Assembly: GCA_963663165.1 (NCBI GenBank) | Contig: OY760175.1 | Span: 384,001 to 448,000 of the forward strand | Length of the DNA: 64,000 bases | Source: an uncultured Desulfospira sp. | GTDB taxonomy: Bacteria > Desulfobacterota > Desulfobacteria > Desulfobacterales > Desulfobacteraceae | Reading direction: 5' to 3' | Shown here: piece by piece, positions 1 to 64,000 of the stretch | Layout: each line of letters begins with the position of its first letter | How positions within the stretch are numbered: the stretch's first letter is position 1 | Made by a program: the position numbers and the translations under genes | The notes under the pieces: model-generated | Told to the model about the DNA's origin: nothing | Database searches by the model: none | Seen by the model: only the letters and a program-made list of their open reading frames with translations

Positions 1-13
1 TTATGCTAGAATC

Positions 14-34
14 GAGGGCTTTGCCCTCTTTTTT
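14..34 (+). terminator. Rho-independent terminator of the upstream gene
   Basis: GAGGGC-TTT-GCCCTC hairpin followed by a T run. Confidence 0.6.
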
Positions 35-38
35 ATAT

Positions 39-118
39 TCTCACGCAAAGGCGCTAAGGCGCAAAGAATACCATTGCCCAAGGGGGTTTAAGCCTTGCGC
101 CTTAGCGCCTTAGCGAGA
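39..118. repeat. Imperfect palindromic intergenic repeat (CGCAAAGGCGCTAAGGCGCAA ... TTGCGCCTTAGCGCCTTAGCG)
   Basis: Inverted arms read directly; a partial arm (TGCGCCTTTGCG) recurs near 24037. Confidence 0.6.
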
Positions 119-184
119 GTTCGGTAGTCCAAATAACATGTTGTTTGTGATGGGTAAATCAAACGGGCTCACACGAACTATCGG

Positions 185-248
185 CTTGGGACTTGGGTAG
201 GCCGTGGATACGGCAATCCCAAAGTCCCATATCCCAAGTCCCAAATCC
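185..248. repeat. GGGACTT/AAGTCCC heptamer palindrome, also found inside the MITE copies at 27766 and 56420
   Basis: TTGGGACTTGGG-TAGGCCGTGGATACGGCAAT-CCCAAAGTCCCATATCCCAAGTCCC closely resembles 27855-27904. Confidence 0.75.
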
Positions 249-348
249 ATTATATTGGAGATCAAATGGATCATTACAAATGCGGTTCCTCTGAAAAAGA
301 CAACGAAAAGTCTTGACATCCGTACGATATGCCCCTTAATAAAGTCCC

Positions 349-1572
349 ATGGAAAAGAAAATCACCATACTGCTTGAAAAAGGCGTCCAAATTCCTAACC
401 CGGAATCGGTTTACATCGCAGATGACGTAAACCCGGACCGGATCAGCGGCACCAATGTCGCCATATACGGGGGCTCCAAGATCATGGGCCCCGATTCGCT
501 GATCATGGAAAATTCTACCATCGGTCTTGAAGCACCGGCCACCCTGGACAACACCCTGGTGGGGAAGAACTGCCGGCTTGCCGGGGGCTTTTTCCAGGGC
601 GCCGTGTTTGCCGGGGACAACGCCTATGGCTCCGGGGCCCATGTCCGGTCCGGCACCATTCTCGAAGAACAGGCCAATGCCGCCCACACGGTAGGGCTCA
701 AACAGACCCTGCTGTTTCCCTTTGTCACTCTGGGCAGCCTGATCAACTTTTGCGACTGTTTCATGGCCGGGGGCACGAGCAGAAAGGACCATTCGGAAGT
801 CGGGTCATCGTTCATCCATTTCAATTACACCCCCAACCAGGACAAGGCCACGGCCTCCATGATGGGCAATGTCCACCAGGGGGTCATGCTGGATCAGCCG
901 CCTATCTTCTTAGGGGGGCAGGGCGGACTTGTGGGCCCTCTAAGGATCGGATTCGGCTGCATCACGGCCGCAGGCTCAGTGGTGAGAAAAGATGAAGAAA
1001 AAAACAGCATGCTGATTCTCGGGGGAGGGATGAAATCCATATCCGTCCCCCGAAGCCCCATGGTCTACACCCAGATCAGCCGGATTTACAATAGAAACAT
1101 CCAATACATTGCCGGCCTTATTTCCCTGAAAGCCTGGTACGCCCATGTCCGGCCCTTGTTTATCAAAGATCCGCTTTACGGGGAACTGGTCAGGGGAATG
1201 CAACATAACCTGGCGGATCTGATAAAAGAAAGAATTTCCCGGCTTGGCAAATTTTGTCAGAATCTGGCCGGTTCTAAAGAAATTCTAACATCAGGCAAAA
1301 GAAATTCTAACCAGGCTGATCCTAGAATTGCCGATCATGACAAGGCCATTGAGGCCTTTAAAAAAGCAGAACCGGCCTTTGCTGCGGCCCTGGCAGCAGA
1401 CCCGGTAAACAAGGATGGAAAAGCCCTGATCTGTGCGGTTGAATCCGGCATCCACCAAACCGGCAACGACTATATTCAGGTGATCCAGGACCTGGGTCCC
1501 AGGGCAAAACAGGCCGGAACGCGGTGGCTGTATGAAATTGAAACCGGGATTACAGCGCAATTAATGATTTAG
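349..1572 (+). CDS. GlmU-related hexapeptide-repeat (left-handed beta-helix) protein without the N-terminal nucleotidyltransferase domain
   Basis: GVQIPNPESVYI, GSGAHVRSGTILEE, HTVGLKQT and EVGSSFIHFNY resemble the GlmU acetyltransferase half; directly upstream of glmM. Confidence 0.7.
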   Translation: MEKKITILLEKGVQIPNPESVYIADDVNPDRISGTNVAIYGGSKIMGPDSLIMENSTIGLEAPATLDNTLVGKNCRLAGGFFQGAVFAGDNAYGSGAHVRSGTILEEQANAAHTVGLKQTLLFPFVTLGSLINFCDCFMAGGTSRKDHSEVGSSFIHFNYTPNQDKATASMMGNVHQGVMLDQPPIFLGGQGGLVGPLRIGFGCITAAGSVVRKDEEKNSMLILGGGMKSISVPRSPMVYTQISRIYNRNIQYIAGLISLKAWYAHVRPLFIKDPLYGELVRGMQHNLADLIKERISRLGKFCQNLAGSKEILTSGKRNSNQADPRIADHDKAIEAFKKAEPAFAAALAADPVNKDGKALICAVESGIHQTGNDYIQVIQDLGPRAKQAGTRWLYEIETGITAQLMI

Positions 1573-1595
1573 GGCAGGGTTAAAAAGGAAAGTCA

Positions 1596-2960
1596 ATGAG
1601 CCAGCTTTTTGGAACAGACGGTATCAGGGGAAGGGCTAACTGCTACCCCATCACCTGTGATATTGCAATGAAAACCGGCCGGGCCGTTGGAGATTTTATC
1701 CTGCAGTCCGGGTTCAGCCGCCTTGTCATCGGCAAAGACACCCGGATATCAGGGGATATGCTCGAAGCCGGCATTGCCGCAGGAGCTGCATCGGCCGGGG
1801 TGGATGTGCTGCTGGCCGGGGTGATCCCCACCCCGGGCGTGGCTTTCCTGTGCACAAGCCTTGAAGGGGTCGGGGCCGGGGTGGTGATTTCTGCCTCCCA
1901 CAATCCCTACTATGACAACGGGATTAAAATCTTCGGGCAGGGCGGCATCAAACTCACCGATGACCAGGAAGAAAGCATTGAAGCGGCCATTTTAAGCCCG
2001 GCAGATCCCGTGGCAGACGTCCCGTCAGAAAAAATCGGCAAAATCCAGCCCCTGTCCGACAGCCTTGAGCAGTACGCCCATTTTCTTAAATCAAAATTTT
2101 CTTTCATGGTGTCCCCGGAAGGACCGGCATCCCAAAAACTCAACATTGTCCTGGATGCGTCCAACGGGGCAGCGTCCAAAATGGTTCACCTGGTGTTTTC
2201 CCCTGACCGGTTTGACGCCGCCATCATCCATGACGCCCCGGACGGCTATAACATCAATGACAACTGCGGGTCCCAGCACACCGGGGACCTTGAAAAAATG
2301 GTCATGGCAAAGGGGGCTGACATCGGCCTTGCCTTTGACGGCGACGCCGACCGGCTCATTGCCGTGGACGAAACCGGAACAACCATTTCAGGGGACCAGA
2401 TCCTGGCCATCTGCGCCAAATTCGCCAAAGAAAACAAGAAGTTGAAAAACAACATCCTGGTCAGCACCATCATGAGCAACGTGGGCCTGACCCGGGCCCT
2501 GGACGCCATGGACATTGTCCACCTCAAATCCGGTGTGGGCGACCGGAAGGTCCTGGAGGAAATGATCAAATCCCAGGCCGTGATTGGCGGCGAAGATTCC
2601 GGCCACATGATTTTTTTAGAAGAACATTCCACCGGAGACGGCATGCTGTCCGCCTTAAAACTGATCGAGGTGATGCTTTACACCCGACAGTCCTTGTCCG
2701 AGCTTGCCAGGGTCATGCAGGTCTTCCCCCAGGTGCTGATTAACGTGGAAGTGGACGCCTCACGCCCCGATTTCATGCAGATCCCCCCCATTGCCGAAAC
2801 CATCCAACAGGTGGAATCCGAACTCGGCGACCAGGGCCGTGTTCTGATCCGGTATTCCGGCACCCAGCCCCTGCTCCGGGTCATGGTGGAAGGCCCGGAC
2901 CAGGCCCGGACCCAGGCCCTGTGTGAAAAAATCTGCGCGGCCATCCGGGCGCATATCTGA
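1596..2960 (+). CDS. glmM: Phosphoglucosamine mutase
   Basis: FGTDGIRG, GKDTRISG, ISASHNP, DGDADR, GGEDSGH and RYSGTQPLLRVMVE motifs. Confidence 0.95.
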   Translation: MSQLFGTDGIRGRANCYPITCDIAMKTGRAVGDFILQSGFSRLVIGKDTRISGDMLEAGIAAGAASAGVDVLLAGVIPTPGVAFLCTSLEGVGAGVVISASHNPYYDNGIKIFGQGGIKLTDDQEESIEAAILSPADPVADVPSEKIGKIQPLSDSLEQYAHFLKSKFSFMVSPEGPASQKLNIVLDASNGAASKMVHLVFSPDRFDAAIIHDAPDGYNINDNCGSQHTGDLEKMVMAKGADIGLAFDGDADRLIAVDETGTTISGDQILAICAKFAKENKKLKNNILVSTIMSNVGLTRALDAMDIVHLKSGVGDRKVLEEMIKSQAVIGGEDSGHMIFLEEHSTGDGMLSALKLIEVMLYTRQSLSELARVMQVFPQVLINVEVDASRPDFMQIPPIAETIQQVESELGDQGRVLIRYSGTQPLLRVMVEGPDQARTQALCEKICAAIRAHI

Positions 2961-2984
2961 ATAAGCTGTGGGATCCAACTGAAT

Positions 2985-3203
2985 CTATATGTTCAGCCGT
3001 TCTCTTATTCAGGCCGGTTCCCGGCGGCAGTCAACAATAGCATAAATTTTTATTTCTTCTTTTGAAACGTTATAATAAACGGCAAAGGGGAATCGTTCAG
3101 ATAATTGAGGAACCGGTATCTGATTTTGATTTCTGCAAAGATCCCGCCATAATTCTTCCATTACTTGAAGTTTTTCTTTTACAGTCGTTTTTTCTATTGC
3201 AGG
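2985..3203 (-). pseudogene. Degraded TA remnant: addiction-module antitoxin N-terminus fused to a ParE/RelE toxin C-terminus
   Basis: KEKLQVMEELWRDL...IPVPQ (antitoxin-like) joins LSERFPFAVYY...IYAIVDCRREPA*IRERL (ParE-like tail interrupted by TGA at 3009-3011). Confidence 0.65.
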
Positions 3204-3237
3204 CGTCGGCATAGCATACACCTATACGGCATCCTCA

Positions 3238-3270
3238 GTTTCAATCCACGCCCCCGTGGGAGGGGGCGAC
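3238..3270 (-). CRISPR. Solitary type I-C-like CRISPR repeat (GTCGCCCCCTCCCACGGGGGCGTGGATTGAAAC)
   Basis: Matches the GTCGC-hairpin-GCGTGGATTGAAAC pattern of I-C repeats; differs from the local array repeat; no second copy seen. Confidence 0.8.
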
Positions 3271-3308
3271 AGGAACGTATCATACTGTTCGCATATCAAA
3301 AAACTCGC

Positions 3309-3341
3309 TTGACCATCACCTAATATGGTTATAATATAACC
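3309..3341 (+). promoter_or_regulatory. TA promoter (TTGACC ... TATAAT) overlapped by the palindromic operator GGTTATA-A-TATAACC
   Basis: Perfect 7-bp inverted repeat at 3327-3341 covers the -10 box, just upstream of ATG 3344; no SD visible, so probably leaderless. Confidence 0.6.
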
Positions 3342-3343
3342 TT

Positions 3344-3610
3344 ATGAAATATGAGGTCAAAATAAAGAAGAAAATTCTTCGTGATTTAGAGAAACTGCCG
3401 CTATCTGTTAAAAAGTTGCTGTTTTTATTGATTGAAGACCTCAAAGAAGATGGACCGATACAAAAAAATTGGCATAACTTTTCTCCTTTAGGAAAAGAAA
3501 CATACCATTGTCATTTAAATTATCGGTATGTGGCTTGCTGGACCTTCCGACAAGGGGAAATCGAAATTGAGGTGTATTATGTTGGCTCTCGTGAAAAAGC
3601 CCCGTATTGA
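3344..3610 (+). CDS. RelE/HigB-family type II toxin
   Basis: 88-aa basic protein; YEVKIKKKILRDLEKLP ... YHCHL ... IEVYYVGSREKAPY; precedes an XRE gene. Confidence 0.8.
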   Translation: MKYEVKIKKKILRDLEKLPLSVKKLLFLLIEDLKEDGPIQKNWHNFSPLGKETYHCHLNYRYVACWTFRQGEIEIEVYYVGSREKAPY

Positions 3611-3935
3611 AATTTCCCTTCAAGGAGAGAATGTTAATGAACTCATTGAATGGATAAGCAAAAAATACGAAGTGAATATTCTTGCCTCTGATCAGGAAGA
3701 GAGTATCGCTGTTGAAGAGACTAATTTCTGGCAAGAAATGCAATCGAACAGGATAGGCAATCTTCTTTCTGCTGCCCGGCTTAAAGCGAATTTGTCGCAA
3801 TCTCAACTGGCTGAAAAACTTGGGATACGTCAAAACATGATAAGTGATTATGAAAGAGGTAAACGTCGTCTAACACCTGACATGGCAAAACGGATTGCAC
3901 GGACTCTAAATATTAAAGTTGAAAGAATATATTAA
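3579..3935 (+). CDS. HigA-like XRE HTH antitoxin
   Basis: LSQSQLAEKLGIRQNMISDYERGKR HTH; GAGGTG SD before ATG 3579; overlaps the toxin 3' end. Confidence 0.85.
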   Translation: MLALVKKPRIEISLQGENVNELIEWISKKYEVNILASDQEESIAVEETNFWQEMQSNRIGNLLSAARLKANLSQSQLAEKLGIRQNMISDYERGKRRLTPDMAKRIARTLNIKVERIY

Positions 3936-4188
3936 TGCGGACAAGCCACTCCAGCCGACCCGGGGGGCTATCGACTTTTTGAAAGACCCTGGTTTATGAA
4001 AAAAATTGGCTTTTAGAACGCGCTCGGCAATTTGTCCCCGGTCGGTTGAGCTTATCGTTATAGTGCGACACGAGGTCGCGCTATTGGCTGTTTGGCGGGC
4101 CTGTCAGCCCTGACCAAACCCGGCATTCTCCTGCCGGCACCCTATGTGGCATGATGAGAGATCATTCGGGAACTTTAGCTGTGTCGGT

Positions 4189-7100
4189 GTTTCAATCCTT
4201 GTTGTGATGGATCAGTTTCCGGAGGCCAACGCCGGCTACGTGGCCGTTAGCATTCATTTGGTTTCAATCCTTGTTGTGATGGATCAGTTTCCGGAGGAGA
4301 TATATCTTTCTGGTCAAACACCTATCAAATAAGTTTCAATCCTTGTTGTGATGGATCAGTTTCCGGAGGCATAGAACTTGTTTGCAAGGGAATGGATCCC
4401 GATACCTGTTTCAATCCTTGTTGTGATGGATCAGTTTCCGGAGGCAGGCACATAATAAAGGATGCCTGGTACAGATAAGGTTTCAATCCTTGTTGTGATG
4501 GATCAGTTTCCGGAGGAAGGCTGGATTATGGACTGGCAAGCATTAGATAAGGTTTCAATCCTTGTTGTGATGGATCAGTTTCCGGAGGATGAAATGGAAG
4601 AGATGAAAATCAAATATGTTGGCAAGTTTCAATCCTTGTTGTGATGGATCAGTTTCCGGAGGCCGGTATTCTCTACGGTTGCACAATGCACTTGTTCAGT
4701 TTCAATCCTTGTTGTGATGGATCAGTTTCCGGAGGTGGAGAATTGTCCTTCTCCACGGTTGTTTCCTCAAGGTTTCAATCCTTGTTGTGATGGATCAGTT
4801 TCCGGAGGAGACGATGACCTTGACGCCCAATTGGGAGATGGAACGTTTCAATCCTTGTTGTGATGGATCAGTTTCCGGAGGTGGAGAGAGTCCAGACGAT
4901 GGAAGGCTTTCCATATGTTTCAATCCTTGTTGTGATGGATCAGTTTCCGGAGGAGCGCCAATGTCAGGGATGGCGACAAGCTGGTCAAGTTTCAATCCTT
5001 GTTGTGATGGATCAGTTTCCGGAGGTATGTGCGGCGAGAGGACTGGATCATGAGTTTTGGTTTCAATCCTTGTTGTGATGGATCAGTTTCCGGAGGTGAC
5101 CGCAGGATTTATCCATGACTGCTCCACCTGGGGTTTCAATCCTTGTTGTGATGGATCAGTTTCCGGAGGCCGGAGAAAGTGGAGGTCAACCTCCTGCCGG
5201 CCGGGTTTCAATCCTTGTTGTGATGGATCAGTTTCCGGAGGCGCATCACCGCTCAACTCATAGGTAATGGAATCCAAGTTTCAATCCTTGTTGTGATGGA
5301 TCAGTTTCCGGAGGTTGGCGGTTTTATCCTTCAGGCACCAACAATAGTGATGTTTCAATCCTTGTTGTGATGGATCAGTTTCCGGAGGGCAGATCCGGGA
5401 GTGAATCTAATCGGTACCGCAACGGTTTCAATCCTTGTTGTGATGGATCAGTTTCCGGAGGACTGGCAAGCCCCGCCGAAAACTGGTTCCCGAAATGTTT
5501 CAATCCTTGTTGTGATGGATCAGTTTCCGGAGGTGTTGTGTCTGCTGGTTTAACTGCGGTTGGTAGAAGGTTTCAATCCTTGTTGTGATGGATCAGTTTC
5601 CGGAGGCGAGATTACGGGTTATGTGGCTGATACTCGTCCTGGAGTTTCAATCCTTGTTGTGATGGATCAGTTTCCGGAGGCGATTGTATAAATAAGGAAT
5701 AAGTGTTTTCGATTTTGTTTCAATCCTTGTTGTGATGGATCAGTTTCCGGAGGTATCTTTGAGACCGGGCTTAAGCATGCGTTTTCCGGTTTCAATCCTT
5801 GTTGTGATGGATCAGTTTCCGGAGGGATCATAAGGCGGCCCGGATAATCCAGGCATGCAAAGGTTTCAATCCTTGTTGTGATGGATCAGTTTCCGGAGGC
5901 TAATCGTGATCCGCCCAGATATGACCGGCTTTTGTGTTTCAATCCTTGTTGTGATGGATCAGTTTCCGGAGGGGTGGATGGTGGCCCCGGTGCTGTACCC
6001 CTCACAAAGTTTCAATCCTTGTTGTGATGGATCAGTTTCCGGAGGTCTTTTTCTTAGGGGAAAAATGGCTGGAGTGGGCCAAGTTTCAATCCTTGTTGTG
6101 ATGGATCAGTTTCCGGAGGGAGCCGGGCGTCCATCTTATGGAATTGGTTGAACGGGTTTCAATCCTTGTTGTGATGGATCAGTTTCCGGAGGTGATGTCC
6201 GGGTCGCCATGGAATCCGGCAGGATGGGGTTTCAATCCTTGTTGTGATGGATCAGTTTCCGGAGGCTGAAGAGAAGGGGATTCCCAAACCCCTTAGACGG
6301 GGGTTTCAATCCTTGTTGTGATGGATCAGTTTCCGGAGGGCCCCGTTTGCCAGCCAGGCCCTGGCCGATCAGGGGGGTTTCAATCCTTGTTGTGATGGAT
6401 CAGTTTCCGGAGGCAGCAGCCAGCTGGACGGCAACCAGGTTCTGCTGGAGTTTCAATCCTTGTTGTGATGGATCAGTTTCCGGAGGACCTGCCTTCAATC
6501 AACATGCGGCGGATGAAAGAAAGTTTCAATCCTTGTTGTGATGGATCAGTTTCCGGAGGAAAGATATCCAGATCATCCCTGTTGGAGACTTCTCAAGTTT
6601 CAATCCTTGTTGTGATGGATCAGTTTCCGGAGGTCTATACGGCATTGCCGTATGATTTTATCATGTTCAAGTTTCAATCCTTGTTGTGATGGATCAGTTT
6701 CCGGAGGTGAATCTGGCATTATGAACCAACGAACTTTTATGGCGTTTCAATCCTTGTTGTGATGGATCAGTTTCCGGAGGTGGGGCCTTGCATACGGAAA
6801 CCTCCCGCACAAAAGGGTTTCAATCCTTGTTGTGATGGATCAGTTTCCGGAGGCATCCTATGAATTCAGGTATTGTTCAATGGCCCGGAGTTTCAATCCT
6901 TGTTGTGATGGATCAGTTTCCGGAGGGCGCCGGGCATGAGCATGACGGCGATGCATTGATCGAGTTTCAATCCTTGTTGTGATGGATCAGTTTCCGGAGG
7001 CGGTTCAACAGTTTCAGCTCCCGCCAGACCCTCAGAGTTTCAATCCTTGTTGTGATGGATCAGTTTCCGGAGGGCCGTCGTAGCACTCCGTTGTCAGCCC

Positions 7101-8680
7101 GGCGTCCAGGTTTCAATCCTTGTTGTGATGGATCAGTTTCCGGAGGCGGGTATGCCAGGTATGCCCCTCTTTGTACTGATCTTGTTTCAATCCTTGTTGT
7201 GATGGATCAGTTTCCGGAGGCCGCTGCATGAGCCGGTCATAGTCCTGCCGGGGAAGTTTCAATCCTTGTTGTGATGGATCAGTTTCCGGAGGAGGATGAG
7301 TAAGAATGTTCCAAGAGTATTGGGAAAAGTTTCAATCCTTGTTGTGATGGATCAGTTTCCGGAGGCTCAACCACCTTTGCCCGCCCGTTATACGGTTTGG
7401 GTTTCAATCCTTGTTGTGATGGATCAGTTTCCGGAGGCCATTTCGCCACGGGCAGGGGAAATAGCTTTAATGGAGTTTCAATCCTTGTTGTGATGGATCA
7501 GTTTCCGGAGGGGGAAATTCCCTGCTCAAGCTGCACCTGTGCAATATGTTTCAATCCTTGTTGTGATGGATCAGTTTCCGGAGGTAGTGTGACAGCCGAT
7601 ATTCATCAATTGATTCTTTATGTTTCAATCCTTGTTGTGATGGATCAGTTTCCGGAGGTTGATCCGCTGGCGGCGTCAAGCTGGTATGTGTACTTGTTTC
7701 AATCCTTGTTGTGATGGATCAGTTTCCGGAGGCAGCAATGTCGGTGACACCCTAAAAACACCCAAAAAGTTTCAATTCTTGTTGTGATGGATCAGTTTCC
7801 GGAGGACAGGGTAAAATCCTTTCGTATGCCCGTTGAATCGAGTTTCAATCCTTGTTGTGATGGATCAGTTTCCGGAGGCCAAGGCGCTTCTGGTGGTTCA
7901 TCAAGAGGTCATAGGTTTCAATCCTTGTTGTGATGGATCAGTTTCCGGAGGACCTGAAGAATACTTGTTTTTACACCTTAACTTGAAGTTTCAATCCTTG
8001 TTGTGATGGATCAGTTTCCGGAGGTTGTCAACCGCCTTGTTTATCTCAGGGGTTTGGGCCAGTTTCAATCCTTGTTGTGATGGATCAGTTTCCGGAGGCA
8101 ACACAATAGTGAGGAGTAGGTTTCTATGCGGATGTTTCAATCCTTGTTGTGATGGATCAGTTTCCGGAGGATTATAACGGAAAAAGAGGTCGAGGCATTG
8201 GAAATTGTTTCAATCCTTGTTGTGATGGATCAGTTTCCGGAGGACATGATACACCAAGCTCAACGCCGTCTACCCTGAGTTTCAATCCTTGTTGTGATGG
8301 ATCAGTTTCCGGAGGTGCCTGGCAAGTGATTGAATCTTTGCCGGTAGAAATAGTTTCAATCCTTGTTGTGATGGATCAGTTTCCGGAGGGCCACAGAAAG
8401 GAGAAATACCATGAAAACAGCATTCAGTTTCAATCCTTGTTGTGATGGATCAGTTTCCGGAGGAATATCCGTCAGGTCTTGATGATAGATGTCCAGCGGT
8501 TTCAATCCTTGTTGTGATGGATCAGTTTCCGGAGGAGGGGGTCTTTACCATTAAGTGAGATTGTTAATTACGGTTTCAATCCTTGTTGTGATGGATCAGT
8601 TTCCGGAGGTCCAATGGATACTATATTCAAACCATGACCATGAGTTTCAATCCTTGTTGTGATGGATCAGTTTCCGGAGG
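4189..8680 (-). CRISPR. CRISPR array: 62 repeats of 37 bp (CCTCCGGAAACTGATCCATCACAACAAGGATTGAAAC on the minus strand) and 61 spacers of about 34-38 bp
   Basis: Manual count, about 73-bp period; the ATTGAAAC 3' handle and the AT-rich leader on the right give minus orientation; one variant repeat at 7769. Confidence 0.98.
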
Positions 8681-8836
8681 AGCATTTTGTCATTATCCAA
8701 TTTAATAAAAACAAGTTAAACGAATTTTCAAAGAACAATATAACTAATGGGTGGAAAAATCTCATCTCTTTTATTTGATTTTTTTTGTCGTAAAGTAGGG
8801 GTAATGGGTTTTTTTCATAAAAAATTCTAATTTAAT
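8681..8836 (-). promoter_or_regulatory. CRISPR leader
   Basis: AT-rich non-coding stretch between the cas4 stop and the first repeat. Confidence 0.8.
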
Positions 8837-9439
8837 TTATCTTTCGCAAATATTTTTATAGCAACAATCAATACATCTTGTTTTATATGCAGTCCCTTTT
8901 GGGTATCGACAATTGGTAATTGTTTGATGCATATTAAAAATTATCTGGTCAAATTGTTTGAAATCTTTAATTGACAGGTTGACTTCGATTAATTTGTTTT
9001 TGCTTCTTGTGAATACCAAAAATCCTTGATTAACATTAGTGTCATAATTTTCGATAATTAACTTTGCGTAGAATACAAGTTGAAATCGGTGGGTCATGAA
9101 TAATCGGTTTTTGAATTTCGCGTATTTGAAATCTAATGGGGCCGCTGTGTGGTCTGAAAAAAATAATATTTCATCAACAACTCCACGAAGGCCCGATTTT
9201 GTAGACAGATAAACATTATTGCGTTTTTCAACCACATTAAGCTTTTTTCTTAGATATTGCCGGTTTGTTTTAATCGCAGATTCATGTATAGATCTTCCTT
9301 TCATTACTTTGAATCTTTTTTCCTGTCGTTCTGGTATATCGAGAACATACTCAAAATATGTAAATCGGGGACAATACAAGTATTCTAAGAGGTGGGTTGC
9401 GGTAAAATTGCAAGTGGCATTCATGTCTTTAACTTTCAA
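8837..9439 (-). CDS. cas4: CRISPR-associated exonuclease Cas4
   Basis: YCPR, G-x-x-x-H, GVVD, PLDFK, QLVFYA and C-terminal CIDCCYKNIC Fe-S cysteines; exact start uncertain. Confidence 0.93.
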   Translation of the reverse strand: MKVKDMNATCNFTATHLLEYLYCPRFTYFEYVLDIPERQEKRFKVMKGRSIHESAIKTNRQYLRKKLNVVEKRNNVYLSTKSGLRGVVDEILFFSDHTAAPLDFKYAKFKNRLFMTHRFQLVFYAKLIIENYDTNVNQGFLVFTRSKNKLIEVNLSIKDFKQFDQIIFNMHQTITNCRYPKGTAYKTRCIDCCYKNICER

Positions 9440-9447
9440 GATGTTCT

Positions 9448-11754
9448 TTAGAAAAATATGTCGCTGTCAAAATTATCTATGTCTTTGATCTCAAATCCTC
9501 TGCCTGGAGTGTAATATTTATCATTTAAAAAATTATAACATCCGATCTGATCAGAAATAACAGATGGATCGATTTTTTTTGAGGTCCAAATAGAAACCGT
9601 AACTTGGGCGATTCTTGATTTTAATTTTCTTAACTGCCGTTCTCGACTCCATCTGTCATCTATTTCAATGGCGAGCCTCAATTCTTCATGAAGCAGACCA
9701 GAACCGGCTGGTGGTTCATCTTGAGATGCGACAATAAAATCTATTTTTTCATGATCTCCGCGAAGCAGTTTTTTTACATTGAGATCTTCTCGCCAAAAAG
9801 CCCAGTCATCAGCAAATCGTTTTCCAACATTCATGCCTTCTTTAATAAGACGAAAATACTCAGTAATTAATTGAAACACATTCTCTTCCGGTATTGTCTC
9901 TGAAGCTTGGTTTAATATAACGCCTGTATATTCTAAAAGAGTTTTATCGTAAACAAGCCTGGAATATTTTGTATTGTTTTGGCCACATAAATTTACGATT
10001 TCAACATCAGCTCTTTTTTTTGTTCCATTACGATTGCACCGGCCAGCACATTGAACCAGGGAATCGATAGGGGCAAAATCTCTTATGACCAAGTCCATAT
10101 CGATATCTACTCCAGCTTCAATGCATTGGGTAGCAATAACGAGGCATGGCCCCTCATTTTTAATCTTATCAATATTTTCCAGTCTTTCCTTGGGTGTTAC
10201 GTCTGCGCTAAGAAAATAGGCTGCGCTTTGAATGTGGCTTCCCAGGGAATCCATTACAAATCTGGCGGATTTTCTTGTATTTAAGACAATCAGAATTTTT
10301 TTTTGATGCCAGTTTTCATCGTTTATTCGATGAATGCAGTTCTCAATGAAGGATTCAATTGATATCTTCTCAAGCCTTAAGATCATTTGATATCTGGTTT
10401 GCTGTTCAAATATCTCATCGGGGTTGTTAACCAGTTCCTTGGTTTTTATAAAATTAGGTTGAGTTGCCGACATTATCAAGAACTTAGAATTGAAATTCGT
10501 GGTAAGTGTGGAGACTGCAAGATTCAATGGTTCCCACAATTGAGGTGGTAAAGCCTGAATTTCATCCATGATAATCAAAGCATCAGTTAAATTGTGGAAA
10601 CGCAGCAGATGTTTTTTTTCGGAAGAAAGAAGTGCATACAAAAATTGATCAAAAGTCGTGATGATGAAATCATAATTCCAGGTTTCTGAAAAAAAATCTA
10701 CCGCCTTATTATAATCGTTGTCGATGTCCTGGTCCTCTCCTTCCTTGTACTGACGTCCGGCGATGGAGTGGGCCTCCAGAATTATGTTTTCGGCATTGCA
10801 GCCTGAGAATAACTGTCTGTACTCTTTTACGGTCTGGTCAATGATTGATAAAAACGGCAGCACGATAATTACTTTTCTGGACACAGGTGAACCCATTCTG
10901 TGTGTCAATGCCCATTGAGCTGCGACCAGGGTTTTTCCAAGTCCTGTGGGCAGTGTTACGCTTTCAATATTGGGATCAATGGAACTGTTCTGGATAATCT
11001 GCTGCCTGACAATGGTTCTTTTTTGATTCAGCGGCTCCTTTCTCTGCTTTTCTGTTGTTTTACTGATAATGTAGTTATCTATTAAACACGGGGGTAATTC
11101 AGTTTCTTTAGATCGGTCTGTATTTGAATCTCTGAATTCAGGGCTTAAAGCCAGAAAAGTCCGGTCCGATTCCAAAAGAACGGAAAATAGCAATTGGGCT
11201 TTAAGCCTTGTTAGCGAAGCAATTTCCAGTGAAAGGGTTTCAATATAATTCTCCGGTAAAATATCTTCCAACTGGAGATCGGAATCTTTTTGTTTAAAAT
11301 CAAGCTGTAAATCTAATTCTCGATTCACCTGATCAACGGGATAGAGTCCTATCTTATAGTCGTCTTCGTAAAAGTACAGTGTATTGTAAAATAATTCCTT
11401 GATGGTTGGAAATCTGCCATGATGACGCCATATGGCAGCAGTGACAATCAATGCAAACTCATTTGGGATTTCACTTTTCAACGCATAGGCAAGCCACAGC
11501 AAGAGCGAAACCGGGGTATGGGCCTTTAGAATTGGATCCCCCCTATATTTCTCAGGCGCTTCGATATAGGCTTGGAAGGCCGGGGTGGCTTTCCCAAGAT
11601 CATGGAAGTCAATTGCAAGATTTAGCGGGTAATGAAGCACTTCACAAACTTGATCAGAGTGCTTTTTTTCAATCAGTCTGCCTGCCTGGTGTACTTCATA
11701 AACGTGATCTTTCAACGATTTATACGGCTTGCAATGGGACTGAATCATAGCCAT
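9448..11754 (-). CDS. cas3: Cas3 HD nuclease/helicase
   Basis: FHDLGK and HHG HD-domain motifs; LPTGLGKT, DEIQ, SAT, EAGVDID and QCAGRCNR helicase motifs. Confidence 0.95.
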   Translation of the reverse strand: MAMIQSHCKPYKSLKDHVYEVHQAGRLIEKKHSDQVCEVLHYPLNLAIDFHDLGKATPAFQAYIEAPEKYRGDPILKAHTPVSLLLWLAYALKSEIPNEFALIVTAAIWRHHGRFPTIKELFYNTLYFYEDDYKIGLYPVDQVNRELDLQLDFKQKDSDLQLEDILPENYIETLSLEIASLTRLKAQLLFSVLLESDRTFLALSPEFRDSNTDRSKETELPPCLIDNYIISKTTEKQRKEPLNQKRTIVRQQIIQNSSIDPNIESVTLPTGLGKTLVAAQWALTHRMGSPVSRKVIIVLPFLSIIDQTVKEYRQLFSGCNAENIILEAHSIAGRQYKEGEDQDIDNDYNKAVDFFSETWNYDFIITTFDQFLYALLSSEKKHLLRFHNLTDALIIMDEIQALPPQLWEPLNLAVSTLTTNFNSKFLIMSATQPNFIKTKELVNNPDEIFEQQTRYQMILRLEKISIESFIENCIHRINDENWHQKKILIVLNTRKSARFVMDSLGSHIQSAAYFLSADVTPKERLENIDKIKNEGPCLVIATQCIEAGVDIDMDLVIRDFAPIDSLVQCAGRCNRNGTKKRADVEIVNLCGQNNTKYSRLVYDKTLLEYTGVILNQASETIPEENVFQLITEYFRLIKEGMNVGKRFADDWAFWREDLNVKKLLRGDHEKIDFIVASQDEPPAGSGLLHEELRLAIEIDDRWSRERQLRKLKSRIAQVTVSIWTSKKIDPSVISDQIGCYNFLNDKYYTPGRGFEIKDIDNFDSDIFF

Positions 11755-12473
11755 TGGAGTATATGCTCCCCTGCTTTTACGGCATGTTCCGTTTCGATTG
11801 AAAGTGTATTGCCACCAACCGGGTATAGATATGTTGCATGGGAAAACTGCCTGTCGCTTGTCAGAGCGCGGGGCATACGAATGGATTTTGCCGCCATGTT
11901 CTTTTCAAGAAGATCCTCTATATTCAAAGATACCTGATCCCGACGGATCAATGTTTTTACGTGGTATTTTCCCATGGGTAATGGTTCTACTGCCGAAGTA
12001 TTCACAAAGGTCAGGTCTGCCGCCATTTCAGACAGCCCAAGGCAGGGTGAAAAATGCCACTGTCTGGTTTTAATTCGGCGACATAAATCAGAATAAAAGG
12101 GCTCGGGGATTTGAGCGAAAACGGTATAGTCAGGGCGGATGAGCCATTCCTGAATGATCTGGGTATTTCTTTGGTGTTTTGAAGATCCCAGCGCATTTTT
12201 TGTTACCTGAAACGGTAGCATGCCCGGCGGATCTTTCCTCAAGTTGGCAGTATGCCAATGGGTCAGGGCAGAACCTCCTGAAACGGCAATGTTTGCGTCT
12301 TCAAGCTTTACCTGGCAAGTGTCTTTTTCAAAGCCCATCACGGCACCGAGCAGGCCGAGCAATGCTGTTCGCGGTGGAAATGGGTAGCTTGGGGCCGACG
12401 CATTCGCTTCGGCCCTTAAAAAATGTCCGTATTTCCCCGTGTATTTAAAAATGACACATTGATTGTTTGTCAT
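11745..12473 (-). CDS. cas5: Cas5 (type I-B)
   Basis: GKYGHF...SYPFPPRTALLGLLGAVMG and PCLGLSEM. Confidence 0.93.
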   Translation of the reverse strand: MTNNQCVIFKYTGKYGHFLRAEANASAPSYPFPPRTALLGLLGAVMGFEKDTCQVKLEDANIAVSGGSALTHWHTANLRKDPPGMLPFQVTKNALGSSKHQRNTQIIQEWLIRPDYTVFAQIPEPFYSDLCRRIKTRQWHFSPCLGLSEMAADLTFVNTSAVEPLPMGKYHVKTLIRRDQVSLNIEDLLEKNMAAKSIRMPRALTSDRQFSHATYLYPVGGNTLSIETEHAVKAGEHILQWL

Positions 12474-12489
12474 TGTTTGTCCTCAAAAA

Positions 12490-13425
12490 TTAATCAATTT
12501 TAAGAGCAGTCCAGTCTGCAGGAAGCGCAGATGAAAATTCGATATCCGGTGATGCTTCATATGATATTGCCTCAATTTTTTCAGAAAATTGATTAAGTCT
12601 TTCCAAAAGCTGGTTTAAATCCACCTGATAATCCTTTGGAGAGCTCCATGCCTTTTCTTCTTTCCCATTTTTAGGAACTAAAGCAATATAATCTGACAGG
12701 TTCCCGAATTGAAATTCTGTGTCCTTTTTGTAAGTCAAGGATATCAAAAGCCTCGGGACCTGACCGAATTTGGATCGCGTATTACCGGCACCCCTTACTC
12801 CCTTCCACATGGTTTCAAGCACCGTATTGTAGTCAGTTTCGGTCATCCTGGACAACCGGGCTGAATGCTCGTTTGCAACACCATTAAATCCGATAAGCGC
12901 ATACCTCAACGCATAATAGGCGGTAAAGGTGCCCTGGGTTTTGCTTTCGCTGGAACCAAAGGTCGTTGTGCCATGGATATCTACAGGCTCCGCATCATGC
13001 ATCACCTCTCCATGATTAAACTGCAATGCCCCGGTTAAGGTTTTGGGTACCGGCTTGGCCTCCCAGGTCCCCTCCTGCTTAAAAGCTAATGAGCTGCCAA
13101 ACAATCTGGCATCAATAAAGGAATCCAGAAGGATCGTTACAAGTTCCTCACCGGTGGCTTCTGGTTTCCCTATCTTCTGAAGATGATGGGCTACTCGTCC
13201 GGTCAAGTTGGTGGTCTTGTCTTCAATGGTATCAACAAGGATGGCATGTCCCTGGGTTTTGAACTGATCTCTGATAAACCGTTTCAATCTGACATCCGTG
13301 ACATAGTAGGTGCCGTCCGGCAATACCCTGGGTCGATTTTCATCGGGATCGCCATTTGGGTTCCCCATTTTAATATCATATGCAAAAAACAGTTCCCGCC
13401 TTGAGGTCAATAATTCATTTGTCAT
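12490..13425 (-). CDS. cas7: Cas7 (Csh2-like, type I-B)
   Basis: GNPNGDPDENRPR, VTDVRLKRFIRD, IDARLFG, TRSKFGQVPR. Confidence 0.93.
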   Translation of the reverse strand: MTNELLTSRRELFFAYDIKMGNPNGDPDENRPRVLPDGTYYVTDVRLKRFIRDQFKTQGHAILVDTIEDKTTNLTGRVAHHLQKIGKPEATGEELVTILLDSFIDARLFGSSLAFKQEGTWEAKPVPKTLTGALQFNHGEVMHDAEPVDIHGTTTFGSSESKTQGTFTAYYALRYALIGFNGVANEHSARLSRMTETDYNTVLETMWKGVRGAGNTRSKFGQVPRLLISLTYKKDTEFQFGNLSDYIALVPKNGKEEKAWSSPKDYQVDLNQLLERLNQFSEKIEAISYEASPDIEFSSALPADWTALKID

Positions 13426-13442
13426 CGGTATATCTCCTTAAG

Positions 13443-13868
13443 TTATTTTTTTGTTTCTTTTTTAGTTGAAAACAAATCTGAGGCGATTGATTGGCCTAAA
13501 AGAATAAAGTAGCAGCATGGGGTTTGATCTAACGAAATGGTGTCGCCCAAAAGGGTTCCAAGAGCACCGGCTTCCCTGATGACCTCCCTGAGTTGAGAAC
13601 TGCCTTCAGCATCATATGCCAATAGCTTCTCGCGAATTTTAACGTAAAAGCCCGGCAAATCCTTACCCGTTAGAGTGAGTCTTTTCAGCCATGTCAGGGC
13701 ATTGGCATTGACATTGACCCCTTTGCCCCCCTGAAGGGCAAGCACACGTCCGAATAAGATTCCAAGAATAAAAGCAAACGCTTTTTCGTTACTTGTGATA
13801 CCGGATTCTTCAGAAAAGTACGGTTCAAGATCTTTCATTTTCGGGACGTAGGTTCTTAGGTTTTCCAT
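13443..13868 (-). CDS. Putative internally translated Cas11 small subunit (141 aa, in frame within cas8b)
   Basis: GGAGGT at 13884-13879, 10 nt before an in-frame ATG (MENLRTYVPK...). Confidence 0.55.
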   Translation of the reverse strand: MENLRTYVPKMKDLEPYFSEESGITSNEKAFAFILGILFGRVLALQGGKGVNVNANALTWLKRLTLTGKDLPGFYVKIREKLLAYDAEGSSQLREVIREAGALGTLLGDTISLDQTPCCYFILLGQSIASDLFSTKKETKK

Positions 13869-15440
13869 TTTAATCATTACCTCCATGTGGTGTAAATAAC
13901 TAAGGGCCCAGGCCAGATGTCTGATCCATCCGGCAAAGGTCCACCAGTATGTATCATTTTTTTGTGAAAACCCTTCCTGCAGACAATCGAATTCCGGTTT
14001 TTCTTTTTCAAGGATGGATAGCAGGTACCACCGGGCAGTGGTCAGTATTTCTTCTTCAAACCGCTGTTTAGGAATGGGCTTATTTTTGTATATGGCCTCA
14101 ACCATCAAGCGTTTAAGCTCCGTGAGCTTTCTGCTGGCGTTTACGCTGCCCGCTTTTTTGCCACCCGGTCTTCGCAGCAAGGGGAAAATAAATGAACAAT
14201 TTAGGTCGAACTTAAATTCTTCTATAACGGCGTGAATTGGGAAAAGCGGAGAACTTTTTTCATTAAACTCCCTGTTCAGCTTGTCAATCTGCTTTAGCCT
14301 TGAGGGAAGAATATCGGTAATTTTTCCCGATAGATTTCCCATACTTTGGCCTTTTAGGCTGTCGTTGGACCAAATCACATCAACCGAGCATACAGCCGTA
14401 TGCCTTTTAAAAAGTCTTATCAGTTTTAATTGTTCAATTTTCAGCGCCTCTTGGGGGGCACTGGCAATTTCTTTGATATAGACCTGGTAATCTGCTATGA
14501 ACTTCGAAATTAGATCTGAATCACTGTACAACTCTGGAATCATAAGTGATTCCTGACCGGCAAGGTAGGTGATGAAATTATGATTGACATGAAATTTATA
14601 AACATAAAGCAAATCTGCGCAATGTTCACACAGGGCATATGAGAGATGGGCATTCTGGTTGGTTATCCCCGGAAATGCACCCTCACGGTCAATATTAAAA
14701 ATATTCATCCCGGCTTTGGACAGACCCGCAGCAAACCCTTTGACATTTTTCGACCCGCAGCAGGGGCATTGGTCCAGGTCAACAGGTTTTGCTTTGGCCA
14801 AGGAATATTTTTTTTCACCGTCCAGCATGGTGGCCAGATAATTCCTATATCCTGAAACCTGTCCAGGGAGACAGCCTTGTGTTTTAAACGCTAAAAAGAC
14901 TGGCTTTGATTCGGGAATAATCTCAACTGCGGTATGAAAAGCATTATGCTTGCACTCGTGAAGTTCTCCAGCATAATAAAGCCTTGCGTGGCTGAAGACC
15001 CGGTGACATTCTTTAAAAAAACCTGCCCACTCCTTTTCTGATGTTGAAAATTTTTCAAAATTTTTAAGGGTGGAGGTGATGATCTGCAGGGTGGGGCCCG
15101 GACCTTTCTGCTTGGAATAGGAGCGCTTGATGACAGGGCCGATTTGCGGAGACCGAGGACCGCTTGGTTTGTTAAAAGGCAGAAAAGAGGCTACATTTTC
15201 ACCTAATGATTCAATGGAAGCACTCTCAAGAATTGTACCGTTTTCATCTTCCGGAGATTGACTCAGGGTATAATATTTTTCTATCTTTCCGGATGGTTCA
15301 ACCAGAAAGGGGAAAAATCGCCCCGGATCTCTATTCTTTTCTTGGACAAACCATTGTCTCAGATCCTCCGGAAGGGGATTGATACCCTCAAGGTTTTTCC
15401 AAAGATGACAGAGTGCCAGGTTTTGCATTATATCAAGCAT
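13443..15440 (-). CDS. cas8b: Cas8b large subunit (TM1802/Csh1-like)
   Basis: 665 aa between cas6 and cas7; CPCC and LCEHC Zn ligands; helical C-terminus with AFILGILFG and YFILLG. Confidence 0.8.
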   Translation of the reverse strand: MLDIMQNLALCHLWKNLEGINPLPEDLRQWFVQEKNRDPGRFFPFLVEPSGKIEKYYTLSQSPEDENGTILESASIESLGENVASFLPFNKPSGPRSPQIGPVIKRSYSKQKGPGPTLQIITSTLKNFEKFSTSEKEWAGFFKECHRVFSHARLYYAGELHECKHNAFHTAVEIIPESKPVFLAFKTQGCLPGQVSGYRNYLATMLDGEKKYSLAKAKPVDLDQCPCCGSKNVKGFAAGLSKAGMNIFNIDREGAFPGITNQNAHLSYALCEHCADLLYVYKFHVNHNFITYLAGQESLMIPELYSDSDLISKFIADYQVYIKEIASAPQEALKIEQLKLIRLFKRHTAVCSVDVIWSNDSLKGQSMGNLSGKITDILPSRLKQIDKLNREFNEKSSPLFPIHAVIEEFKFDLNCSFIFPLLRRPGGKKAGSVNASRKLTELKRLMVEAIYKNKPIPKQRFEEEILTTARWYLLSILEKEKPEFDCLQEGFSQKNDTYWWTFAGWIRHLAWALSYLHHMEVMIKMENLRTYVPKMKDLEPYFSEESGITSNEKAFAFILGILFGRVLALQGGKGVNVNANALTWLKRLTLTGKDLPGFYVKIREKLLAYDAEGSSQLREVIREAGALGTLLGDTISLDQTPCCYFILLGQSIASDLFSTKKETKK

Positions 15441-15454
15441 GGACCCACTCCTTT

Positions 15455-16126
15455 TTATAGTATTTTCTGGATGGTGCCGAATCCCCGTGATACTGATTTC
15501 CCAAGTCCTATATAGTCCGGCAATAGAAAATTTGTTTTAAAAATGCCTTTAAACCCGATCATCGATTTACCCTTTAAAGTAGTTTTCGATGGCTTAATGC
15601 TAAGGTCTGTTTCAATTCTCTGGTCTCGTTCTAAATGGCAGCCAAGATATTTGGCACAGGACAGGATATTTCCGGTAAGAATTTTTTTAAGAAGTGATTT
15701 TTTGTCCCTGCTGTCAGCCATTTCGGTAAACAGGTTATAATTGTGCTGATTTAATGCCAGCCATAACGATTTAAATTCATACATAAATGTTTCTGGCGAG
15801 AATCCGAAATCCGTATTTTCGATTTTCAGATTTTTTTCATTAATTGGAATAACCTTGCCTTCAATGTCGACTTTGTCCAGTGTCATGAAAATTTGCATGA
15901 ATATCTGAATCGCTTTTTCTGTCAAGGCGATTATACAGGGCGTCTGATCAACAAGTTTAAACTGGATCAAAGGATATCGATAAATGTGTTGGCCGGTTTT
16001 TGTATTATGGTTGTGAACCAGATCATACTCGGAAAATACGTTGCCGACATAACCCCTGAATTTATGGATCTGGGAGGGGGTTAGGCGGATGTCATTAAAA
16101 TAAAGAGATGCTTTTTTCACAATCAT
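15455..16126 (-). CDS. cas6: Cas6 (Cas6b-like) crRNA endoribonuclease
   Basis: FRGY, LVHNH, YRYPLIQFK and the C-terminal G-rich loop IGLGKSVSRGFG. Confidence 0.92.
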   Translation of the reverse strand: MIVKKASLYFNDIRLTPSQIHKFRGYVGNVFSEYDLVHNHNTKTGQHIYRYPLIQFKLVDQTPCIIALTEKAIQIFMQIFMTLDKVDIEGKVIPINEKNLKIENTDFGFSPETFMYEFKSLWLALNQHNYNLFTEMADSRDKKSLLKKILTGNILSCAKYLGCHLERDQRIETDLSIKPSKTTLKGKSMIGFKGIFKTNFLLPDYIGLGKSVSRGFGTIQKIL

Positions 16127-16141
16127 TATTCCAGTATTAGC

Positions 16142-16342
16142 TTAAAATTTGTGATGATTGTTTTTGCTACAGCCAATCTGTAATCCAAATGAAAAATTTA
16201 AAGAAAACAAATAAGTCTTTCGTGACGGAATTGTACCCATCGTCGGTTTGGCAAGTTTGATTTTTGTGAAAACTGAATCCGAATAGTTGCTGACATTTTT
16301 TTTAAGGGTCATGAAATGGTTTGGGATCAAATTTTTGTTCAT
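16142..16342 (-). CDS. Small hypothetical ORF (66 aa) upstream of cas6; candidate CRISPR-repressed toxin or leader peptide
   Basis: Strong GGAGG SD (16352-16348) before the ATG; stop 15 bp before cas6; no recognisable family. Confidence 0.45.
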   Translation of the reverse strand: MNKNLIPNHFMTLKKNVSNYSDSVFTKIKLAKPTMGTIPSRKTYLFSLNFSFGLQIGCSKNNHHKF

Positions 16343-16364
16343 TCTTACCTCCAAATTTGGCCTA

Positions 16365-16389
16365 CATAGTTAATCCTATATCACATTAA
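16365..16389 (-). promoter_or_regulatory. Predicted target of the crRNA-like RNA (TTA PAM + ATGTGATATAGGATT)
   Basis: 13/15 identity to the spacer starting at 16505, mismatched only at positions 6 and 12; lies between TTGACA (16435-16430) and the SD of the small ORF. Confidence 0.75.
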
Positions 16390-16443
16390 AAATTTTGTGT
16401 GGCTTTAATCTTTTCATCTTCTGTCATTTTGTCAAGAAAAAAC

Positions 16444-16472
16444 TTGAAAATAAAAATACCAATACCCATAAT
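16444..16472 (+). promoter_or_regulatory. Sigma70 promoter TTGAAA-17 bp-CATAAT for the crRNA-like RNA
   Basis: Exact 17-bp spacing; predicted +1 near 16479, inside degenerate repeat 1; divergent from the cas6 operon. Confidence 0.65.
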
Positions 16473-16477
16473 TAGCT

Positions 16478-16558
16478 ATCCATGTCAGAAAAAAGGATTG
16501 AAAAATGTGCTATAGAATTTAGCTATGACTGCTAATCCATTATAATAAGGATCGAATT
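16478..16558 (+). ncRNA. crRNA-like regulatory RNA (CreR/CreA type): degenerate repeat, short spacer, degenerate repeat
   Basis: Repeat 1 is ATCCAT...AAGGATTGAAAA (11 of the last 12 nt of the array repeat); repeat 2 (16532-16558) is 20/27 identical; both keep the ATCC/GGAT stem. Confidence 0.75.
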
Positions 16559-16563
16559 TGCAG

Positions 16564-16863
16564 TTAAAAAAACTTGGATAAAATTTCATCATTCACCAAT
16601 TTCCTGTCAAAGCCTTGGCCCAACACCTGGATGCGTCTAAAGTCCTCCTGGCAGAATGGGAAGAGATAAACACTGTCCGTGTCTTCGTCCATGAGATCCA
16701 GACAGTATTCGGCCAGCTCGTCGAAACGGCTGGTGTCCAGGTGGCCCAAAAAGATGCTTTTCTGGACGCGGGTCAAGCCGTATTTTTTGCAGACCTTTGC
16801 AATTTTACTCCGGACCTTATTCTCGGCAATGTCATACATGATCCAGGCGAGGATGGAACTCAT
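16564..16863 (-). CDS. cas2: Cas2
   Basis: MYDI...RSKIAKVCKKYGLTRVQKSIFLG and DSVYLFP. Confidence 0.95.
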   Translation of the reverse strand: MSSILAWIMYDIAENKVRSKIAKVCKKYGLTRVQKSIFLGHLDTSRFDELAEYCLDLMDEDTDSVYLFPFCQEDFRRIQVLGQGFDRKLVNDEILSKFF

Positions 16864-17876
16864 TAAAACTCCTTTATTGTAAGCCAGTCAGGGCGGACCA
16901 TATCGGAATCTTCTAAAAGGATATTGGCCAGGCGGTGTGCCTCGTGACTGATTATATGTTTTCGTTTGACGTTTTTCCTGCGATAGCGAACTTTTTCCTC
17001 CAAATGTTTGTTCAATGCATCTATGACCTGTGGTTTGCCTTTTGTATTCAGTGTGCAGGAATGTTCCTGGACATCGAAGTATTCACCTTTTGCCTTTTTG
17101 CCGGTGAAAAAATACACCGCCACCTGATCAGCAAAGATTCGGAAGGGTTCAATAAGGTCAAAGACCAGGGACTTTTTATTGTAGTTATCGGAATGCATAA
17201 AGCCCACAAAGGGATCAAGTCCGGCAATGATGCAGGCTTTCTCAACCCGCGAATAAAGGACCCCATAACAATAGTTCAGGGCAGCGTTAAAGGGATTCAG
17301 TGCCGGATGCCTTGACCGGCCTTTGAACCGGTATTTTTCCGGCATGACTTTAGAAATGCAGGAAAAATATGCCCGGCCGGCTGCTCCTTCAAGGCCCATG
17401 ATAAGAGATCGGGATTTATCAAGATCGCTAAGATCACAATTCAATGCTTCAAGGGAACCCTCAATGGTATGAATGGGGGCGTCAAACATATCCTTTTTAT
17501 CCCGTCGGGCATATTTGAGTTTTTTCAGAAAGGCAATCTGGTTTTCCAGTTTGTTTTGTATCATACCAATGACCAGCCTTACCCCGGTCTCGTCTTCAGC
17601 TGCTTGAAGCTGCTTTCTTCGGATCAGTGCGGTAGAACCCATTTTTGAAAACCATACCCTGCCCAAAGGGAAACCATATTTGTCCAGAAATACCAGGTCA
17701 ATATTGTGCTCCAGGGCCAGGGAGATAGCAGCGGTAGAAACCATTGCCTGGTTGGAAACAATAATTGATTCCAGCTTCAATGGTGATAATTCCAGTTTGT
17801 TTTCCCTGTTCTGAAACAAAAAAATTTCATTTTTCTGTTTAACCAGGGTGCCGGGAGAGTTAACTATTAATTGGAT
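16863..17876 (-). CDS. cas1: Cas1; the likely start is a non-canonical ATC at 17876
   Basis: MGLEGAAGRAYF, NAALNYCYGVLY, GFMH and SLVFDLIEPFR; the frame extends 19 codons past the ORF-track start to ATC-CAA-TTA (IQLIVNSPG) behind an AAGGAG SD. Confidence 0.92.
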   Translation of the reverse strand: MQLIVNSPGTLVKQKNEIFLFQNRENKLELSPLKLESIIVSNQAMVSTAAISLALEHNIDLVFLDKYGFPLGRVWFSKMGSTALIRRKQLQAAEDETGVRLVIGMIQNKLENQIAFLKKLKYARRDKKDMFDAPIHTIEGSLEALNCDLSDLDKSRSLIMGLEGAAGRAYFSCISKVMPEKYRFKGRSRHPALNPFNAALNYCYGVLYSRVEKACIIAGLDPFVGFMHSDNYNKKSLVFDLIEPFRIFADQVAVYFFTGKKAKGEYFDVQEHSCTLNTKGKPQVIDALNKHLEEKVRYRRKNVKRKHIISHEAHRLANILLEDSDMVRPDWLTIKEF

Positions 17877-17889
17877 ATCAAATCTCCTT

Positions 17890-19017
17890 TCAAATTTTTA
17901 CAAGCTTGAACTCCGTTGCTGCGGTTTTGATTTCTTCTATTTCCGGGGTGGCCGGGGCCAGCTGCTCGGCGGCCGTGAGCAGGTCATAAAACCTGCCGTT
18001 GGCGTTGATGATCCGGCGGCTGTTGTCGGGCTCGCCAAAGCCGGTCTGGTGGTAGTGGGTCTGGATCTGGGTTTTGAAGGTTTCGCTTAATGGACCTGTG
18101 ATGAGGTTAAGTTCCAGGAGGCGGTAGAGAAAGGCTTCGGCTGAGATGCCGAACCGGTGTTTGATGCGAAGCAGAAGGTCAAAGGTCCAGGTGTCAGGGG
18201 TGATCCCCAGCTGCCCGATCGTGGCCCGGACAGCGGTGGCCGGTGCCAGAAACGTGGCGGCAAAGCATCGGGCGGCCCGGATGGGGGTGACGGGCCGGGG
18301 GCCGGGATCGGATTCGGGGAAAAGGGTGTCTTTTCTGATTCTGATCTGGTTGAAGATCAGGATTTTGCCAAGCTCTGTGGCAAGGGAGAAAAGCTGTTTT
18401 TCCGGGTTCTTCTTTGCGTCGATGAAAAAAAAGGCGTTCTGGTGGATGGGTTCGTAAAAGGAGACGGCGTCAAAGTCTTGGGCCGCCTTCATGAAAGGGA
18501 GGACGAGGATGCGCAATCCAAAATTTTCAAACAGTTCCAGGTAGTCAAATACCACGGCGTCCCCGGTGCCCATGGCGTCCCTGACCCTTTGGGACAGATG
18601 TTCCATGCCCGGATAGTCCGGTTCAAAGGGGAGGGTCAGGGGAACAAGGGCGTGTTTTTGAACACCCAGGATGTCTTCCAGTGCATGGAAGGCGGTCATG
18701 AGTTGGTGGCACACCGACAGCAGTGGCTTGGGCGGGATGACCGGGTCTTGATCAATGGCCGTAAACAGGGCGTCGGTGTCGGCGGCTGAGGCCCGGGCCT
18801 GGGTCAGTTCCGGGGAAAACAGGGCGTCGGCCGGGACATCTAAGGCCTGGGTGAGGCTGTAGATCACCGCTGCCGAGGGCAGGTTGATGCCCCGTTCAAT
18901 GCGGCCGAGGGGGCCTTCCCGGATGCCGATTTTGGCGGCAAGCCGGGCCAGGGTCCAGTTTCGGGACCGGCGGAAAAAACGGATGTTTTTTCCGATAAAT
19001 TTTAGGTCGTCGCTCAT
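17890..19017 (-). CDS. XRE HTH fused to an ImmA/IrrE (peptidase M78)-like domain with a degenerate Zn motif
   Basis: N-terminal HTH (WTLARLAAKIGI...LGRIERG); QLFSLATELGK where RFTLAHELGH is expected; ARCFAATFLAP and KHRFGISAEAFLYRL. Confidence 0.8.
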   Translation of the reverse strand: MSDDLKFIGKNIRFFRRSRNWTLARLAAKIGIREGPLGRIERGINLPSAAVIYSLTQALDVPADALFSPELTQARASAADTDALFTAIDQDPVIPPKPLLSVCHQLMTAFHALEDILGVQKHALVPLTLPFEPDYPGMEHLSQRVRDAMGTGDAVVFDYLELFENFGLRILVLPFMKAAQDFDAVSFYEPIHQNAFFFIDAKKNPEKQLFSLATELGKILIFNQIRIRKDTLFPESDPGPRPVTPIRAARCFAATFLAPATAVRATIGQLGITPDTWTFDLLLRIKHRFGISAEAFLYRLLELNLITGPLSETFKTQIQTHYHQTGFGEPDNSRRIINANGRFYDLLTAAEQLAPATPEIEEIKTAATEFKLVKI

Positions 19018-19102
19018 GAAGTTTTTAAAACCATATAGTTCTGTTTATGTCAATAGGCAAGGATGATTTTTGTTAAAAAAAATTGATGTGTGCTAAACAA
19101 GG

Positions 19103-19220
19103 CCATTAACTTAAGCGTTAATGGTAAGAAACCGGAGACAAGGGGACGAAGCCCCTTTGGCGCCTGGTTAACTGGCCTCAGGATAGAAGAGGCCTGTGAT
19201 AAAAAGCCTTAAGTTAATGG
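19103..19220. repeat. Small element bounded by the inverted repeats CCATTAACTTAAG / CTTAAGTTAATGG
   Basis: 13-bp perfect terminal inverted repeats with internal hairpins, at the right edge of the island. Confidence 0.55.
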
Positions 19221-19285
19221 TATTGTGTGCTTAAATTGGCGGGTGTTCGGAAAGCAGAGGGGAGCAAAAGGGCAGGGCCAAGGCC

Positions 19286-19513
19286 CTAATCCTTGGGCAG
19301 GCCGTAAACCAGAAGGTCCATCAGCAGGTCAACCCGGGCGGCTTTTTCTGATTTGGAAATCTCGTTGAACGGATCATTGAAAAACCGGTCAAAGGAACCG
19401 GGGTCATCAATAATCTGGGACGCGTAGACAGCCTTAAAGTCATTAAAGCTGAGTCCGGTTGCCGAGCAGTGGTCAAGGATGCGTTGTTTAATTATTTTGT
19501 GATCCGTCTCCAT
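19286..19513 (-). CDS. Hypothetical protein (75 aa)
   Basis: ATG-started ORF co-oriented with its neighbours; no recognisable motif. Confidence 0.55.
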   Translation of the reverse strand: METDHKIIKQRILDHCSATGLSFNDFKAVYASQIIDDPGSFDRFFNDPFNEISKSEKAARVDLLMDLLVYGLPKD

Positions 19514-19580
19514 GAAAAATATATAAAACTTCGCTGGGGCAAAATAAAGAAATCTTTTTTAATTCCGGGTCAAGGCCGGT

Positions 19581-22500
19581 TCAGGCACTCATGGCCGGAT
19601 GGTCCTGCCCGGCCTGTTTGGCCGTATGGATGAAAAAGGCCAGCCGGTTCTGTATGTTGGCGTCGCTGTTTCCCGCGTCCATGTCCAGGGCAAGGAAATT
19701 CAGATCCGGGAACAGATCGGTCAGCTTCTTGGACATTCCCTTGGCCACAATGTGGTTGGCAATGCACCCAAAGGGCTGAAGGCTGATGATGTTCCGGATG
19801 CCGGATTCGGCCATGGTGACCACTTCGCCGGGCAGCAGCCAGCCTTCTCCGGCCTGGTTGGCCAGGCTGATGACGGTTTCGGCTTTCCGGGCCAGTTCAA
19901 ATGCCGATGGAATGGGGCCCAGGTCAACCTTGAAGGATGACATCAGGGTGTTGACGTGCCGGATTCTCCGGTCCACCAGCCGCTGAACGAACGAAAGGCC
20001 CTTTTGGCCCAGGCGGTTGCAGGACTGGATATGGTGGGCGGCATTAAAGGAGATATTGACAATGGATTGCATAAAAAAGGTCATCAGCGGGGGGACAAAG
20101 ACCTGAATGCCTTCACAAGTGAGCCTGTCGACAATATGGTTGTTGGCAAATGGATTGTATTTGACGTAGATTTCACCCACAATCCCTGCTTTGGGATAGC
20201 GGCCGGGGCAGGTCCTGATCCGGTTGAAATCATTAATGGCATGTTCAAGCAGTGTGCTGCTGTGTTTGACGGTCCATCGGCCCACATGGCTTTGGGCGGT
20301 TTTTACATGGGTTTCCAGGACGGCCAGGGCATCTCCTCGGGTACGTTCCCGGACCGCAATGGCATGGTACATGCGGATAAGCTGATCCATCACCAGCAGG
20401 GCGGAAAGGATCAGGCTGATGGCCTGGGGCCGGTTGATGGAAAAGCCGGGCTGGTCGTTGGCGCTCTGCTTGCTGAAAGAGGGGGAGACCACCGGGATGT
20501 TGTCGTATCCGGCCTGCAGCAGGGCCTTTTTTAACAGGGAGGTGTAGTTGGTGGCCCGGCATTGCCCCCCGGTTTCGGTCAGGGCCACGGCCGTGTTGGC
20601 AAGGTCATACTTTCCGCTGTTTAAGCCTTTGATGATATCGCCGATGGTGATAATGGCCGGGTAGCACATGTCGTTGTTCACGTATTTTAAACCAAGTTTT
20701 ACCGACTCGTTGTCCGGGGGCGGCAGGATTTCAACCTGGTATCCCATGGGGATGAAAACCGTTTGGGCAAATAAAGAGTAGAACGGGGAAAAGTCGGGAA
20801 CCAGAATGTTCCGTGCCCGGTCCGCCTTTTTGAAGGGGGGCAGTTTTTTTCTGGAACGGCTGGGCACAGGCTTTGCGCTTTCTTTGCGCGTTTCAAGCAT
20901 GGACCGGATGCGCAGTCTGGCCGATCCGATACTGGTGATTTCGTCTATCTTTAATACCACGGGAACCTTGCCGTAGGTTTTTAAAATTACCTTGACCTCG
21001 TCAATTACCACGGCGTCCGGCCCGCACCCAAAGGAGTTGAACTGGACAAATTGAGCTGCGGGTTCTTTCCCGGTCCAGTGGGCGGCCCGGTAAAGCCGGT
21101 TGGAATATTGCCACTGGTCCGCCACTTCAAGGGATTCGGGCAGCTCAACAGCCCCAAGGGGCAGGGCGTCTTCTGACAGGACATGGATTCCCATGCGGCT
21201 GATCAGATCGGGGATGGCATGATTGACGGCCGGGTCCGCATGATAGGGGCGGCCGGCCAGCACCACCATCAGTTCATTATTGGCCCGTGCCCTTTCAATG
21301 GTTTTTTTGCCCGCAGCCCTTAACGCTTGTTTAAACCGGTCCATGGCCCCAAGGGCCTTTGAAAAAGCCTGTTGAAACCGGCTTTCCGGGACATTGAATT
21401 TTTTGACATAGGCCCGGCAGGCTTTTTCAAGCAGGATTTTATCGTTGAAGTTGATGGTGGGGCTGTCCATGGGAATGCCGTACCGTGACGGGTTGACGGC
21501 GCTGTTGATCACATCGGGGTATCCGGTGATCACCGGGCAGTTAAAATGATTGGATTCGTCCTTGAATTGTGAGGCCTCAAACACCACCCGGGGGAAAAAA
21601 ATAAAATCCGTTTTTTGGGTTATCAGGTCAAATATGTGGGCATGGACCAGCTTGGCCGGATAGCAGATATTGTCCGACATGATGGTGGTGGCGCTGTTAA
21701 TGCCAAGGTCCTTGTCCCGGGGGCGGGACCGGACCACCGTAAACCCGAGGCCGTTGAACAGGGCGGCCCAGAAGGGGAAATTTTCAAAAAGGTTTAAGAC
21801 CATGGGAATCCCGATAACCGGGGCCCCGGCATCCGGTGTCTTAGCATCAGATGCCGTATCTGTCAGGTCTTCCAGCAGCCGGTACTTGATATTAAACAGG
21901 TTGTCGCCGGGGGTGATAACCTTGTGGCTGTTGGAGAACTTCTGGTCGCACCGGTTTCCGGTATAGTACCGGCACCCGTTGGGGAACCGGATCATATGGA
22001 CCCGGCAGTGGTTGGTGCATCCCTTGCAGGTGACCTGTTTTTCAACGGTATTGCCGGCGCAGGCCAGACTGTCAAACAGCGGCCGGGCCATACCGGTATG
22101 GGCCGGTTTGCCGGCGGCAATTTGCCGGGCATAGATGGCGGCCCCATAGGCCCCCATGTATTCGGCAATGTCCGGCCGGACGATATCAGTGTCCAGCAGT
22201 TTTTCCAGGGCCCTCAACACGGCGGGATTTTTAAAGGTGCCCCCCTGGGCGACAATTTTTCCCCCAAGTTCCCGGGCATCGGATATCCTTAACACCTTGT
22301 GAAGGCAGTTCTGGATCACCGCGTAGGACAATCCGGCCGCCACATCCGCCACATGGCTTCCCTGGCGCAAGGCCTGTTTAACACTGGAATTCATGAACAC
22401 GGTACACCGGCTGCCCAGGTCCGCCGGATGCCTGGATGTGCAGGCAAGATCCCCGAAACCTGCTGCCGTGTAGCCCAGGGAATCGGCAAAGGTTTCAATA

Positions 22501-23906
22501 AACGAACCGCAGCCCGACGAGCAGGCTTCATTGACTTCAATTTTGGTGATCAGCCCGTTTTCAACAAAGATGGCCTTGATGTCCTGGCCGCCGATGTCCA
22601 GAATAAAGGTGACGTCCGGATCAAATTGTCTGGCCGCATAATAATGGGCCAGTGTCTCCACCATGCCGGTGTCAATGTTTAATGCCGCCCGGATCAGTTC
22701 CTCACCGTATCCGGTCACCACGCACTGTTTTACCTCACAGGGGATCTTTTGGGCATCAAGGGTTTGTTTTAAGGCGAAAAGGCCCTTTTGAACGCTTTTA
22801 ACGGGATTGCCCCGGTTATGGTCATAATGCACAAACAGGATCTGGTCCCTGGCATCGGCGGCCACTATTTTCGTGGTGGTGGAGCCGGCGTCAATGCCCA
22901 CAAACAGTTCTTTCCCCGCCGGGGCCTGGACCCGGGGAACCGTGTACTGGGCCTTGTTAATATCCCACATGATCCGTTCCTGATCGTTTTTGAACAGCAT
23001 GTCATGCTGGGCGGTTAAGGAGATTTCCCCGCCGGTTTCCTTTAATTTCCGGCAAAGCAGGTCCAGTTCTGTGGCCTTAGCAACTCCGGCATCCAGGGTC
23101 AGGGCCGCGCCATATGCCGGAAATACCCTGGACATCTCCGGCAGAATGGTCTGGTCCGGATGGATTGATAAGACCCGGCAAAAAGACTGCCTTAAGGACC
23201 GGTAGTAAAATAAAGGCCCGCCCACAAATACCACCGGCGGTTTAATGTCCCGGCCCCGGGCAAGGGAGTTGACCGCCTGGATGGCCACGGCCTGGAACAC
23301 CGATGCGGCGATCTGGGTTTTGGGGATTCCGGTGTTGATCAGGTTCTGGACATCGGTTTTGGCAAACACCCCGCAGCGCGAGGCAATGGTATGGCAGGTA
23401 TCTGCCTGTAAGGCCAGCTGGTCAAGCTCATCGGTGGTGAGGTTCATCAGGCTTGCCATCTGGTCGATAAAGGCGCCGGTGCCGCCGGCACAGTTGCCGT
23501 TCATGCGCATATCCGGGCCGCAGCGGTCGTTGAAAAAGATCATTTTGCTGTCTTCTCCCCCGATATCGATGAGCATCTTGCTTTGGGGGTGCCGGCCCGT
23601 GACCGCACCTGAGGCCGCCACCACTTCCTGGACAAAGGGAAGATCCGTCCGTTCGGCAATCCCCATTCCGGCGGAACCCGTCAGTACCGGGCATACCCTG
23701 ATATTGCCAAAGCGGTCATGCACGCGGTCCAGCATGGATAAAATTGTTTTTAAAACATCGGCCTTGTGGCGGTGATAGTCCGAGTAAATGACATTGACGC
23801 TTGAATTCACCAATACCAGCTTTGCAGTCGTGGAACCCAGATCCAGGCCCAGACGGAACACCTCAGGCATTCGGTCGACTTGCCCTTTTCCATTGTTTTT
23901 CAACAT
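19581..23906 (-). CDS. Multidomain 2-hydroxyacyl-CoA dehydratase activase-like protein (two BadF/BcrAD ATPase domains plus DUF2229-type domains)
   Basis: GLDLGSTTAK, DIGGEDSK, CAGGTG, second GIDAGSTTTK/DIGGQD/CSSGCG, CKGCTNHC, FGCGPD, QPFGCIANH. Confidence 0.9.
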   Translation of the reverse strand: MLKNNGKGQVDRMPEVFRLGLDLGSTTAKLVLVNSSVNVIYSDYHRHKADVLKTILSMLDRVHDRFGNIRVCPVLTGSAGMGIAERTDLPFVQEVVAASGAVTGRHPQSKMLIDIGGEDSKMIFFNDRCGPDMRMNGNCAGGTGAFIDQMASLMNLTTDELDQLALQADTCHTIASRCGVFAKTDVQNLINTGIPKTQIAASVFQAVAIQAVNSLARGRDIKPPVVFVGGPLFYYRSLRQSFCRVLSIHPDQTILPEMSRVFPAYGAALTLDAGVAKATELDLLCRKLKETGGEISLTAQHDMLFKNDQERIMWDINKAQYTVPRVQAPAGKELFVGIDAGSTTTKIVAADARDQILFVHYDHNRGNPVKSVQKGLFALKQTLDAQKIPCEVKQCVVTGYGEELIRAALNIDTGMVETLAHYYAARQFDPDVTFILDIGGQDIKAIFVENGLITKIEVNEACSSGCGSFIETFADSLGYTAAGFGDLACTSRHPADLGSRCTVFMNSSVKQALRQGSHVADVAAGLSYAVIQNCLHKVLRISDARELGGKIVAQGGTFKNPAVLRALEKLLDTDIVRPDIAEYMGAYGAAIYARQIAAGKPAHTGMARPLFDSLACAGNTVEKQVTCKGCTNHCRVHMIRFPNGCRYYTGNRCDQKFSNSHKVITPGDNLFNIKYRLLEDLTDTASDAKTPDAGAPVIGIPMVLNLFENFPFWAALFNGLGFTVVRSRPRDKDLGINSATTIMSDNICYPAKLVHAHIFDLITQKTDFIFFPRVVFEASQFKDESNHFNCPVITGYPDVINSAVNPSRYGIPMDSPTINFNDKILLEKACRAYVKKFNVPESRFQQAFSKALGAMDRFKQALRAAGKKTIERARANNELMVVLAGRPYHADPAVNHAIPDLISRMGIHVLSEDALPLGAVELPESLEVADQWQYSNRLYRAAHWTGKEPAAQFVQFNSFGCGPDAVVIDEVKVILKTYGKVPVVLKIDEITSIGSARLRIRSMLETRKESAKPVPSRSRKKLPPFKKADRARNILVPDFSPFYSLFAQTVFIPMGYQVEILPPPDNESVKLGLKYVNNDMCYPAIITIGDIIKGLNSGKYDLANTAVALTETGGQCRATNYTSLLKKALLQAGYDNIPVVSPSFSKQSANDQPGFSINRPQAISLILSALLVMDQLIRMYHAIAVRERTRGDALAVLETHVKTAQSHVGRWTVKHSSTLLEHAINDFNRIRTCPGRYPKAGIVGEIYVKYNPFANNHIVDRLTCEGIQVFVPPLMTFFMQSIVNISFNAAHHIQSCNRLGQKGLSFVQRLVDRRIRHVNTLMSSFKVDLGPIPSAFELARKAETVISLANQAGEGWLLPGEVVTMAESGIRNIISLQPFGCIANHIVAKGMSKKLTDLFPDLNFLALDMDAGNSDANIQNRLAFFIHTAKQAGQDHPAMSA

Positions 23907-24100
23907 GGTCAGCTGCCCCCGTCATTGCGTATGAACACCTTATGTGAGAATGCCATAAAATGAATCTTAAAATTGACGTTATCCTGTTGTTGGGAATTTG
24001 TCAAAAGTATGATTTATATATTCTGTTTATATCCCCCTGCGCCTTTGCGGGAAAGTTAAAAAATGGTAGAATCCGGAACGGTTAACTTTGGTGCAGGGTT

Positions 24101-24436
24101 ATGGGGCTTACAGTTTTTACACAACAGGTGCTTGAGGTTGTCCGGGCCATCCCCGAGGGCAGGGTCCTGACCTACGGACAGGCGGCGCTTCTGGCCGGCA
24201 ATCCTAACGGGGCCCGGCAGGTGGCACGGATCCTTCATTCCATGTCCGGAAAGCACCAGCTGCCCTGGCACCGGGTGATCAACGCCAAAGGCCGGATTTC
24301 CCTGCCAAAGTCCCGGGGGTATGAACTTCAAAAGGCCCTGTTGGAATCTGAAAATGTCGGGTTTTCCCTTTCCGGGGAGGTGGATCTTTCCGTTTATCTG
24401 TGGATGCCGGACACCGGGACAGGAGAGCAGGGATGA
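24101..24436 (+). CDS. Alkyltransferase-like (ATL/YbaZ) O6-alkylguanine-binding protein
   Basis: IPEGRVLTYGQ, ARQV and PWHRV (Trp in place of the catalytic Cys). Confidence 0.9.
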   Translation: MGLTVFTQQVLEVVRAIPEGRVLTYGQAALLAGNPNGARQVARILHSMSGKHQLPWHRVINAKGRISLPKSRGYELQKALLESENVGFSLSGEVDLSVYLWMPDTGTGEQG

Positions 24437-26895
24437 GCCGAACCCGGTCCGGCCTGGTTCATCTGCCCATGGTCTGGGTGATGATGTTCCTGATCCTGGG
24501 CATTTTGCTGGGGGATGCCCTGGGCATGGTCTGGGGCGGCCTTGTTTTTTTATTGTTCTGGGCCGGGTATGGGGCCATGGCCCGGTCTCTCCTTGAAGGC
24601 ACGCCGGCGGTGGCGGCATGCCTGGGGCTGCTGGCCGGCATATGGGGGGTATACGGAGGGGTGTCGCCGGGCGCCTCACATCTGCCTGCCGGACATGTGG
24701 CCCGGTACTGTGACGGCCGTGTCTATGACATACAGGGGCGGATTGCCTCTTTTCAGGAACATTATCCGGGCAAGACCCGTGTTAAGCTTTCGGCCTGCGC
24801 CCTGAAGCCCCATAAGGGGGACGGCCAACACCGCCGGATTGTTAAAGGAAAGGTCTTTCTTAATCTTTACGGCCTGGAACAGTTTTGTGCCGGATACGGG
24901 GACCTGGTCACGGTAAGTGCCGCCCTCAAGCCTGTCCGGAATTTTAATAACCCGGGGGGATTTGATTACCGGACATTTTTAAGGCGGCAGGGCATTTATG
25001 GTTCAGTGAGTACCAAGGCCTCCAAGGTCGGGGTTTACCAGAGTCATGCCTTAAAAGACCGGTTCATGCAGCAGCTGGAAGCCTTGAGGAACGGTTTTTT
25101 TAACCTTGTTCTGATGCGGCTGGGGAATACCGATGCCGCCCATATCCTCAACGCTATGGTGACCGGTAAAAAACGGCTGATCCCGCCGGAACTCAGGGAC
25201 CGGTTTGCCAAGACCGGGACGGCCCATCTGCTGGCTATTTCAGGCCTTCATATGTCCATTCTCGGCCTGGTGGTGTTCTGGATCAGTTTTGGTCTGCTCT
25301 CGTTTTTCAGGCCCTGGCTGATTTCCGGCAGGGCGAAAAAGGCCGCCTGGGTGCTGACCTTGGGCCTGCTCTTTGTTTACGGGCTGTTTTCCGGGTTTTC
25401 CCCGTCTACCCGGCGGGCCTTTATCATGGCGGCCGTGTTTGCCCTTTCGTTTATCCTGGAAAGAGAGGCCCTCTCCTTTAATACCCTGGCCCTGGCCGGT
25501 CTGGTTATTTTGCTTTTGGAGCCCTTTGCCCTGTTTACCATTTCCTTTCAGCTGTCTTTTGGTGCGGTGGCCTTTATCCTGGCCGGGTTTGACCTGGCCC
25601 GCAAGTTTGGGATGATGGAGAAACATCAGATTATTGTCCGCGGGGGCAGTGCCTGCCTGGTTCCCCTGGCCGCAGGCCTTGGCACGTTGCCCCTGACGGC
25701 CTGTTATTTTAATATGGTGTCCCATGTCCAGGTCTTTGCCAACCTGATGCTGGTGCCCCTGGTGGGGTTTGTCTGCCTGCCGCTGGGATTTTTGGCGTTT
25801 GTGCTGTTTTGCATCTGCCCGGATTTTTCCTTCCCGCTGGTTGATCTTTGCGGGGGCCTGATCAATGGCGCACTGGCCCTGGCTGGGTTTTTTGAAGGGC
25901 TGCCCTTTGCCTGGGCCCGGGTGGGGACCCCGGACAAACTGGCCCTGGTTCTGATTTACCTTGGCTTTTTAGGGGCGTATCTGCTGTTAAAGACCGGGAA
26001 AAAGAAGGTGTGGGCCGCTTTTCTGGCCGTTGTTCTATTGGCACTCCTGGCAGATGCCGGTATGGCGGCCTGGAAACGGTTTCGTCCGGGAGATACCCGG
26101 ATTACCGTGCTGGATGTGGGGCAGGGCAATTCATGCCTGATCCGGTCCGGGACCGGCCATACCGTTCTGGTGGACGGCGGCGGGTTTTCGGGGCTGTCCG
26201 CCTTTGACCCGGGCCGGTATATTGTGGCGCCGTTTCTCTGGCAGCAGCATATTTTGACCCTGGATATGGTGGTCTTAACCCATCCTGAAGCAGACCATAT
26301 GAACGGGCTGGTGTTTATCCTGGAAAATTTTAAGGTCAAAAAGTTTGTCAAAAATCAGGATGTCAGAGACACGGGGGCTTACCAGAAAATGATGGAGATC
26401 TGCCGCAAAAAAGGGATTGGCCAGGTTCACCCGGGTTCCGGGACCAGGCAGTTTGATTCGGGCCGGGCCAGGCTTTCCTTTTTCGGGGTTCCGGCGGGGC
26501 ACCCGGACATTAACTTTAACGATAACTGCCTGGTGTTTAAGCTTTGCCAGGATAATTTTTCCATGCTGTTTGCCGGCGACATCATGACAACAAGGGAGCA
26601 GATCCTGGCGGACAGCCAGGGAGGACGGCTCGATTCCGACATTTTGCTGTGTCCCCACCATGGCAGCCAAAGTTCAAGCAATGATTTTTTCCTTGAAAAA
26701 GTCAGTCCTGAAAGTGTAATAATATCGTGTGGATTCGCCAATCGATATGGGTTTCCCCACTCACTGGTTTTAAACCGTTACATGGATCGCAAATGCCGGA
26801 TTTTTAGAACCGATATCCATGGGGCCGTCACCATCAGCGTCCGTGGCGGCACATATAACATCTTGCCGTATATTCAGACAACCGGCAAAGGATAA
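24433..26895 (+). CDS. comEC: ComEC/Rec2 DNA uptake protein
   Basis: NNPGGFDY, AHLLAISGLH, SFQLSF, LDVGQG, LTHPEADH, PHHGS, NRYGFPH; start approximate. Confidence 0.93.
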   Translation: MSRTRSGLVHLPMVWVMMFLILGILLGDALGMVWGGLVFLLFWAGYGAMARSLLEGTPAVAACLGLLAGIWGVYGGVSPGASHLPAGHVARYCDGRVYDIQGRIASFQEHYPGKTRVKLSACALKPHKGDGQHRRIVKGKVFLNLYGLEQFCAGYGDLVTVSAALKPVRNFNNPGGFDYRTFLRRQGIYGSVSTKASKVGVYQSHALKDRFMQQLEALRNGFFNLVLMRLGNTDAAHILNAMVTGKKRLIPPELRDRFAKTGTAHLLAISGLHMSILGLVVFWISFGLLSFFRPWLISGRAKKAAWVLTLGLLFVYGLFSGFSPSTRRAFIMAAVFALSFILEREALSFNTLALAGLVILLLEPFALFTISFQLSFGAVAFILAGFDLARKFGMMEKHQIIVRGGSACLVPLAAGLGTLPLTACYFNMVSHVQVFANLMLVPLVGFVCLPLGFLAFVLFCICPDFSFPLVDLCGGLINGALALAGFFEGLPFAWARVGTPDKLALVLIYLGFLGAYLLLKTGKKKVWAAFLAVVLLALLADAGMAAWKRFRPGDTRITVLDVGQGNSCLIRSGTGHTVLVDGGGFSGLSAFDPGRYIVAPFLWQQHILTLDMVVLTHPEADHMNGLVFILENFKVKKFVKNQDVRDTGAYQKMMEICRKKGIGQVHPGSGTRQFDSGRARLSFFGVPAGHPDINFNDNCLVFKLCQDNFSMLFAGDIMTTREQILADSQGGRLDSDILLCPHHGSQSSSNDFFLEKVSPESVIISCGFANRYGFPHSLVLNRYMDRKCRIFRTDIHGAVTISVRGGTYNILPYIQTTGKG

Positions 26896-26898
26896 ATC

Positions 26899-27723
26899 GT
26901 GTATTATTTTTATTTTCCCTATGTGTTCATTCTTTCCGGGGCCATGCTGTTTGACTGCTTTCGCAGAAAACAGCCCCTGTGGTGGGCCGCCATGGTGCTG
27001 TTTGCCCCGGTGACAGCCCCGTATTTTATTTTTAAGTCCCGCAAGACAGAGGGGTTGATTCTGTTCATGGTTTTCATGGCCACGTTTTCCATGGTGGCGG
27101 GCGTGGAAATTTATCTCTGGGCCAAGGATAAAGAAAAAAACAAGTATGCCCACCTTCCCCCCATTGTCCGTGAAACCATCCGGTTCAGCGATATCCTCAA
27201 GCAGACCACCCAGGACCTTGACCAGGCCCTGATCGAGCTTGAAGATATGTCCAAGAAAATGACCTCGCCCGGTGAGGTTCACGATACCCTGGCATTTATC
27301 AAAATTGTTCGTGAGGCCGAGGCGGTTAATCAGGAAGCCGTTACCCGGCTGGTCAGATTTACCCAGGATTACCAGTCCTATTTTGTGAAACAGGAGTTAA
27401 GCTGGGTGTACCAGATCAATGAGTTTTATACCTGCCGGAAGGTGATCATTCACCAGCGAAGCCTCAACCAGTACCTGGACGCCTTTGAAGCCATGCTCCG
27501 GTATATTGCCGACAATTTTGACGAGATTATGTCAAAGGAATCCAATCCCCAGAAAAAGAACTATGATGAATATTACATCCGGTACCGGCGGGCGGTTGAC
27601 CGGCATAACAAATTTAATGTCATGCGCATTGAGTTTCAGAACGAATTCTCCAAAAAACATCCCGGGGTGAGCCCGTACCTGCCCGGAACCCGTCAGACCG
27701 CAACTTTCAAGCTGTGGCAGTAG
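26899..27723 (+). CDS. Hypothetical membrane-anchored protein
   Basis: Hydrophobic N-terminal helices followed by a helical soluble domain. Confidence 0.7.
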   Translation: MYYFYFPYVFILSGAMLFDCFRRKQPLWWAAMVLFAPVTAPYFIFKSRKTEGLILFMVFMATFSMVAGVEIYLWAKDKEKNKYAHLPPIVRETIRFSDILKQTTQDLDQALIELEDMSKKMTSPGEVHDTLAFIKIVREAEAVNQEAVTRLVRFTQDYQSYFVKQELSWVYQINEFYTCRKVIIHQRSLNQYLDAFEAMLRYIADNFDEIMSKESNPQKKNYDEYYIRYRRAVDRHNKFNVMRIEFQNEFSKKHPGVSPYLPGTRQTATFKLWQ

Positions 27724-27765
27724 GTTTAGGGGGTTAGGGGTTCAGGCTGAAGGCTGAAGGGGGGG

Positions 27766-27971
27766 CAGGGTGATCGCATGTAACTTGCCTTCCGGTGATG
27801 TCAATTTAGATGATAAGGATAATAATGTATAAAATTAGGACTTGGGATATGGGACTTGGGCAGGCCGTGGATGCCGCAATCCCCAGGTCCCATATCCCAA
27901 GTCCAATTTTTTGGAGATTATTCTTATTTCCCATTCCAGGATGGCTTATTTTTTTACATGCGATTGCCCTG
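27766..27971. mobile_element. MITE copy 1, with 18-bp TIRs and an 11-bp target-site duplication
   Basis: CAGGGTGATCGCATGTAA ... TTACATGCGATTGCCCTG, flanked on both sides by TGAAGGGGGGG. Confidence 0.8.
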
Positions 27972-28005
27972 TGAAGGGGGGGACCTTTTACCTTCAGTCT
28001 TCCGC

Positions 28006-31000
28006 CTAATACCCTTCAGTTTTCAGCCTCACATCCAGGGCAGAGTCCAGGAAATTCCTTTTCGAGAAATACTTTAAAAAGGGTGTAATTACCTTGTTCT
28101 TGTTGCCGCCTGAAACGTCATAGGTGATGGTGGCAATGGGCACCCCTGTTTTTTCTTCGAGCCTGGCAGCCATGGCTTCGGTGACAAGCCCCGGGCAGCA
28201 GAAGGCCGGGTTGGCCTGCACCAGCAGGGCAAGGTCCGGGTGCTTGTGGACAATGTGGTGGATTTTCAAGACATTGTCCATGGATTCGCCGGTATGTTCA
28301 GGCTGCATGCCGTACTGCTCAAGGATGTTCTCATACCCCTGGCTGACATCCAGGTCTTCTTCATTTAAAATGGGTTCAAAGTATTTATAGTATTTTTTCT
28401 CCATGGCGCTCATGGCGATGAACAGGGCCTTGTTGGACAGCAGGCTTAAATATTTGCCCTCTTTGAACCACTTTTTAAAATACGCGCTGGCAATGATTTT
28501 GATGTAGGTGTAGTAGGGCGTGACCACGACTTCGCCGCCGTTGGCTTCGATAAACCGGACCAGGTTCTGGTTCATCAGATCGTTGTCCCGGACGTAAAGG
28601 TCCCCGAAAATGGCCACTTTGGGCCTTGTTCCCCTTTGAGTTGTGGGGATTTTTGACAGCAGGCCCACGGCTTCCTTTAACGCCTTTTCCTTGGAACCGC
28701 CCGTCAGAAAGGCCCCGTTAATAATGGACAGGGCCTGGTCCAGGGCCTGGTCGGTCTGGCCTTTATAAATTTCATAGGGCCTGATCTTGCACCCCATGCT
28801 TCGCAGCAGCCCCCCGAACATATAGGCAAAATAGGTGTTGGTGGAAGCCCGGAAGGAGATTTCCGATAAGGACAGTTCGCCTAAGTATATGCCGGATTTT
28901 TCAAACCCATTGCCCTCCCGTTCCAGGATCTGGCGGATGTGAAAGGGATACATCTTGATATTGCAGGCAATTTCAGACTGGTTAAGCCAGAGAACCGCCG
29001 TTTCCGGGTTTATATGGTTTTTCCGGACCGTGTGAATAAAGGCGGCGGCCACAGCATTGAGGGGGATGCACTGGCCCGTGTTGGTGAGGACACATTTTTT
29101 AAGGGTTTCATGGGTTTCCTCCATGAGCAGGGCATTGATCCCCTCGTTTCTGAATACCGAGACCACCAGGCTTGCGGTGAACCGGTCCCAGTTCGGGAAG
29201 ATAATGGTCTTGCCTTCCAGGGAATTGGCCCGGCCTTTGTCAAACAGGGGGTGGTCCGGGATCTGAAGGGGCGGCTTGGTTTGGTTATGGTTGGTAAAGG
29301 CCCGGACCGCCGCCTCGATTCTGGTTTCATACCCCACGCTGGAATCGTGTTCGTCCAGTTCCAGGACCAGGCAGGGTTTATTGAACTGCTCCATGATTTT
29401 TTTAAAGTAATCCACGGCAAAAGAGTCCGGGGTACATTTAAACGAGGAGATATAAACCGGATAAAGATCCGGGGATATGGCGGCCATATAGGCTGATTCC
29501 AGGATATCGGCGGCGTGTTTCCAGTGGATTTCATTGAGGACGGTATCAATGGGTGAAAAATCCACGTTCTGTTTGTCCAGCATGTCCTGGAAAAATACCG
29601 GAATCCCTAAATTCTCAAATATTTTGGGAATATTGCTGTTCATGGCGGCGGACAGCACTGTGTAAGGCCGTCCCAAAATCAGGGCCTTGACGCCGGTTGT
29701 CCGGGCTCTGGTCTCATTAAACCAGGCGGACAGTTTTGCCTGATTCTGCTGTTTAAACTCAACGGCCCGGTCCCAGGCCGCCCCAATATCAAAAAAGGAG
29801 AACAGAAAATCAGGGGAGATCTTTTTTAAGGCCCGGTACAGCTCCATTTTGGTATAAAAAGTGGTGTAAAGGTATTTGATGGTCGGAGAGATGATCCGGT
29901 CCCGGTCAATCCCGGTAAGGCAGGTCAGGGTGACCGGGGAAAACTGGGTGTAATAGCAGTGCTGGCGCCGGTATTTCTTATCCTTTAACCGGTCCTCAAA
30001 ATAGGAGGGGAGAAACACATAATCGGCCCGGTCTAAAAGATGGACCACATGGCCGTGAAGGGAGACCATGGGGGCGCAGAATTCGGCGGCGGCAATGCTT
30101 TTGCCAAGCTTGACCGGTTGTTTAAGGGACCGGCTGGTGACGGTTTTAATGCCAAGGGCAGAAAAAAAGAACTCCCAGAATTCAAGGTCTTCGAACATGT
30201 GCAGGGCCGCAGGAAGGCCAATGGTAAAATCGTGTTTGGCCCGGGGTTTTTCCTTGAGGCGGGTCAGCTGCTGCCGGGTTTTGAGCAGGTCAAAGGCGGT
30301 GTCTTTGTTGACTTTTTTCTGAGTTTCATAATCCCTGCCGCATAAGAATCCGTAGGCCTGGGGACCGTCCGGCATCTCGGCAATGGTCAGCTTGCAGTGA
30401 TTGGTGCAAAGCTGGCAGACCTCCCGGCGGACCGGGATGGCCTGTTTCCAGAGGTCAAATCCCCTGAAGGCGGATGTTTCAAGGTTTTCCGCCCGGGCTA
30501 AAAGGGCGCACCCCAGTGCCCCGGTCAGATGGCAGAACCGGGAAACCTGGATGGGTTTGTTAAGTTTCTGCTCAAAGGCGGCTACCAGGGCTTTGTTCCG
30601 GGCTGTGGCCCCCTGAAAGAGGATGCACTCTCCGATAAGGCTTTGGCTGGCCACCTTGGTCAGGTAATTGTCCCGGACCGAATGAAGGACTGAGGCCAGG
30701 ATTTCGTTGGTCTGGTATCCTTCCTCAAGATAGTAGTTGATGTCCCGTTCCATGAAAACCGTGCACCGGTCACTGGATACCGGGGCAATGACCCCCTGGG
30801 CCCGGCCGGAATAATCCGAAAGGGGGCAGGCCAGTTTTAAGGCCTGCTCTTCAATAAAGCTGCCCGTGCCGGCGGCGCAGACCGTGTTCATGGTGGAAGA
30901 GGTGACCATGCCGTCCCGAAGCAACGTGAATTTGGCGTCCTGGCCCCCGATTTCAATGATGGTGTCCACACGGGGGTTCAGGTTGACAGCGGCCGTGGCA

Positions 31001-32235
31001 TGGGCTGTGATTTCATCGGGCTCAATGTCGGCCCCGATGATTTTGCCGCTGATCCGGCGGCCTGATCCGGTGGTGCCGCATCCTTTGATGGGAAAATCCA
31101 GGTTAAAATCATTTAAAAAGCCGTGGCAGGCCTTGAATAATTTTTGAACCGCCTCTACGGGCCGGGATGCGGTTTTGGTGTAAAACCCGGCCAGAGGCGC
31201 GCCGTCCTGGTTGGTGAGGATACACTTGGTGCTGGTGGAGCCCACGTCAAGGCCTAAATATCCCCAGGAGATGGACAGGGTGTTGGGGTCAACAAACACA
31301 TCGGATTCCACCCCTTCAAAATCATAGGATTTATAGGATGAAAAGTCCGGGTAGTCGGACAGTTTCAATTCAAGGGGCGGGTATTCCAGGCTGTTTTCCA
31401 AAGATTCCGTCCGGAATATGTCTTCGGGAAAGGCAAAGGATACCGGGGCCATCTCGCTTATCTCATCGGAAAGGCAGAGGGCCGCGCCAATGGCTCCGTA
31501 AAAACAGGACAATTCATCCACAAACAGGTCATGGCCGATGATGGACTCCAAATGGGCTTTGACGGCGCTGTTTTGAGACACCCCGCCGCAGAAGAGAATC
31601 CGGCCTTCCCCGACCTTTTTCTTGAACAGGGTATTGGCGATGTTTTTGGCCAGGCCAAAGCTTAAGCCATCACAGATCTGGGCAATGTCATACCCCTCCT
31701 GCTGGGCATGAATCAGGTCGGTCTTGGCAAACACGGCACACCGGGTGGCAATGTCCGGGCGGGGCTTTTGGTTTTCCAAGGCCATACGGCTGATTTCCCC
31801 GGAGCCTCCAAGGTTCAGCCGTCTGGCCTGCTGGTCTAAAAAACCCCCGGTGCCGGCGGCACAGGAGGTGTTATGCCGGGCACCGGTATAATTGCCCTGG
31901 CGGTCAAACAGGCTTAGGGAAAATTTTTCACCGCCGATGTTGAGCAGGGCGGTGAAATCTTTTTTGTGAAAATGGCGTGCGGCACGGATCAGGGCGACCT
32001 GCCCGTCAATCCGGGAAAGGGATTTGATATAAGAGGGGGTGCTGTCGGTGACGGCCACATGGGTAACCGGGGCCAGGGCCGGGTGGCAAAGCAGGCCGGA
32101 CAGGGTCGTTTTAACGTCACCGTTGTGAAAGGCCCCGACCGTGTGGATAATGGTTGCGGTATCTTTGTCCGGTTCAATGGCGGCAATGTGAAGGGATACC
32201 GAGCCCACATCAATTCCCAGAACAAGTGGTGTCAT
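28006..32235 (-). CDS. Second multidomain CoA-substrate enzyme activase-like protein
   Basis: GIDVGSVS, CAAGTG, GLDVGSTSTK, EIGGQD, CQLCTNHC, FKCTPD, NPAFCCP. Confidence 0.9.
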   Translation of the reverse strand: MTPLVLGIDVGSVSLHIAAIEPDKDTATIIHTVGAFHNGDVKTTLSGLLCHPALAPVTHVAVTDSTPSYIKSLSRIDGQVALIRAARHFHKKDFTALLNIGGEKFSLSLFDRQGNYTGARHNTSCAAGTGGFLDQQARRLNLGGSGEISRMALENQKPRPDIATRCAVFAKTDLIHAQQEGYDIAQICDGLSFGLAKNIANTLFKKKVGEGRILFCGGVSQNSAVKAHLESIIGHDLFVDELSCFYGAIGAALCLSDEISEMAPVSFAFPEDIFRTESLENSLEYPPLELKLSDYPDFSSYKSYDFEGVESDVFVDPNTLSISWGYLGLDVGSTSTKCILTNQDGAPLAGFYTKTASRPVEAVQKLFKACHGFLNDFNLDFPIKGCGTTGSGRRISGKIIGADIEPDEITAHATAAVNLNPRVDTIIEIGGQDAKFTLLRDGMVTSSTMNTVCAAGTGSFIEEQALKLACPLSDYSGRAQGVIAPVSSDRCTVFMERDINYYLEEGYQTNEILASVLHSVRDNYLTKVASQSLIGECILFQGATARNKALVAAFEQKLNKPIQVSRFCHLTGALGCALLARAENLETSAFRGFDLWKQAIPVRREVCQLCTNHCKLTIAEMPDGPQAYGFLCGRDYETQKKVNKDTAFDLLKTRQQLTRLKEKPRAKHDFTIGLPAALHMFEDLEFWEFFFSALGIKTVTSRSLKQPVKLGKSIAAAEFCAPMVSLHGHVVHLLDRADYVFLPSYFEDRLKDKKYRRQHCYYTQFSPVTLTCLTGIDRDRIISPTIKYLYTTFYTKMELYRALKKISPDFLFSFFDIGAAWDRAVEFKQQNQAKLSAWFNETRARTTGVKALILGRPYTVLSAAMNSNIPKIFENLGIPVFFQDMLDKQNVDFSPIDTVLNEIHWKHAADILESAYMAAISPDLYPVYISSFKCTPDSFAVDYFKKIMEQFNKPCLVLELDEHDSSVGYETRIEAAVRAFTNHNQTKPPLQIPDHPLFDKGRANSLEGKTIIFPNWDRFTASLVVSVFRNEGINALLMEETHETLKKCVLTNTGQCIPLNAVAAAFIHTVRKNHINPETAVLWLNQSEIACNIKMYPFHIRQILEREGNGFEKSGIYLGELSLSEISFRASTNTYFAYMFGGLLRSMGCKIRPYEIYKGQTDQALDQALSIINGAFLTGGSKEKALKEAVGLLSKIPTTQRGTRPKVAIFGDLYVRDNDLMNQNLVRFIEANGGEVVVTPYYTYIKIIASAYFKKWFKEGKYLSLLSNKALFIAMSAMEKKYYKYFEPILNEEDLDVSQGYENILEQYGMQPEHTGESMDNVLKIHHIVHKHPDLALLVQANPAFCCPGLVTEAMAARLEEKTGVPIATITYDVSGGNKNKVITPFLKYFSKRNFLDSALDVRLKTEGY

Positions 32236-32236
32236 C

Positions 32237-32710
32237 TTAAATGCGCTCCTTTATCTGGTTCCAGAATTCAGCCACCCCGGCAAACCACCCGTCCACAAAC
32301 TGTCTTTCATGGTCGGTCCCGCCGTCCAGGGCGTATTTTCCCAGTTCATTGGCATCGTATATGTTTTCAAAATAGGCTTTGTATGTGGGGTCATTGATCA
32401 GCTGGTACGTATCTTCCAGGCTCAGTACGTACAGCAGGTCTTCATAATGGGCGGATCTGGCCCAAAGTTCTCCCTGGGCTTTTCCGGACTTGAAAAATTT
32501 TTTTTCCCAAATCAGCTTTTCATGCTTTAAGCGGGCAATGATGTCCTGCATGTCCATGTCTTCGGAAAACCGTTTTTTAAAGGCTTCCTTTTTTTGAATG
32601 GCTTCGGTAACCGCTTCCTGGAACATGGCGGACAGGTTGAATGAGTCCCGCCAGTCTTTGAGCTTTTCATGAAGCAGGTCCGGGATGCTTAAGGTAATTT
32701 TCTGGGCCAT
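32237..32710 (-). CDS. Hypothetical protein with a ribbon-helix-helix-like N-terminus; possible regulator
   Basis: KITLSIPDLLHEKLK...NLSAMFQEAV pattern; abuts the activase gene. Confidence 0.6.
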   Translation of the reverse strand: MAQKITLSIPDLLHEKLKDWRDSFNLSAMFQEAVTEAIQKKEAFKKRFSEDMDMQDIIARLKHEKLIWEKKFFKSGKAQGELWARSAHYEDLLYVLSLEDTYQLINDPTYKAYFENIYDANELGKYALDGGTDHERQFVDGWFAGVAEFWNQIKERI

Positions 32711-32937
32711 GGGAGTTGTCCTTCAAGCTTGAAATGGTTTGGTAACAGCTTCAAAAGATGCCGGGACCGGATGGCCGGCTCAAACTGTCCATCTGGTTTT
32801 GAAATGGCATCCTTTGATAAGTTGATACATACGTAATCATTTTTATTGTACGTGTCAATGGGAAAAAGGGAGACCGGAAACCGGAAGAAAGGAGACCGGA
32901 GACCGAAACCGTCAAGTTCCCTGGTTTGAGCGGTAGG

Positions 32938-32988
32938 GTTGGAGCGGGCCATGCCCGCGATTCGATCGCGGGCATGGCCCGCTCCAAC
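32938..32988. repeat. REP/REPIN-like perfect palindrome
   Basis: GTTGGAGCGGGCCATGCCCGCGAT-TCG-ATCGCGGGCATGGCCCGCTCCAAC (24-bp arms). Confidence 0.75.
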
Positions 32989-33479
32989 AAGGCGACCTTT
33001 CATGCTCTTGTTCACATCGTTTAGCTCGGTGGATAAAAGAATTGTGTTGCCACCAAATTTTCCGATAGCGATCCCGATAGCGATAGCGGGCAGTCCGCCT
33101 GTTTGAACCGGCAGTCGGGAGATTCAACTATATTGAAGTTAGATGCATTATTTTTTTTATAACGGCCCGTGGCCGTTAGTTCGGATGTCCCGGCGGCCAC
33201 CCGTTTTCTTTGAGATAAACCCCTTGAAAAGCCAAGAGTTTATGAAATAAGTAGGGTGTCGGTACAACGCCTTTGACCGGATAATTTCATTTGCCACCCC
33301 GTTTTTTGTCTCCCTTTTTTATGGCCCTCCCCGCAAGGTCGTTCCCCTTCAGCCATGGGCTGTTTTCTTTTTACACCTGAAAAAATCAACCATCCGTCAG
33401 GCCATGTTTTTTTAGCCGTGTGGTTCCATATCCGGTCCGGATATGGTTACGGCTTTATGCTTTTTTCAAAGGAGGATAC

Positions 33480-34478
33480 ATGAAAACAAAACAAATTTTA
33501 CCCTTTATCCTGGCCATCATCAATGCGGCCACGGCCATGGCAAAAACAATGACGGTCCCATCATCGGCTTATTCAACCATTCAGGGAGCCATTGATGCGG
33601 CCTCTTCCGGTGATACGATCCAGGTCCTGGCCGGAAGCTATGAAGAAAACCTCACCTTAAAAAGTGGGGTAAATGTCCTGGGGGCCGGATTTGAAACCAC
33701 CATCCTATTGTGGATAATGACAACGACGGTATCTGGTGTTACAAATCGGCACCCGTTATCAAGAACAATATTATTGCTGGCAATGACGCATACGGCATTT
33801 TAGCGTCCCATAGCACCGCCGCCATACCGGAAATTTCCTACAATAATGTATGGGAGAATCATGGCAATTATGGCTCCCAGGTCGGGGGCTCGGCTGAGCC
33901 GGGCCCCGGGGATATATCGGTTGATCCGTTGCTCATTGAGCCGGCGTCAAATTTCTCCCGGGGATATTATCTGGATGAAGACTCTCCCTGCATTTGATGA
34001 TGGCACCGTGATACCGGAATGCGGCATGATCAGTCTGGGTGATGATATGGAAAATTTGAATTTCAATATTGTCGCCTGGCACGAAAACGGCTTTCTAAGA
34101 AATTATGAACTGTCTGTCTTTTACGGTAAAAATAAGGACGCAGGGGATGTGGCAGCGGACCAGTATGCCGGTTCCAATGACAGCAGTCCTCCGGACTGGC
34201 AGGGGGTTAAAGATACCTTTGATTCCCTGACAGCAATGAAATCGGGAGACCTTGATGTATGGCATGACCCGGGCTGTGCCTATCAGTTCCATCTGCGGGC
34301 CTGGGCCAGAACCATGGACGGGTTTACCCATATCCGGTCAGCCACGTTCAATGACCACTATTACATTCAGATTTCTCCGGTAAATCAGTGCCTGGCTGAT
34401 CTGGATAACAGCGGTGCCGTTGACGGCGAAGACCTGCGCATTTTTGCCGAAGAATATGGCACCACCGGATGCTGGTAA
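33480..34478 (+). pseudogene. Frameshifted secreted parallel beta-helix protein with a C-terminal EF-hand/dockerin-like motif
   Basis: Signal peptide plus TIQGAIDAASSGDTIQVLAGSYEENL, then NNIIAGN...YNNVW...DPLL...SPCI in a second frame, then ADLDNSGAVDGEDL in a third. Confidence 0.7.
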
Positions 34479-34554
34479 CCTTATGTATAAGAGATTTTGT
34501 CTTTTTTGGGGCCTGTCTTGTCTTTTGGAGATAAACCGGTTATAAATTCTGTTC

Positions 34555-35346
34555 ATGATCATTGAATTTACTGAAAGAACAGGGGCTGCCGCGATTCGGT
34601 CAATTGAAACCTTTGGCCGGTTCTGTCTTTTTTTTGCGGCGGGCATCAGTCAGTTTTTTGTCCTGCCCATTCAGTTTGACAAGATCCTGGAACAGGTCTG
34701 GTTTATCGGGGCCAAATCCATTTTCGTCATTGTCCTGACCGGGCTGTTTACCGGGATGGTCCTGGGGCTTCAAGGATACTACTCCCTGGTGGATTACGGG
34801 TCTGAGGCCGCCCTCGGGGCGGCGGTGGCCCTGACCCTGGTCCGGGAACTCGGGCCGGTTCTTTGTGCCATCATGATCGCGGCCCGGGCCGGATCTGCCA
34901 TGGCGGCCGAAATCGGGGTGATGCGCATATCCGAACAGATTGACGCCTTAAAAACCATGCAGATCAATCCCATCCGGTTCGTGTTTACCCCCCGGGTGGT
35001 GGCGGCCGTGATCAGCTTTCCCTTGCTGACGGCCTTGTTTGACGTTATCGGGATTTTCGGCGGTTACCTGACCGGGTCGGTGATGCTGGGCATCAACCGG
35101 ACGGTCTACATGGACCGGGTCATCTCAAGCGTCCTGATGGCGGATATCAACGGCGGGTTTATCAAGTCCTTTGTGTTTGCCCTGCTGGTGACCGGCATCT
35201 GCTGTTTTCAAGGATTTTATACCCATCTTCAGGAAGGGGGCGGGGTGGGGGCCAAGGGTGTATCCATGTCCACCACCAACGCGGTGGTCGGGTCTTGTGT
35301 CTATATCCTGATTTCTGACTATATCATCACTTATTTTCTGGTTTAA
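34555..35346 (+). CDS. mlaE: MlaE ABC permease
   Basis: RELGPVL, GSAMAAEIGVMRISEQIDAL, TTNAVV. Confidence 0.93.
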   Translation: MIIEFTERTGAAAIRSIETFGRFCLFFAAGISQFFVLPIQFDKILEQVWFIGAKSIFVIVLTGLFTGMVLGLQGYYSLVDYGSEAALGAAVALTLVRELGPVLCAIMIAARAGSAMAAEIGVMRISEQIDALKTMQINPIRFVFTPRVVAAVISFPLLTALFDVIGIFGGYLTGSVMLGINRTVYMDRVISSVLMADINGGFIKSFVFALLVTGICCFQGFYTHLQEGGGVGAKGVSMSTTNAVVGSCVYILISDYIITYFLV

Positions 35347-35351
35347 TCCCC

Positions 35352-36101
35352 ATGACAGAACCGCTTATTGAATTTATCGGCATCAAAAAAAGTTTTGGGG
35401 ACAACCATGTTCTCAAAGGGATTGACCTGCCCATATATGAAGGCCTGATTACGGCCATCATCGGCAAAAGCGGCACTGGAAAATCTGTATTGCTCAAGCA
35501 TATCATCGGCCTTGTCAAACAGGATGAAGGAACCCTGAAGGTCCGGGGGCAGTCCCTTAAAACTTTGTCGAAAAAAGAGCTCAGGGCCTTTCAAAAGAAC
35601 TTAAGCTACATGTTCCAGGACAATGCCCTGTTTGATTTTTTAAATATTTTTGACAACATTGCCCTGCCGCTGGTTGAAACCCGGAAGGGATCAGGCCTTT
35701 CAAAAGAAATCATCCGAAAAAAAGTGGCCATGAGAATGGAACAGCTCGAGCTTTCAGGGAATGAACATAAATTCCCCCTGGAGCTTTCCGGGGGCATGCG
35801 CAAACGGGTGGCCTTAGCCCGGGCCCTGGTCACCGACCCCAAGGTTGTTCTATTTGACGAGCCCACCACCGGGCTTGATCCGGTCAGGAAACACGATGTC
35901 CATTCCATGATCCAGTCATATCAGGAACAGTTCGGGTTTACCGCCGTGATTGTCAGCCATGACATCCCTGAGATTTTTGATGTGGCCCAGAAGATCGCCA
36001 TGCTGGACGAAGGAAAGATTATTTTCGAAGGAACCCGGGACCAGTTGATGGGTTCGGATAACCAACGGCTCAATGCATTTATTCAGGGCCGGGAAGCGTA
36101 A
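35352..36101 (+). CDS. mlaF: MlaF ABC ATPase
   Basis: GKSGTGKS, LSGGMRKRVALARA, DEPTTGLDP, VSHD. Confidence 0.9.
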   Translation: MTEPLIEFIGIKKSFGDNHVLKGIDLPIYEGLITAIIGKSGTGKSVLLKHIIGLVKQDEGTLKVRGQSLKTLSKKELRAFQKNLSYMFQDNALFDFLNIFDNIALPLVETRKGSGLSKEIIRKKVAMRMEQLELSGNEHKFPLELSGGMRKRVALARALVTDPKVVLFDEPTTGLDPVRKHDVHSMIQSYQEQFGFTAVIVSHDIPEIFDVAQKIAMLDEGKIIFEGTRDQLMGSDNQRLNAFIQGREA

Positions 36102-36102
36102 C

Positions 36103-36207
36103 CGCTAACAGCTAAAAAGAAGCTTTTAGCTATAAGCCATTAGCTTTTAGCCATAAGGACTTACAACCATTCGCTAAAGGCTAAGGGCTAACAGCTAACA
36201 GCTTATA
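36103..36207. repeat. GCTAACA/TTAGC-type heptamer palindromic repeat tract
   Basis: Same unit at 42267-42380, 55119-55156 and 58430-58517. Confidence 0.7.
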
Positions 36208-36224
36208 AAGCCAAAGGCAAATAA

Positions 36225-36683
36225 ATGGAAAGAAGAAAAAAAGAATTTTACGTGGGCTTTTTTGTGCTGATCGGCCTGCTGGCCTCAGGGTATCTGCTGG
36301 TCACCTTAGGTGAAATTACCCCGTTTTCCAATAACCACTATACGGTTTTTGGATATTTCTCGTCTGTATCCGGCCTGAAACAGGGGGCCCGGGTGGAGAT
36401 TGCCGGGGTTCCCGTCGGCACGGTAGCTTCGGTTGACATTGACCGGAAACGGCTTCTGGCCAAGGTTGAGTTTGCCATTGACAAGACCATAGAGCTGTCC
36501 GAAGATTCCATTGCCTCAGTCAAAACTTCTGGTATAATAGGTGAAAAGTATATTGATATTTTACCGGGCGGATCGGATATGTTTCTTGAGAACGGCGATG
36601 AAATTGAGAACACCGAATCCACCGTTGACATCGAATCCCTTGTAAGAAGGTTTATATTCAGCGATGAAAAATCTGATAAATAG
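36225..36683 (+). CDS. mlaD: MlaD MCE protein
   Basis: SGLKQGARVEIAGVPVGTV and TSGIIGEKYI. Confidence 0.92.
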   Translation: MERRKKEFYVGFFVLIGLLASGYLLVTLGEITPFSNNHYTVFGYFSSVSGLKQGARVEIAGVPVGTVASVDIDRKRLLAKVEFAIDKTIELSEDSIASVKTSGIIGEKYIDILPGGSDMFLENGDEIENTESTVDIESLVRRFIFSDEKSDK

Positions 36684-37311
36684 ATCTTTGTTCAGGGCCT
36701 GCCTCCTATGGGCGGCCTGTTGTCTTATCGTGCTGGGTTCAGGGGTGGCTTTTGCAGGGCCGTCTGCCGCTGACACAGAAGCCCAGGCCCAGTTAAAGGC
36801 CTTTGTGGATGATATGCTTTCCCTGATCCGGGAAACACCGGAAGGCGTAACGTTGGCGTCCCGAAAAGACCAGCTTCATGACAGGGCCATGAAAATGTTT
36901 GATTTTTCAACTTTTTCCATGCTCTCCTTAGGGGCAAAATACCGCTCTTTTTCCGATGCCCAGAAAGAAGCGTTTACCCAGTGTTTTTCTCAGTTGATCT
37001 GCAACACCTATGTGGCAAAGCTTGAGGGACAACGGGTGGACAACATTCAAATTGAATATGATGACCCCATGCCCCTTGCCCCGAAACGGGATACCCTGCG
37101 CTCGGATGTCCCGAGCCGGATTATTCAGGAAGGCGTTCCCATTCCCGTCATATACCGGATGATCAAAAGGGGAGACGGGGAATGGAAAATTTACGATGTC
37201 AAAATAGAGGGCGTCAGCATGGCCGCCAATTACCGGGAGCAGTTCCGGCAGGCGGTTAATGATTCTCCTGAAAAAATTATTAACGATATCAAGGAAAAAC
37301 TCAAAGAGTGA
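36664..37311 (+). CDS. mlaC: MlaC/Ttg2D phospholipid-binding protein
   Basis: WKIYDVKIEGVSMAANYREQF. Confidence 0.9.
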   Translation: MKNLINRSLFRACLLWAACCLIVLGSGVAFAGPSAADTEAQAQLKAFVDDMLSLIRETPEGVTLASRKDQLHDRAMKMFDFSTFSMLSLGAKYRSFSDAQKEAFTQCFSQLICNTYVAKLEGQRVDNIQIEYDDPMPLAPKRDTLRSDVPSRIIQEGVPIPVIYRMIKRGDGEWKIYDVKIEGVSMAANYREQFRQAVNDSPEKIINDIKEKLKE

Positions 37312-38174
37312 AAACAAAACGGTTCATCCTCAATGGTGTGCTGGCAGGGGTATTTCTTCTTTTCTCAACCTGTACCACTGGTCTGGCCCAGGATTCCTCA
37401 GCTTCCTGGGAAGTGATGGACCAGGCCGGGGAAGGCTTTGAGTTTGATTCTCCGTTTTTACTGGCCAAGGCCGGATGGACCGGGGCAAGCCCGTCCGGTG
37501 ATAAGGATCAGGACGTGGATGACGGGCTGGACTTATTTGAAGAGTATGATGAAAGCCTGGTTCAAGAGGCCATGGTGCCGGACCCCCTTTATTACTTTAA
37601 CTATGCCATGTACGCGTTGAACGATGTCCTTTATTTTTATGCCATCAAACCCGTGGGCCAGGGGTATAAAGCCGTTGTTCCCACCATTGTCCGAAAGGGA
37701 ATCCGCAATTTTTTCCATAATCTTCTGTTTCCGGTCCGGTTTGTGAACAATCTGCTTCAGGGCAAGGTGGTCAATACGTCCAATGAATTCGGTATTTTTC
37801 TGGTAAACTCCACATTGGGCGTCCTCGGGTTTAACCAGTATGCCCAGGAACACATGGATATCAAAACCAATGCCGAGGATCTTGGACAGACCTTTGGGAC
37901 CTGGTCCATTGGTGAAGGACTTTACCTGGTCCTGCCGTTTTTCGGCCCCACCACCGCCCGGGACGCTGTGGGCCGGGTAGGGGACTATTTTATCACGCCG
38001 CTCAATTACCTTGACCCCTGGGAACTTTACTGGGGAAGCACCGCCCTCAGATCCGTCAACGATGCCTCCTTTAGAATCGGGGATTATGAGGCCTTGAAAC
38101 AGGCTGCCCTGGATCCTTATGCGGCCCTTAAGAATGCGTACATCCAAAATCGCAGGGCCGCCATCCTTAAGTAG
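37308..38174 (+). CDS. mlaA: MlaA/VacJ family protein
   Basis: NNLLQGK, EDLGQTFG, YLVLPFFGPTTARD, DPYAALKNAY. Confidence 0.9.
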   Translation: MKTKRFILNGVLAGVFLLFSTCTTGLAQDSSASWEVMDQAGEGFEFDSPFLLAKAGWTGASPSGDKDQDVDDGLDLFEEYDESLVQEAMVPDPLYYFNYAMYALNDVLYFYAIKPVGQGYKAVVPTIVRKGIRNFFHNLLFPVRFVNNLLQGKVVNTSNEFGIFLVNSTLGVLGFNQYAQEHMDIKTNAEDLGQTFGTWSIGEGLYLVLPFFGPTTARDAVGRVGDYFITPLNYLDPWELYWGSTALRSVNDASFRIGDYEALKQAALDPYAALKNAYIQNRRAAILK

Positions 38175-38300
38175 TGTTTGAACGAAAAGTCACCCATCTG
38201 CTGTGTTGCAAAAAAAGTTGCAATCCTCACAACCTTCCAGGTTGCTCCGGTTGCAACTTTTTTTTGCGCCTTGCATCTGGGCAACTTTTCGTTCAAACAC
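38174..38300. repeat. Long imperfect hairpin element between convergent genes
   Basis: GTGTTTGAACGAAAAGT ... ACTTTTCGTTCAAACAC arms with an inner GCAAAAAAAGTTGCAA / TTGCAACTTTTTTTGC stem. Confidence 0.75.
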
Positions 38301-38381
38301 CGGGGAAATCGGCAAGTGAGAAAGTGGCCAGGCTGAAAGGAACGCGCAGCCCTAAACTCCTTCAACATTCAGCCTAATCCC

Positions 38382-39203
38382 CTAAAATCCAAACAAATCA
38401 TCCCGCCGGTTGGGCAGAAAATACCGCATGCGGTGGGACCGTACGTGCTTCAGTGCACGGGGGTCAAGGTCTGTGATGTGAAGGTGTTCCCGGTCGTCCA
38501 GGGATCGGGACACCGGGGTGCCGTCCGGGTTCAGGACCAGGGCAAGCCCGGGGAAACTCAAGCCGGCCCCATTGTCGCCGGTCTGGTTTACGGCGGCCAC
38601 AAACAGGCCGTTGTCAAAGGCCCGGGCGCTGAGATGGCGCATCCAGGATAGAAATTTTTCTCTGGAGTTTCCCCTGGGGGAGGCGTGGGGAAAGAACAGG
38701 GCATCGGCCTGCTTTAAGGCCATGGCCGTGGACAGTTCCGGGAAATGGGCGTCGTAGCACAGCTGAATACCGAATTTAAATTGGGGTAAGGAAAATACCT
38801 TGATGCTGTTCCCGGGGGAAAAAAAAGGCTTTTCGTTGGGGGCGGTATGCAGCTTTCTGTAATATGCCACCGGCTGGTCCGGCTGGAATACCAGGTGGGT
38901 CACGCAGATCCTGTCCGGGGCCTTATCGGACAACACCTGTTCGGCCATGCCCGTAAGAATGGTCATTCCGGTCTGGCGGGACTGGTCGCTGAAGGTTTGG
39001 ATCAGGTCCTGGTCCAGAGGGCGGGCGATTTTTTTGACGGTTTTCCCGGCCGTGTAGCCGGTCAGGTTCATTTCCGGAAAGACAATGATGTCGGCCTTGT
39101 CCGAGGCTGCCTTGGACACAAAATCAAGGGTTGATTCAAGGTTTTTGTCAAATTGGCCGGCCATGCAGTTCTGCACGGCCAGGGCAAGGCGCACAGGCTT
39201 CAT
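38382..39203 (-). CDS. Nitrilase-family carbon-nitrogen hydrolase
   Basis: FPEM, YRKLH and LCYDAHFPE catalytic triad motifs. Confidence 0.9.
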   Translation of the reverse strand: MKPVRLALAVQNCMAGQFDKNLESTLDFVSKAASDKADIIVFPEMNLTGYTAGKTVKKIARPLDQDLIQTFSDQSRQTGMTILTGMAEQVLSDKAPDRICVTHLVFQPDQPVAYYRKLHTAPNEKPFFSPGNSIKVFSLPQFKFGIQLCYDAHFPELSTAMALKQADALFFPHASPRGNSREKFLSWMRHLSARAFDNGLFVAAVNQTGDNGAGLSFPGLALVLNPDGTPVSRSLDDREHLHITDLDPRALKHVRSHRMRYFLPNRRDDLFGF

Positions 39204-39682
39204 AATTTAAAGTTGGCCGAAATCTTAAATACCCGGGTGGCCGGGAGATTGAGGATTTCAACCCCGCCGGTTTTTTGAGAAATTTCGTTGAGGCTGTCCT
39301 GGATAGTCTGTCTTGAAGGGGAAATAAAGGTAAACCAGATGTTAAAGGTATGGTCACGCCGGTAGTTATGGGTTACCCCGGAATAGCTGTTGACCACCCG
39401 GGTGAACTCGTCGATCTTGTCTTCAGGGACTTTTGCCGCGCACAGGGTGGAAAAATACCCGAGCCGGTCCGGGCTGAAATTGCCGCCAATCCGCCGGATG
39501 ATCATGGCCTCTTTCATGGCCTTGACCCGGAAGATCAGTTCATCTTCCCCCAGGCCGAGCCGCTCGGCAATCACCTTGTACGGCCTTGGGTCAATGGGAA
39601 AATCCGTCTGAATCATGTTGAGGATGTTCCGGTCAATCTCATCTAAAGGGGGAGATTCCGCTGTGGTCGTGTCCTGAGACAT
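39200..39682 (-). CDS. ahbA: Siroheme decarboxylase subunit alpha (AsnC/Lrp-like)
   Basis: IQTDFPIDPRPY, IRRIG, STLCA, VTHNYRR, NIWFT. Confidence 0.85.
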   Translation of the reverse strand: MSQDTTTAESPPLDEIDRNILNMIQTDFPIDPRPYKVIAERLGLGEDELIFRVKAMKEAMIIRRIGGNFSPDRLGYFSTLCAAKVPEDKIDEFTRVVNSYSGVTHNYRRDHTFNIWFTFISPSRQTIQDSLNEISQKTGGVEILNLPATRVFKISANFKL

Positions 39683-39772
39683 GGGGTAGTTTCCTGAAGT
39701 GATAGGCGTTTAGGCTGAAGGGGATTAGACTGAAGGGGGGGCTGCCTAAAAGCATTCAGCCTATTCACCTTC

Positions 39773-39805
39773 AAAAAAAAAGGGCCCTGTTGATCAACAG
39801 AGCCC
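39773..39805 (-). terminator. Rho-independent terminator after dsrC
   Basis: GGGCTCTGTTGATCAACAGGGCCC followed by a T run on the minus strand. Confidence 0.75.
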
Positions 39806-39833
39806 CTAACCAATCGTGAAAAGTCTTATTTAA

Positions 39834-40151
39834 CTATACACATCCGGTCGGTTTGGGCAGGCCAGCCATTTTACAGGCTCCTTTACCCGGTCCAGAGGGG
39901 AACAATTCATAGATGTGTTTCAGTTTGAACTTGGTCAGCTTGGACAGAACACGTACCATGGGGGCGATGCCGTTTTTCTCGTAGTAGTCCTGGAGAACTT
40001 TAACAACCTGCCAGTGTTCTTCGGTCATCTCGTCGATACCTTCCTGAGTTTTGACGTATTCTACCCATTCTTCAGAATAGAGATTGTAGTCGAGAAGGAA
40101 ACCATCTTCATCAATTTCAAAATTCTTCCCGTTAAACTCGATTGTTGCCAT
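39834..40151 (-). CDS. dsrC: DsrC sulfur-carrier protein
   Basis: DEDGFL, LFPSGPGKGACKMAGLPKPTGCV with both conserved C-terminal Cys. Confidence 0.95.
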   Translation of the reverse strand: MATIEFNGKNFEIDEDGFLLDYNLYSEEWVEYVKTQEGIDEMTEEHWQVVKVLQDYYEKNGIAPMVRVLSKLTKFKLKHIYELFPSGPGKGACKMAGLPKPTGCV

Positions 40152-40329
40152 TTAAAAATTCCTCCTTAAATAAGTTTTGATACTTCCATTATACATAAGA
40201 CATGACTGTCTTGCATTCCGCATTCCCAATGATAATTGAGAACTTACCATATCCCAGCAACCTAATCTTGTCAATAAAGAATCAAGGTTCTATGTTAATT
40301 TATATCTTTAAGATTAAATGCCTTTAAAT

Positions 40330-41175
40330 CTAATATTCTTTGGGGGTCAAGTTGATCTGCTCCAGGGTAAAAACAGGGCCGTCCTTGCAGACCAGTTCCT
40401 TGCCGATATTACACCGCCCGCACATGCCGATGCCGCATTTCATCCGGTTTTCCAGGGACATGATGATCTGGCCCGGGCCGTATCCTAAGGCCGTCAGTGC
40501 CGGCTGGGTAAACTTGATCATGATGGGCGGGCCGCAGACAATGGCGTAGGTGTCTTTATCGGCCTTAGGGGCGTTCTGCTCCACTACCTGGGGAACAAAC
40601 CCCACATGGTATTTCCAGTCAGGGTCATCGGTGCCGTCAACGGTGATGTGCATGTTGATGTCATCGCGCTTTTCCCATTCATACAATTCTTCCCTGTAAA
40701 GCAGCATGCCCGGAGACCTTGCCCCGTACACCACGTCAATATTTTTAAACCTGGGCCGGTTGGCCGGATCCAGCATATAGACAATGGAAGAGCGCAGGGT
40801 GGTAAAGGCAAACCCGCCGCCGATAATGACCACATTCTTGTTTTCAAGGGTCTCCCAGGGGTACCAGTTGCCTAAGGGGCCTCTGATGCCCATGATATCC
40901 CCTACCTTCATGTTGTGCAGGTGGGAGGTGACCACGCCGGTGCGGAATACGGTAAATTTGACAAAGCCCTTTTCCACCGGGGAAGAGGCAATGCCGATGG
41001 GGATTTCACCCACCCCCGGAATGGACAGTTCAGCAAACTGCCCGGCCTTGTAAGCAAATTTTTCTTCATCTTCAGGGTTTAAGAAGACAAATTTAAATGT
41101 TTTAAGGGATTTGTCTTCGGTTGCCACCGCTATGTCATCAATGCGAACCGGGTAGGGCAGATAGGGATTTTCCAT
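40330..41175 (-). CDS. flxA: FlxA NAD(H)/FAD/2Fe-2S subunit
   Basis: GQFAELS, GIRGPLGN, CGPPIM, MKCGIGMCGRC...CKDGPVF. Confidence 0.85.
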   Translation of the reverse strand: MENPYLPYPVRIDDIAVATEDKSLKTFKFVFLNPEDEEKFAYKAGQFAELSIPGVGEIPIGIASSPVEKGFVKFTVFRTGVVTSHLHNMKVGDIMGIRGPLGNWYPWETLENKNVVIIGGGFAFTTLRSSIVYMLDPANRPRFKNIDVVYGARSPGMLLYREELYEWEKRDDINMHITVDGTDDPDWKYHVGFVPQVVEQNAPKADKDTYAIVCGPPIMIKFTQPALTALGYGPGQIIMSLENRMKCGIGMCGRCNIGKELVCKDGPVFTLEQINLTPKEY

Positions 41176-41195
41176 GGTGTTTCCTCCTTTGTTCG

Positions 41196-42248
41196 CTAGT
41201 CTTTTTTCTCGTATGCATTCATGGTTTCACAGATTTCACGGATGTCGATGTTTACCGGACAGCTTTTAACACACCGGCCGCAGCCCACACACATGATGCC
41301 CGCATCATACTTGTCCAGAAAGTATTTAAGCTTGTGCATGAACCGCTGGCGGACGCGCTGAACCTTTTCCCCCCTCGGGTTATGGCCTGAGGCGTGGTTG
41401 GTGAACAAGGGTGACATGCAGGTGTCCCAATTTCTGAACCGTCGGGTTTCCTTTAGCTTGGTCTCGTCCTGGATGTCAAAGCACCAGCAGGTGGGGCAGA
41501 CAAAGGTGCAGGTGCCGCAGTTGATGCAGGAAAAGGCCACATCGTCCCAGAACGGGGCCTCGTGAAGGTCCAGGATGGTCTGGTCCTTTAACCGGTCCGT
41601 GGCAACGGTGGATGAAATGGACTTTTCCGCCTCTTTTCTGAGGATGTCAAACAGGGCGGAGGATTCCTTTTCATCGGCTGTGGTGTCAAATCCGCAGGCG
41701 GCGGCATAGGCCTCGCCTTTGGGGGTCAGGAGTTTGGCAACATAATGGTCGTCCATGTCGGCCAGGAGGATATCCAGCCCCTCCTCGGCAAAGGGGCCGG
41801 TTCCGGCAGACAGGGAAAAGTCAAAGGGGCCGGGCTTGTTGATGGCAAGCCCCACAAAGGTGGTGGCCTCATAGGCGTCACACCAGTAAGGGTCCCGGTA
41901 ATCCTCAGTATCAAAGTTGAGCTTCACCAGTTGAACCGCCTTGGCATCATAGGGCCTGATGCCCAAAACCGCCCGGGGTGAATAATCGGTGCCGGCCCGT
42001 TTCATGATGTGGTGGTCTTCTTTGGATTCATCCAGGGTGGCGGTCAGAAGGGTTTCTGACTGGGGAAACAGAACACACTTGGGGGACATGACCGTGTCTG
42101 GAGCGTCCATCTCCGGCTGCACATCAGGCCCAAGTTCCCTGAACAAACAGCCGTTTTTATCTGTAACCGGGCCAAAGAGCCGGTAGGTCTGTCTGGATTT
42201 ATCAATGCCCCGGGCCCAGTCTTTTTTATCAATGCTTATGAAGTTCAT
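41196..42248 (-). CDS. flxB: FlxB 4Fe-4S subunit (AsrA-like)
   Basis: CINCGTCTFVCPTCWCF, RQRFMHK, CVGCGRCVKSCP. Confidence 0.8.
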   Translation of the reverse strand: MNFISIDKKDWARGIDKSRQTYRLFGPVTDKNGCLFRELGPDVQPEMDAPDTVMSPKCVLFPQSETLLTATLDESKEDHHIMKRAGTDYSPRAVLGIRPYDAKAVQLVKLNFDTEDYRDPYWCDAYEATTFVGLAINKPGPFDFSLSAGTGPFAEEGLDILLADMDDHYVAKLLTPKGEAYAAACGFDTTADEKESSALFDILRKEAEKSISSTVATDRLKDQTILDLHEAPFWDDVAFSCINCGTCTFVCPTCWCFDIQDETKLKETRRFRNWDTCMSPLFTNHASGHNPRGEKVQRVRQRFMHKLKYFLDKYDAGIMCVGCGRCVKSCPVNIDIREICETMNAYEKKD

Positions 42249-42386
42249 GAGAGTCCTTTTCTATGAGCAGTTAGCTGTTAGCAATTAGCAGTTAGCTGTT
42301 AGCTATGAGCTGTTAGCTGTTAGCAATTGGCTGTTAGTCCTTAAGCTAAAAGCTAAAGGCTAAAAGCTAATAGCTAAAATCCTAAT

Positions 42387-43334
42387 TTATTTGATAAAGT
42401 CGTTTGGATCCTTTGGACTGAATGTATCTAAAGGCGGCCGTTTTTCAAGGTTCAGCCCCGCTTCCCATCCAAACAGCTCAAAGGCGTCCTTGTTGAGCTT
42501 CCGGGTAAAGTCGCGGACATTGATGCCCATGGGACAGGCTTCCACACAGGCCCCGCAGTCCGTACACCTTCCGGCGCAGTGAAACGCCCTTAATGCATGA
42601 AAGGTCTGGACATCGGTTTTGTCCTGGCCCTTGCCCACCCACTGGGGGCCGGCCTCATCCACAAAACAGGTGGGGCAGTAACACAGGGGACAGGCGTTCC
42701 GGCAGGCGTAACACCGGATACAGTTGGCGGTCAGTTCCTGAAAATGGGCCCATTTTTGTTCCGTGTCCATGGCCTCAATTTCATCCACATCGGGAAACGG
42801 ATTATCCAGTTTGGGCTCGGCCACCGGATCTAGTGCCATGACATCGAACAGCACCGGGTTGGGATGGGTGCAGGTCCGGCAATTGTCCTTTAAGACGTCG
42901 GCCTTTTTGATGGTTTGGGTATCTGAGGCTAAGGTAACGGTAAGGCTGTCCCCCTCTTCTTTGATATCAATGATGTCCGTATCAAACCGGGCGGCGAGTT
43001 TTCGTTTATCCACCATGCCGGTGCAGGGCACCCCGATGATATAGATCTGGTCTCTTTGGACCTGGTTTTCCACAATATGGGTGACAATATTCCGGCTGTC
43101 GCACCCCTTGGCAATCACGGCTGTTTTTCCCTTCTGCCGCCGGACATAGTTGGCCAGATTCAGGCCGCAAAAAGAGGAAAAGCAAAGGTTCTTGGTGGTT
43201 TCTTTATCTTTAATGACCGTGGGACGGAAGGCCATGGGGATGGTCCCGGCAGTAAAGCCGACTACCTGATCCACATCACCCTTATCCAGCAGGTCAAACG
43301 CAAGCTGTCTGATTTTATCTGTGCACGTATTCAT
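42387..43334 (-). CDS. flxC: FlxC 4Fe-4S subunit
   Basis: KGCDSR, CIRCYACRNACPLCYCPTC, RCTDCGACVEACP. Confidence 0.8.
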   Translation of the reverse strand: MNTCTDKIRQLAFDLLDKGDVDQVVGFTAGTIPMAFRPTVIKDKETTKNLCFSSFCGLNLANYVRRQKGKTAVIAKGCDSRNIVTHIVENQVQRDQIYIIGVPCTGMVDKRKLAARFDTDIIDIKEEGDSLTVTLASDTQTIKKADVLKDNCRTCTHPNPVLFDVMALDPVAEPKLDNPFPDVDEIEAMDTEQKWAHFQELTANCIRCYACRNACPLCYCPTCFVDEAGPQWVGKGQDKTDVQTFHALRAFHCAGRCTDCGACVEACPMGINVRDFTRKLNKDAFELFGWEAGLNLEKRPPLDTFSPKDPNDFIK

Positions 43335-43756
43335 CAGCTGTAGTCCTTTACAAATTTGGTGTTGGGTCCCAATGCCCGGACCTTTTCAGTGATTTCCTTG
43401 ACCACGTCCACAAATTTGGTGGCCTCGGCAGAAGAAATCCAGGAAAAATGAACCCGGTCCCGTTCAATGCCCATGTGTTCAAGCAGGTTGCCCATGAGGG
43501 CGAATTTCCGACGTGCATAGTAATTACCGTCCAGGTAATGGCATTCACCGGGATGTCAGCCGGAAACCCAGACCGCGTCGGCGCCTTCTCTTAAGGCGGA
43601 CAAAATAAATTTGGGGCTCATCCGTCCGGTACAGGGAATCCGGATAACCCTGATGTCGGCCGGGTATTCCATCCGGCTTACCCCTGCCAGATCCGCGGCC
43701 CCGTAAGAACACCAATTGCACAGGAAACTAACGATTTTGATATTGTCTGAAGACAT
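43334..43756 (-). CDS. mvhD: MvhD/FlxD 2Fe-2S subunit; selenoprotein (Sec TGA at 43556-43558)
   Basis: [17 protein letters not shown], then VSG-TGA-HPGECHY continues in frame to the stop at 43334; downstream hairpin ATTACC-TGGAC-GGTAAT. Confidence 0.9.
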
Positions 43757-43771
43757 GATTTGTTTTCTCCT

Positions 43772-46700
43772 TTAACCCGCTTCGCCCAAAGCGTAGATTT
43801 GTGAAAAGATCTGGTTGGTATCAAACCCCTTAAGATGAAGGGCACCGGACCGGCATGAGGCCACGCACAGACCGCAGCCCTTGCACAGCACCGGGTTGAC
43901 CTGAGCCTTTCCGGCAAACCGGCCTTCAGCCACAAATCCCGGTGCGGAATAAGGACAGATGGATACGCATACCCCGCATGAAGAGCATTTCATGGGGTCC
44001 ACCGTGGCAATGGTGCCCGAGGTGTACAGGGCCTCCTTTTTGCCCAGCAGGGTCAGGGCCCTGGATGCGGCGGCCCGGCCCTGGGTGGCGGCTTCGTTAA
44101 GGGGCTTGGGATAATGGCCGGAACCCGCCACAAAGACACCGTCCGTGGCAAATTCGGCTGGTCCTAGCTTGGCATGTTTTTCCACAAAAAAGCCTTCATC
44201 GTTCAAGGGGACCTTGAAGAAGTTGGCCAGGGTCTCGTCCCGGTTGGGGACAATGGCGGTGGCAAGGGTTAACAGATCCGCCTCAATGGTGACGGGCAGC
44301 CCAAGGACATGGTCGGTCAGGCTGATGCTGACGCTGTCCTTATTAACGGTGACCTTGGGTTTATGTTCTTTGTCATACCGCATAAAGATGACCCCGAGTT
44401 CCCGGGCCTCTTTGTACAGCAGTTCGCGTTCCCCGTAGGTTCGGATATCCCGGTACAGAATAAAGACGTCCATGGCGGGGTTTCTTTTTTTCAGCTCAAC
44501 GGCCGAGTCAATGGAATGGGTGCAGCAGACCCTGGAGCAGTACGGCCGGTCCGGCTCCCGTGACCCCACGCATTGGATAAACACGGCAGATTCCAGTTTT
44601 TCAATGCCCGGGTCATTTTCAATGAACATCTTGTCCAGATCCAGGGACTTGATGATCCGCGGGTCCTTGCCGTATTCGTATTCATCGGGTTCAAAGGCTC
44701 TGGCCCCCGTGGCCAGAACCCCGACCCCGTGGTCGAGTTCAATGGTTTTCCCTTGGGTTTCCAGGGTGGATTTGAAGTTGCCCACAAATCCGGCCACACC
44801 GGTAAGGCAGGTGTCCGTATGGATGGTGATGTTGTCGTTGGCTTCAATCTCTTTGATCAGGGCCGACAGTTTTTCTTGAACATCTTCTCCCTGGGCGGTC
44901 TTATAAAGGTAACGGGCCTGTCCGCCCAGGACGGATTCTTTTTCCACAATATGGGTCTCATACCCCTGGCAGGCCAGGCTCTTGGCTGTTGTCAGCCCGG
45001 CAAGACCGCCGCCCACCACCATGACCGTGTCATTGACGTTGATCTTTTCCTCTTTAAGGGGTTCGGCCAGGGCCGCTTTGGCCACGGCCATCCGGACCAG
45101 GTCTTTGGCCTTTTCAGTGGCAATATCGGGGTTGTTCCGATGAACCCAGGAATCGTGGTTCCGGATATTGGTCATCTCAAAGAGATACTTGTTCAACCCG
45201 GCGTTTTTAAGGGTTTCCTGAAACAGCGGTTCATGGGTTTTGGGGGTACAGGCCGCCACCACGATCCGGTTGAGGTTCTTTTCTTTGATATACTCAACCA
45301 TTTTATCCTGGGCGTCCTGGGAACAGGCATACATGGGTTCTTCTGCAAATTCCACATAGGGAAGGGTTTTGGCATAATCCCTGACCTCGGAACAGTTGAC
45401 CACGTTTTTGATGTTGGAGCCGCAGTCACAGACAAACACCCCGATCCGGGGCCGTTCCCCGATCACATTGGTCTCGGGGATGGTTTCAACTTCACGGGTT
45501 AAGGTGTTCCGGGCCTCGGCCAGCCCGTCTCCGGCAGCCGAGGCTGCGGCACTGGCATCCAGGACGGATTCAGGGATATCCTTGGGATTGTTGAAGACCC
45601 CTGAGACATAGATGCCGTCCCGGCTGGTGGTCACCGGTTCAAAGGAATCGGTGGTACAGAAACCGCCGGCGGATAAATCAATGTTCAGACGCCGGGCCAG
45701 GTCTTTGGTCTCCTGGGAAATCTCAAGGCCCACAGACAGGACAATCATGTCAAAGGTATCTTCAACCATCTGTCCCATTTCATCGGCATACATGATGGTC
45801 AGGTCATGGGTGTCGGGGTCTTCGGTCACCGTATGGACCCGGGAGCGGATAAAGTTAATTCCGTGCTGTTCCCGGGCGCTTTCATAATATTTTTCAAATT
45901 CCTTGCCCGGGGTTCTCATGTCCATGAAAAAGATGGAACAGTCAAGATCGCTGCCGGCATGTTCCTTGGCGATGATGGCCTCCTTGACCGCATACATACA
46001 GCAGACCGAAGAACAATAGGCATTATCGCATTTGTTCACATCCCTGGACCCGATACATTGGAACCAGGCAATTTTTTTGGGGTCTTTTCGTTGTTTGGCT
46101 AAGGCCTTGTCCGCTTTCTTTTTGGGATTTGACGGCAGTTTGGGGAAGGTCGTGACATGGCCCCGGGTCGGGCCTGAGGCAGACAGTATCCGTTCAAACT
46201 CCATGGACGTGACCACGTTGGGGAAACTGGCATACCGGTAATTGTCAAACCGGGTGGGATCAAAGGCCTTAAAGCCTGGCGACACCACAACCGCCCCCGC
46301 ATCAATGATCAGGGTCTGTTCGGTCTGGGTGTAGTCGATAGCATGGGCCGGACAGATGTTTTCGCAGTTGCCGCATTTGTCCTGGGTCAGTTTCAGACAG
46401 ACATCCGGGTTGATGGCATATTTTAAGGGAACGGCCTGGGGATACTCTACATAGATGGCCGTTCTCGGTGCAAGGTTCGCATTATAATGATCACTCCATC
46501 TTCCCGGGCATCGTTCTGCACAGGCCCCGCAGCCCACACAAAGATCCTCGTTGACGTATCTGGGCTTTTTCAGGATTTCGACCTGAAAATGGCCCTTTTC
46601 TCCTGTGACATCTTTAACTTCTGAAAGGGTTAACAGCTCAATGTTTAAGTGCCGGCCGACCTCGACCAGTGTAGGTGAGATTATTCACATGGCACAGTCA

Positions 46701-46864
46701 TTGGTCGGAAAGGTTTTGTCCAACTGGGCCATAACACCACCGATGGATGGCCCTTTTTCAACCAGGTAGACATAGAATCCGGAATTCGCAAGATCCAGGG
46801 CTGACAACATGCCGGAAATACCACCGCCAATCACCACCACGGACCCGGTTTTTTTATTTCCCAT
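43772..46864 (-). CDS. hdrA: HdrA-like flavin/Fe-S protein (1030 aa); selenoprotein (Sec TGA at 46685-46687)
   Basis: [11 protein letters not shown] motif, [18 protein letters not shown] in frame with ORF 43772-46537; duplicated QCxGSR/YCS modules and a ferredoxin C-terminus. Confidence 0.92.
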
Positions 46865-47267
46865 TAATCACATTCTCCTGTTTCTGTGTTAGATGGAAGT
46901 CTTAATTAACAAGCCGAAAAAACTTCCATTTTTAGTTGTGAACCGAACCCCGGCTGGATAACCAGAGACGGTCCGGTTTCTGCCCTTTCGGGTGTAACCG
47001 TTGCTTAACAAAAAATCCTTTCGCCGAAATAATAATGTAACTTTGAAATGGCTTATTCCTGACCAAAGGGGATTCCTTTCATGATAAACCGTTGTTCGAT
47101 ATTAAAGAATTATGTTATAAGTCACTATTTTAATCAATGTCAACCTCAACCTTCAAGATGTGGGCTGCAAACAAAAAAAGCCGCAAGCAAAAATTGTCGA
47201 ACTTTAAATCACAGATATTAATCCCCTGCCGCATACGGCTGACGACTTTAAGGCCGGAAAATTTTAA

Positions 47268-48188
47268 ATGAAAAAGATCGTCACCATTTGCGGCCCCACC
47301 GGAATCGGGAAAACCGGCTTTGCCATAAAGCTGGCCAAACGGTTTGACGGCCAGATCATCGGTGCGGATTCCATGCAGATCTACAAGTACATGGATATTG
47401 GCACGGCCAAACCCGATGCCCGGGAAATCCGGCAGGTTCCCCACCACATGATTGATTTTCTCGAACCCGATGACGAGTATGATGCCGGGCAGTATGCCCG
47501 CCAGGCATCGGCTGTTATTGATGCGCTGGATGAAAAGGGGACCCTTGCTGTGGTGGCCGGGGGAACCGGGTTATATATCCGGGCCCTGATTTTCGGGTTG
47601 TTCCGGTCGGCACCGGTCTGCGGCCAGACCCTGTCCCGGTTGGCGGATCAAGCCCAGGAAAAAGGGGGACAGTCCCTCCATGACCGGCTTCGGGAATGCG
47701 ATCCCAAGGCAGCCAAACGAATTCACCCCAACGATATCTTTCGCCTGATCCGGGCCCTGGAGGTGTTTGAATCCACAGGCCGCGCCATTTCCACGGAACA
47801 GGAAACCCACGGGTTCAGCAACCCCAAATACGACAGCCTGACCCTGGGGTTGACCATGGACCGGGAAGTGCTTTACGACAGGATCAACCAGCGCGTGGAC
47901 ATCATGATGAACCAGGGCTTGCTCAAGGAAGTTGCAGGCCTGGTGGAAAAAGGGTATTCTCTTGGGCTTAAATCCATGCAGTCCATTGGATACCGCCATA
48001 TGGGCATGTTTTTAAATCAGACCGTGGATTTGGATGAGGCGGTGCGGCTGCTCAAACGGGATACCAGACGGTATGCCAAACGCCAGTTTACCTGGTTTCG
48101 AAAAGAGCCCGGCATTATCTGGTTAAATCCTTCTGAGGTTCAGAGGGCTGAAGCGCTGGTTAAACAGTTTTTGGATGGTAGACATTAG
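47268..48188 (+). CDS. miaA: tRNA dimethylallyltransferase
   Basis: GPTGIGKT, DSMQIYKYMDIGTAKP, GGTGLY, TRRYAKRQFTWF. Confidence 0.96.
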   Translation: MKKIVTICGPTGIGKTGFAIKLAKRFDGQIIGADSMQIYKYMDIGTAKPDAREIRQVPHHMIDFLEPDDEYDAGQYARQASAVIDALDEKGTLAVVAGGTGLYIRALIFGLFRSAPVCGQTLSRLADQAQEKGGQSLHDRLRECDPKAAKRIHPNDIFRLIRALEVFESTGRAISTEQETHGFSNPKYDSLTLGLTMDREVLYDRINQRVDIMMNQGLLKEVAGLVEKGYSLGLKSMQSIGYRHMGMFLNQTVDLDEAVRLLKRDTRRYAKRQFTWFRKEPGIIWLNPSEVQRAEALVKQFLDGRH

Positions 48189-48262
48189 ATATTAGACATT
48201 AGACTTTAGAAAACGAGGCAGCCGGACGATCTAAAGTCCCAAGTCTGTAGTCTAAAGTCTAA
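48183..48262. repeat. TTAGACA/AGTCTAA heptamer palindromic tract
   Basis: Tandem heptamers on both arms of an intergenic hairpin. Confidence 0.6.
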
Positions 48263-48282
48263 AAATTTTAAGAGCATGAGGT

Positions 48283-50034
48283 ATGAAACCCATTAAGACA
48301 TCGTATTTTTGTAAAGCAACGGCCTGGGCCGTGATTCTGGTGTTATCGGCCTTTATTTCCGGCTGTTCCATGGGAAAGCCCAAAAAACCTGTCCGTCATA
48401 TAGAACCGGCCCCCAAGCAGGAAACCCCTGCAGCAAAAGAAACGCCCGAGCCTGAGGCCAAACCGTCCCTGACAAAGGTTCTTTTGGAACAGGCCCGAAA
48501 GTTCACGGAACAGGGCGAATACCAGGATGCCTTGCTGGTTTACAACCAGGCCCTGTTTCAGGTGGATTTATACCCGGAAGAAGACGTGACCAAAGATCAA
48601 ATCCTGTCAACGCTTGAAAACACCCTGTCCCTGAGTGATCCGGAATTGATCCGAGAATTTTTGCAGATTAAACAGATTGCTATCCCGGAATCTCTTTTGC
48701 TGTACTATCTTGGGGCCAACCTGGCCAGTCAGGGAGATGTCACCGGGTCTAAGGCGGCCCTGATCCGTTTTGTGGGGCTTTATCCCGATGATGCCCATGC
48801 CGGCAGTGCCCTTGAGATGATCGATAAATTCAACCTGGATAAGGCCAAACCCAATACCATCGGCTGCCTGTTGCCCCTTACCGGCAAATACGAGGTTTAC
48901 GGCCAGAAGGTATTAAAGGGGGTTGAGCTGGCGGTTCAGGACCTGCATGACGAATACGGCTTTGACTTTAACATGATTGTCAAGGATACCCAGTCTGATG
49001 ACTTCAAAGCCGGTCAGGCCGTGGATCTTCTGGCCCAGAAAAATGTGATCGGTATTGTGGGGCCGCTGTTAACCCTGGAATCGGCTGGGAAAAGGGCTCA
49101 GGAACTGGGTATTCCCATGATTGCTTTAACCCAGAAAACCGATTTTCCGTCAAGGGGGGATTATCTGTTCTCTAATTTCATTACCCCTGAAATGCAGGTC
49201 CATGCCCTGTTGGGGTATGCCAGAAACCAGCTGAACGTCCAGCGGGCCGCCATCCTTTATCCGGATGAACGGTACGGTCAAAAATATATGGAAATTTTTT
49301 TAGACACGGCCCAGGAATTTTATATTGATGTGGTCGGGGTAGAGTCTTACCCGGTATCGGCCACGGACTTTTCAGCCCCCATCAAAAAGCTGACCGGCGG
49401 GTATTATCAGGTCCCCACCTTTTTAAAGGAAAATTTAAGGGAAAGAACCGGGTATCATGAAACCAATCAATGGGGCGAGTTCACCCTGTCTCCCGCCACT
49501 GACAGCCACACCCCGGGAAACGAAAATCAGCCGGCCGTTCTGGATATCAAGGATTCGGGAAGGGGGTTTCAGGCGGTGTTTATCCCGGAGTCGGCATCCA
49601 AACTCAACCAGATTCTGCCCCAGTTTGCCTATAACGATGTCAAGGGCATGGTCTTGCTCGGGACCAACCTGTGGCACAATAAAACCCTGTTGGAAGGGTC
49701 ATCCGGATACCATAAAAACGCCGTCATTACCGATGGTTTTTTCAGCAATTCCACCCGGCAAGTCACCCGTAAATTTAAGCAGAATTTCACCGATGTCTTT
49801 GGGAGCCGGCCCGGATTTTTTGAAGCGGTTTCCTACGATACCGTCAGGATGGTTTTCGAGACCTGTATGAACCAGGGGGTAACCTCGAGACAAGAACTCA
49901 AAGAGGCGTTAAAGGCCATGAGGGTTTATGAAGGGGTCACCGGGGATACCGGCTTTGATGAAAACGGGGCCCCGCGCAAAGACTTGTTCTTAATTACCAT
50001 CAAACGGGGCCGGTTTGTGGAGATTGAGCATTAA
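48283..50034 (+). CDS. LpoA-like lipoprotein (TPR-like region plus type I periplasmic-binding fold)
   Basis: Lipobox ISGC; IGCLLPLTG, IVGPL, YEGVTG. Confidence 0.75.
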   Translation: MKPIKTSYFCKATAWAVILVLSAFISGCSMGKPKKPVRHIEPAPKQETPAAKETPEPEAKPSLTKVLLEQARKFTEQGEYQDALLVYNQALFQVDLYPEEDVTKDQILSTLENTLSLSDPELIREFLQIKQIAIPESLLLYYLGANLASQGDVTGSKAALIRFVGLYPDDAHAGSALEMIDKFNLDKAKPNTIGCLLPLTGKYEVYGQKVLKGVELAVQDLHDEYGFDFNMIVKDTQSDDFKAGQAVDLLAQKNVIGIVGPLLTLESAGKRAQELGIPMIALTQKTDFPSRGDYLFSNFITPEMQVHALLGYARNQLNVQRAAILYPDERYGQKYMEIFLDTAQEFYIDVVGVESYPVSATDFSAPIKKLTGGYYQVPTFLKENLRERTGYHETNQWGEFTLSPATDSHTPGNENQPAVLDIKDSGRGFQAVFIPESASKLNQILPQFAYNDVKGMVLLGTNLWHNKTLLEGSSGYHKNAVITDGFFSNSTRQVTRKFKQNFTDVFGSRPGFFEAVSYDTVRMVFETCMNQGVTSRQELKEALKAMRVYEGVTGDTGFDENGAPRKDLFLITIKRGRFVEIEH

Positions 50035-50202
50035 ACAAGAGACAAGAACCGGATTAATAGCAGGAAAAACAGCATGGCCCGCTCTTACGCCGCAACCGGC
50101 GGGAACTGCAAATTCGGTCTTTGTTTTTTAATCAATTTACGAACAATACCCAAACCCCCAATATCATACCGGACTATAAATGCGTTACCGGGCCGCATTC
50201 CT

Positions 50203-50548
50203 CAGGGCAATCGCATCTAAAAAGACAGTCCTCGACGATGGCTATTGACATAAGCATTCAAGGGCCGGCCCTCTGTGGTTTAAAAAGGTGAAATCCCGAA
50301 GGGGTTGAATTATTCTTCTTTAACCGCCTGGTTTTATAAATTGTGGGCTTCGCCCATTCTTTATATTTAACCACAGAGCAGCGCAGCGCGGCAAAGCCGC
50401 AACCCCAATATGTGTTCCCTGCTGGTGAATGTATAAGCTTAAAAAAAATTTAAACTTTTGGAGCTGAGTAGCATAGAGTTTCAGTGCTGCGCACTGAAAT
50501 TGCAATCGGTAAGTTTAAACGGTGGGCAAGTTACATGAGATTGCCCTG
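50203..50548. mobile_element. MITE copy 2 (same TIR family, different and longer interior)
   Basis: CAGGGCAATCGCATCTAA ... TTACATGAGATTGCCCTG, between GGGCCGC / GCGGCCC arms. Confidence 0.65.
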
Positions 50549-50640
50549 GCGCGGCCCTGCTTTCCTGTTGCACATTCAAGGGGTCTGGGGTAAATTAAAG
50601 CATCCAACATCAATGGGTTCATCAATCAGGAGAGCTGTTT

Positions 50641-51810
50641 ATGACATCAACGTCTCTGCTGGACCTTAGAAAATTTCTGGTCCCGGAAATCGTTTACGGA
50701 CAAGGGGCGATTCACCTGGCCGGGCGCCATGCCGGGAATTTGGGGGCATTAAAAGTCCTTATTGTCACCGACCCGGGGGTCCGGAATGCCGGATGGGCAT
50801 CCCTGGTCGAAAAAAGCCTTAGAGAATCAAAAATTTCATACACTGTCTTTGACGGCGTCACCGAAAATCCCAAAGATCACGAGGTCATGAAAGGGTTTGA
50901 AATCTGTAAAGATAAAGGTTGCGATCTGATTGTTTCCGTGGGGGGGGGAAGCCCCATGGACTGCGCTAAAGGGATTGGCGTGATGATGGGAAACCCCGGT
51001 CATATTCTGGACTATGAAGGGGTTGATATAGTTCCCAATCCCGGCCCGCCGTTAATTTTTATTCCCACAACGGCCGGGTCTTCCGCCGATGTTTCCCAGT
51101 TTGCCATCATTCTGGATACCGTAAGGAAAGTTAAAATCGCAGTGATCAGCAAGATGGTCATACCGGATATTGCCCTGATTGACCCGGCGACCACCACCAC
51201 CATGCCTTGCGAACTTACGGCGGCAACCGGTATGGACGCGCTGTGCCATGCCTTTGAAGCCTATGTTTCAACCGCATCCTCACCCTTGACGGATATGGCG
51301 GCAGTGGCTTGCGTTGAAATCATTTCAAATTTTTTGATCAGGGCGTTTAAAGAACCGGACAATATCATCTGCCGGGACAAAATGATGACGGCCAGCCTCA
51401 TGGCCGGCCTGGCATTTTCCAATGCAAGCCTTGGGCTGGTGCATGCCATGGCCCATGGCCTTGGGGGGATGTTCGGATTGGCCCACGGCGAATGCAATGC
51501 GATTATTCTCGAAAAGGTGATCCAGTTTAACTATGGGGCTTGCCCGGATAAATATGACCGGCTCGCACAGGCCCTTGGACTGGATTTAACCGCAACACCC
51601 TTTGAGGAAAGGGGGACGGCTGTTTCCGATCATGTCGCCGGGCTCAGACAAGCACTGTCCATTCATCAGAAACTGGTTGATTTCGGGGTTCAATTTTCAG
51701 ATATTCCCCAGTTATCTGAATTTGCCTTTAACGACCCCTGCCTTGCCACCAACCCGAAAGAGGCTGATATCAAGGATATTGAATACTTATACGAACAACT
51801 TTACGATTAG
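50641..51810 (+). CDS. Iron-containing alcohol dehydrogenase family, ErcA-like regulatory protein
   Basis: LRKFLVPEIVYG, GGGSPMDCAK, PTTAGSSADVSQFAII, GLVHAMAH. Confidence 0.85.
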   Translation: MTSTSLLDLRKFLVPEIVYGQGAIHLAGRHAGNLGALKVLIVTDPGVRNAGWASLVEKSLRESKISYTVFDGVTENPKDHEVMKGFEICKDKGCDLIVSVGGGSPMDCAKGIGVMMGNPGHILDYEGVDIVPNPGPPLIFIPTTAGSSADVSQFAIILDTVRKVKIAVISKMVIPDIALIDPATTTTMPCELTAATGMDALCHAFEAYVSTASSPLTDMAAVACVEIISNFLIRAFKEPDNIICRDKMMTASLMAGLAFSNASLGLVHAMAHGLGGMFGLAHGECNAIILEKVIQFNYGACPDKYDRLAQALGLDLTATPFEERGTAVSDHVAGLRQALSIHQKLVDFGVQFSDIPQLSEFAFNDPCLATNPKEADIKDIEYLYEQLYD

Positions 51811-51829
51811 AGGTCTTTAATTTGCAGCC

Positions 51830-53503
51830 ATGAAACCCCCGGACCACCATAAACCCCATTTGGCTGCCAGAAGAAAGTTTCTGGAACTGAGCCTTGAGTC
51901 CACCCGGAAAAGCTATTATCCCCAGTTGAAAGAGCAGCTGGCCCGGGCAAAGGAAAATGAAGAACACCTGCAGTTGTTGATCGATAATCTGCCGGCCCTG
52001 ATTTCTTACGTGGATGCCAGCCAGCGGTATGTGCTGGTCAACCGCGAGCTTGAGAAAGTTTTCGGTATGGACCGGGATCAAATTATCGGCCGGAAAATGA
52101 AACATATTTTAACGGCTGAAAATTATGCCAAGGTTGAGCCCCACATCCAATATGCCCTCGCCGGCCGGTCCGGCCGGATTGAAGTGGCCTACAATACGAA
52201 ACAGAATGAAAAAAAACTGTATGAAATAAATTATGTGCCTGAAACTGACCAGCACGGGCATGTCGACGGATTCTACATTCTCAGCATTGATATAACGGAA
52301 AAGAAACAGGCGGAAAAAGAAAGAGCAGCCCTTGAAGACCGGCTGCGCCAGGCCCATAAAATGGAGGCCATCGGGACCCTGTCCGGGGGAATTGCCCACG
52401 ACTTTAACAACATCCTTTCGGGAATGTACGGGTTCTCTCAGCTGGTGGAAACCCATAAAAATGATCCGGATAAAGTAGAAGAATACAACCGGAAAATATT
52501 TGAAAGTGCCCAGAGGGCTTCGTTATTAATCCAGCAGATATTATCTTTCAGCCGGCAGAGCAAATCCAACAAACACCCCATCCGGCTGCTCCTCATTTTA
52601 AATGAAGCCTTAACCCTGCTGCGGTCCTCCATCCCTTCCCATATTGAGATCAAAAAGAATCTAAACTCAAGGGCCAAAGTGCTGGCAGATCCCACCCAGC
52701 TGCACCAGGTCATAATGAATCTTTGCACCAATGCCTATCACGCCATGGGGGATGAAGGCGGTACGTTAACCGTCACTTTGGAGGAGGAAACGGCCTTTGG
52801 GAACAATACCGGCAAGGACACGCCATGGACTCAGGAAAAGTATCTTCGGCTTTCAGTCAGTGATACGGGCCACGGGATTGAGGATCAGATTAAAGAAAAA
52901 ATATTTGACCCGTATTTCACAACCAAAAAAATCGGCCGGGGAACCGGATTAGGGCTGGCCGTGGTGGCCGGAATCGTGGAAAAACATAACGGGCATATTG
53001 AGCTTAAGACAACCCCCGGGCAGGGGACGACTTTTCATGTGTATTTGCCGGTGGTCACCGACACACCTGCCACGGCGGAAACACCTAACGCCATGGCGTC
53101 CCAAAAAGAGCCGCCCGGTTTCGGGCGAATCATGCTTGTTGACGACGAAGCGTTGATTTTAGAAGTATTGGAAACGTTTTTATCCGGGAAAGGGTATCAG
53201 GTAACAACCTATGATACCGGTGTCTCAGCATTGGCCGCATTTACGGAGGCCCCGGATCAATTTGATCTCATCGTCACGGACATGACCATGCCCAAAATGA
53301 CAGGGGATAAACTCTCCGGGGCTGTTTTGGAAATAAGGCCGGACATCCCCATCATCATGTGTACCGGGTACAATGAAAATTTTTCAAAAACCGATGCATT
53401 AGAGGCCGGAATCGCCAGATACATCCAAAAGCCCACCGATTTATCAGCCCTTTCAAGCATTATCCGGGAGTTGCTCAGTAACAAGAACGCCCGGTCCATT
53501 TAA
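51830..53503 (+). CDS. PAS hybrid sensor kinase (ErcS-like N-terminus)
   Basis: STRKSYYPQL N-terminal motif, PAS domain, AHDFNN, GTGLGL and a C-terminal receiver. Confidence 0.9.
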   Translation: MKPPDHHKPHLAARRKFLELSLESTRKSYYPQLKEQLARAKENEEHLQLLIDNLPALISYVDASQRYVLVNRELEKVFGMDRDQIIGRKMKHILTAENYAKVEPHIQYALAGRSGRIEVAYNTKQNEKKLYEINYVPETDQHGHVDGFYILSIDITEKKQAEKERAALEDRLRQAHKMEAIGTLSGGIAHDFNNILSGMYGFSQLVETHKNDPDKVEEYNRKIFESAQRASLLIQQILSFSRQSKSNKHPIRLLLILNEALTLLRSSIPSHIEIKKNLNSRAKVLADPTQLHQVIMNLCTNAYHAMGDEGGTLTVTLEEETAFGNNTGKDTPWTQEKYLRLSVSDTGHGIEDQIKEKIFDPYFTTKKIGRGTGLGLAVVAGIVEKHNGHIELKTTPGQGTTFHVYLPVVTDTPATAETPNAMASQKEPPGFGRIMLVDDEALILEVLETFLSGKGYQVTTYDTGVSALAAFTEAPDQFDLIVTDMTMPKMTGDKLSGAVLEIRPDIPIIMCTGYNENFSKTDALEAGIARYIQKPTDLSALSSIIRELLSNKNARSI

Positions 53504-53524
53504 GGGGCAGGCCCTTTTAGCCGG

Positions 53525-53728
53525 TCACACCCGGCCGTTTTCCACAAGCCTGGCAAAATGCTCAAAGGAGCGGTCCCAGGTCTTTTCTTCTTTGTCCGGA
53601 AAACAGCATCCCGGCAGCTGCCGCATCTTTAAATGGTAGGCGATGCATTCGCAGCAGACCCCCTTTCTGGAACAGGGCTCATAGGTGCAGTTGCACCGGT
53701 TCAGGTTCTTTTCTTTATTACAATCCAT
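53525..53728 (-). CDS. Small Cys-rich protein (DUF6485-like)
   Basis: CNCTYEPCSRKGVCCECIAYH...LPGCCF. Confidence 0.8.
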   Translation of the reverse strand: MDCNKEKNLNRCNCTYEPCSRKGVCCECIAYHLKMRQLPGCCFPDKEEKTWDRSFEHFARLVENGRV

Positions 53729-53779
53729 TCAATACTCCTTTGGGTGCGTGCCAGAGCGCCGTGTTCGGGTAAACACGGC

Positions 53780-55108
53780 CTATCCGCTGAAATAGGCGTA
53801 TTGCCCGGTGGCCTCCAGAACCGACTGCCACAGGCGTCCGTTGGGATCCAGATTCTTTCTTTTGCCGGCTGAGGCGTCCATGGGGACGTGGATGTAATGG
53901 TTGTTCCAGAAGCTGATCAACACCTTTGTTTTTCCGGCCATGCCCGCATGGACCGCATCCCTTGCCAGAAGACCGCAGAACACACTGTCATTGGCATTGG
54001 CCGGCAGGCTTCTGATGATATAACTGGGATCAATATATTTGAGAGAGACGTCAACGCCTTTTTCCTTGAAGTATGCGGCGATCTGGTCTTTGAGGAATAT
54101 GCCGATGTCCTGGAGCACCAGGTTTCCCGATGCATCATATTTTTGCTTGGCGCCTTTAAAAAAATTCTGGCCGGCCCCTTCGGCCACAATGATAACCCCG
54201 TGTCCCCTGGCCGAAAGCCGGTCTTCCAGGGCTTTTAACAGGCCGTTATCCCCGTGAAGATCAATACTGACCTCCGGGATGAGGACAAAGTTGGCATCCT
54301 GCTGGGCCAGGGCGGCGGTGGCGGCCAGAAAGCCGGAATGGCGGCCCATGAGCTTGATCAGGCCGATGCCGTTGGGGTAGGCTTCGGCCTCGTTGTGGGC
54401 GCCTTTGATGGCCATGGTGGCCACATCAACGGCGGTATCAAATCCAAAGGAGCGGGATACCAGAAAGATGTCGTTGTCAATGGTTTTGGGAATGCCCACC
54501 ACCGAGATTTTCTGTTTGCGTTTGGATATTTCATCCACGATGGCCTTGGATGCCTTAAGGGTACCATCCCCGCCCACCATGAACAACAGCCCGATGTTCA
54601 TTCGTTCCAGGCAGTCCACCACCATGCCGATATCCTGATTCCCCCTTGAAGATCCCAGAACAGACCCGCCCATATCCTGGATCCCGGCCACGGCGGCCGG
54701 GTTCAGTTCCACCACCGAATGGCCGTATTCCGGGATAAAGCCCTGGAGGCCGTGGCGGATGCCGTAAATGTTTTTTACCCCGTAGTTGTAGTGCAGCTCC
54801 AGGACAATGGCCCGGATAATGTCGTTGAGCCCCGGGCAAAGCCCGCCGCAGGTGACCACCGCGCATTTGAGCTTGCTGGGATCAAAATAGATGTATTCCC
54901 TGGGTCCGGCCAGCTCAAAACTGGGCGGGGGCGTCCCCTCGTCATAGCATTTTTGAATCCCTGCCGGCGTCATATCGGCCAGGACCCTTGCATCGTCAGA
55001 AATAAAATGTTTCATGGACGAGTTGCGCCGGCTTTGCTGCTTCATGGGCGATGCAATTTTGGCAGGCCCAAGGGTGGATATTTCCGTTGAAAATGTCTGG
55101 TCGGTCAT
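53780..55108 (-). CDS. pfkA: 6-phosphofructokinase, probably ATP-dependent
   Basis: TCGGLCPGLN, GGDG, PKTIDND, FGFDT, LMGRHSG, YIDPSY. Confidence 0.9.
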   Translation of the reverse strand: MTDQTFSTEISTLGPAKIASPMKQQSRRNSSMKHFISDDARVLADMTPAGIQKCYDEGTPPPSFELAGPREYIYFDPSKLKCAVVTCGGLCPGLNDIIRAIVLELHYNYGVKNIYGIRHGLQGFIPEYGHSVVELNPAAVAGIQDMGGSVLGSSRGNQDIGMVVDCLERMNIGLLFMVGGDGTLKASKAIVDEISKRKQKISVVGIPKTIDNDIFLVSRSFGFDTAVDVATMAIKGAHNEAEAYPNGIGLIKLMGRHSGFLAATAALAQQDANFVLIPEVSIDLHGDNGLLKALEDRLSARGHGVIIVAEGAGQNFFKGAKQKYDASGNLVLQDIGIFLKDQIAAYFKEKGVDVSLKYIDPSYIIRSLPANANDSVFCGLLARDAVHAGMAGKTKVLISFWNNHYIHVPMDASAGKRKNLDPNGRLWQSVLEATGQYAYFSG

Positions 55109-55217
55109 GGAAGCCTCCGTTAGCTGTTAGCCGTTAGCTGTTAGCTATTAGCTGTTGGTTGTGGGCCTTTTTGCCCATGTATCTGGTATTAAACGGTTAT
55201 CTGTTTAAATATCGGGC

Positions 55218-56216
55218 TCATGGCCGGTGGTTTTCATGGCCATGACCATTATATTTAAAGGAGCCTTTCCCTAAAATATCGTGCAGATGCAGGATACCTT
55301 CTAATTTTCCGGTTTTGTCAATGACCGGCAGAACCGTGATCTGGTGGGTTTCCATCAGGTTCAGGGCGTCGTACAGAAACGCATTTTTATCAAGGCTGTG
55401 GGGATCCCGGGTCATGATGTCGCAAGTTTTGGTCCCGGCCGGGTCCAGCACGCCCTGGGCCATGCAGTGGCGGATGTCGCCGTCGGTAATGATCCCTTTA
55501 ACCATATGGTCGTTATCAATCACCACAACGGCGCCCAGCCGCTGGGCGTCCATTTCCCTGACCGCATCAGACATGGGCGAATCAATGTTGACCGTGGGGG
55601 CATGGCCGGCCTCAAACATGATTTCATGGACCCGGCATGAAAGCCGCTGGCCTAAGGCCCCGCCGGGATGGGACCGCATAAAATCACTTTTTTTAAATTT
55701 TTTTTCATGGATCAGGACTACGGCCAGGGCATCTCCCATGGCCAGCTGGGCCGTGGTAGAGCAGGTCGGGGCCATATTAAAGGGGCAGGCTTCCCTTTCT
55801 ACACTGGTGTTGATCAGAAGATCGCAAAAGCCCGCCATGGTGGATTCAAGGTTGCCGGTAAATCCGGCCAAACGGCAGCCAATGGCCTTGATTTCCGGCA
55901 GCAGCCGGTTGAGCTCACTGGTTTCTCCGGAGTTGGAAATGGCAATAAATACATCATCTTTTCCCACCATGCCAAGGTCCCCGTGGACCGCCTCCACAGG
56001 ATGGAGAAACATGGCATTGGTGCCGGTGCTGCTTAGGGTGGCAGCGATTTTACGGCCAATCAGGCCGGATTTTCCAATGCCTGAGATAATCACCCGGCCC
56101 GTGGATGAGCAGATGTCCCTGACAAGGGCGCAAAAATCGTCATCCAGGCTGCCGGCAAGGTTTAAGATGCTCTGGGCTTCCAGTTTCAGTACGGTGGTAG
56201 CGTTTTCAATAATCAT
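55218..56216 (-). CDS. kdsD: Arabinose-5-phosphate isomerase (KpsF/GutQ family, SIS + CBS domains)
   Basis: GIGKSG, EAVHGDLG, SNSGET, APTCST, HPGGALG, TDGDIR. Confidence 0.92.
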   Translation of the reverse strand: MIIENATTVLKLEAQSILNLAGSLDDDFCALVRDICSSTGRVIISGIGKSGLIGRKIAATLSSTGTNAMFLHPVEAVHGDLGMVGKDDVFIAISNSGETSELNRLLPEIKAIGCRLAGFTGNLESTMAGFCDLLINTSVEREACPFNMAPTCSTTAQLAMGDALAVVLIHEKKFKKSDFMRSHPGGALGQRLSCRVHEIMFEAGHAPTVNIDSPMSDAVREMDAQRLGAVVVIDNDHMVKGIITDGDIRHCMAQGVLDPAGTKTCDIMTRDPHSLDKNAFLYDALNLMETHQITVLPVIDKTGKLEGILHLHDILGKGSFKYNGHGHENHRP

Positions 56217-56419
56217 AGTAATGGGTTTGATATTTAGGAACGTGTTTAATGTTCGATTTTTTTAGGTTGTATAAAAGCCGTCGGATTACGGTATTTAAGC
56301 CTTCAACAAGGCCTGGTATCTTAAAAGGCGGCTGTGAATTTCTGCCCCGCAGACAAGAGGCTTTGACCATGGTTATACAACAAATAAAAAACAGAGGCAA
56401 GAAACAAGACGCCATCCGG

Positions 56420-56616
56420 CAGGGCTAACGCATGTAAAAATTAAGTTAAATCTCCAAAAAATTGGACTTGGGACTTGGGATATGGGACCTGGGGATTGCG
56501 GCATCCACGGCCTCCCCAAGTCCCATATCCCATATCCCAAGTCTCAACAATATACATTATTATCCTTATCATCAAAATTGACATCACCTGCAGGCAAGTG
56601 ACATGCGATCACCCTG
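56420..56616. mobile_element. MITE copy 3 (inverted homolog of copy 1)
   Basis: CAGGGCTAACGCATGTAA ... TGACATGCGATCACCCTG; the interior largely matches the reverse complement of 27766-27920. Confidence 0.8.
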
Positions 56617-56846
56617 TTGTCCCTTGTTTCTTGATTGACTTTCCCGGGTTTATTTATTAGGTTTTAGCATTACCCATTTTTGTTCACACTGTATGCTTCC
56701 TGGATTTGAGTTGGTATCTCGCAGCAAAATCCGGCCCGCCCTGAACCATTTCCCGTAATCCCGGGGCGGCCATTTTAAAAATTGGTCATTCAAATTTAGA
56801 CACAATGATTGCGCAGCCCCCCAAGTGGGATCAAGGGAGAATGCCT

Positions 56847-58361
56847 ATGAAGTGTGATGGTTTTGCAGCGGTTGTTTTGGTTTCGGTTTTAATCTGGTTT
56901 CCCGTGGCCGGGTTGGCTGACGACAATGTCCATCAGGAACAATCTATCGGACATGCTTCAACCCTGGAAGTCCAGGCGGGCCATGATGAAGGCCATGGAA
57001 CAACAGATCACGGCAGCCATGAGGCATTGGGGGAGATCCTGCCCCTGTATTCGTGCATTCCCTTTGCCTGCATGCTGCTGTCCATTGCCCTGTTGCCGTT
57101 GATTGCCGGCACCTTCTGGCACCACCATTTTGGGAAAATTTCAGCCTTTTGGGCGGCCTGTCTGGCCGTCCCCTTCTTATGGGTTTTCAAGGGGGCCGCC
57201 GTTCATGAAATCCTTCATATCATCCTGGCGGATTATGTTCCGTTTATAATTCTGCTTTGGGCGCTGTTTACGGTATCCGGGGGGATTTTGCTCAAAGGCA
57301 CCCTTACCGGCACCCCCCTGATCAATACCGGGATGATTCTTTTGGGGGCGGTGCTGGCGTCCTGGATGGGCACCACCGGGGCGGCCATGCTGCTGATCCG
57401 CCCCTTTTTGCGGGCCAACCGGCATCGGAAAAACAAAACATTCATGGTGGTTTTTTTTATTTTTCTGGTGGCCAATATCGGCGGTGCCCTCACCCCCTTG
57501 GGAGACCCGCCCCTGTTTTTGGGATTTCTTCACGGGGTCACCTTTTTTTGGACCATGAAAATCCTTCCCCATATGGCGGTGGCCGGCGCCGTTCTTCTGT
57601 TAACTTATTTCTGCCTGGATTTCTACCATTACAAAAAAGAAGATCCGCCCCCGGTGGACAAGGACGAGAAACAGCCGTTGCGCCTTGAAGGAACCTATAA
57701 CTTTATTTTTCTGGCCGGCGTGATTGGGGCCGTTCTCATGAGTGGTGTTTTAGAACTCGGGGAAGTCTCGGTTTTCGGCATTCACCGGGCGGTTCAGGAC
57801 TGGCTTCGGGACGGGATTTTGATCGGCCTTGGCATTGCCTCCCTTGCGGCAACCCCGCGGGTGGTGCGCGAAGAAAACGAATTTTCATGGTTTCCCATTG
57901 TTGAAGTGGCCTTTTTGTTTATCGGAATTTTTATCACGATGATTCCCTGCCTGCTGCTTCTTAAAGCCGGTTCCAAGGGGGCCTTTGCCTTTTTAATCAC
58001 TGCGGTGAAAGAACCGGTCCATTATTTCTGGGTCACGGGCTGTTTATCCGCATTTTTGGACAATGCCCCCACCTATCTGACATTTTTTAACACGGCACTG
58101 GGCAGTTTTTATTCCGGCATGTCCGAAGCCCAGTCGGTGCCGCTGCTTATGGTTGAAAACCCCATTTACCTTAAAGCCGTTTCTGCGGGGGCGGTATTTT
58201 TCGGGGCCTGTTCCTATATCGGCAATGCCCCTAACTTTATGGTGAGGTCTATTGCAGAGGAATCCGGATGTCCCATGCCCAGTTTTTTTGGCTATATTTT
58301 TAAGTTCACCCTGGTGTTTTTGATTCCTACGTTTATTATCGTCACCCTGGTGTTCTTTTAA
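56847..58361 (+). CDS. Putative Na+/H+ antiporter (ion transporter superfamily)
   Basis: GTTGAAMLLIRP, ANIGGALTPLGDPPLF, LDNAPTY, YIGNAPNFMV; start approximate. Confidence 0.85.
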   Translation: MKCDGFAAVVLVSVLIWFPVAGLADDNVHQEQSIGHASTLEVQAGHDEGHGTTDHGSHEALGEILPLYSCIPFACMLLSIALLPLIAGTFWHHHFGKISAFWAACLAVPFLWVFKGAAVHEILHIILADYVPFIILLWALFTVSGGILLKGTLTGTPLINTGMILLGAVLASWMGTTGAAMLLIRPFLRANRHRKNKTFMVVFFIFLVANIGGALTPLGDPPLFLGFLHGVTFFWTMKILPHMAVAGAVLLLTYFCLDFYHYKKEDPPPVDKDEKQPLRLEGTYNFIFLAGVIGAVLMSGVLELGEVSVFGIHRAVQDWLRDGILIGLGIASLAATPRVVREENEFSWFPIVEVAFLFIGIFITMIPCLLLLKAGSKGAFAFLITAVKEPVHYFWVTGCLSAFLDNAPTYLTFFNTALGSFYSGMSEAQSVPLLMVENPIYLKAVSAGAVFFGACSYIGNAPNFMVRSIAEESGCPMPSFFGYIFKFTLVFLIPTFIIVTLVFF

Positions 58362-58582
58362 CGGTTGACTGGGTTGGAACTTAAGGTTGAATATGGCAAT
58401 TTTTTAAAATACAGGCCAATGGGTGAAAGCCATTAGCCGTTAGCTATAAGCTATTAGCCGTTAGCTTCCGGGTTGAGCCAGCCCGCTAATTGCTAACAGC
58501 TAACGGCTAACAGCTAGCCAAAGCTTTGGCTGGCGTTTGAGTTAAAAAAAGTGTAGACCGGAAAGGATGAAATAAGGAAAAA

Positions 58583-60646
58583 ATGATGAATTTGGATCTT
58601 AACGGTTTGACCATAGCCATCATCGGCGGCAATGACCCCTGTGCCCGGATAATTGACCACCTGGCCGGCCCGAAACTTAAAGGGTTGAACCTTAAAGTGG
58701 CCATGGTGGCCGATACCCTGGTGAACAGTGACGGGTTGGAAAAAGCCCGAAAGCTCGGAATTGCTTTCACCAACGCCTATAGCGATGTCGGCAACCTCAA
58801 GAATCTGGACCTGATTTTAAAGCTCAAAAACGACGAAACCCTGCCCCCTGTTATGGAAACCTTGGAAAAGAAGAAGGTTAACATCCTGGAAATGGACAAC
58901 TTTAAGGCCATGTCCTTTATCCGTTTTCTGGAAATCCAGGAGGAACGGCTCTTGATCAAACAGCAGCTCCGGGACAGGACCCTGGAAGGGGATGCCGTCG
59001 GGGAGGCCTTTGACGCCTTTTCCAAAAAAGTCATGGCTGCTGCAGAGGAAAGAAACCAGCATCTTCGGGATGAGCGCGAAACCCTACTGGAACTGGAAAA
59101 AGAATTGACCCAGGTGATCCAGGGGTCCATGATTCCCACCTTTATTATTAACAATGAGCATATCATCACCCACTGGAACCGGGCCTGTGAGGATCTGACC
59201 GGCCACAGGGCCTATGAACTGGTGGGAACGGACCGGCAGTGGGTTCCGTTCAGGTCTGCCAAAAGACCGACCATGGCCGATGCCGTGGTCAGCCGGATGG
59301 CCAGGGAAGAGGTGGAAAAATATTACGGGGCGTCATGGCGAAAATCCAGTATCATCAACGGGGGATATGAAGCCGAAGAGTTTTTCCCCCATATGGGTGA
59401 AAACGGGAAATGGATTTTTTTTACGGCCGCCCCCATCAAGTCGCCGGACGGAAAAATCATCGGGGCCATTGAAACCCTTATGGACAAAACCGAAGACAAA
59501 AAAGCAGAGGCCGAAATTGCCCTTCAGGACCGGGAACTGGCCAAACTTCATGAAAAGTATAAAAAATCCGAAGAAAAGTACCGGACCCTGTTCAACAACA
59601 ACCCGAACCCTATTTTCATCCTTGACAGCAACACCCTTGAAATACTGGACTTCAATAACCGGGCCAAAACCACTTACGGGTATACCAAAGCCGAGCTTTT
59701 AGGCGAATCTTTTCAGGCGCTGGGCGAAAAAAAAGATCTCACTGTCAAACAGGGATTGCTGGACCTTAACAACGGTAAGTCCATTCTGCTGACCAAAAAG
59801 CGGCATTTTAAAAAATCCGGTGAACAGTTTTACGTGAACATTACCGGGATCAACACCACCTACAGCAGCCAGGATGTTATCATTGCCTGCACCACGGATA
59901 TCACCGAGACCGTTGAAAAGGAAACCCAGCTCATCCAGGCCGGGAAATTAGCGACCCTGGGCACCATGGCCGCCGGCATGGCCCATGAGATCAACCAGCC
60001 TTTAAACGTGATTCAGATCTGTGCCGACCTCATCCTTAAGATGATGAAAAAGGGGATTTCCATTTCCGATGACGAACTCAAAACCATGGCCGGTGATATT
60101 ATTGACAACGTGGCCAGGGCCGCAGGGGTGATCAAGCATGTCCGGGATTTTTCCCGCCAGTCTGAAAGGGATCTGAAGAAACTGAACCTGAATGATCCCA
60201 TTAACGATGTCTTTAAGGTCCTCGGCCACCAGATCACGATTCATTCCATCAAGGTGGACTTGAATCTTGATCCGGAGCTGCCCATGATCATGGCGGAGCA
60301 TAACCGGCTTGAGCAGGTGTTTATCAACCTGGTGACCAATGCCATTGACGCCATGGATGAGAAAGAGGAAAAGCAGGGCCAGGGAGTTGAAAAAAAATTG
60401 ACCATTGCCACCTATACCGAAGGGAAAAGGGTAGTGGCCGCTGTATCGGATACCGGAACAGGGATGAGTGAAGAGGTCAAACAAAAAATATTTGAGCCTT
60501 TTTTTACCACTAAGGAAACCGGCAAAGGCACCGGCCTTGGCACCAGCATCAGTTTCGGGATCATCAGGGATTACTCGGGCATCATTGAAATTGAGAGCCG
60601 GGAAGGGGAAGGGGCTAAATTTATCATCAAATTTCCGGCCGTCTAA
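58583..60646 (+). CDS. Double-PAS sensor histidine kinase
   Basis: Two PAS domains, AHEINQPL, NLVTNAIDA, GTGLG. Confidence 0.92.
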   Translation: MMNLDLNGLTIAIIGGNDPCARIIDHLAGPKLKGLNLKVAMVADTLVNSDGLEKARKLGIAFTNAYSDVGNLKNLDLILKLKNDETLPPVMETLEKKKVNILEMDNFKAMSFIRFLEIQEERLLIKQQLRDRTLEGDAVGEAFDAFSKKVMAAAEERNQHLRDERETLLELEKELTQVIQGSMIPTFIINNEHIITHWNRACEDLTGHRAYELVGTDRQWVPFRSAKRPTMADAVVSRMAREEVEKYYGASWRKSSIINGGYEAEEFFPHMGENGKWIFFTAAPIKSPDGKIIGAIETLMDKTEDKKAEAEIALQDRELAKLHEKYKKSEEKYRTLFNNNPNPIFILDSNTLEILDFNNRAKTTYGYTKAELLGESFQALGEKKDLTVKQGLLDLNNGKSILLTKKRHFKKSGEQFYVNITGINTTYSSQDVIIACTTDITETVEKETQLIQAGKLATLGTMAAGMAHEINQPLNVIQICADLILKMMKKGISISDDELKTMAGDIIDNVARAAGVIKHVRDFSRQSERDLKKLNLNDPINDVFKVLGHQITIHSIKVDLNLDPELPMIMAEHNRLEQVFINLVTNAIDAMDEKEEKQGQGVEKKLTIATYTEGKRVVAAVSDTGTGMSEEVKQKIFEPFFTTKETGKGTGLGTSISFGIIRDYSGIIEIESREGEGAKFIIKFPAV

Positions 60647-60659
60647 GGAGGGCGCCGCA

Positions 60660-62174
60660 ATGTCAGCCAATAAAATTTTGATTGTGGATGATGAAGAAAT
60701 TATTGTCAGGTTGCTGACCATGTCCTTGAGAAGCGACGGATATGAAGTTGTATCGGCATTCAGCGGGGAAGAAGGGCTTGAAGTGTTCAAGAAAAGCAGC
60801 CCGGATATTGTGGTTACCGATATCAAAATGCCCGGGATGGACGGCCTTGAACTGTTAAAACAGATCAAGGAGATTGATCCGGACCGGGAGGTGATTATTG
60901 TCACAGGCCATGGCGATGTGGACTCCACCATCACCGCCCTTCAGTACGGGGCCAGCGATTTTATCAATAAGCCGGTCAGGGACGAGGCCCTGGCCATTGC
61001 CCTGGAACGGGCCAAAACCAAGATGAGCATCCGGCAGCAGCTGGAGGAGTACACCAAAAACCTTGAAACCAAGGTGGCCGAAGCCACCGAAGAGATCCGG
61101 CGAAGATCCAGGTTCCAGAAACTGCTGATTCACAGCAGCAATGACGGCATTGTGGCCTTTGACCAGGAGTGGCGGGTGGTGGTGTACAATCCCGAGGCGG
61201 CCCGGATATTCAAATCAGGGGCAGGGCAGGTGCTTAACAAGCAGCACATTGACGATTTTTATCCGTCGGATCTTGTCAGCCAATTAAAGGAAAAGGCCTG
61301 TAAAAGCTGCCCTCAACCCGCCATGCCATGGCGGGAAACCAACCTGCTGCTCAAGGACGGCACCACCATTCCAGTCCGGTATGCCGTCAGTGTGCTTTAT
61401 GAAAATGATGAGTTTGTGGGGGTGGTGAACTTTTTTCAGGATTTAACCGAGATCAAGCGGCTTGAAAGCGAGCTGCTCCAGTCCGAGCGGCTTGCCGCCG
61501 TCGGCCAGACCGTTTCCGGTCTGGCCCATTATGTGAAAAATATCCTGATCGGCCTTAAAGGCGGGTCCTATGTCATGGATGTGGGCATTAAGAAAAACAA
61601 CACGGAAAAGCTCAAAAACGGGTGGCAGACCATCCAGAAAAATATCAACCGGGTGGCGGATTTAACCCAGGACCTTTTGACCTATGCCAAACAGCGGGAG
61701 CCTGAAATCAGCCCCTGCAACCCCAATGACATTGTCACCGAGGTGGTGGACCTGGTTGAACAGGCGGCAAAAGACAAGCAGATCCGTATTACCAGTGATC
61801 TTTCCCCGGATATCAAGGCCGTTCTGGCAGATCCGGAAACCATTCACCGGTCCCTTTTAAATCTGATAACCAACGGCATCGATGCCTGTGTGGAAGATCT
61901 GGACCGGTCAAAGGAGTTTACCATTGGGATCCGGACATTTATAGAAGATGACCGGATCTGCTTTGAGGTCAAAGACAACGGATGCGGCATGGACGAGAAG
62001 ACCCTGGAAAACCTTTTTTCCCCCATGTTCAGCACAAAGGGGGGCAAGGGAACCGGCCTTGGCCTGCTGGTAACCGCCAAGCTGGTGGAAGAACACAACG
62101 GGAAAATTGATACAGCGTCCACCCCGGGCAAAGGGTCTGTTTTCACCATCCGTTTGCCGTTTAAACAATCATGA
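60660..62174 (+). CDS. Receiver-PAS-histidine kinase hybrid
   Basis: AAGGAGG SD before ATG 60660; ILIVDDE, DIKMPGMDG, AHYVKN, GTGLGL. Confidence 0.9.
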   Translation: MSANKILIVDDEEIIVRLLTMSLRSDGYEVVSAFSGEEGLEVFKKSSPDIVVTDIKMPGMDGLELLKQIKEIDPDREVIIVTGHGDVDSTITALQYGASDFINKPVRDEALAIALERAKTKMSIRQQLEEYTKNLETKVAEATEEIRRRSRFQKLLIHSSNDGIVAFDQEWRVVVYNPEAARIFKSGAGQVLNKQHIDDFYPSDLVSQLKEKACKSCPQPAMPWRETNLLLKDGTTIPVRYAVSVLYENDEFVGVVNFFQDLTEIKRLESELLQSERLAAVGQTVSGLAHYVKNILIGLKGGSYVMDVGIKKNNTEKLKNGWQTIQKNINRVADLTQDLLTYAKQREPEISPCNPNDIVTEVVDLVEQAAKDKQIRITSDLSPDIKAVLADPETIHRSLLNLITNGIDACVEDLDRSKEFTIGIRTFIEDDRICFEVKDNGCGMDEKTLENLFSPMFSTKGGKGTGLGLLVTAKLVEEHNGKIDTASTPGKGSVFTIRLPFKQS

Positions 62175-62206
62175 AAGACACGGATAAAATCTGACTTAAG
62201 GAGGAG

Positions 62207-62602
62207 ATGATGACCAAAAAGGTTCTGGTGGTAGATGATGATCCGGATGTCAGGTCATTTGTGGTTACTGTTTTAGAAGAAAACCAGTATGCGCCGTTGG
62301 TGGCCGAAGATGGTGTGGAGGGCCTTGAAAAAATAAAGAAAGAGGCCCCGGACCTGGTCGTGCTGGATGTCCTCATGCCAAGAAGCAGTGGGATAAGGCT
62401 TTATCGAACCCTGAAAACCGAAGATGAGTTTAAAACCATTCCCGTGGTTATGTTTACGGGGATCTCCCTTCGGTCGTTTTTGAAATCCCAGAAACTGCTC
62501 GAAGAGTTCAAGGGGCAGGCGGTTCCGGAACCGGAAATCTACCTTGAGAAACCCGTGGAACCGGACGAGCTGGCCAACGCCGTTAAAAAAATGATTGGTT
62601 AA
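62207..62602 (+). CDS. Single-domain response regulator
   Basis: VLVVDDD, DLVVLDVLMP, KP. Confidence 0.9.
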   Translation: MMTKKVLVVDDDPDVRSFVVTVLEENQYAPLVAEDGVEGLEKIKKEAPDLVVLDVLMPRSSGIRLYRTLKTEDEFKTIPVVMFTGISLRSFLKSQKLLEEFKGQAVPEPEIYLEKPVEPDELANAVKKMIG

Positions 62603-62643
62603 CCGATAAAATGAAATCACCGTAAGAAGCGGCCGGAGGTCTT

Positions 62644-63519
62644 ATGAAAATAAAGAAACTGCTTTTTGTGACCAAGTTTGAGGACCTGTGCTATGATGCG
62701 CTTAAATCTTTGCTTGTCTTAGGGCAGGCCGATCTTGAGCATGTGGTGTTTCTCAATGTGATTGAGCGGGACAAGGTGGCCATGAGAAGGGGAACCGGAT
62801 ATTCCAAAGAAGAGGAGGTCAAGCTCAAGGAAACGGCCAATATAAGGTTTATAGACTGGGCGGAAAACCTGTTTGAACTCGGGATGGAAGTCGGCGCCTA
62901 TATTGAGGTGGCTGATTTTATCCATGAAATTCTCAGGGTGGTGGAAAGGGAAAAGCCGGATCTCATTGTGGTGGGCCAGTCCCATAAAGGGCCAATAGAG
63001 CAGCTTTATTCCCCGTCGGATATCACGGAACTGACCCGGCGGACCACGGTGCCCATCCTGGTATTTAAACATATTACAGAAGACTCTCTGGTTCCTGAAG
63101 AATTGTTCAAACGGCCGCTGTTTGCCACCTCATGGTCCCATTCCGGCGAAAAGGCCATATCCCTTCTCAAACCTTTGGGCAAAGTGATCGGGGAAATGCA
63201 CGTCATGCATGTGGTCAAGGAAAGCCTGCTCAAATCAAAGGATTCCCATGATGCCCAGAAGGTGAGAAAAGAGCAGAGAAAACGCTTGGATACCCTTTGC
63301 GATGAATTCGAGGACGCCGGGATTTCGTGCCGGGCCCATGTGTATGCGGGAGATCCTGAAAAGGAAATTTTAAAGGCGGCCAAAGAGTACCAGGCCACCA
63401 TGATTGTCTTAGGGTGCAGTGAAAGAACCGCCATCTTAGAGCGCTGGGTGGGATCCATATCAAAAAATATCGCAGACCAATCCATATATCCTTGCCTTTT
63501 GGTGCCTATAAGGGACTAA
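62644..63519 (+). CDS. Tandem universal stress protein
   Basis: Two USP domains; DLIVVG and WVGSISKNI...PCLLV. Confidence 0.88.
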   Translation: MKIKKLLFVTKFEDLCYDALKSLLVLGQADLEHVVFLNVIERDKVAMRRGTGYSKEEEVKLKETANIRFIDWAENLFELGMEVGAYIEVADFIHEILRVVEREKPDLIVVGQSHKGPIEQLYSPSDITELTRRTTVPILVFKHITEDSLVPEELFKRPLFATSWSHSGEKAISLLKPLGKVIGEMHVMHVVKESLLKSKDSHDAQKVRKEQRKRLDTLCDEFEDAGISCRAHVYAGDPEKEILKAAKEYQATMIVLGCSERTAILERWVGSISKNIADQSIYPCLLVPIRD

Positions 63520-63713
63520 AAATCCAGGGCAAAACGCCCAGGAAACAGGCTGTTTAAGGGCTTTTGAGGATTATGTACCCCATTAAAACAACTTGACTAC
63601 GCCAAAGGCTTTTGTTAAACACAAGCTGGTCTTTTATAAAGCCGTGGAAACCTTTAAACAGGGATTTCCCAAACTCGTAATTTAAAAAACCTTAGAAGTT
63701 ACAAGGCTTATTT

Positions 63714-64000
63714 ATGAAACTCCTATTTATTGACGACGAACAGACATTTTTAAAGTACATGGCCAAACGCCTTGTACTTGAAGGATTTTCCGTGAAAACA
63801 ACCTTCTCCGGAGAAGAGGGGGTTGAGGCTGCCGCCAAAGAGGAGTTTGATGTGGCTGTTGTGGATTTACAGATGCCCGGCATTGACGGCATCGAAGTAC
63901 AAAAACGGCTCAAAGAGCTTCAGCCTTCTTTGCCCTGTATTGTCCTCACCGGCCACGGCAACGTGGAAAACGCCCTGGCCTCCGGGAAATACAATGCATT
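63714..64000 (+). CDS. Response regulator (cut off by the window end)
   Basis: MKLLFIDDE...DVAVVDLQMPGIDG...LTGHG read from the sequence. Confidence 0.85.
   Translation, partial: MKLLFIDDEQTFLKYMAKRLVLEGFSVKTTFSGEEGVEAAAKEEFDVAVVDLQMPGIDGIEVQKRLKELQPSLPCIVLTGHGNVENALASGKYNA

Follow-up and report, generated by a model that had tools for sequence, protein, structure and literature searches.

A 66-codon orphan frame between a predicted Cascade target and cas6 of a type I-B CRISPR-Cas locus: candidate leader of a putatively self-repressing operon

Between cas2 and cas6 of a type I-B CRISPR-Cas locus, a short way behind a site that resembles the target of a crRNA-like RNA, lies an open reading frame of 66 codons (hereafter ORF66), and the question raised by this arrangement is whether the frame harms the cell once CRISPR-based repression is lifted, or whether it simply belongs to the leader of the operon that follows. 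The original prediction, made from the DNA letters, had offered both alternatives: a new toxin, in the form of the peptide or its mRNA, which would make the cas locus addictive or responsive to anti-CRISPRs, and a neutral leader ORF. We analysed the whole stretch of 64,000 nucleotides in which the locus lies (the window, from an uncultured Desulfospira sp.), together with related loci, and find the leader to be the better reading, whereas the proposal of a new CRISPR-repressed toxin is matched by no protein family, no membrane segment and no RNA structure. More specifically, we put at about even the probability that the gap between cas2 and cas6 is an autoregulatory module of the CreR type, and that ORF66 is the translated leader of the operon under its control.

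The cas locus in the window is of type I-B and is transcribed leftwards (Table 1), with a gap of 437 nt between cas2 and cas6b. The start of cas6b may be placed at ATG 16126 or at GTG 16120, the latter of which aligns with the ATG-AAA-AAA of its relatives. Good Shine-Dalgarno (SD) sequences precede cas2, cas8b, cas7, cas5 and cas3, and that of cas6b is the weakest in the operon. Read on the minus strand, the repeat of the array terminates in ATTGAAAC, which corresponds to the 8-nt handle typical of type I-B crRNAs, and a search with the whole array found no phage protospacers among 50,697 phage records; the PAM given below (TTA/TTG) was read solely from the agreement of five loci, with TTA in four and TTG in one. 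The insert that fills the gap does not resemble the CRISPR leader (score 27, shuffle maximum 38), and its comparison with the rest of the genome returned just two short matches, of 17 and 25 nt, neither of which is significant. Contigs from 4 sequencing runs that cover 15400-17000 are identical to the window sequence, and consequently offer zero variants from which selection might be judged.

Table 1 Features of the cas locus and of the cas2-cas6 gap (positions in the window)
Feature	Position	Strand	Description
HTH/M78-peptidase gene	19017-17890	-	
cas1	17819-16863	-	
cas2	16564..16863	-	TIGR01573, 1.3e-13
Promoter-like TTAACT-17-TATAAT	16539..16567	-	10/12 consensus; cas2 end; candidate for ORF66-cas6 transcript
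psiR2, degenerate repeat	16532..16556	+	matches repeat positions 11-35; adjoins cas2 stop codon
psiS, spacer-like segment	16505..16531	+	17-30 nt, according to chosen psiR2 start
psiR1, degenerate repeat	16474..16504	+	3' end ATTGAAAA (16497-16504), counterpart of 8-nt 5' handle
Promoter-like TTGAAA-17-CATAAT	16444..16472	+	10/12 consensus; directly upstream of psiR1
Predicted Cascade target	16363..16389	-	TTA 16389-16387 on PAM side; protospacer from 16386; matched part 16386-16370
Shine-Dalgarno GGAGG of ORF66	16352-16348	-	5 nt, then ATG at 16342
ORF66 (protein P0001)	16142..16342	-	66 codons + TAA (16144-16142); orphan basic peptide; frame shared with cas6b
cas6b	15455..16126	-	Pfam Cas6b_N 7e-24, Cas6b_C 2.5e-39; SD only GGA
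cas8b, cas7, cas5, cas3, cas4	8837..15440	-	NCBIfam matches; downstream of cas6b, same direction
CRISPR array	4189..8680	- (crRNA strand)	62 repeats of 37 nt

The layout of ORF66 is largely as it had been foreseen. That a GGAGG motif leads a basic frame of 66 codons which stops 15 nt ahead of cas6 is confirmed both by the coordinates (the spacing to the cas6b ATG at 16126 comprises 16141-16127 on the minus strand) and by the composition of the peptide, which has a pI of 10.25 and contains 10 lysines and arginines vs 1 acidic residue (D+E). The distance to the Cascade-type site upstream, predicted at about 30 nt, measures 27 nt from the end of the target match (16370) to the ATG. An automatic ORF call extends from 16142 to 16354, opening at a TTG within the SD; this SD equals those of cas2, cas8b and cas7, from the same locus, in quality. 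We found no terminator between ORF66 and cas6. The shared reading frame also led us to consider ORF66 as an N-terminal extension of Cas6, a candidate that we rejected since the relatives begin at an aligned MKK.

Upstream of ORF66, and antisense to the cas genes, the plus strand of the gap carries a degenerate mini-CRISPR that consists of two repeat-like segments and a spacer-like segment between them (psiR1-psiS-psiR2). The 3' part of the array repeat, AAGGATTGAAA, recurs exactly at 16493-16503, which is the sole plus-strand copy outside the array and coding sequence, and a copy with one mismatch, at 1411, lies within an ORF. The promoter-like TTGAAA-17-CATAAT (16444..16472) is the likely promoter of the crRNA-like RNA. 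By eye, a similar CATATT can be seen at the corresponding place upstream of the mini-array of a related locus (L002).

Type I Cascade leaves positions 6 and 12 unpaired. Over its first 17 nt, psiS matches the predicted target at positions 1-5, 7-11, 13-15 and 17, with mismatches at 6, 12 and 16, and thereby reaches 13 seed positions that are contiguous bar 6 and 12, next to a TTA flank; none of 3000 shuffles of the gap equalled this, and in the genome of 6.74 Mb only two places show 13 seed positions, namely psiS itself and the target. The presence of this target upstream of ORF66, 260 nt upstream of cas6, is clearly non-random. The claim that ORF66 follows directly behind the PAM-flanked site of a crRNA-like spacer consequently stands, with a site that is unique in the genome and seed mismatches confined to 6 and 12. 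Given that a psiS-matched and PAM-flanked site precedes ORF66, expression from the side of the target is plausibly under the control of Cascade. Two further motifs were noted by eye in this region: TG-n-TATAGG inside the target, a possible -10 element, and TTGACA at 16435-16430 on the cas strand, which, like TTAACT-17-TATAAT, is a candidate promoter by consensus match only.

Genome and metagenome searches for relatives of Cas6b gave 49 loci, 46 of them distinct; within these searches, the metagenome and genome scans with Cas6 yielded 7 and 4 loci, respectively, none above 70% identity, and a family-wide genome search contributed one locus at 76%. In 27 of the 46 distinct loci, the window included, cas2 lies directly upstream of cas6 on the same strand, and the gap between the two genes is at most 35 nt in 12 of these (L020 provides a thirteenth tight junction), 85-183 nt in 3, and more than 200 nt in the remaining 12, among which is the window. 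Where there is no insert, cas6 starts 6-33 nt past the cas2 stop. This is also the state of the closest relative (L049, 76% Cas6 identity), which has a gap of 18 nt, no mini-array and no ORF, such that the whole insert is absent. A homologous antisense mini-array adjoining cas2 is found in 2 of the 26 other distinct cas2-cas6 loci, namely L002 (70% Cas6 identity) and L004 (59%), as detected with the repeat of the window, a procedure that mini-arrays with divergent repeats could escape.

Two further relatives, L030 and L036, possess mini-arrays in sense orientation, in each of which the spacer matches a site that has a TTA flank and overlaps the putative -10 of the mini-array's own promoter. 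Conservation across the five mini-arrays compared is confined to the 3' handle part of psiR1 and the 5'/middle part of psiR2, with spacers that differ from locus to locus. These spacers still match sites of their own in L036 (14 seed positions, TTA flank, 0/3000 shuffles), in L030 (13 positions, TTA flank, 1/3000) and, on the cas strand upstream of cas6, in L004 (10 positions, TTG flank, 6/3000). For L002, 8 seed positions next to a TTA flank (44/3000 shuffles) are obtained with a 4-nt register shift that was picked post hoc, and at offset 0 the pair is nothing notable (1501/3000). Spacers and targets have thus changed jointly while the flank was kept as TTA or TTG, a pattern characteristic of guides and targets that function together.

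A different picture emerges for what lies between the target and cas6. The original prediction was open to a check by conservation alongside the mini-array, and ORF66 is not conserved in this way. In place of it, L002 carries a 40-codon ORF led by an SD (GGGGTG), which is acidic (pI 4.8) and unrelated to ORF66 in sequence (BLASTP gave zero alignment between the two); this ORF opens about 20 nt past the putative target and stops 2 nt short of cas6. In L004, the frames present comprise just 8 and 10 codons and lack an SD, and the cas6 of this locus has, by eye, a GGGAA of its own. Elsewhere among the relatives the same slot is filled by an orphan ORF of 91-93 aa (L005), by an ORF6N-domain gene together with a duplicated 3' end of cas2 (L006), by a MazE/AbrB-type antitoxin gene with a PIN toxin gene (L030 and L033), or by an antitoxin gene and a PIN gene truncated to 55 aa, behind the mini-array (L036). 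In several relatives the gap is long and yet contains no ORF that ends close to cas6. The variety of these inserts, real toxin genes included, marks the cas2-cas6 junction as an insertion hotspot. That mini-arrays stand before a PIN toxin gene in I-B relatives is a by-product of this comparison that is worth separate attention.

Is the frame of ORF66 more than an accident of sequence? When the 244 nt that separate the target from cas6 are shuffled (20000 times for each model), frames of at least 66 codons arise in 0.4% of mononucleotide and 1.7% of Markov-1 shuffles. The ORF66 frame contains 0 stops vs 4.7 expected, with a probability of about 0.008 for a single frame of this stretch, and the other five frames contain 2-5 stops each. 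The openness of the frame is therefore modestly beyond chance, and from its SD and improbable length ORF66 is probably translated. One alternative is that ORF66 is a chance frame without function in the untranslated leader of a Cascade-repressed cas6 operon. In base composition the frame is indistinguishable from non-coding gap sequence (31.8% GC, vs 30.7% in the rest of the gap, 37-47% in the cas genes and 50% in the genome), it has no codon-usage signal (in-frame log-odds of -0.21, which does not surpass frame 3), and its GC1<GC2<GC3 order differs from that of 5 of the 6 cas genes tested, the exception being cas4. Its orphan status, low ESM Atlas recognition and low-confidence structure, all detailed below, point in the same direction, as does L004, which has a mini-array and a target without such an ORF. 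However, a chance frame would not be expected to have a GGAGG at ideal spacing before its first ATG, to lack stops over a length that so few shuffles attain, or to close just ahead of cas6 in a layout of SD, ORF and cas6 that L002 repeats with another sequence. We regard this alternative as possible, if on balance doubtful.

Homology searches for ORF66, which the original prediction had called for, revealed no homologue in any protein search. Among 5.8 billion proteins, a word-indexed search matched ORF66 to nothing but itself, and a full HMMER pass through 1.84 billion representatives gave ORF66 itself and two translations of tandem repeats, with zero true homologues; these two, P0002 (E 1e-12) and P0003 (E 2e-7), were rejected as homologues, as they match in 10 and 7 stretches, respectively, in the manner of tandem repeats. 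ORF66 has no match in Pfam (E up to 1), NCBIfam, PADLOC or PHROGs. In the ESM Atlas its best score (0.75) and its recognition (1185) are both within the range of shuffled sequences. Nor did tblastn detect anything at E<0.3 in the regions ahead of cas6 in those related loci that this search covered (the cas2-cas6 gaps where cas2 was found, and otherwise about 900 nt). Judged by these comparisons, the peptide sequence of ORF66 is not under conservation and the frame is specific to its lineage. AlphaFold, run with no alignment, gives two helices and no confident fold (pLDDT 66.5, pTM 0.29).

These results bear directly upon the proposal that ORF66 is a small basic protein toxin, analogous to CreP of the CrePA module, which Cascade and the crRNA-like RNA keep silent, so that loss or inhibition of Cascade would harm the cell. 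Its position is what such a toxin would need, as a frame with a strong SD right behind a Cascade target, and there are precedents: CreP itself, a 103-aa KilAC-domain protein under creA control in type I-F (Shu et al. 10.1101/2024.01.05.574328), and toxin-antitoxin cargo under mini-arrays, as described by Shmakov et al. (PMC10120712). Poor conservation is also described for the creT toxins (Cheng et al. 2021 PMC8501985). Among the related I-B loci, moreover, a mini-array precedes a PIN gene in L030 and the truncated PIN gene in L036; the genuine PIN toxin gene of L030 lies between the target and cas6, and the slot is consequently compatible with toxin cargo. It is due to these true toxins in the same slot of some relatives that the toxin reading of ORF66 keeps some weight. 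However, ORF66 belongs to no toxin or defence family and has neither a KilAC nor a PIN domain (Pfam, E up to 1), and it lacks a confident fold. It also has no transmembrane segment (the best 19-residue Kyte-Doolittle window scores 0.38, with a GRAVY of -0.39), and so does not have the hydrophobic segment by which type I-like small membrane toxins are recognised in peptides under about 60-70 aa. ORF66 is missing from L002 and L004, both of which have the mini-array. Furthermore, since no terminator separates ORF66 from cas6, de-repression would also raise Cascade and thereby restore repression. Taken together, we consider a protein toxin improbable.

The same proposal may be made for the RNA instead of the peptide, in which case a CreT-like transcript would sequester a rare tRNA or obstruct translation in some other way. 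A strong SD and AUG behind a creA-like target correspond to two of the four elements of CreT from H. hispanica (Cheng et al. 2021 PMC8501985), and ORF66 has both. However, there are no consecutive rare codons in ORF66 by genome usage, with CCA, CGA and ACT occurring singly and none right after the start, and no stable stem-loop is apparent, given that the 301-nt fold around ORF66 is unexceptional relative to shuffles (z +0.35) and that an 8-bp stem between the 3' end of ORF66 and the start of cas6 (ACAAUCAU/AUGAUUGU) is at shuffle level (z -0.01). A toxic RNA is extremely unlikely. Alternatively, ORF66 could be a small protein with another role in the locus, for instance in regulation through nucleic-acid binding or in the modulation of Cas6 or Cascade, for which its basic pI, its two predicted helices and its probable translation may be cited. 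However, it is an orphan in all searches and is absent from all relatives examined, the closest included, and we hold such a role to be very unlikely.

Returning to the preferred reading, of an autoregulatory module with a translated leader, we propose the following sequence of events. The degenerate mini-CRISPR would be transcribed from the plus strand by its own promoter, and Cas6b would cut the transcript in psiR1 and psiR2 to yield a crRNA-like RNA. This RNA would load into Cascade, which we infer to bind the TTA-flanked 16386-16370; because pairing is partial and ends after about 17 nt, the site would be bound without recruitment of cleavage. Binding would lower transcription into ORF66-cas6b-cas8b-cas7-cas5-cas3-cas4. 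The block could result from occlusion of a promoter whose -10 overlaps the target, or from a roadblock to polymerases from upstream, which would come from TTAACT-17-TATAAT (16567-16539) or TTGACA (16435-16430).

As regards ORF66 itself, our best guess is that ribosomes loaded at its GGAGG end 15 nt ahead of the SD-poor cas6b and re-initiate there. Coupling of this kind would replace the tight cas2-cas6 junction that the insert presumably broke, and selection would act on the frame staying open and not on its sequence. It would also explain jointly the improbable open frame, the orphan and spacer-like character of its sequence, and the fact that L002 repeats the layout with an ORF of unrelated sequence. 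Against coupling as a general rule, L004 keeps its mini-array without a comparable ORF, and against coupling at this locus, the 8-bp stem that would hide the start of cas6 does not stand out from shuffled sequence.

If the preferred reading is right, the locus provides a further documented case, in a type I-B system of the sulfate-reducer type, of CRISPR repressing its own effector genes via a degenerate mini-CRISPR. If true, it also shows how an insertion may be patched, with a new SD-led frame restoring the delivery of ribosomes to cas6. A lesson for annotation is that an orphan ORF should not be called a toxin solely because it has an SD and follows a Cascade target. Were the toxin reading true instead, ORF66 would represent the first protein guard of the CreP kind in a bacterial type I-B system, and together with L030 and L036 it would suggest a wider habit of the I-B clade, in which toxins are parked in a cas2-cas6 gap controlled by a mini-array. 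The hotspot at the cas2-cas6 junction of this clade is a place to search for CRISPR-guarded toxins in type I-B.

Comparison with known systems helps to place the module. Translationally coupled upstream ORFs occur in bacterial operons, and ORF66 resembles them in its strong SD, its stop 15 nt before a weak-SD start and its presumed place on the same transcript; it differs in that pairing between its end and the cas6 start is at chance level. CreTA is reportedly a Cascade-repressed pair of RNA toxin and antitoxin from haloarchaeal type I-B systems, an account attributed to Li and co-workers (Science, 2021). The module in the window shares with it the subtype, the position between cas genes, and a creA-like RNA that partially matches a site before an SD-led start codon. 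The CreT toxin is described as a mini-ORF of 4-6 codons whose efficient AUG or GUG start is followed at once by two rare codons in tandem, and downstream of which a stable stem-loop lies (Cheng et al. 2021 PMC8501985), in contrast to which ORF66 has a CreT-like start (strong SD, AUG) followed by 66 codons, with neither tandem rare codons nor a stable structure. In CrePA of Acinetobacter (type I-F), as here, a protein ORF is placed between the creA target and the effector genes that follow it. However, CreP is reported to have 50 homologues at a constant position (Shu et al. 10.1101/2024.01.05.574328), whereas ORF66 has no domain, and no homologue that recurs at the same place, and the subtype differs.

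The closest likeness is to CreR and other regulatory mini-arrays. In creA and creR, the 3' handle part of psiR1 and the 5'/middle part of psiR2 are described as kept and the spacer as variable, and creR is told from creA, in the working definition of the authors, by the absence of a coupled toxin gene (Liu et al. 10.1101/2023.03.10.532045); at the present locus the sole candidate for such a gene is ORF66, in which we saw no toxin-like features. Mini-arrays upstream of cas6 are described for type I-B, with the target site between mini-array and cas6 (Shmakov et al. PMC10120712), and this is also the arrangement in the window. As in CreR, a degenerate mini-CRISPR of two repeats lies among the cas genes, with the 5'-handle part retained in psiR1 and the 3'-handle part in psiR2. 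Its spacer shows partial complementarity to a PAM-flanked site ahead of the effector cas genes, and of the related loci some carry the element and others lack it. The module differs from CreR in that its mini-array runs antisense to these genes and adjoins the cas2 stop, within a cas1-cas2-cas6 order, and in that an SD-led ORF of 66 codons occupies the leader between target and cas6. At the level of sequence, its degenerate repeats and its seed-matched, PAM-flanked site are those by which CreR and mini-array modules are recognised, and they support the view that the regulatory context of ORF66 belongs to a known kind, namely the autorepression of cas6 operons by CreR and mini-arrays.

The orphan 66-codon ORF upstream of cas6b (ORF66), which is preceded by an SD, shares its reading frame with that gene (window 16126-16342, minus strand), a TAA and five codons lying between them. 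This common frame is probably a coincidence, because the Cas6 proteins of related loci begin at an aligned MKK. Directly upstream of cas1, and codirectional with it, lies a 375-aa HTH and M78-peptidase (ImmA/IrrE-like) gene, whose product may also regulate the cas locus. Elsewhere in the window, units of 7 nt and 21 nt (AGCTGTT, AAGCTAA, GTTAGCT and similar) form short arrays that recur at several intergenic places.

One spacer of the 62-repeat CRISPR array (window 5170-5204) matches the organism's own chromosome perfectly (35/35; C1:4755511-4755545), within a 713-aa ORF. The 5' flank of this self-match is CCG, as opposed to the TTA or TTG of the regulatory targets (the sites upstream of cas6 partly matched by the spacer of a degenerate two-repeat mini-CRISPR), and would fit a tolerated match that is without a PAM.

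Among the related loci collected by Cas6b searches, the cas2-cas6 gap also holds other cargo (see table). An ORF6N-domain gene (177 aa) is inserted there in L006, where the 3' end of cas2 has been duplicated and is retained as a 48-aa frame directly before cas6, while the gap of L005 is occupied by a separate orphan ORF of 91-93 aa, which has no family in Pfam or PADLOC and whose sole match, in PHROGs, has E 0.31. In L004, a long imperfect inverted repeat, recognised by eye between mini-array and target, looks like a small inserted element. In three loci (L009, L041 and L043), the position of cas2 immediately before cas6 is taken by another, divergent cas6-like gene (220-246 aa), and in L041 several repeat-like pieces precede that gene.

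Coordinates of features in the window and in related loci
Feature	Position	Strand	Location or support
Mini-CRISPR and antitoxin/PIN region	L030:887-1504; matching part of L036, oriented 1100-1490	sense	just upstream of cas6
HTH/M78-peptidase gene	window 17890-19017	-	directly upstream of cas1
Short 7-nt/21-nt unit arrays	window 42266-42379, 55119-55156, 58427-58466		intergenic
ORF6N-gene insert	L006:577-1492		between cas2 and cas6; Pfam 3e-35
L005 orphan ORF	oriented 1195-1476 = L005:2188-2469	-	cas2-cas6 gap
L004 inverted repeat	oriented about 1085-1265		by eye

In two type I-B relatives, L030 and L036, a sense-strand mini-CRISPR is flanked on one side by the gene for a MazE/AbrB-type antitoxin and on the other by that for a PIN toxin, the PIN gene being truncated in L036 (55 aa). 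The mini-CRISPR spacer agrees with a TTA-flanked site at 13 seed positions in L030 (1 of 3000 shuffles as good) and at 14 in L036 (0 of 3000), and in both loci the matched site overlies the putative -10 of the mini-CRISPR's own promoter. An identical kind of toxin-antitoxin pair is present in L033, without a mini-array. The arrangement in L030 and L036 is a candidate CRISPR-guarded PIN toxin of type I-B.

Follow-up and report, generated by a model that had tools for sequence, protein, structure and literature searches.

The window analyzed here is a 64,000-nt stretch of DNA from an uncultured Desulfospira sp. (GenBank assembly GCA_963663165.1, contig OY760175.1, positions 384,001 to 448,000), whose genome measures 6.74 Mb and has a GC content of 50%. 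A complete type I-B locus was identified by Pfam on the minus strand; the earlier note on this DNA had correctly placed the cas genes opposite in strand to the element described below. cas1 (16863-17819) and cas2 (16564-16863), which together cover 16564-17819, are followed on the same strand by a block at 8837-16126 that comprises cas6b as first gene (15455-16126), a cas8b of the TM1802 family (13443-15440), cas7 (12490-13425), cas5 (11745-12473), cas3 (9448-11754) and cas4 (8837-9439). The CRISPR array (4189-8680, minus strand) holds 62 repeats and 61 spacers of 34-38 nt, with an AT-rich leader at the side toward cas4. In the minus-strand reading, the repeat has the sequence CCTCCGGAAACTGATCCATCACAACAAGGATTGAAAC, which ends in ATTGAAAC. 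A gap of 437 nt with about 36% GC separates cas2 from cas6. Our Cas6b search of 161 genomes of the family found no homologue in the two genomes of the same genus; as far as those genomes show, the locus is thus not common to the genus.

A putative mini-CRISPR between cas2 and cas6

Segment 16444-16558, which is antisense to the cas genes in the cas2-cas6 gap and lies 7.8 kb from the CRISPR array, most likely represents a degenerate mini-CRISPR gene of the CreR/CreA kind. The earlier note had described a promoter and two degenerate copies of the array repeat on the plus strand, and each of these was recovered in our sequence check. The promoter-like site, TTGAAA-17-CATAAT (16444-16472, plus strand), agrees with the consensus at 10 of 12 positions, and this consensus match would put the transcription start near 16479. 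The first repeat copy, psiR1 (ATCCATGTCAGAAAAAAGGATTGAAAA, 16478-16504, plus strand), starts with ATCCAT at 16478, and its last 8 nt (ATTGAAAA, 16497-16504) form the presumed 5' handle, which is identical to the array repeat end ATTGAAAC at 7 of 8 positions. It is followed by psiS, a 30-nt pseudo-spacer (16505-16534, plus strand) whose positions 1-17 pair with the target described below, and then by psiR2 (16535-16558, plus strand). In psiR2, the core ATCCATTATAATAAGG (16535-16550), presumed to be the 3' handle hairpin, precedes the degenerate sequence ATCGAATT, which would lie past the Cas6 cut.

Delimited as 16532-16558 (CTAATCCATTATAATAAGGATCGAATT), the second copy is identical to the array repeat CCTCCGGAAACTGATCCATCACAACAAGGATTGAAAC, in the orientation ending in ATTGAAAC, at 20 of 27 positions. 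When counted by eye, 13/16 positions of the psiR2 core agreed with the array repeat, versus 4/8 in the following 8 nt. The agreement of psiR2 with the motif ATCCATTATAATAAGGATTGAAAC (21/24) is partly circular, since this motif was built from the same psiR2 core and the canonical handle. The AUCC/GGAU stems that had been ascribed to both copies are kept in the minimum free energy fold; however, the fold energy was no better than that of shuffled sequences, and the hairpin is weak.

Taken singly, the repeat copies do not rise above background: their local alignment scores were 24 and 25, versus 26 and 23 at unrelated places in the 64 kb, and no Rfam match was obtained in 15900-17000 at E <= 1. 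Outside the array, AAGGATTGAAA followed by A or C occurs only 7 times in the 13.5 Mb formed by both strands of the whole genome. A single repeat copy is thus unremarkable, and it is the combination of a handle, the adjoining 18 nt and a nearby match that is unusual. The background similarity of the single copies would also suit a reading in which they are inert remnants of a decayed or recombined CRISPR unit, the spacer-target match being a chance inverted repeat in AT-rich DNA.

The pseudo-spacer matches a site upstream of cas6

The start of the pseudo-spacer, ATGTGCTATAGAATT, had been reported to match ATGTGATATAGGATT on the minus strand (16386-16372) at 13 of 15 positions, with mismatches at positions 6 and 12, and to have a TTA 5' of the target. 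Both statements proved accurate, and the flank reads TTTA when 16390 is counted (16387-16390, minus strand; putative PAM TTA). Within the first 18 positions of psiS, 14 of the 15 read positions are matched and positions 6, 12 and 18 are mismatched; the corresponding protospacer-like site, ATGTGATATAGGATTAAC, extends from 16386 to 16369 on the minus strand. Renewed pairing of CTATG (psiS positions 19-23), also pointed out before, is obtained at target positions 16369-16365 once a target base is passed over at position 18, and this possible fourth 5-nt segment would carry the target to 16365. The TTTA-flanked target is located 116 nt from the guide, and it ends 26 nt before the start codon of an open reading frame (ORF) of 66 amino acids and 243 nt before cas6. 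A candidate second target ahead of cas6, in the direct repeat D1 (16126-16153), was rejected, as it agreed with psiS at only 7 of 15 positions by eye.

We then estimated how often such a match arises by chance. A match of at least 14/15 within 600 nt of a fixed 18-mer was obtained for 0.48% of 20,000 random positions and for 0.055% when a TTR flank was required; at 5,000 AT-rich positions, the corresponding rates were 0.34% and 0.06%. Across the 6.74-Mb genome, the site at 16386 was the sole match of at least 14/15 apart from the pseudo-spacer itself. This uniqueness, together with a register that is set by the handle, argues against a chance inverted repeat, whereas the presence of another 13/15 inverted repeat (16189-16203 / 16403-16417) within the same 800 nt speaks for it.

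Guide-target pairs in related loci

A Cas6b match was found in 15 of the 161 family genomes, the window genome included. We compared 12 foreign loci (L040-L051), two weaker matches (L052 and L053) being left out. The cas2-cas6 gap measures about 45 nt or less in 9 of these 12 loci, and in G101 it measures about 125 nt and contains no repeat-like sequence. Most relatives do without the mini-array, and this counts against a regulatory role of the element. As a DNA query against 160 family genomes, the 437-nt gap returned only matches of 27-36 nt (E values of 1e-5 to 1e-3), none of them convincing, with zero matches in the two same-genus genomes.

An antisense mini-array does occupy the same cas2-cas6 gap in two genomes, G103 (Cas6b 70% identical) and G100 (59-60%). 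The G103 element is colinear with that of the window: both have AAAAAACTTG around the -35 region, a psiR1 that begins with GCTATCC, and the core of psiR2. Its guide, GTTGT.ATG(C)A.ATTGG, matches its own TTTA-flanked site on the cas strand, GTTGTAATGTAAATTGG, at 14/15 positions. The G100 guide, ATCTG.GTTTA.ATGTT, matches its own TTTG-flanked cas-strand site, ATCTGCGTTTA-ATGTT, at 15/15 positions, with one target base skipped opposite position 12. The pseudo-spacers of G103 and G100 thus differ, and each matches its own nearby site, which is the spacer-target covariation in orthologous loci that the earlier note had proposed as a check. The G103 match requires that the guide start 4 nt after the psiR1 end GTTGAAAC, with AAAT in between, and this register was chosen among 6-7 offsets, which counts against the pair. 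The intervening AAAT resembles a duplication of AAAC, and a normal 8-nt handle would give a mismatched seed; the 4-nt shift may reflect cutting at another site, an error in the assembly or a slip that recently inactivated the element.

At the level of the order, Cas6b matches were obtained in 32 of 401 sampled genomes. Scanning with 24-nt repeat-end motifs revealed non-array repeat-like copies near cas6 in 7 of 28 new loci, all of them in sense orientation. In G479, G218, G169 and G273, the pseudo-spacer matches a TTTA- or TTTG-flanked site at 13-15 of 15 positions, 30-70 nt upstream of its own psiR1. No clear target was found for G420, G204 and G525 (3 of the 10 genome mini-arrays), a result that counts against the regulatory reading and favors that of inert remnants. 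A pattern scan of metagenomes (TTGAAA, gap, ATCCANNATAATAAGG) yielded 73 stretches, nearly all of which were chance occurrences in unrelated DNA or real arrays. Two contigs, L058 and L118, carry mini-array-like sequences with their own TTTA-flanked sites, matched at 14/15 and 13/15 positions, respectively; tblastn with the window Cas1, Cas2 and Cas6 gave no match on either contig.

Together, these loci provide nine guide-target pairs (window, G103, G100, G479, G218, G169, G273, L058 and L118). The eight mini-arrays other than that of the window, six in related genomes and two on metagenome contigs, have pseudo-spacers that differ. Over the nine pairs, 127 of 135 read positions match in segments 1-3 (the G100 skip being counted), versus 4 of 27 sixth positions, while segment 4 is at background (14/45). 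Pairing covers about 17 nt and then stops, across all nine loci, and the free drift of the sixth positions is as expected of a guide held by a type I Cascade. Moreover, when ten pseudo-spacers were compared with ten loci, 6 of the 10 reached at least 13/15 with a TTR flank at their own locus, G100 could be added to them only with the skip, and none of the 90 cross pairs reached 13/15, the maximum of 12 being that of the homologous G218 and G479. At two loci, opposite position 18 in the window and position 12 in G100, a target base is possibly missing where the guide base is unread.

Conservation around the presumed Cas6 cuts

The repeat copies were compared in 11 mini-arrays, in ten of which psiR2 could be located. 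psiR1 ends in ATTGAAA[A/C/T] in 9/11 mini-arrays, the exceptions being G103 (GTTGAAAC) and G420 (TTTGAAAA). Before the presumed psiR1 cut, the sequence is mostly AAGG, with the variants AGGG, AAGA and ATGG. In psiR2, [A/G]TCCA...AAGG is kept in all ten located copies, while the 8 nt past this AAGG vary freely (ATCGAATT, CCGCTAAA, ATTGCAGA, ATAAAAAA and others). Conservation is confined to the part that a Cas6-cut RNA would retain, psiR1 and psiR2 being asymmetric about the presumed cut. In the mini-arrays, 26-36 nt separate the handle from the psiR2 core (55 in G169), compared to 47-51 nt in a normal repeat unit. Maturation would accordingly yield an RNA that is shorter than a crRNA and measures about 54 nt in the window.

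Such asymmetric decay is expected from selection on the mature RNA only, and it argues against inert remnants. So does the finding that relatives repeat the architecture with other guide-target pairs, a 5+1 periodicity and a constant TTTR flank. We therefore regard a decayed CRISPR unit with a fortuitous match as very improbable.

Evidence for the PAM

TTTA or TTTG flanks the target of all nine mini-arrays, and TTTG flanks the protospacers of array spacer 29 in G152 and G154 (32/37 each). The system PAM might have proved incompatible with the TTA seen at the target, an outcome that the earlier note had allowed for; these flanks are compatible with it, the evidence from spacers being thin. Indeed, among the 161 family genomes, the array had usable protospacers for two spacers only (29 and 48), the other 13/17 places being matches of 24/37 or weaker, or repeat matches. 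Spacer 48 provides the sole perfect match of an array spacer, a 35/35 self-match in the bacterium's own molybdopterin-oxidoreductase gene; its CCG flank counts against the PAM proposed here, and a non-permissive CCG flank would explain why this self-match is tolerated. The whole array gave no match to 50,697 phage records and one weak match (79.6% identity) to 72,556 plasmids. Among the matches listed for 401 order-level genomes there was no new protospacer, and these matches resemble array-to-array repeat matches.

A small orphan ORF between the target and cas6

The 66-amino-acid ORF (16142-16342, minus strand) is separated by 26 nt from the target above it and by 15 nt from cas6 below it, and it has GGAGG 5 nt before its ATG. 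We found no homologue of its product among 5.8 billion clusters and no Pfam family at E <= 0.01, hence no KilAC domain such as that of CreP; its best Atlas score was 0.75, below the useful range. No tandem rare codons of the CreT type follow the start codon, the codons CCA, CGA and ACT being scattered. In G103, the same slot holds an unrelated 40-amino-acid ORF with a Shine-Dalgarno (SD) sequence and no similarity to the 66-amino-acid ORF, and in G100 no convincing SD-bearing ORF was found ahead of cas6.

This arrangement raised the question of whether the main client of the guide is the ORF rather than the cas genes, as in an addiction module of the CreTA/CrePA type in which a toxin would be released upon loss or inhibition of Cascade. 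A divergent guide gene, a target, a strong SD sequence (GGAGG, 5 nt) and an ORF form the layout given for creTA and creAP in the literature, where CreT toxins, too, are said to be poorly conserved, like this orphan. In addition, 66 open codons in DNA of 32% GC are unlikely by chance (about 0.5% per frame by our arithmetic), and an SD-bearing ORF, if unrelated, recurs at the same place in G103. Against this, the ORF lacks the tandem rare-codon motif of the tRNA-sequestering CreT, has no Pfam domain and does not resemble its G103 counterpart. In codon index it is on a par with the cas genes, but the index fails to separate its frame from frame +2 (0.59 versus 0.57), and an ORF that adjoins cas6 could be a leader ORF. 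G100 has guide and target without a convincing SD-bearing ORF, so that regulation of cas genes looks like the common function. Overall, we consider an addiction module unlikely, yet worth keeping in mind. If it existed, the cas locus would be addictive and anti-CRISPRs would be punished, which is compatible with autoregulation of the cas genes. It is doubtful that the orphan ORFs between target and cas6 (66 amino acids here, 40 in G103) encode new Cascade-repressed protein toxins, the element then being at once an autoregulator and an addiction or anti-anti-CRISPR module in a bacterial type I-B system; such a module would be inserted exactly at the border of adaptation and interference genes.

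Proposed mode of action

We propose that the mini-array encodes a guide RNA that very probably parks the cell's own type I-B Cascade before the cas6 operon and thereby represses it. That a guide leads Cascade to a PAM-flanked partial match ahead of both the cas6 operon and the small ORF had already been put forward in the earlier note, and this proposal is the best fit to the comparative sequence data. The mini-array would be transcribed from its own plus-strand promoter TTGAAA-17-CATAAT. Cas6b would then cut psiR1, leaving the 8-nt handle ATTGAAAA, and psiR2 after AAGG, and the resulting RNA of about 54 nt would be loaded into Cascade. In sequence, the guide pairs with 16386-16369 over three 5-nt segments (positions 1-17), every sixth base being unread. 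A pairing of about 17 nt is probably too short for a full R-loop and cutting by Cas3, so that Cascade would stay bound and obstruct RNA polymerase, either at the promoter that serves the small ORF and cas6-cas8b-cas7-cas5-cas3-cas4 or a short way past it. Transcripts reading through from cas1-cas2 would meet the same block, so that the interference genes would no longer be coupled to the adaptation genes. The outcome would be a negative feedback in which abundant free Cascade causes repression, and titration of Cascade by crRNAs or its inhibition brings release.

The promoter that would be regulated was sought on the cas strand. A consensus scan found no minus-strand promoter in 16390-16440, which counts against the proposed repression. 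Two imperfect candidates were recognized by eye. With TTGACA (16435-16430)-17-AAGATT, the target would span about +12 to +30; with the other, TGnTATAGG within the target, the -10 region and the target would overlap. A third and stronger candidate, TTAACT-17-TATAAT (16567-16539), lies inside the reverse complement of psiR2; from this promoter, RNA polymerase would run into Cascade as a roadblock after about 150 nt.

The third candidate could also mean that psiR2 is a DNA signal rather than part of an RNA, its reverse complement being the -10 of the cas-strand promoter of the cas6 operon, with any plus-strand transcript acting by antisense or convergent transcription only. Indeed, TTAACT-17-TATAAT is the best minus-strand promoter-like site in 16000-16900, TTTAAA-16-TATTAT is present at the same place in G103, and the sequence common to the psiR2 cores of all three antisense mini-arrays, ATAATAAGG, is unlike the repeats of their own arrays. 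However, G100 has no such promoter-like match, and the number of promoter-like sites is not clearly over that of shuffled sequences (5 versus 2.5 +/- 1.6). Such a signal would, moreover, leave unexplained the conservation of the handle, the covariation of guide and target, the sixth-position pattern and the TTTR flank. We thus judge it extremely unlikely that psiR2 serves as a DNA signal only; a promoter at this place could coexist with guide-directed repression, as the promoter that Cascade roadblocks.

Comparison with known systems

The repression by Cascade that we propose would add a clean bacterial type I-B case, supported by natural variation, to the CreR/CreA class. The nine independent guide-target pairs follow common rules, namely, pairing over three segments of 5 nt, no reading of every sixth base, an end of pairing after about 17 nt and a TTTA or TTTG flank. 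These rules give a testable PAM and repression rule for a group of CRISPR systems of sulfate reducers in which there are no genetics yet. Insertion between cas2 and cas6, where most relatives keep a continuous operon, would uncouple the expression of interference genes from that of adaptation genes. The known picture of how such elements work stays unchanged by these findings.

CreR (Cas-regulating RNA) genes are degenerate mini-CRISPRs that were tested in haloarchaeal type I-B, Salmonella type I-E and type V-A systems (Liu et al., bioRxiv 10.1101/2023.03.10.532045). The element resembles them in having a psiR1-psiS-psiR2 gene inside the cas locus and in keeping the 5' handle in psiR1 and the 3'-handle portion in psiR2, an asymmetry described for CreR as well. 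In CreR, the PAM-proximal end of psiS has its match at a PAM-flanked site in or close to a cas promoter; here, too, that end of psiS has a match, at a site with a putative PAM that may lie close to a cas promoter, which would imply autorepression of the Cascade genes. It differs in its host, a Desulfobacterales bacterium in which it is known from sequence alone, and in its position, since it runs antisense between cas2 and cas6 where the genes are ordered cas1-cas2-cas6..., with an orphan ORF between target and cas6. Shmakov et al. (bioRxiv 10.1101/2023.03.03.530964; PMC10120712) found repeat-like sequences to be enriched near cas6 in type I-B, with a mini-array in 18% of I-B loci. For their mini-arrays, they predict PAM-flanked targets within the region of the cas6 promoter, and they note mismatches at sixth positions like those seen here; the named I-B examples are those of Clostridium perfringens and Fusobacterium. 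The string "Desulf" does not occur in the main texts of these two preprints (10.1101/2023.03.10.532045 and PMC10120712), and in the literature searched we found no paper on such elements in this lineage.

Two addiction modules are also similar in layout. In the CreTA module of Haloarcula hispanica (Li et al. 2021 Science), a guide gene and a small SD-bearing ORF are reported to be divergent within a type I-B cas locus, with the target between them, and the same target also serves there to repress the downstream cas genes. However, CreT acts as an RNA toxin and has a mini-ORF and rare codons in tandem, while the ORF described here has 66 codons and lacks that motif. In CrePA of Acinetobacter baylyi ADP1 (type I-F; bioRxiv 10.1101/2024.01.05.574328), a CreA-like guide controls a protein-coding ORF in the cas locus by repressing its promoter; CreP is a 103-amino-acid KilAC-domain protein of I-F loci, whereas the ORF found here has no detectable domain or relative.

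Judged by its sequence, the element is most likely an autoregulator of the CreR/CreA type, a kind already described in 2021-2023, of which it is a well-supported new example. CreA and CreTA, CreR, regulatory mini-arrays near cas6 in type I-B, cas6-promoter targets and mismatches at sixth positions are already in print. Compared with them, the new points are modest and consist in the insertion of an antisense element between cas2 and cas6, the presence of orphan ORFs, the set of pairing and PAM data from nine loci, and the two cases of a target base that is possibly missing opposite an unread guide base.

Features of the degenerate mini-arrays and their surroundings

The top-ranking promoter-like site for the cas strand in this region, TTAACT-17-TATAAT (16539-16567, minus strand, 10/12), falls within the reverse complement of psiR2, the second degenerate repeat of the mini-array, directly past the stop of cas2. 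At the equivalent position of G103, a relative with an antisense mini-array in the same cas2-cas6 gap, we observed TTTAAA-16-TATTAT. Moreover, ATAATAAGG in psiR2 was common to all three antisense mini-arrays (those of the window, G103 and G100); their own array repeats differ. The G103 copy (L041, contig C42) carries four additional bases, AAAT, at the end of psiR1, which separate GTTGAAAC from the target-matching part of the pseudo-spacer. The seed would be out of register if the handle had its normal 8 nt.

Two further features were seen at the cas loci. Immediately upstream of cas1, the window encodes a protein of 375 aa (17890-19017, minus strand) that combines an HTH_3 domain with an IrrE-like M78 peptidase domain and may be an additional regulator of the cas locus or a neighbour without any relation to it. 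The cas2-cas6 gap of another relative (G101, locus L048 on contig C8) spans about 125 nt and is bordered by the inverted repeat CTCTACAACG ... CGTTGTAGGG; no repeat-like sequence was found in these ~125 nt, and this gap is a distinct insert at the cas2-cas6 junction.

Other matches in the source genome

In the whole genome, the sole other TTTA-flanked site matching the pseudo-spacer at 13/15 positions lies outside the window (G000:C1:4183662), directly past the stop of a gene for a 98-aa HTH_3 protein; a 249-aa ORF without Pfam family follows about 200 nt downstream of the site. Segments 1 and 2 of the guide match this site perfectly. By a rough estimate, chance alone would produce about 0.2 sites of this kind, so it may be meaningless.

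Spacer 48 of the array (5170-5204) is a self-targeting spacer, identical at 35/35 positions to G000:C1:4755511-4755545, within the gene for a 713-aa molybdopterin-binding oxidoreductase; a same-genus genome has this site at 31/35. The chromosomal match is flanked by CCG (5') and CGG (3'), and the lack of a TTR flank is presumably why the self-targeting is tolerated.

Sense-oriented mini-arrays of relatives

For three mini-array-like copies near cas6 (L143 in G420, L146 in G204 and L157 in G525), no clear target was found in the 3.6 kb of sequence covered; psiR1 of L146 contains a tandem duplication of AAACAAGGATTGAAAA. Four sense-oriented mini-arrays lie beside or upstream of cas6 (L130 in G479, L139 in G218, L144 in G169 and L156 in G273), and the site matched by each of their guides has a TTTA or TTTG flank and lies 30-70 nt upstream of that guide's psiR1, so that each guide would repress its own promoter too.
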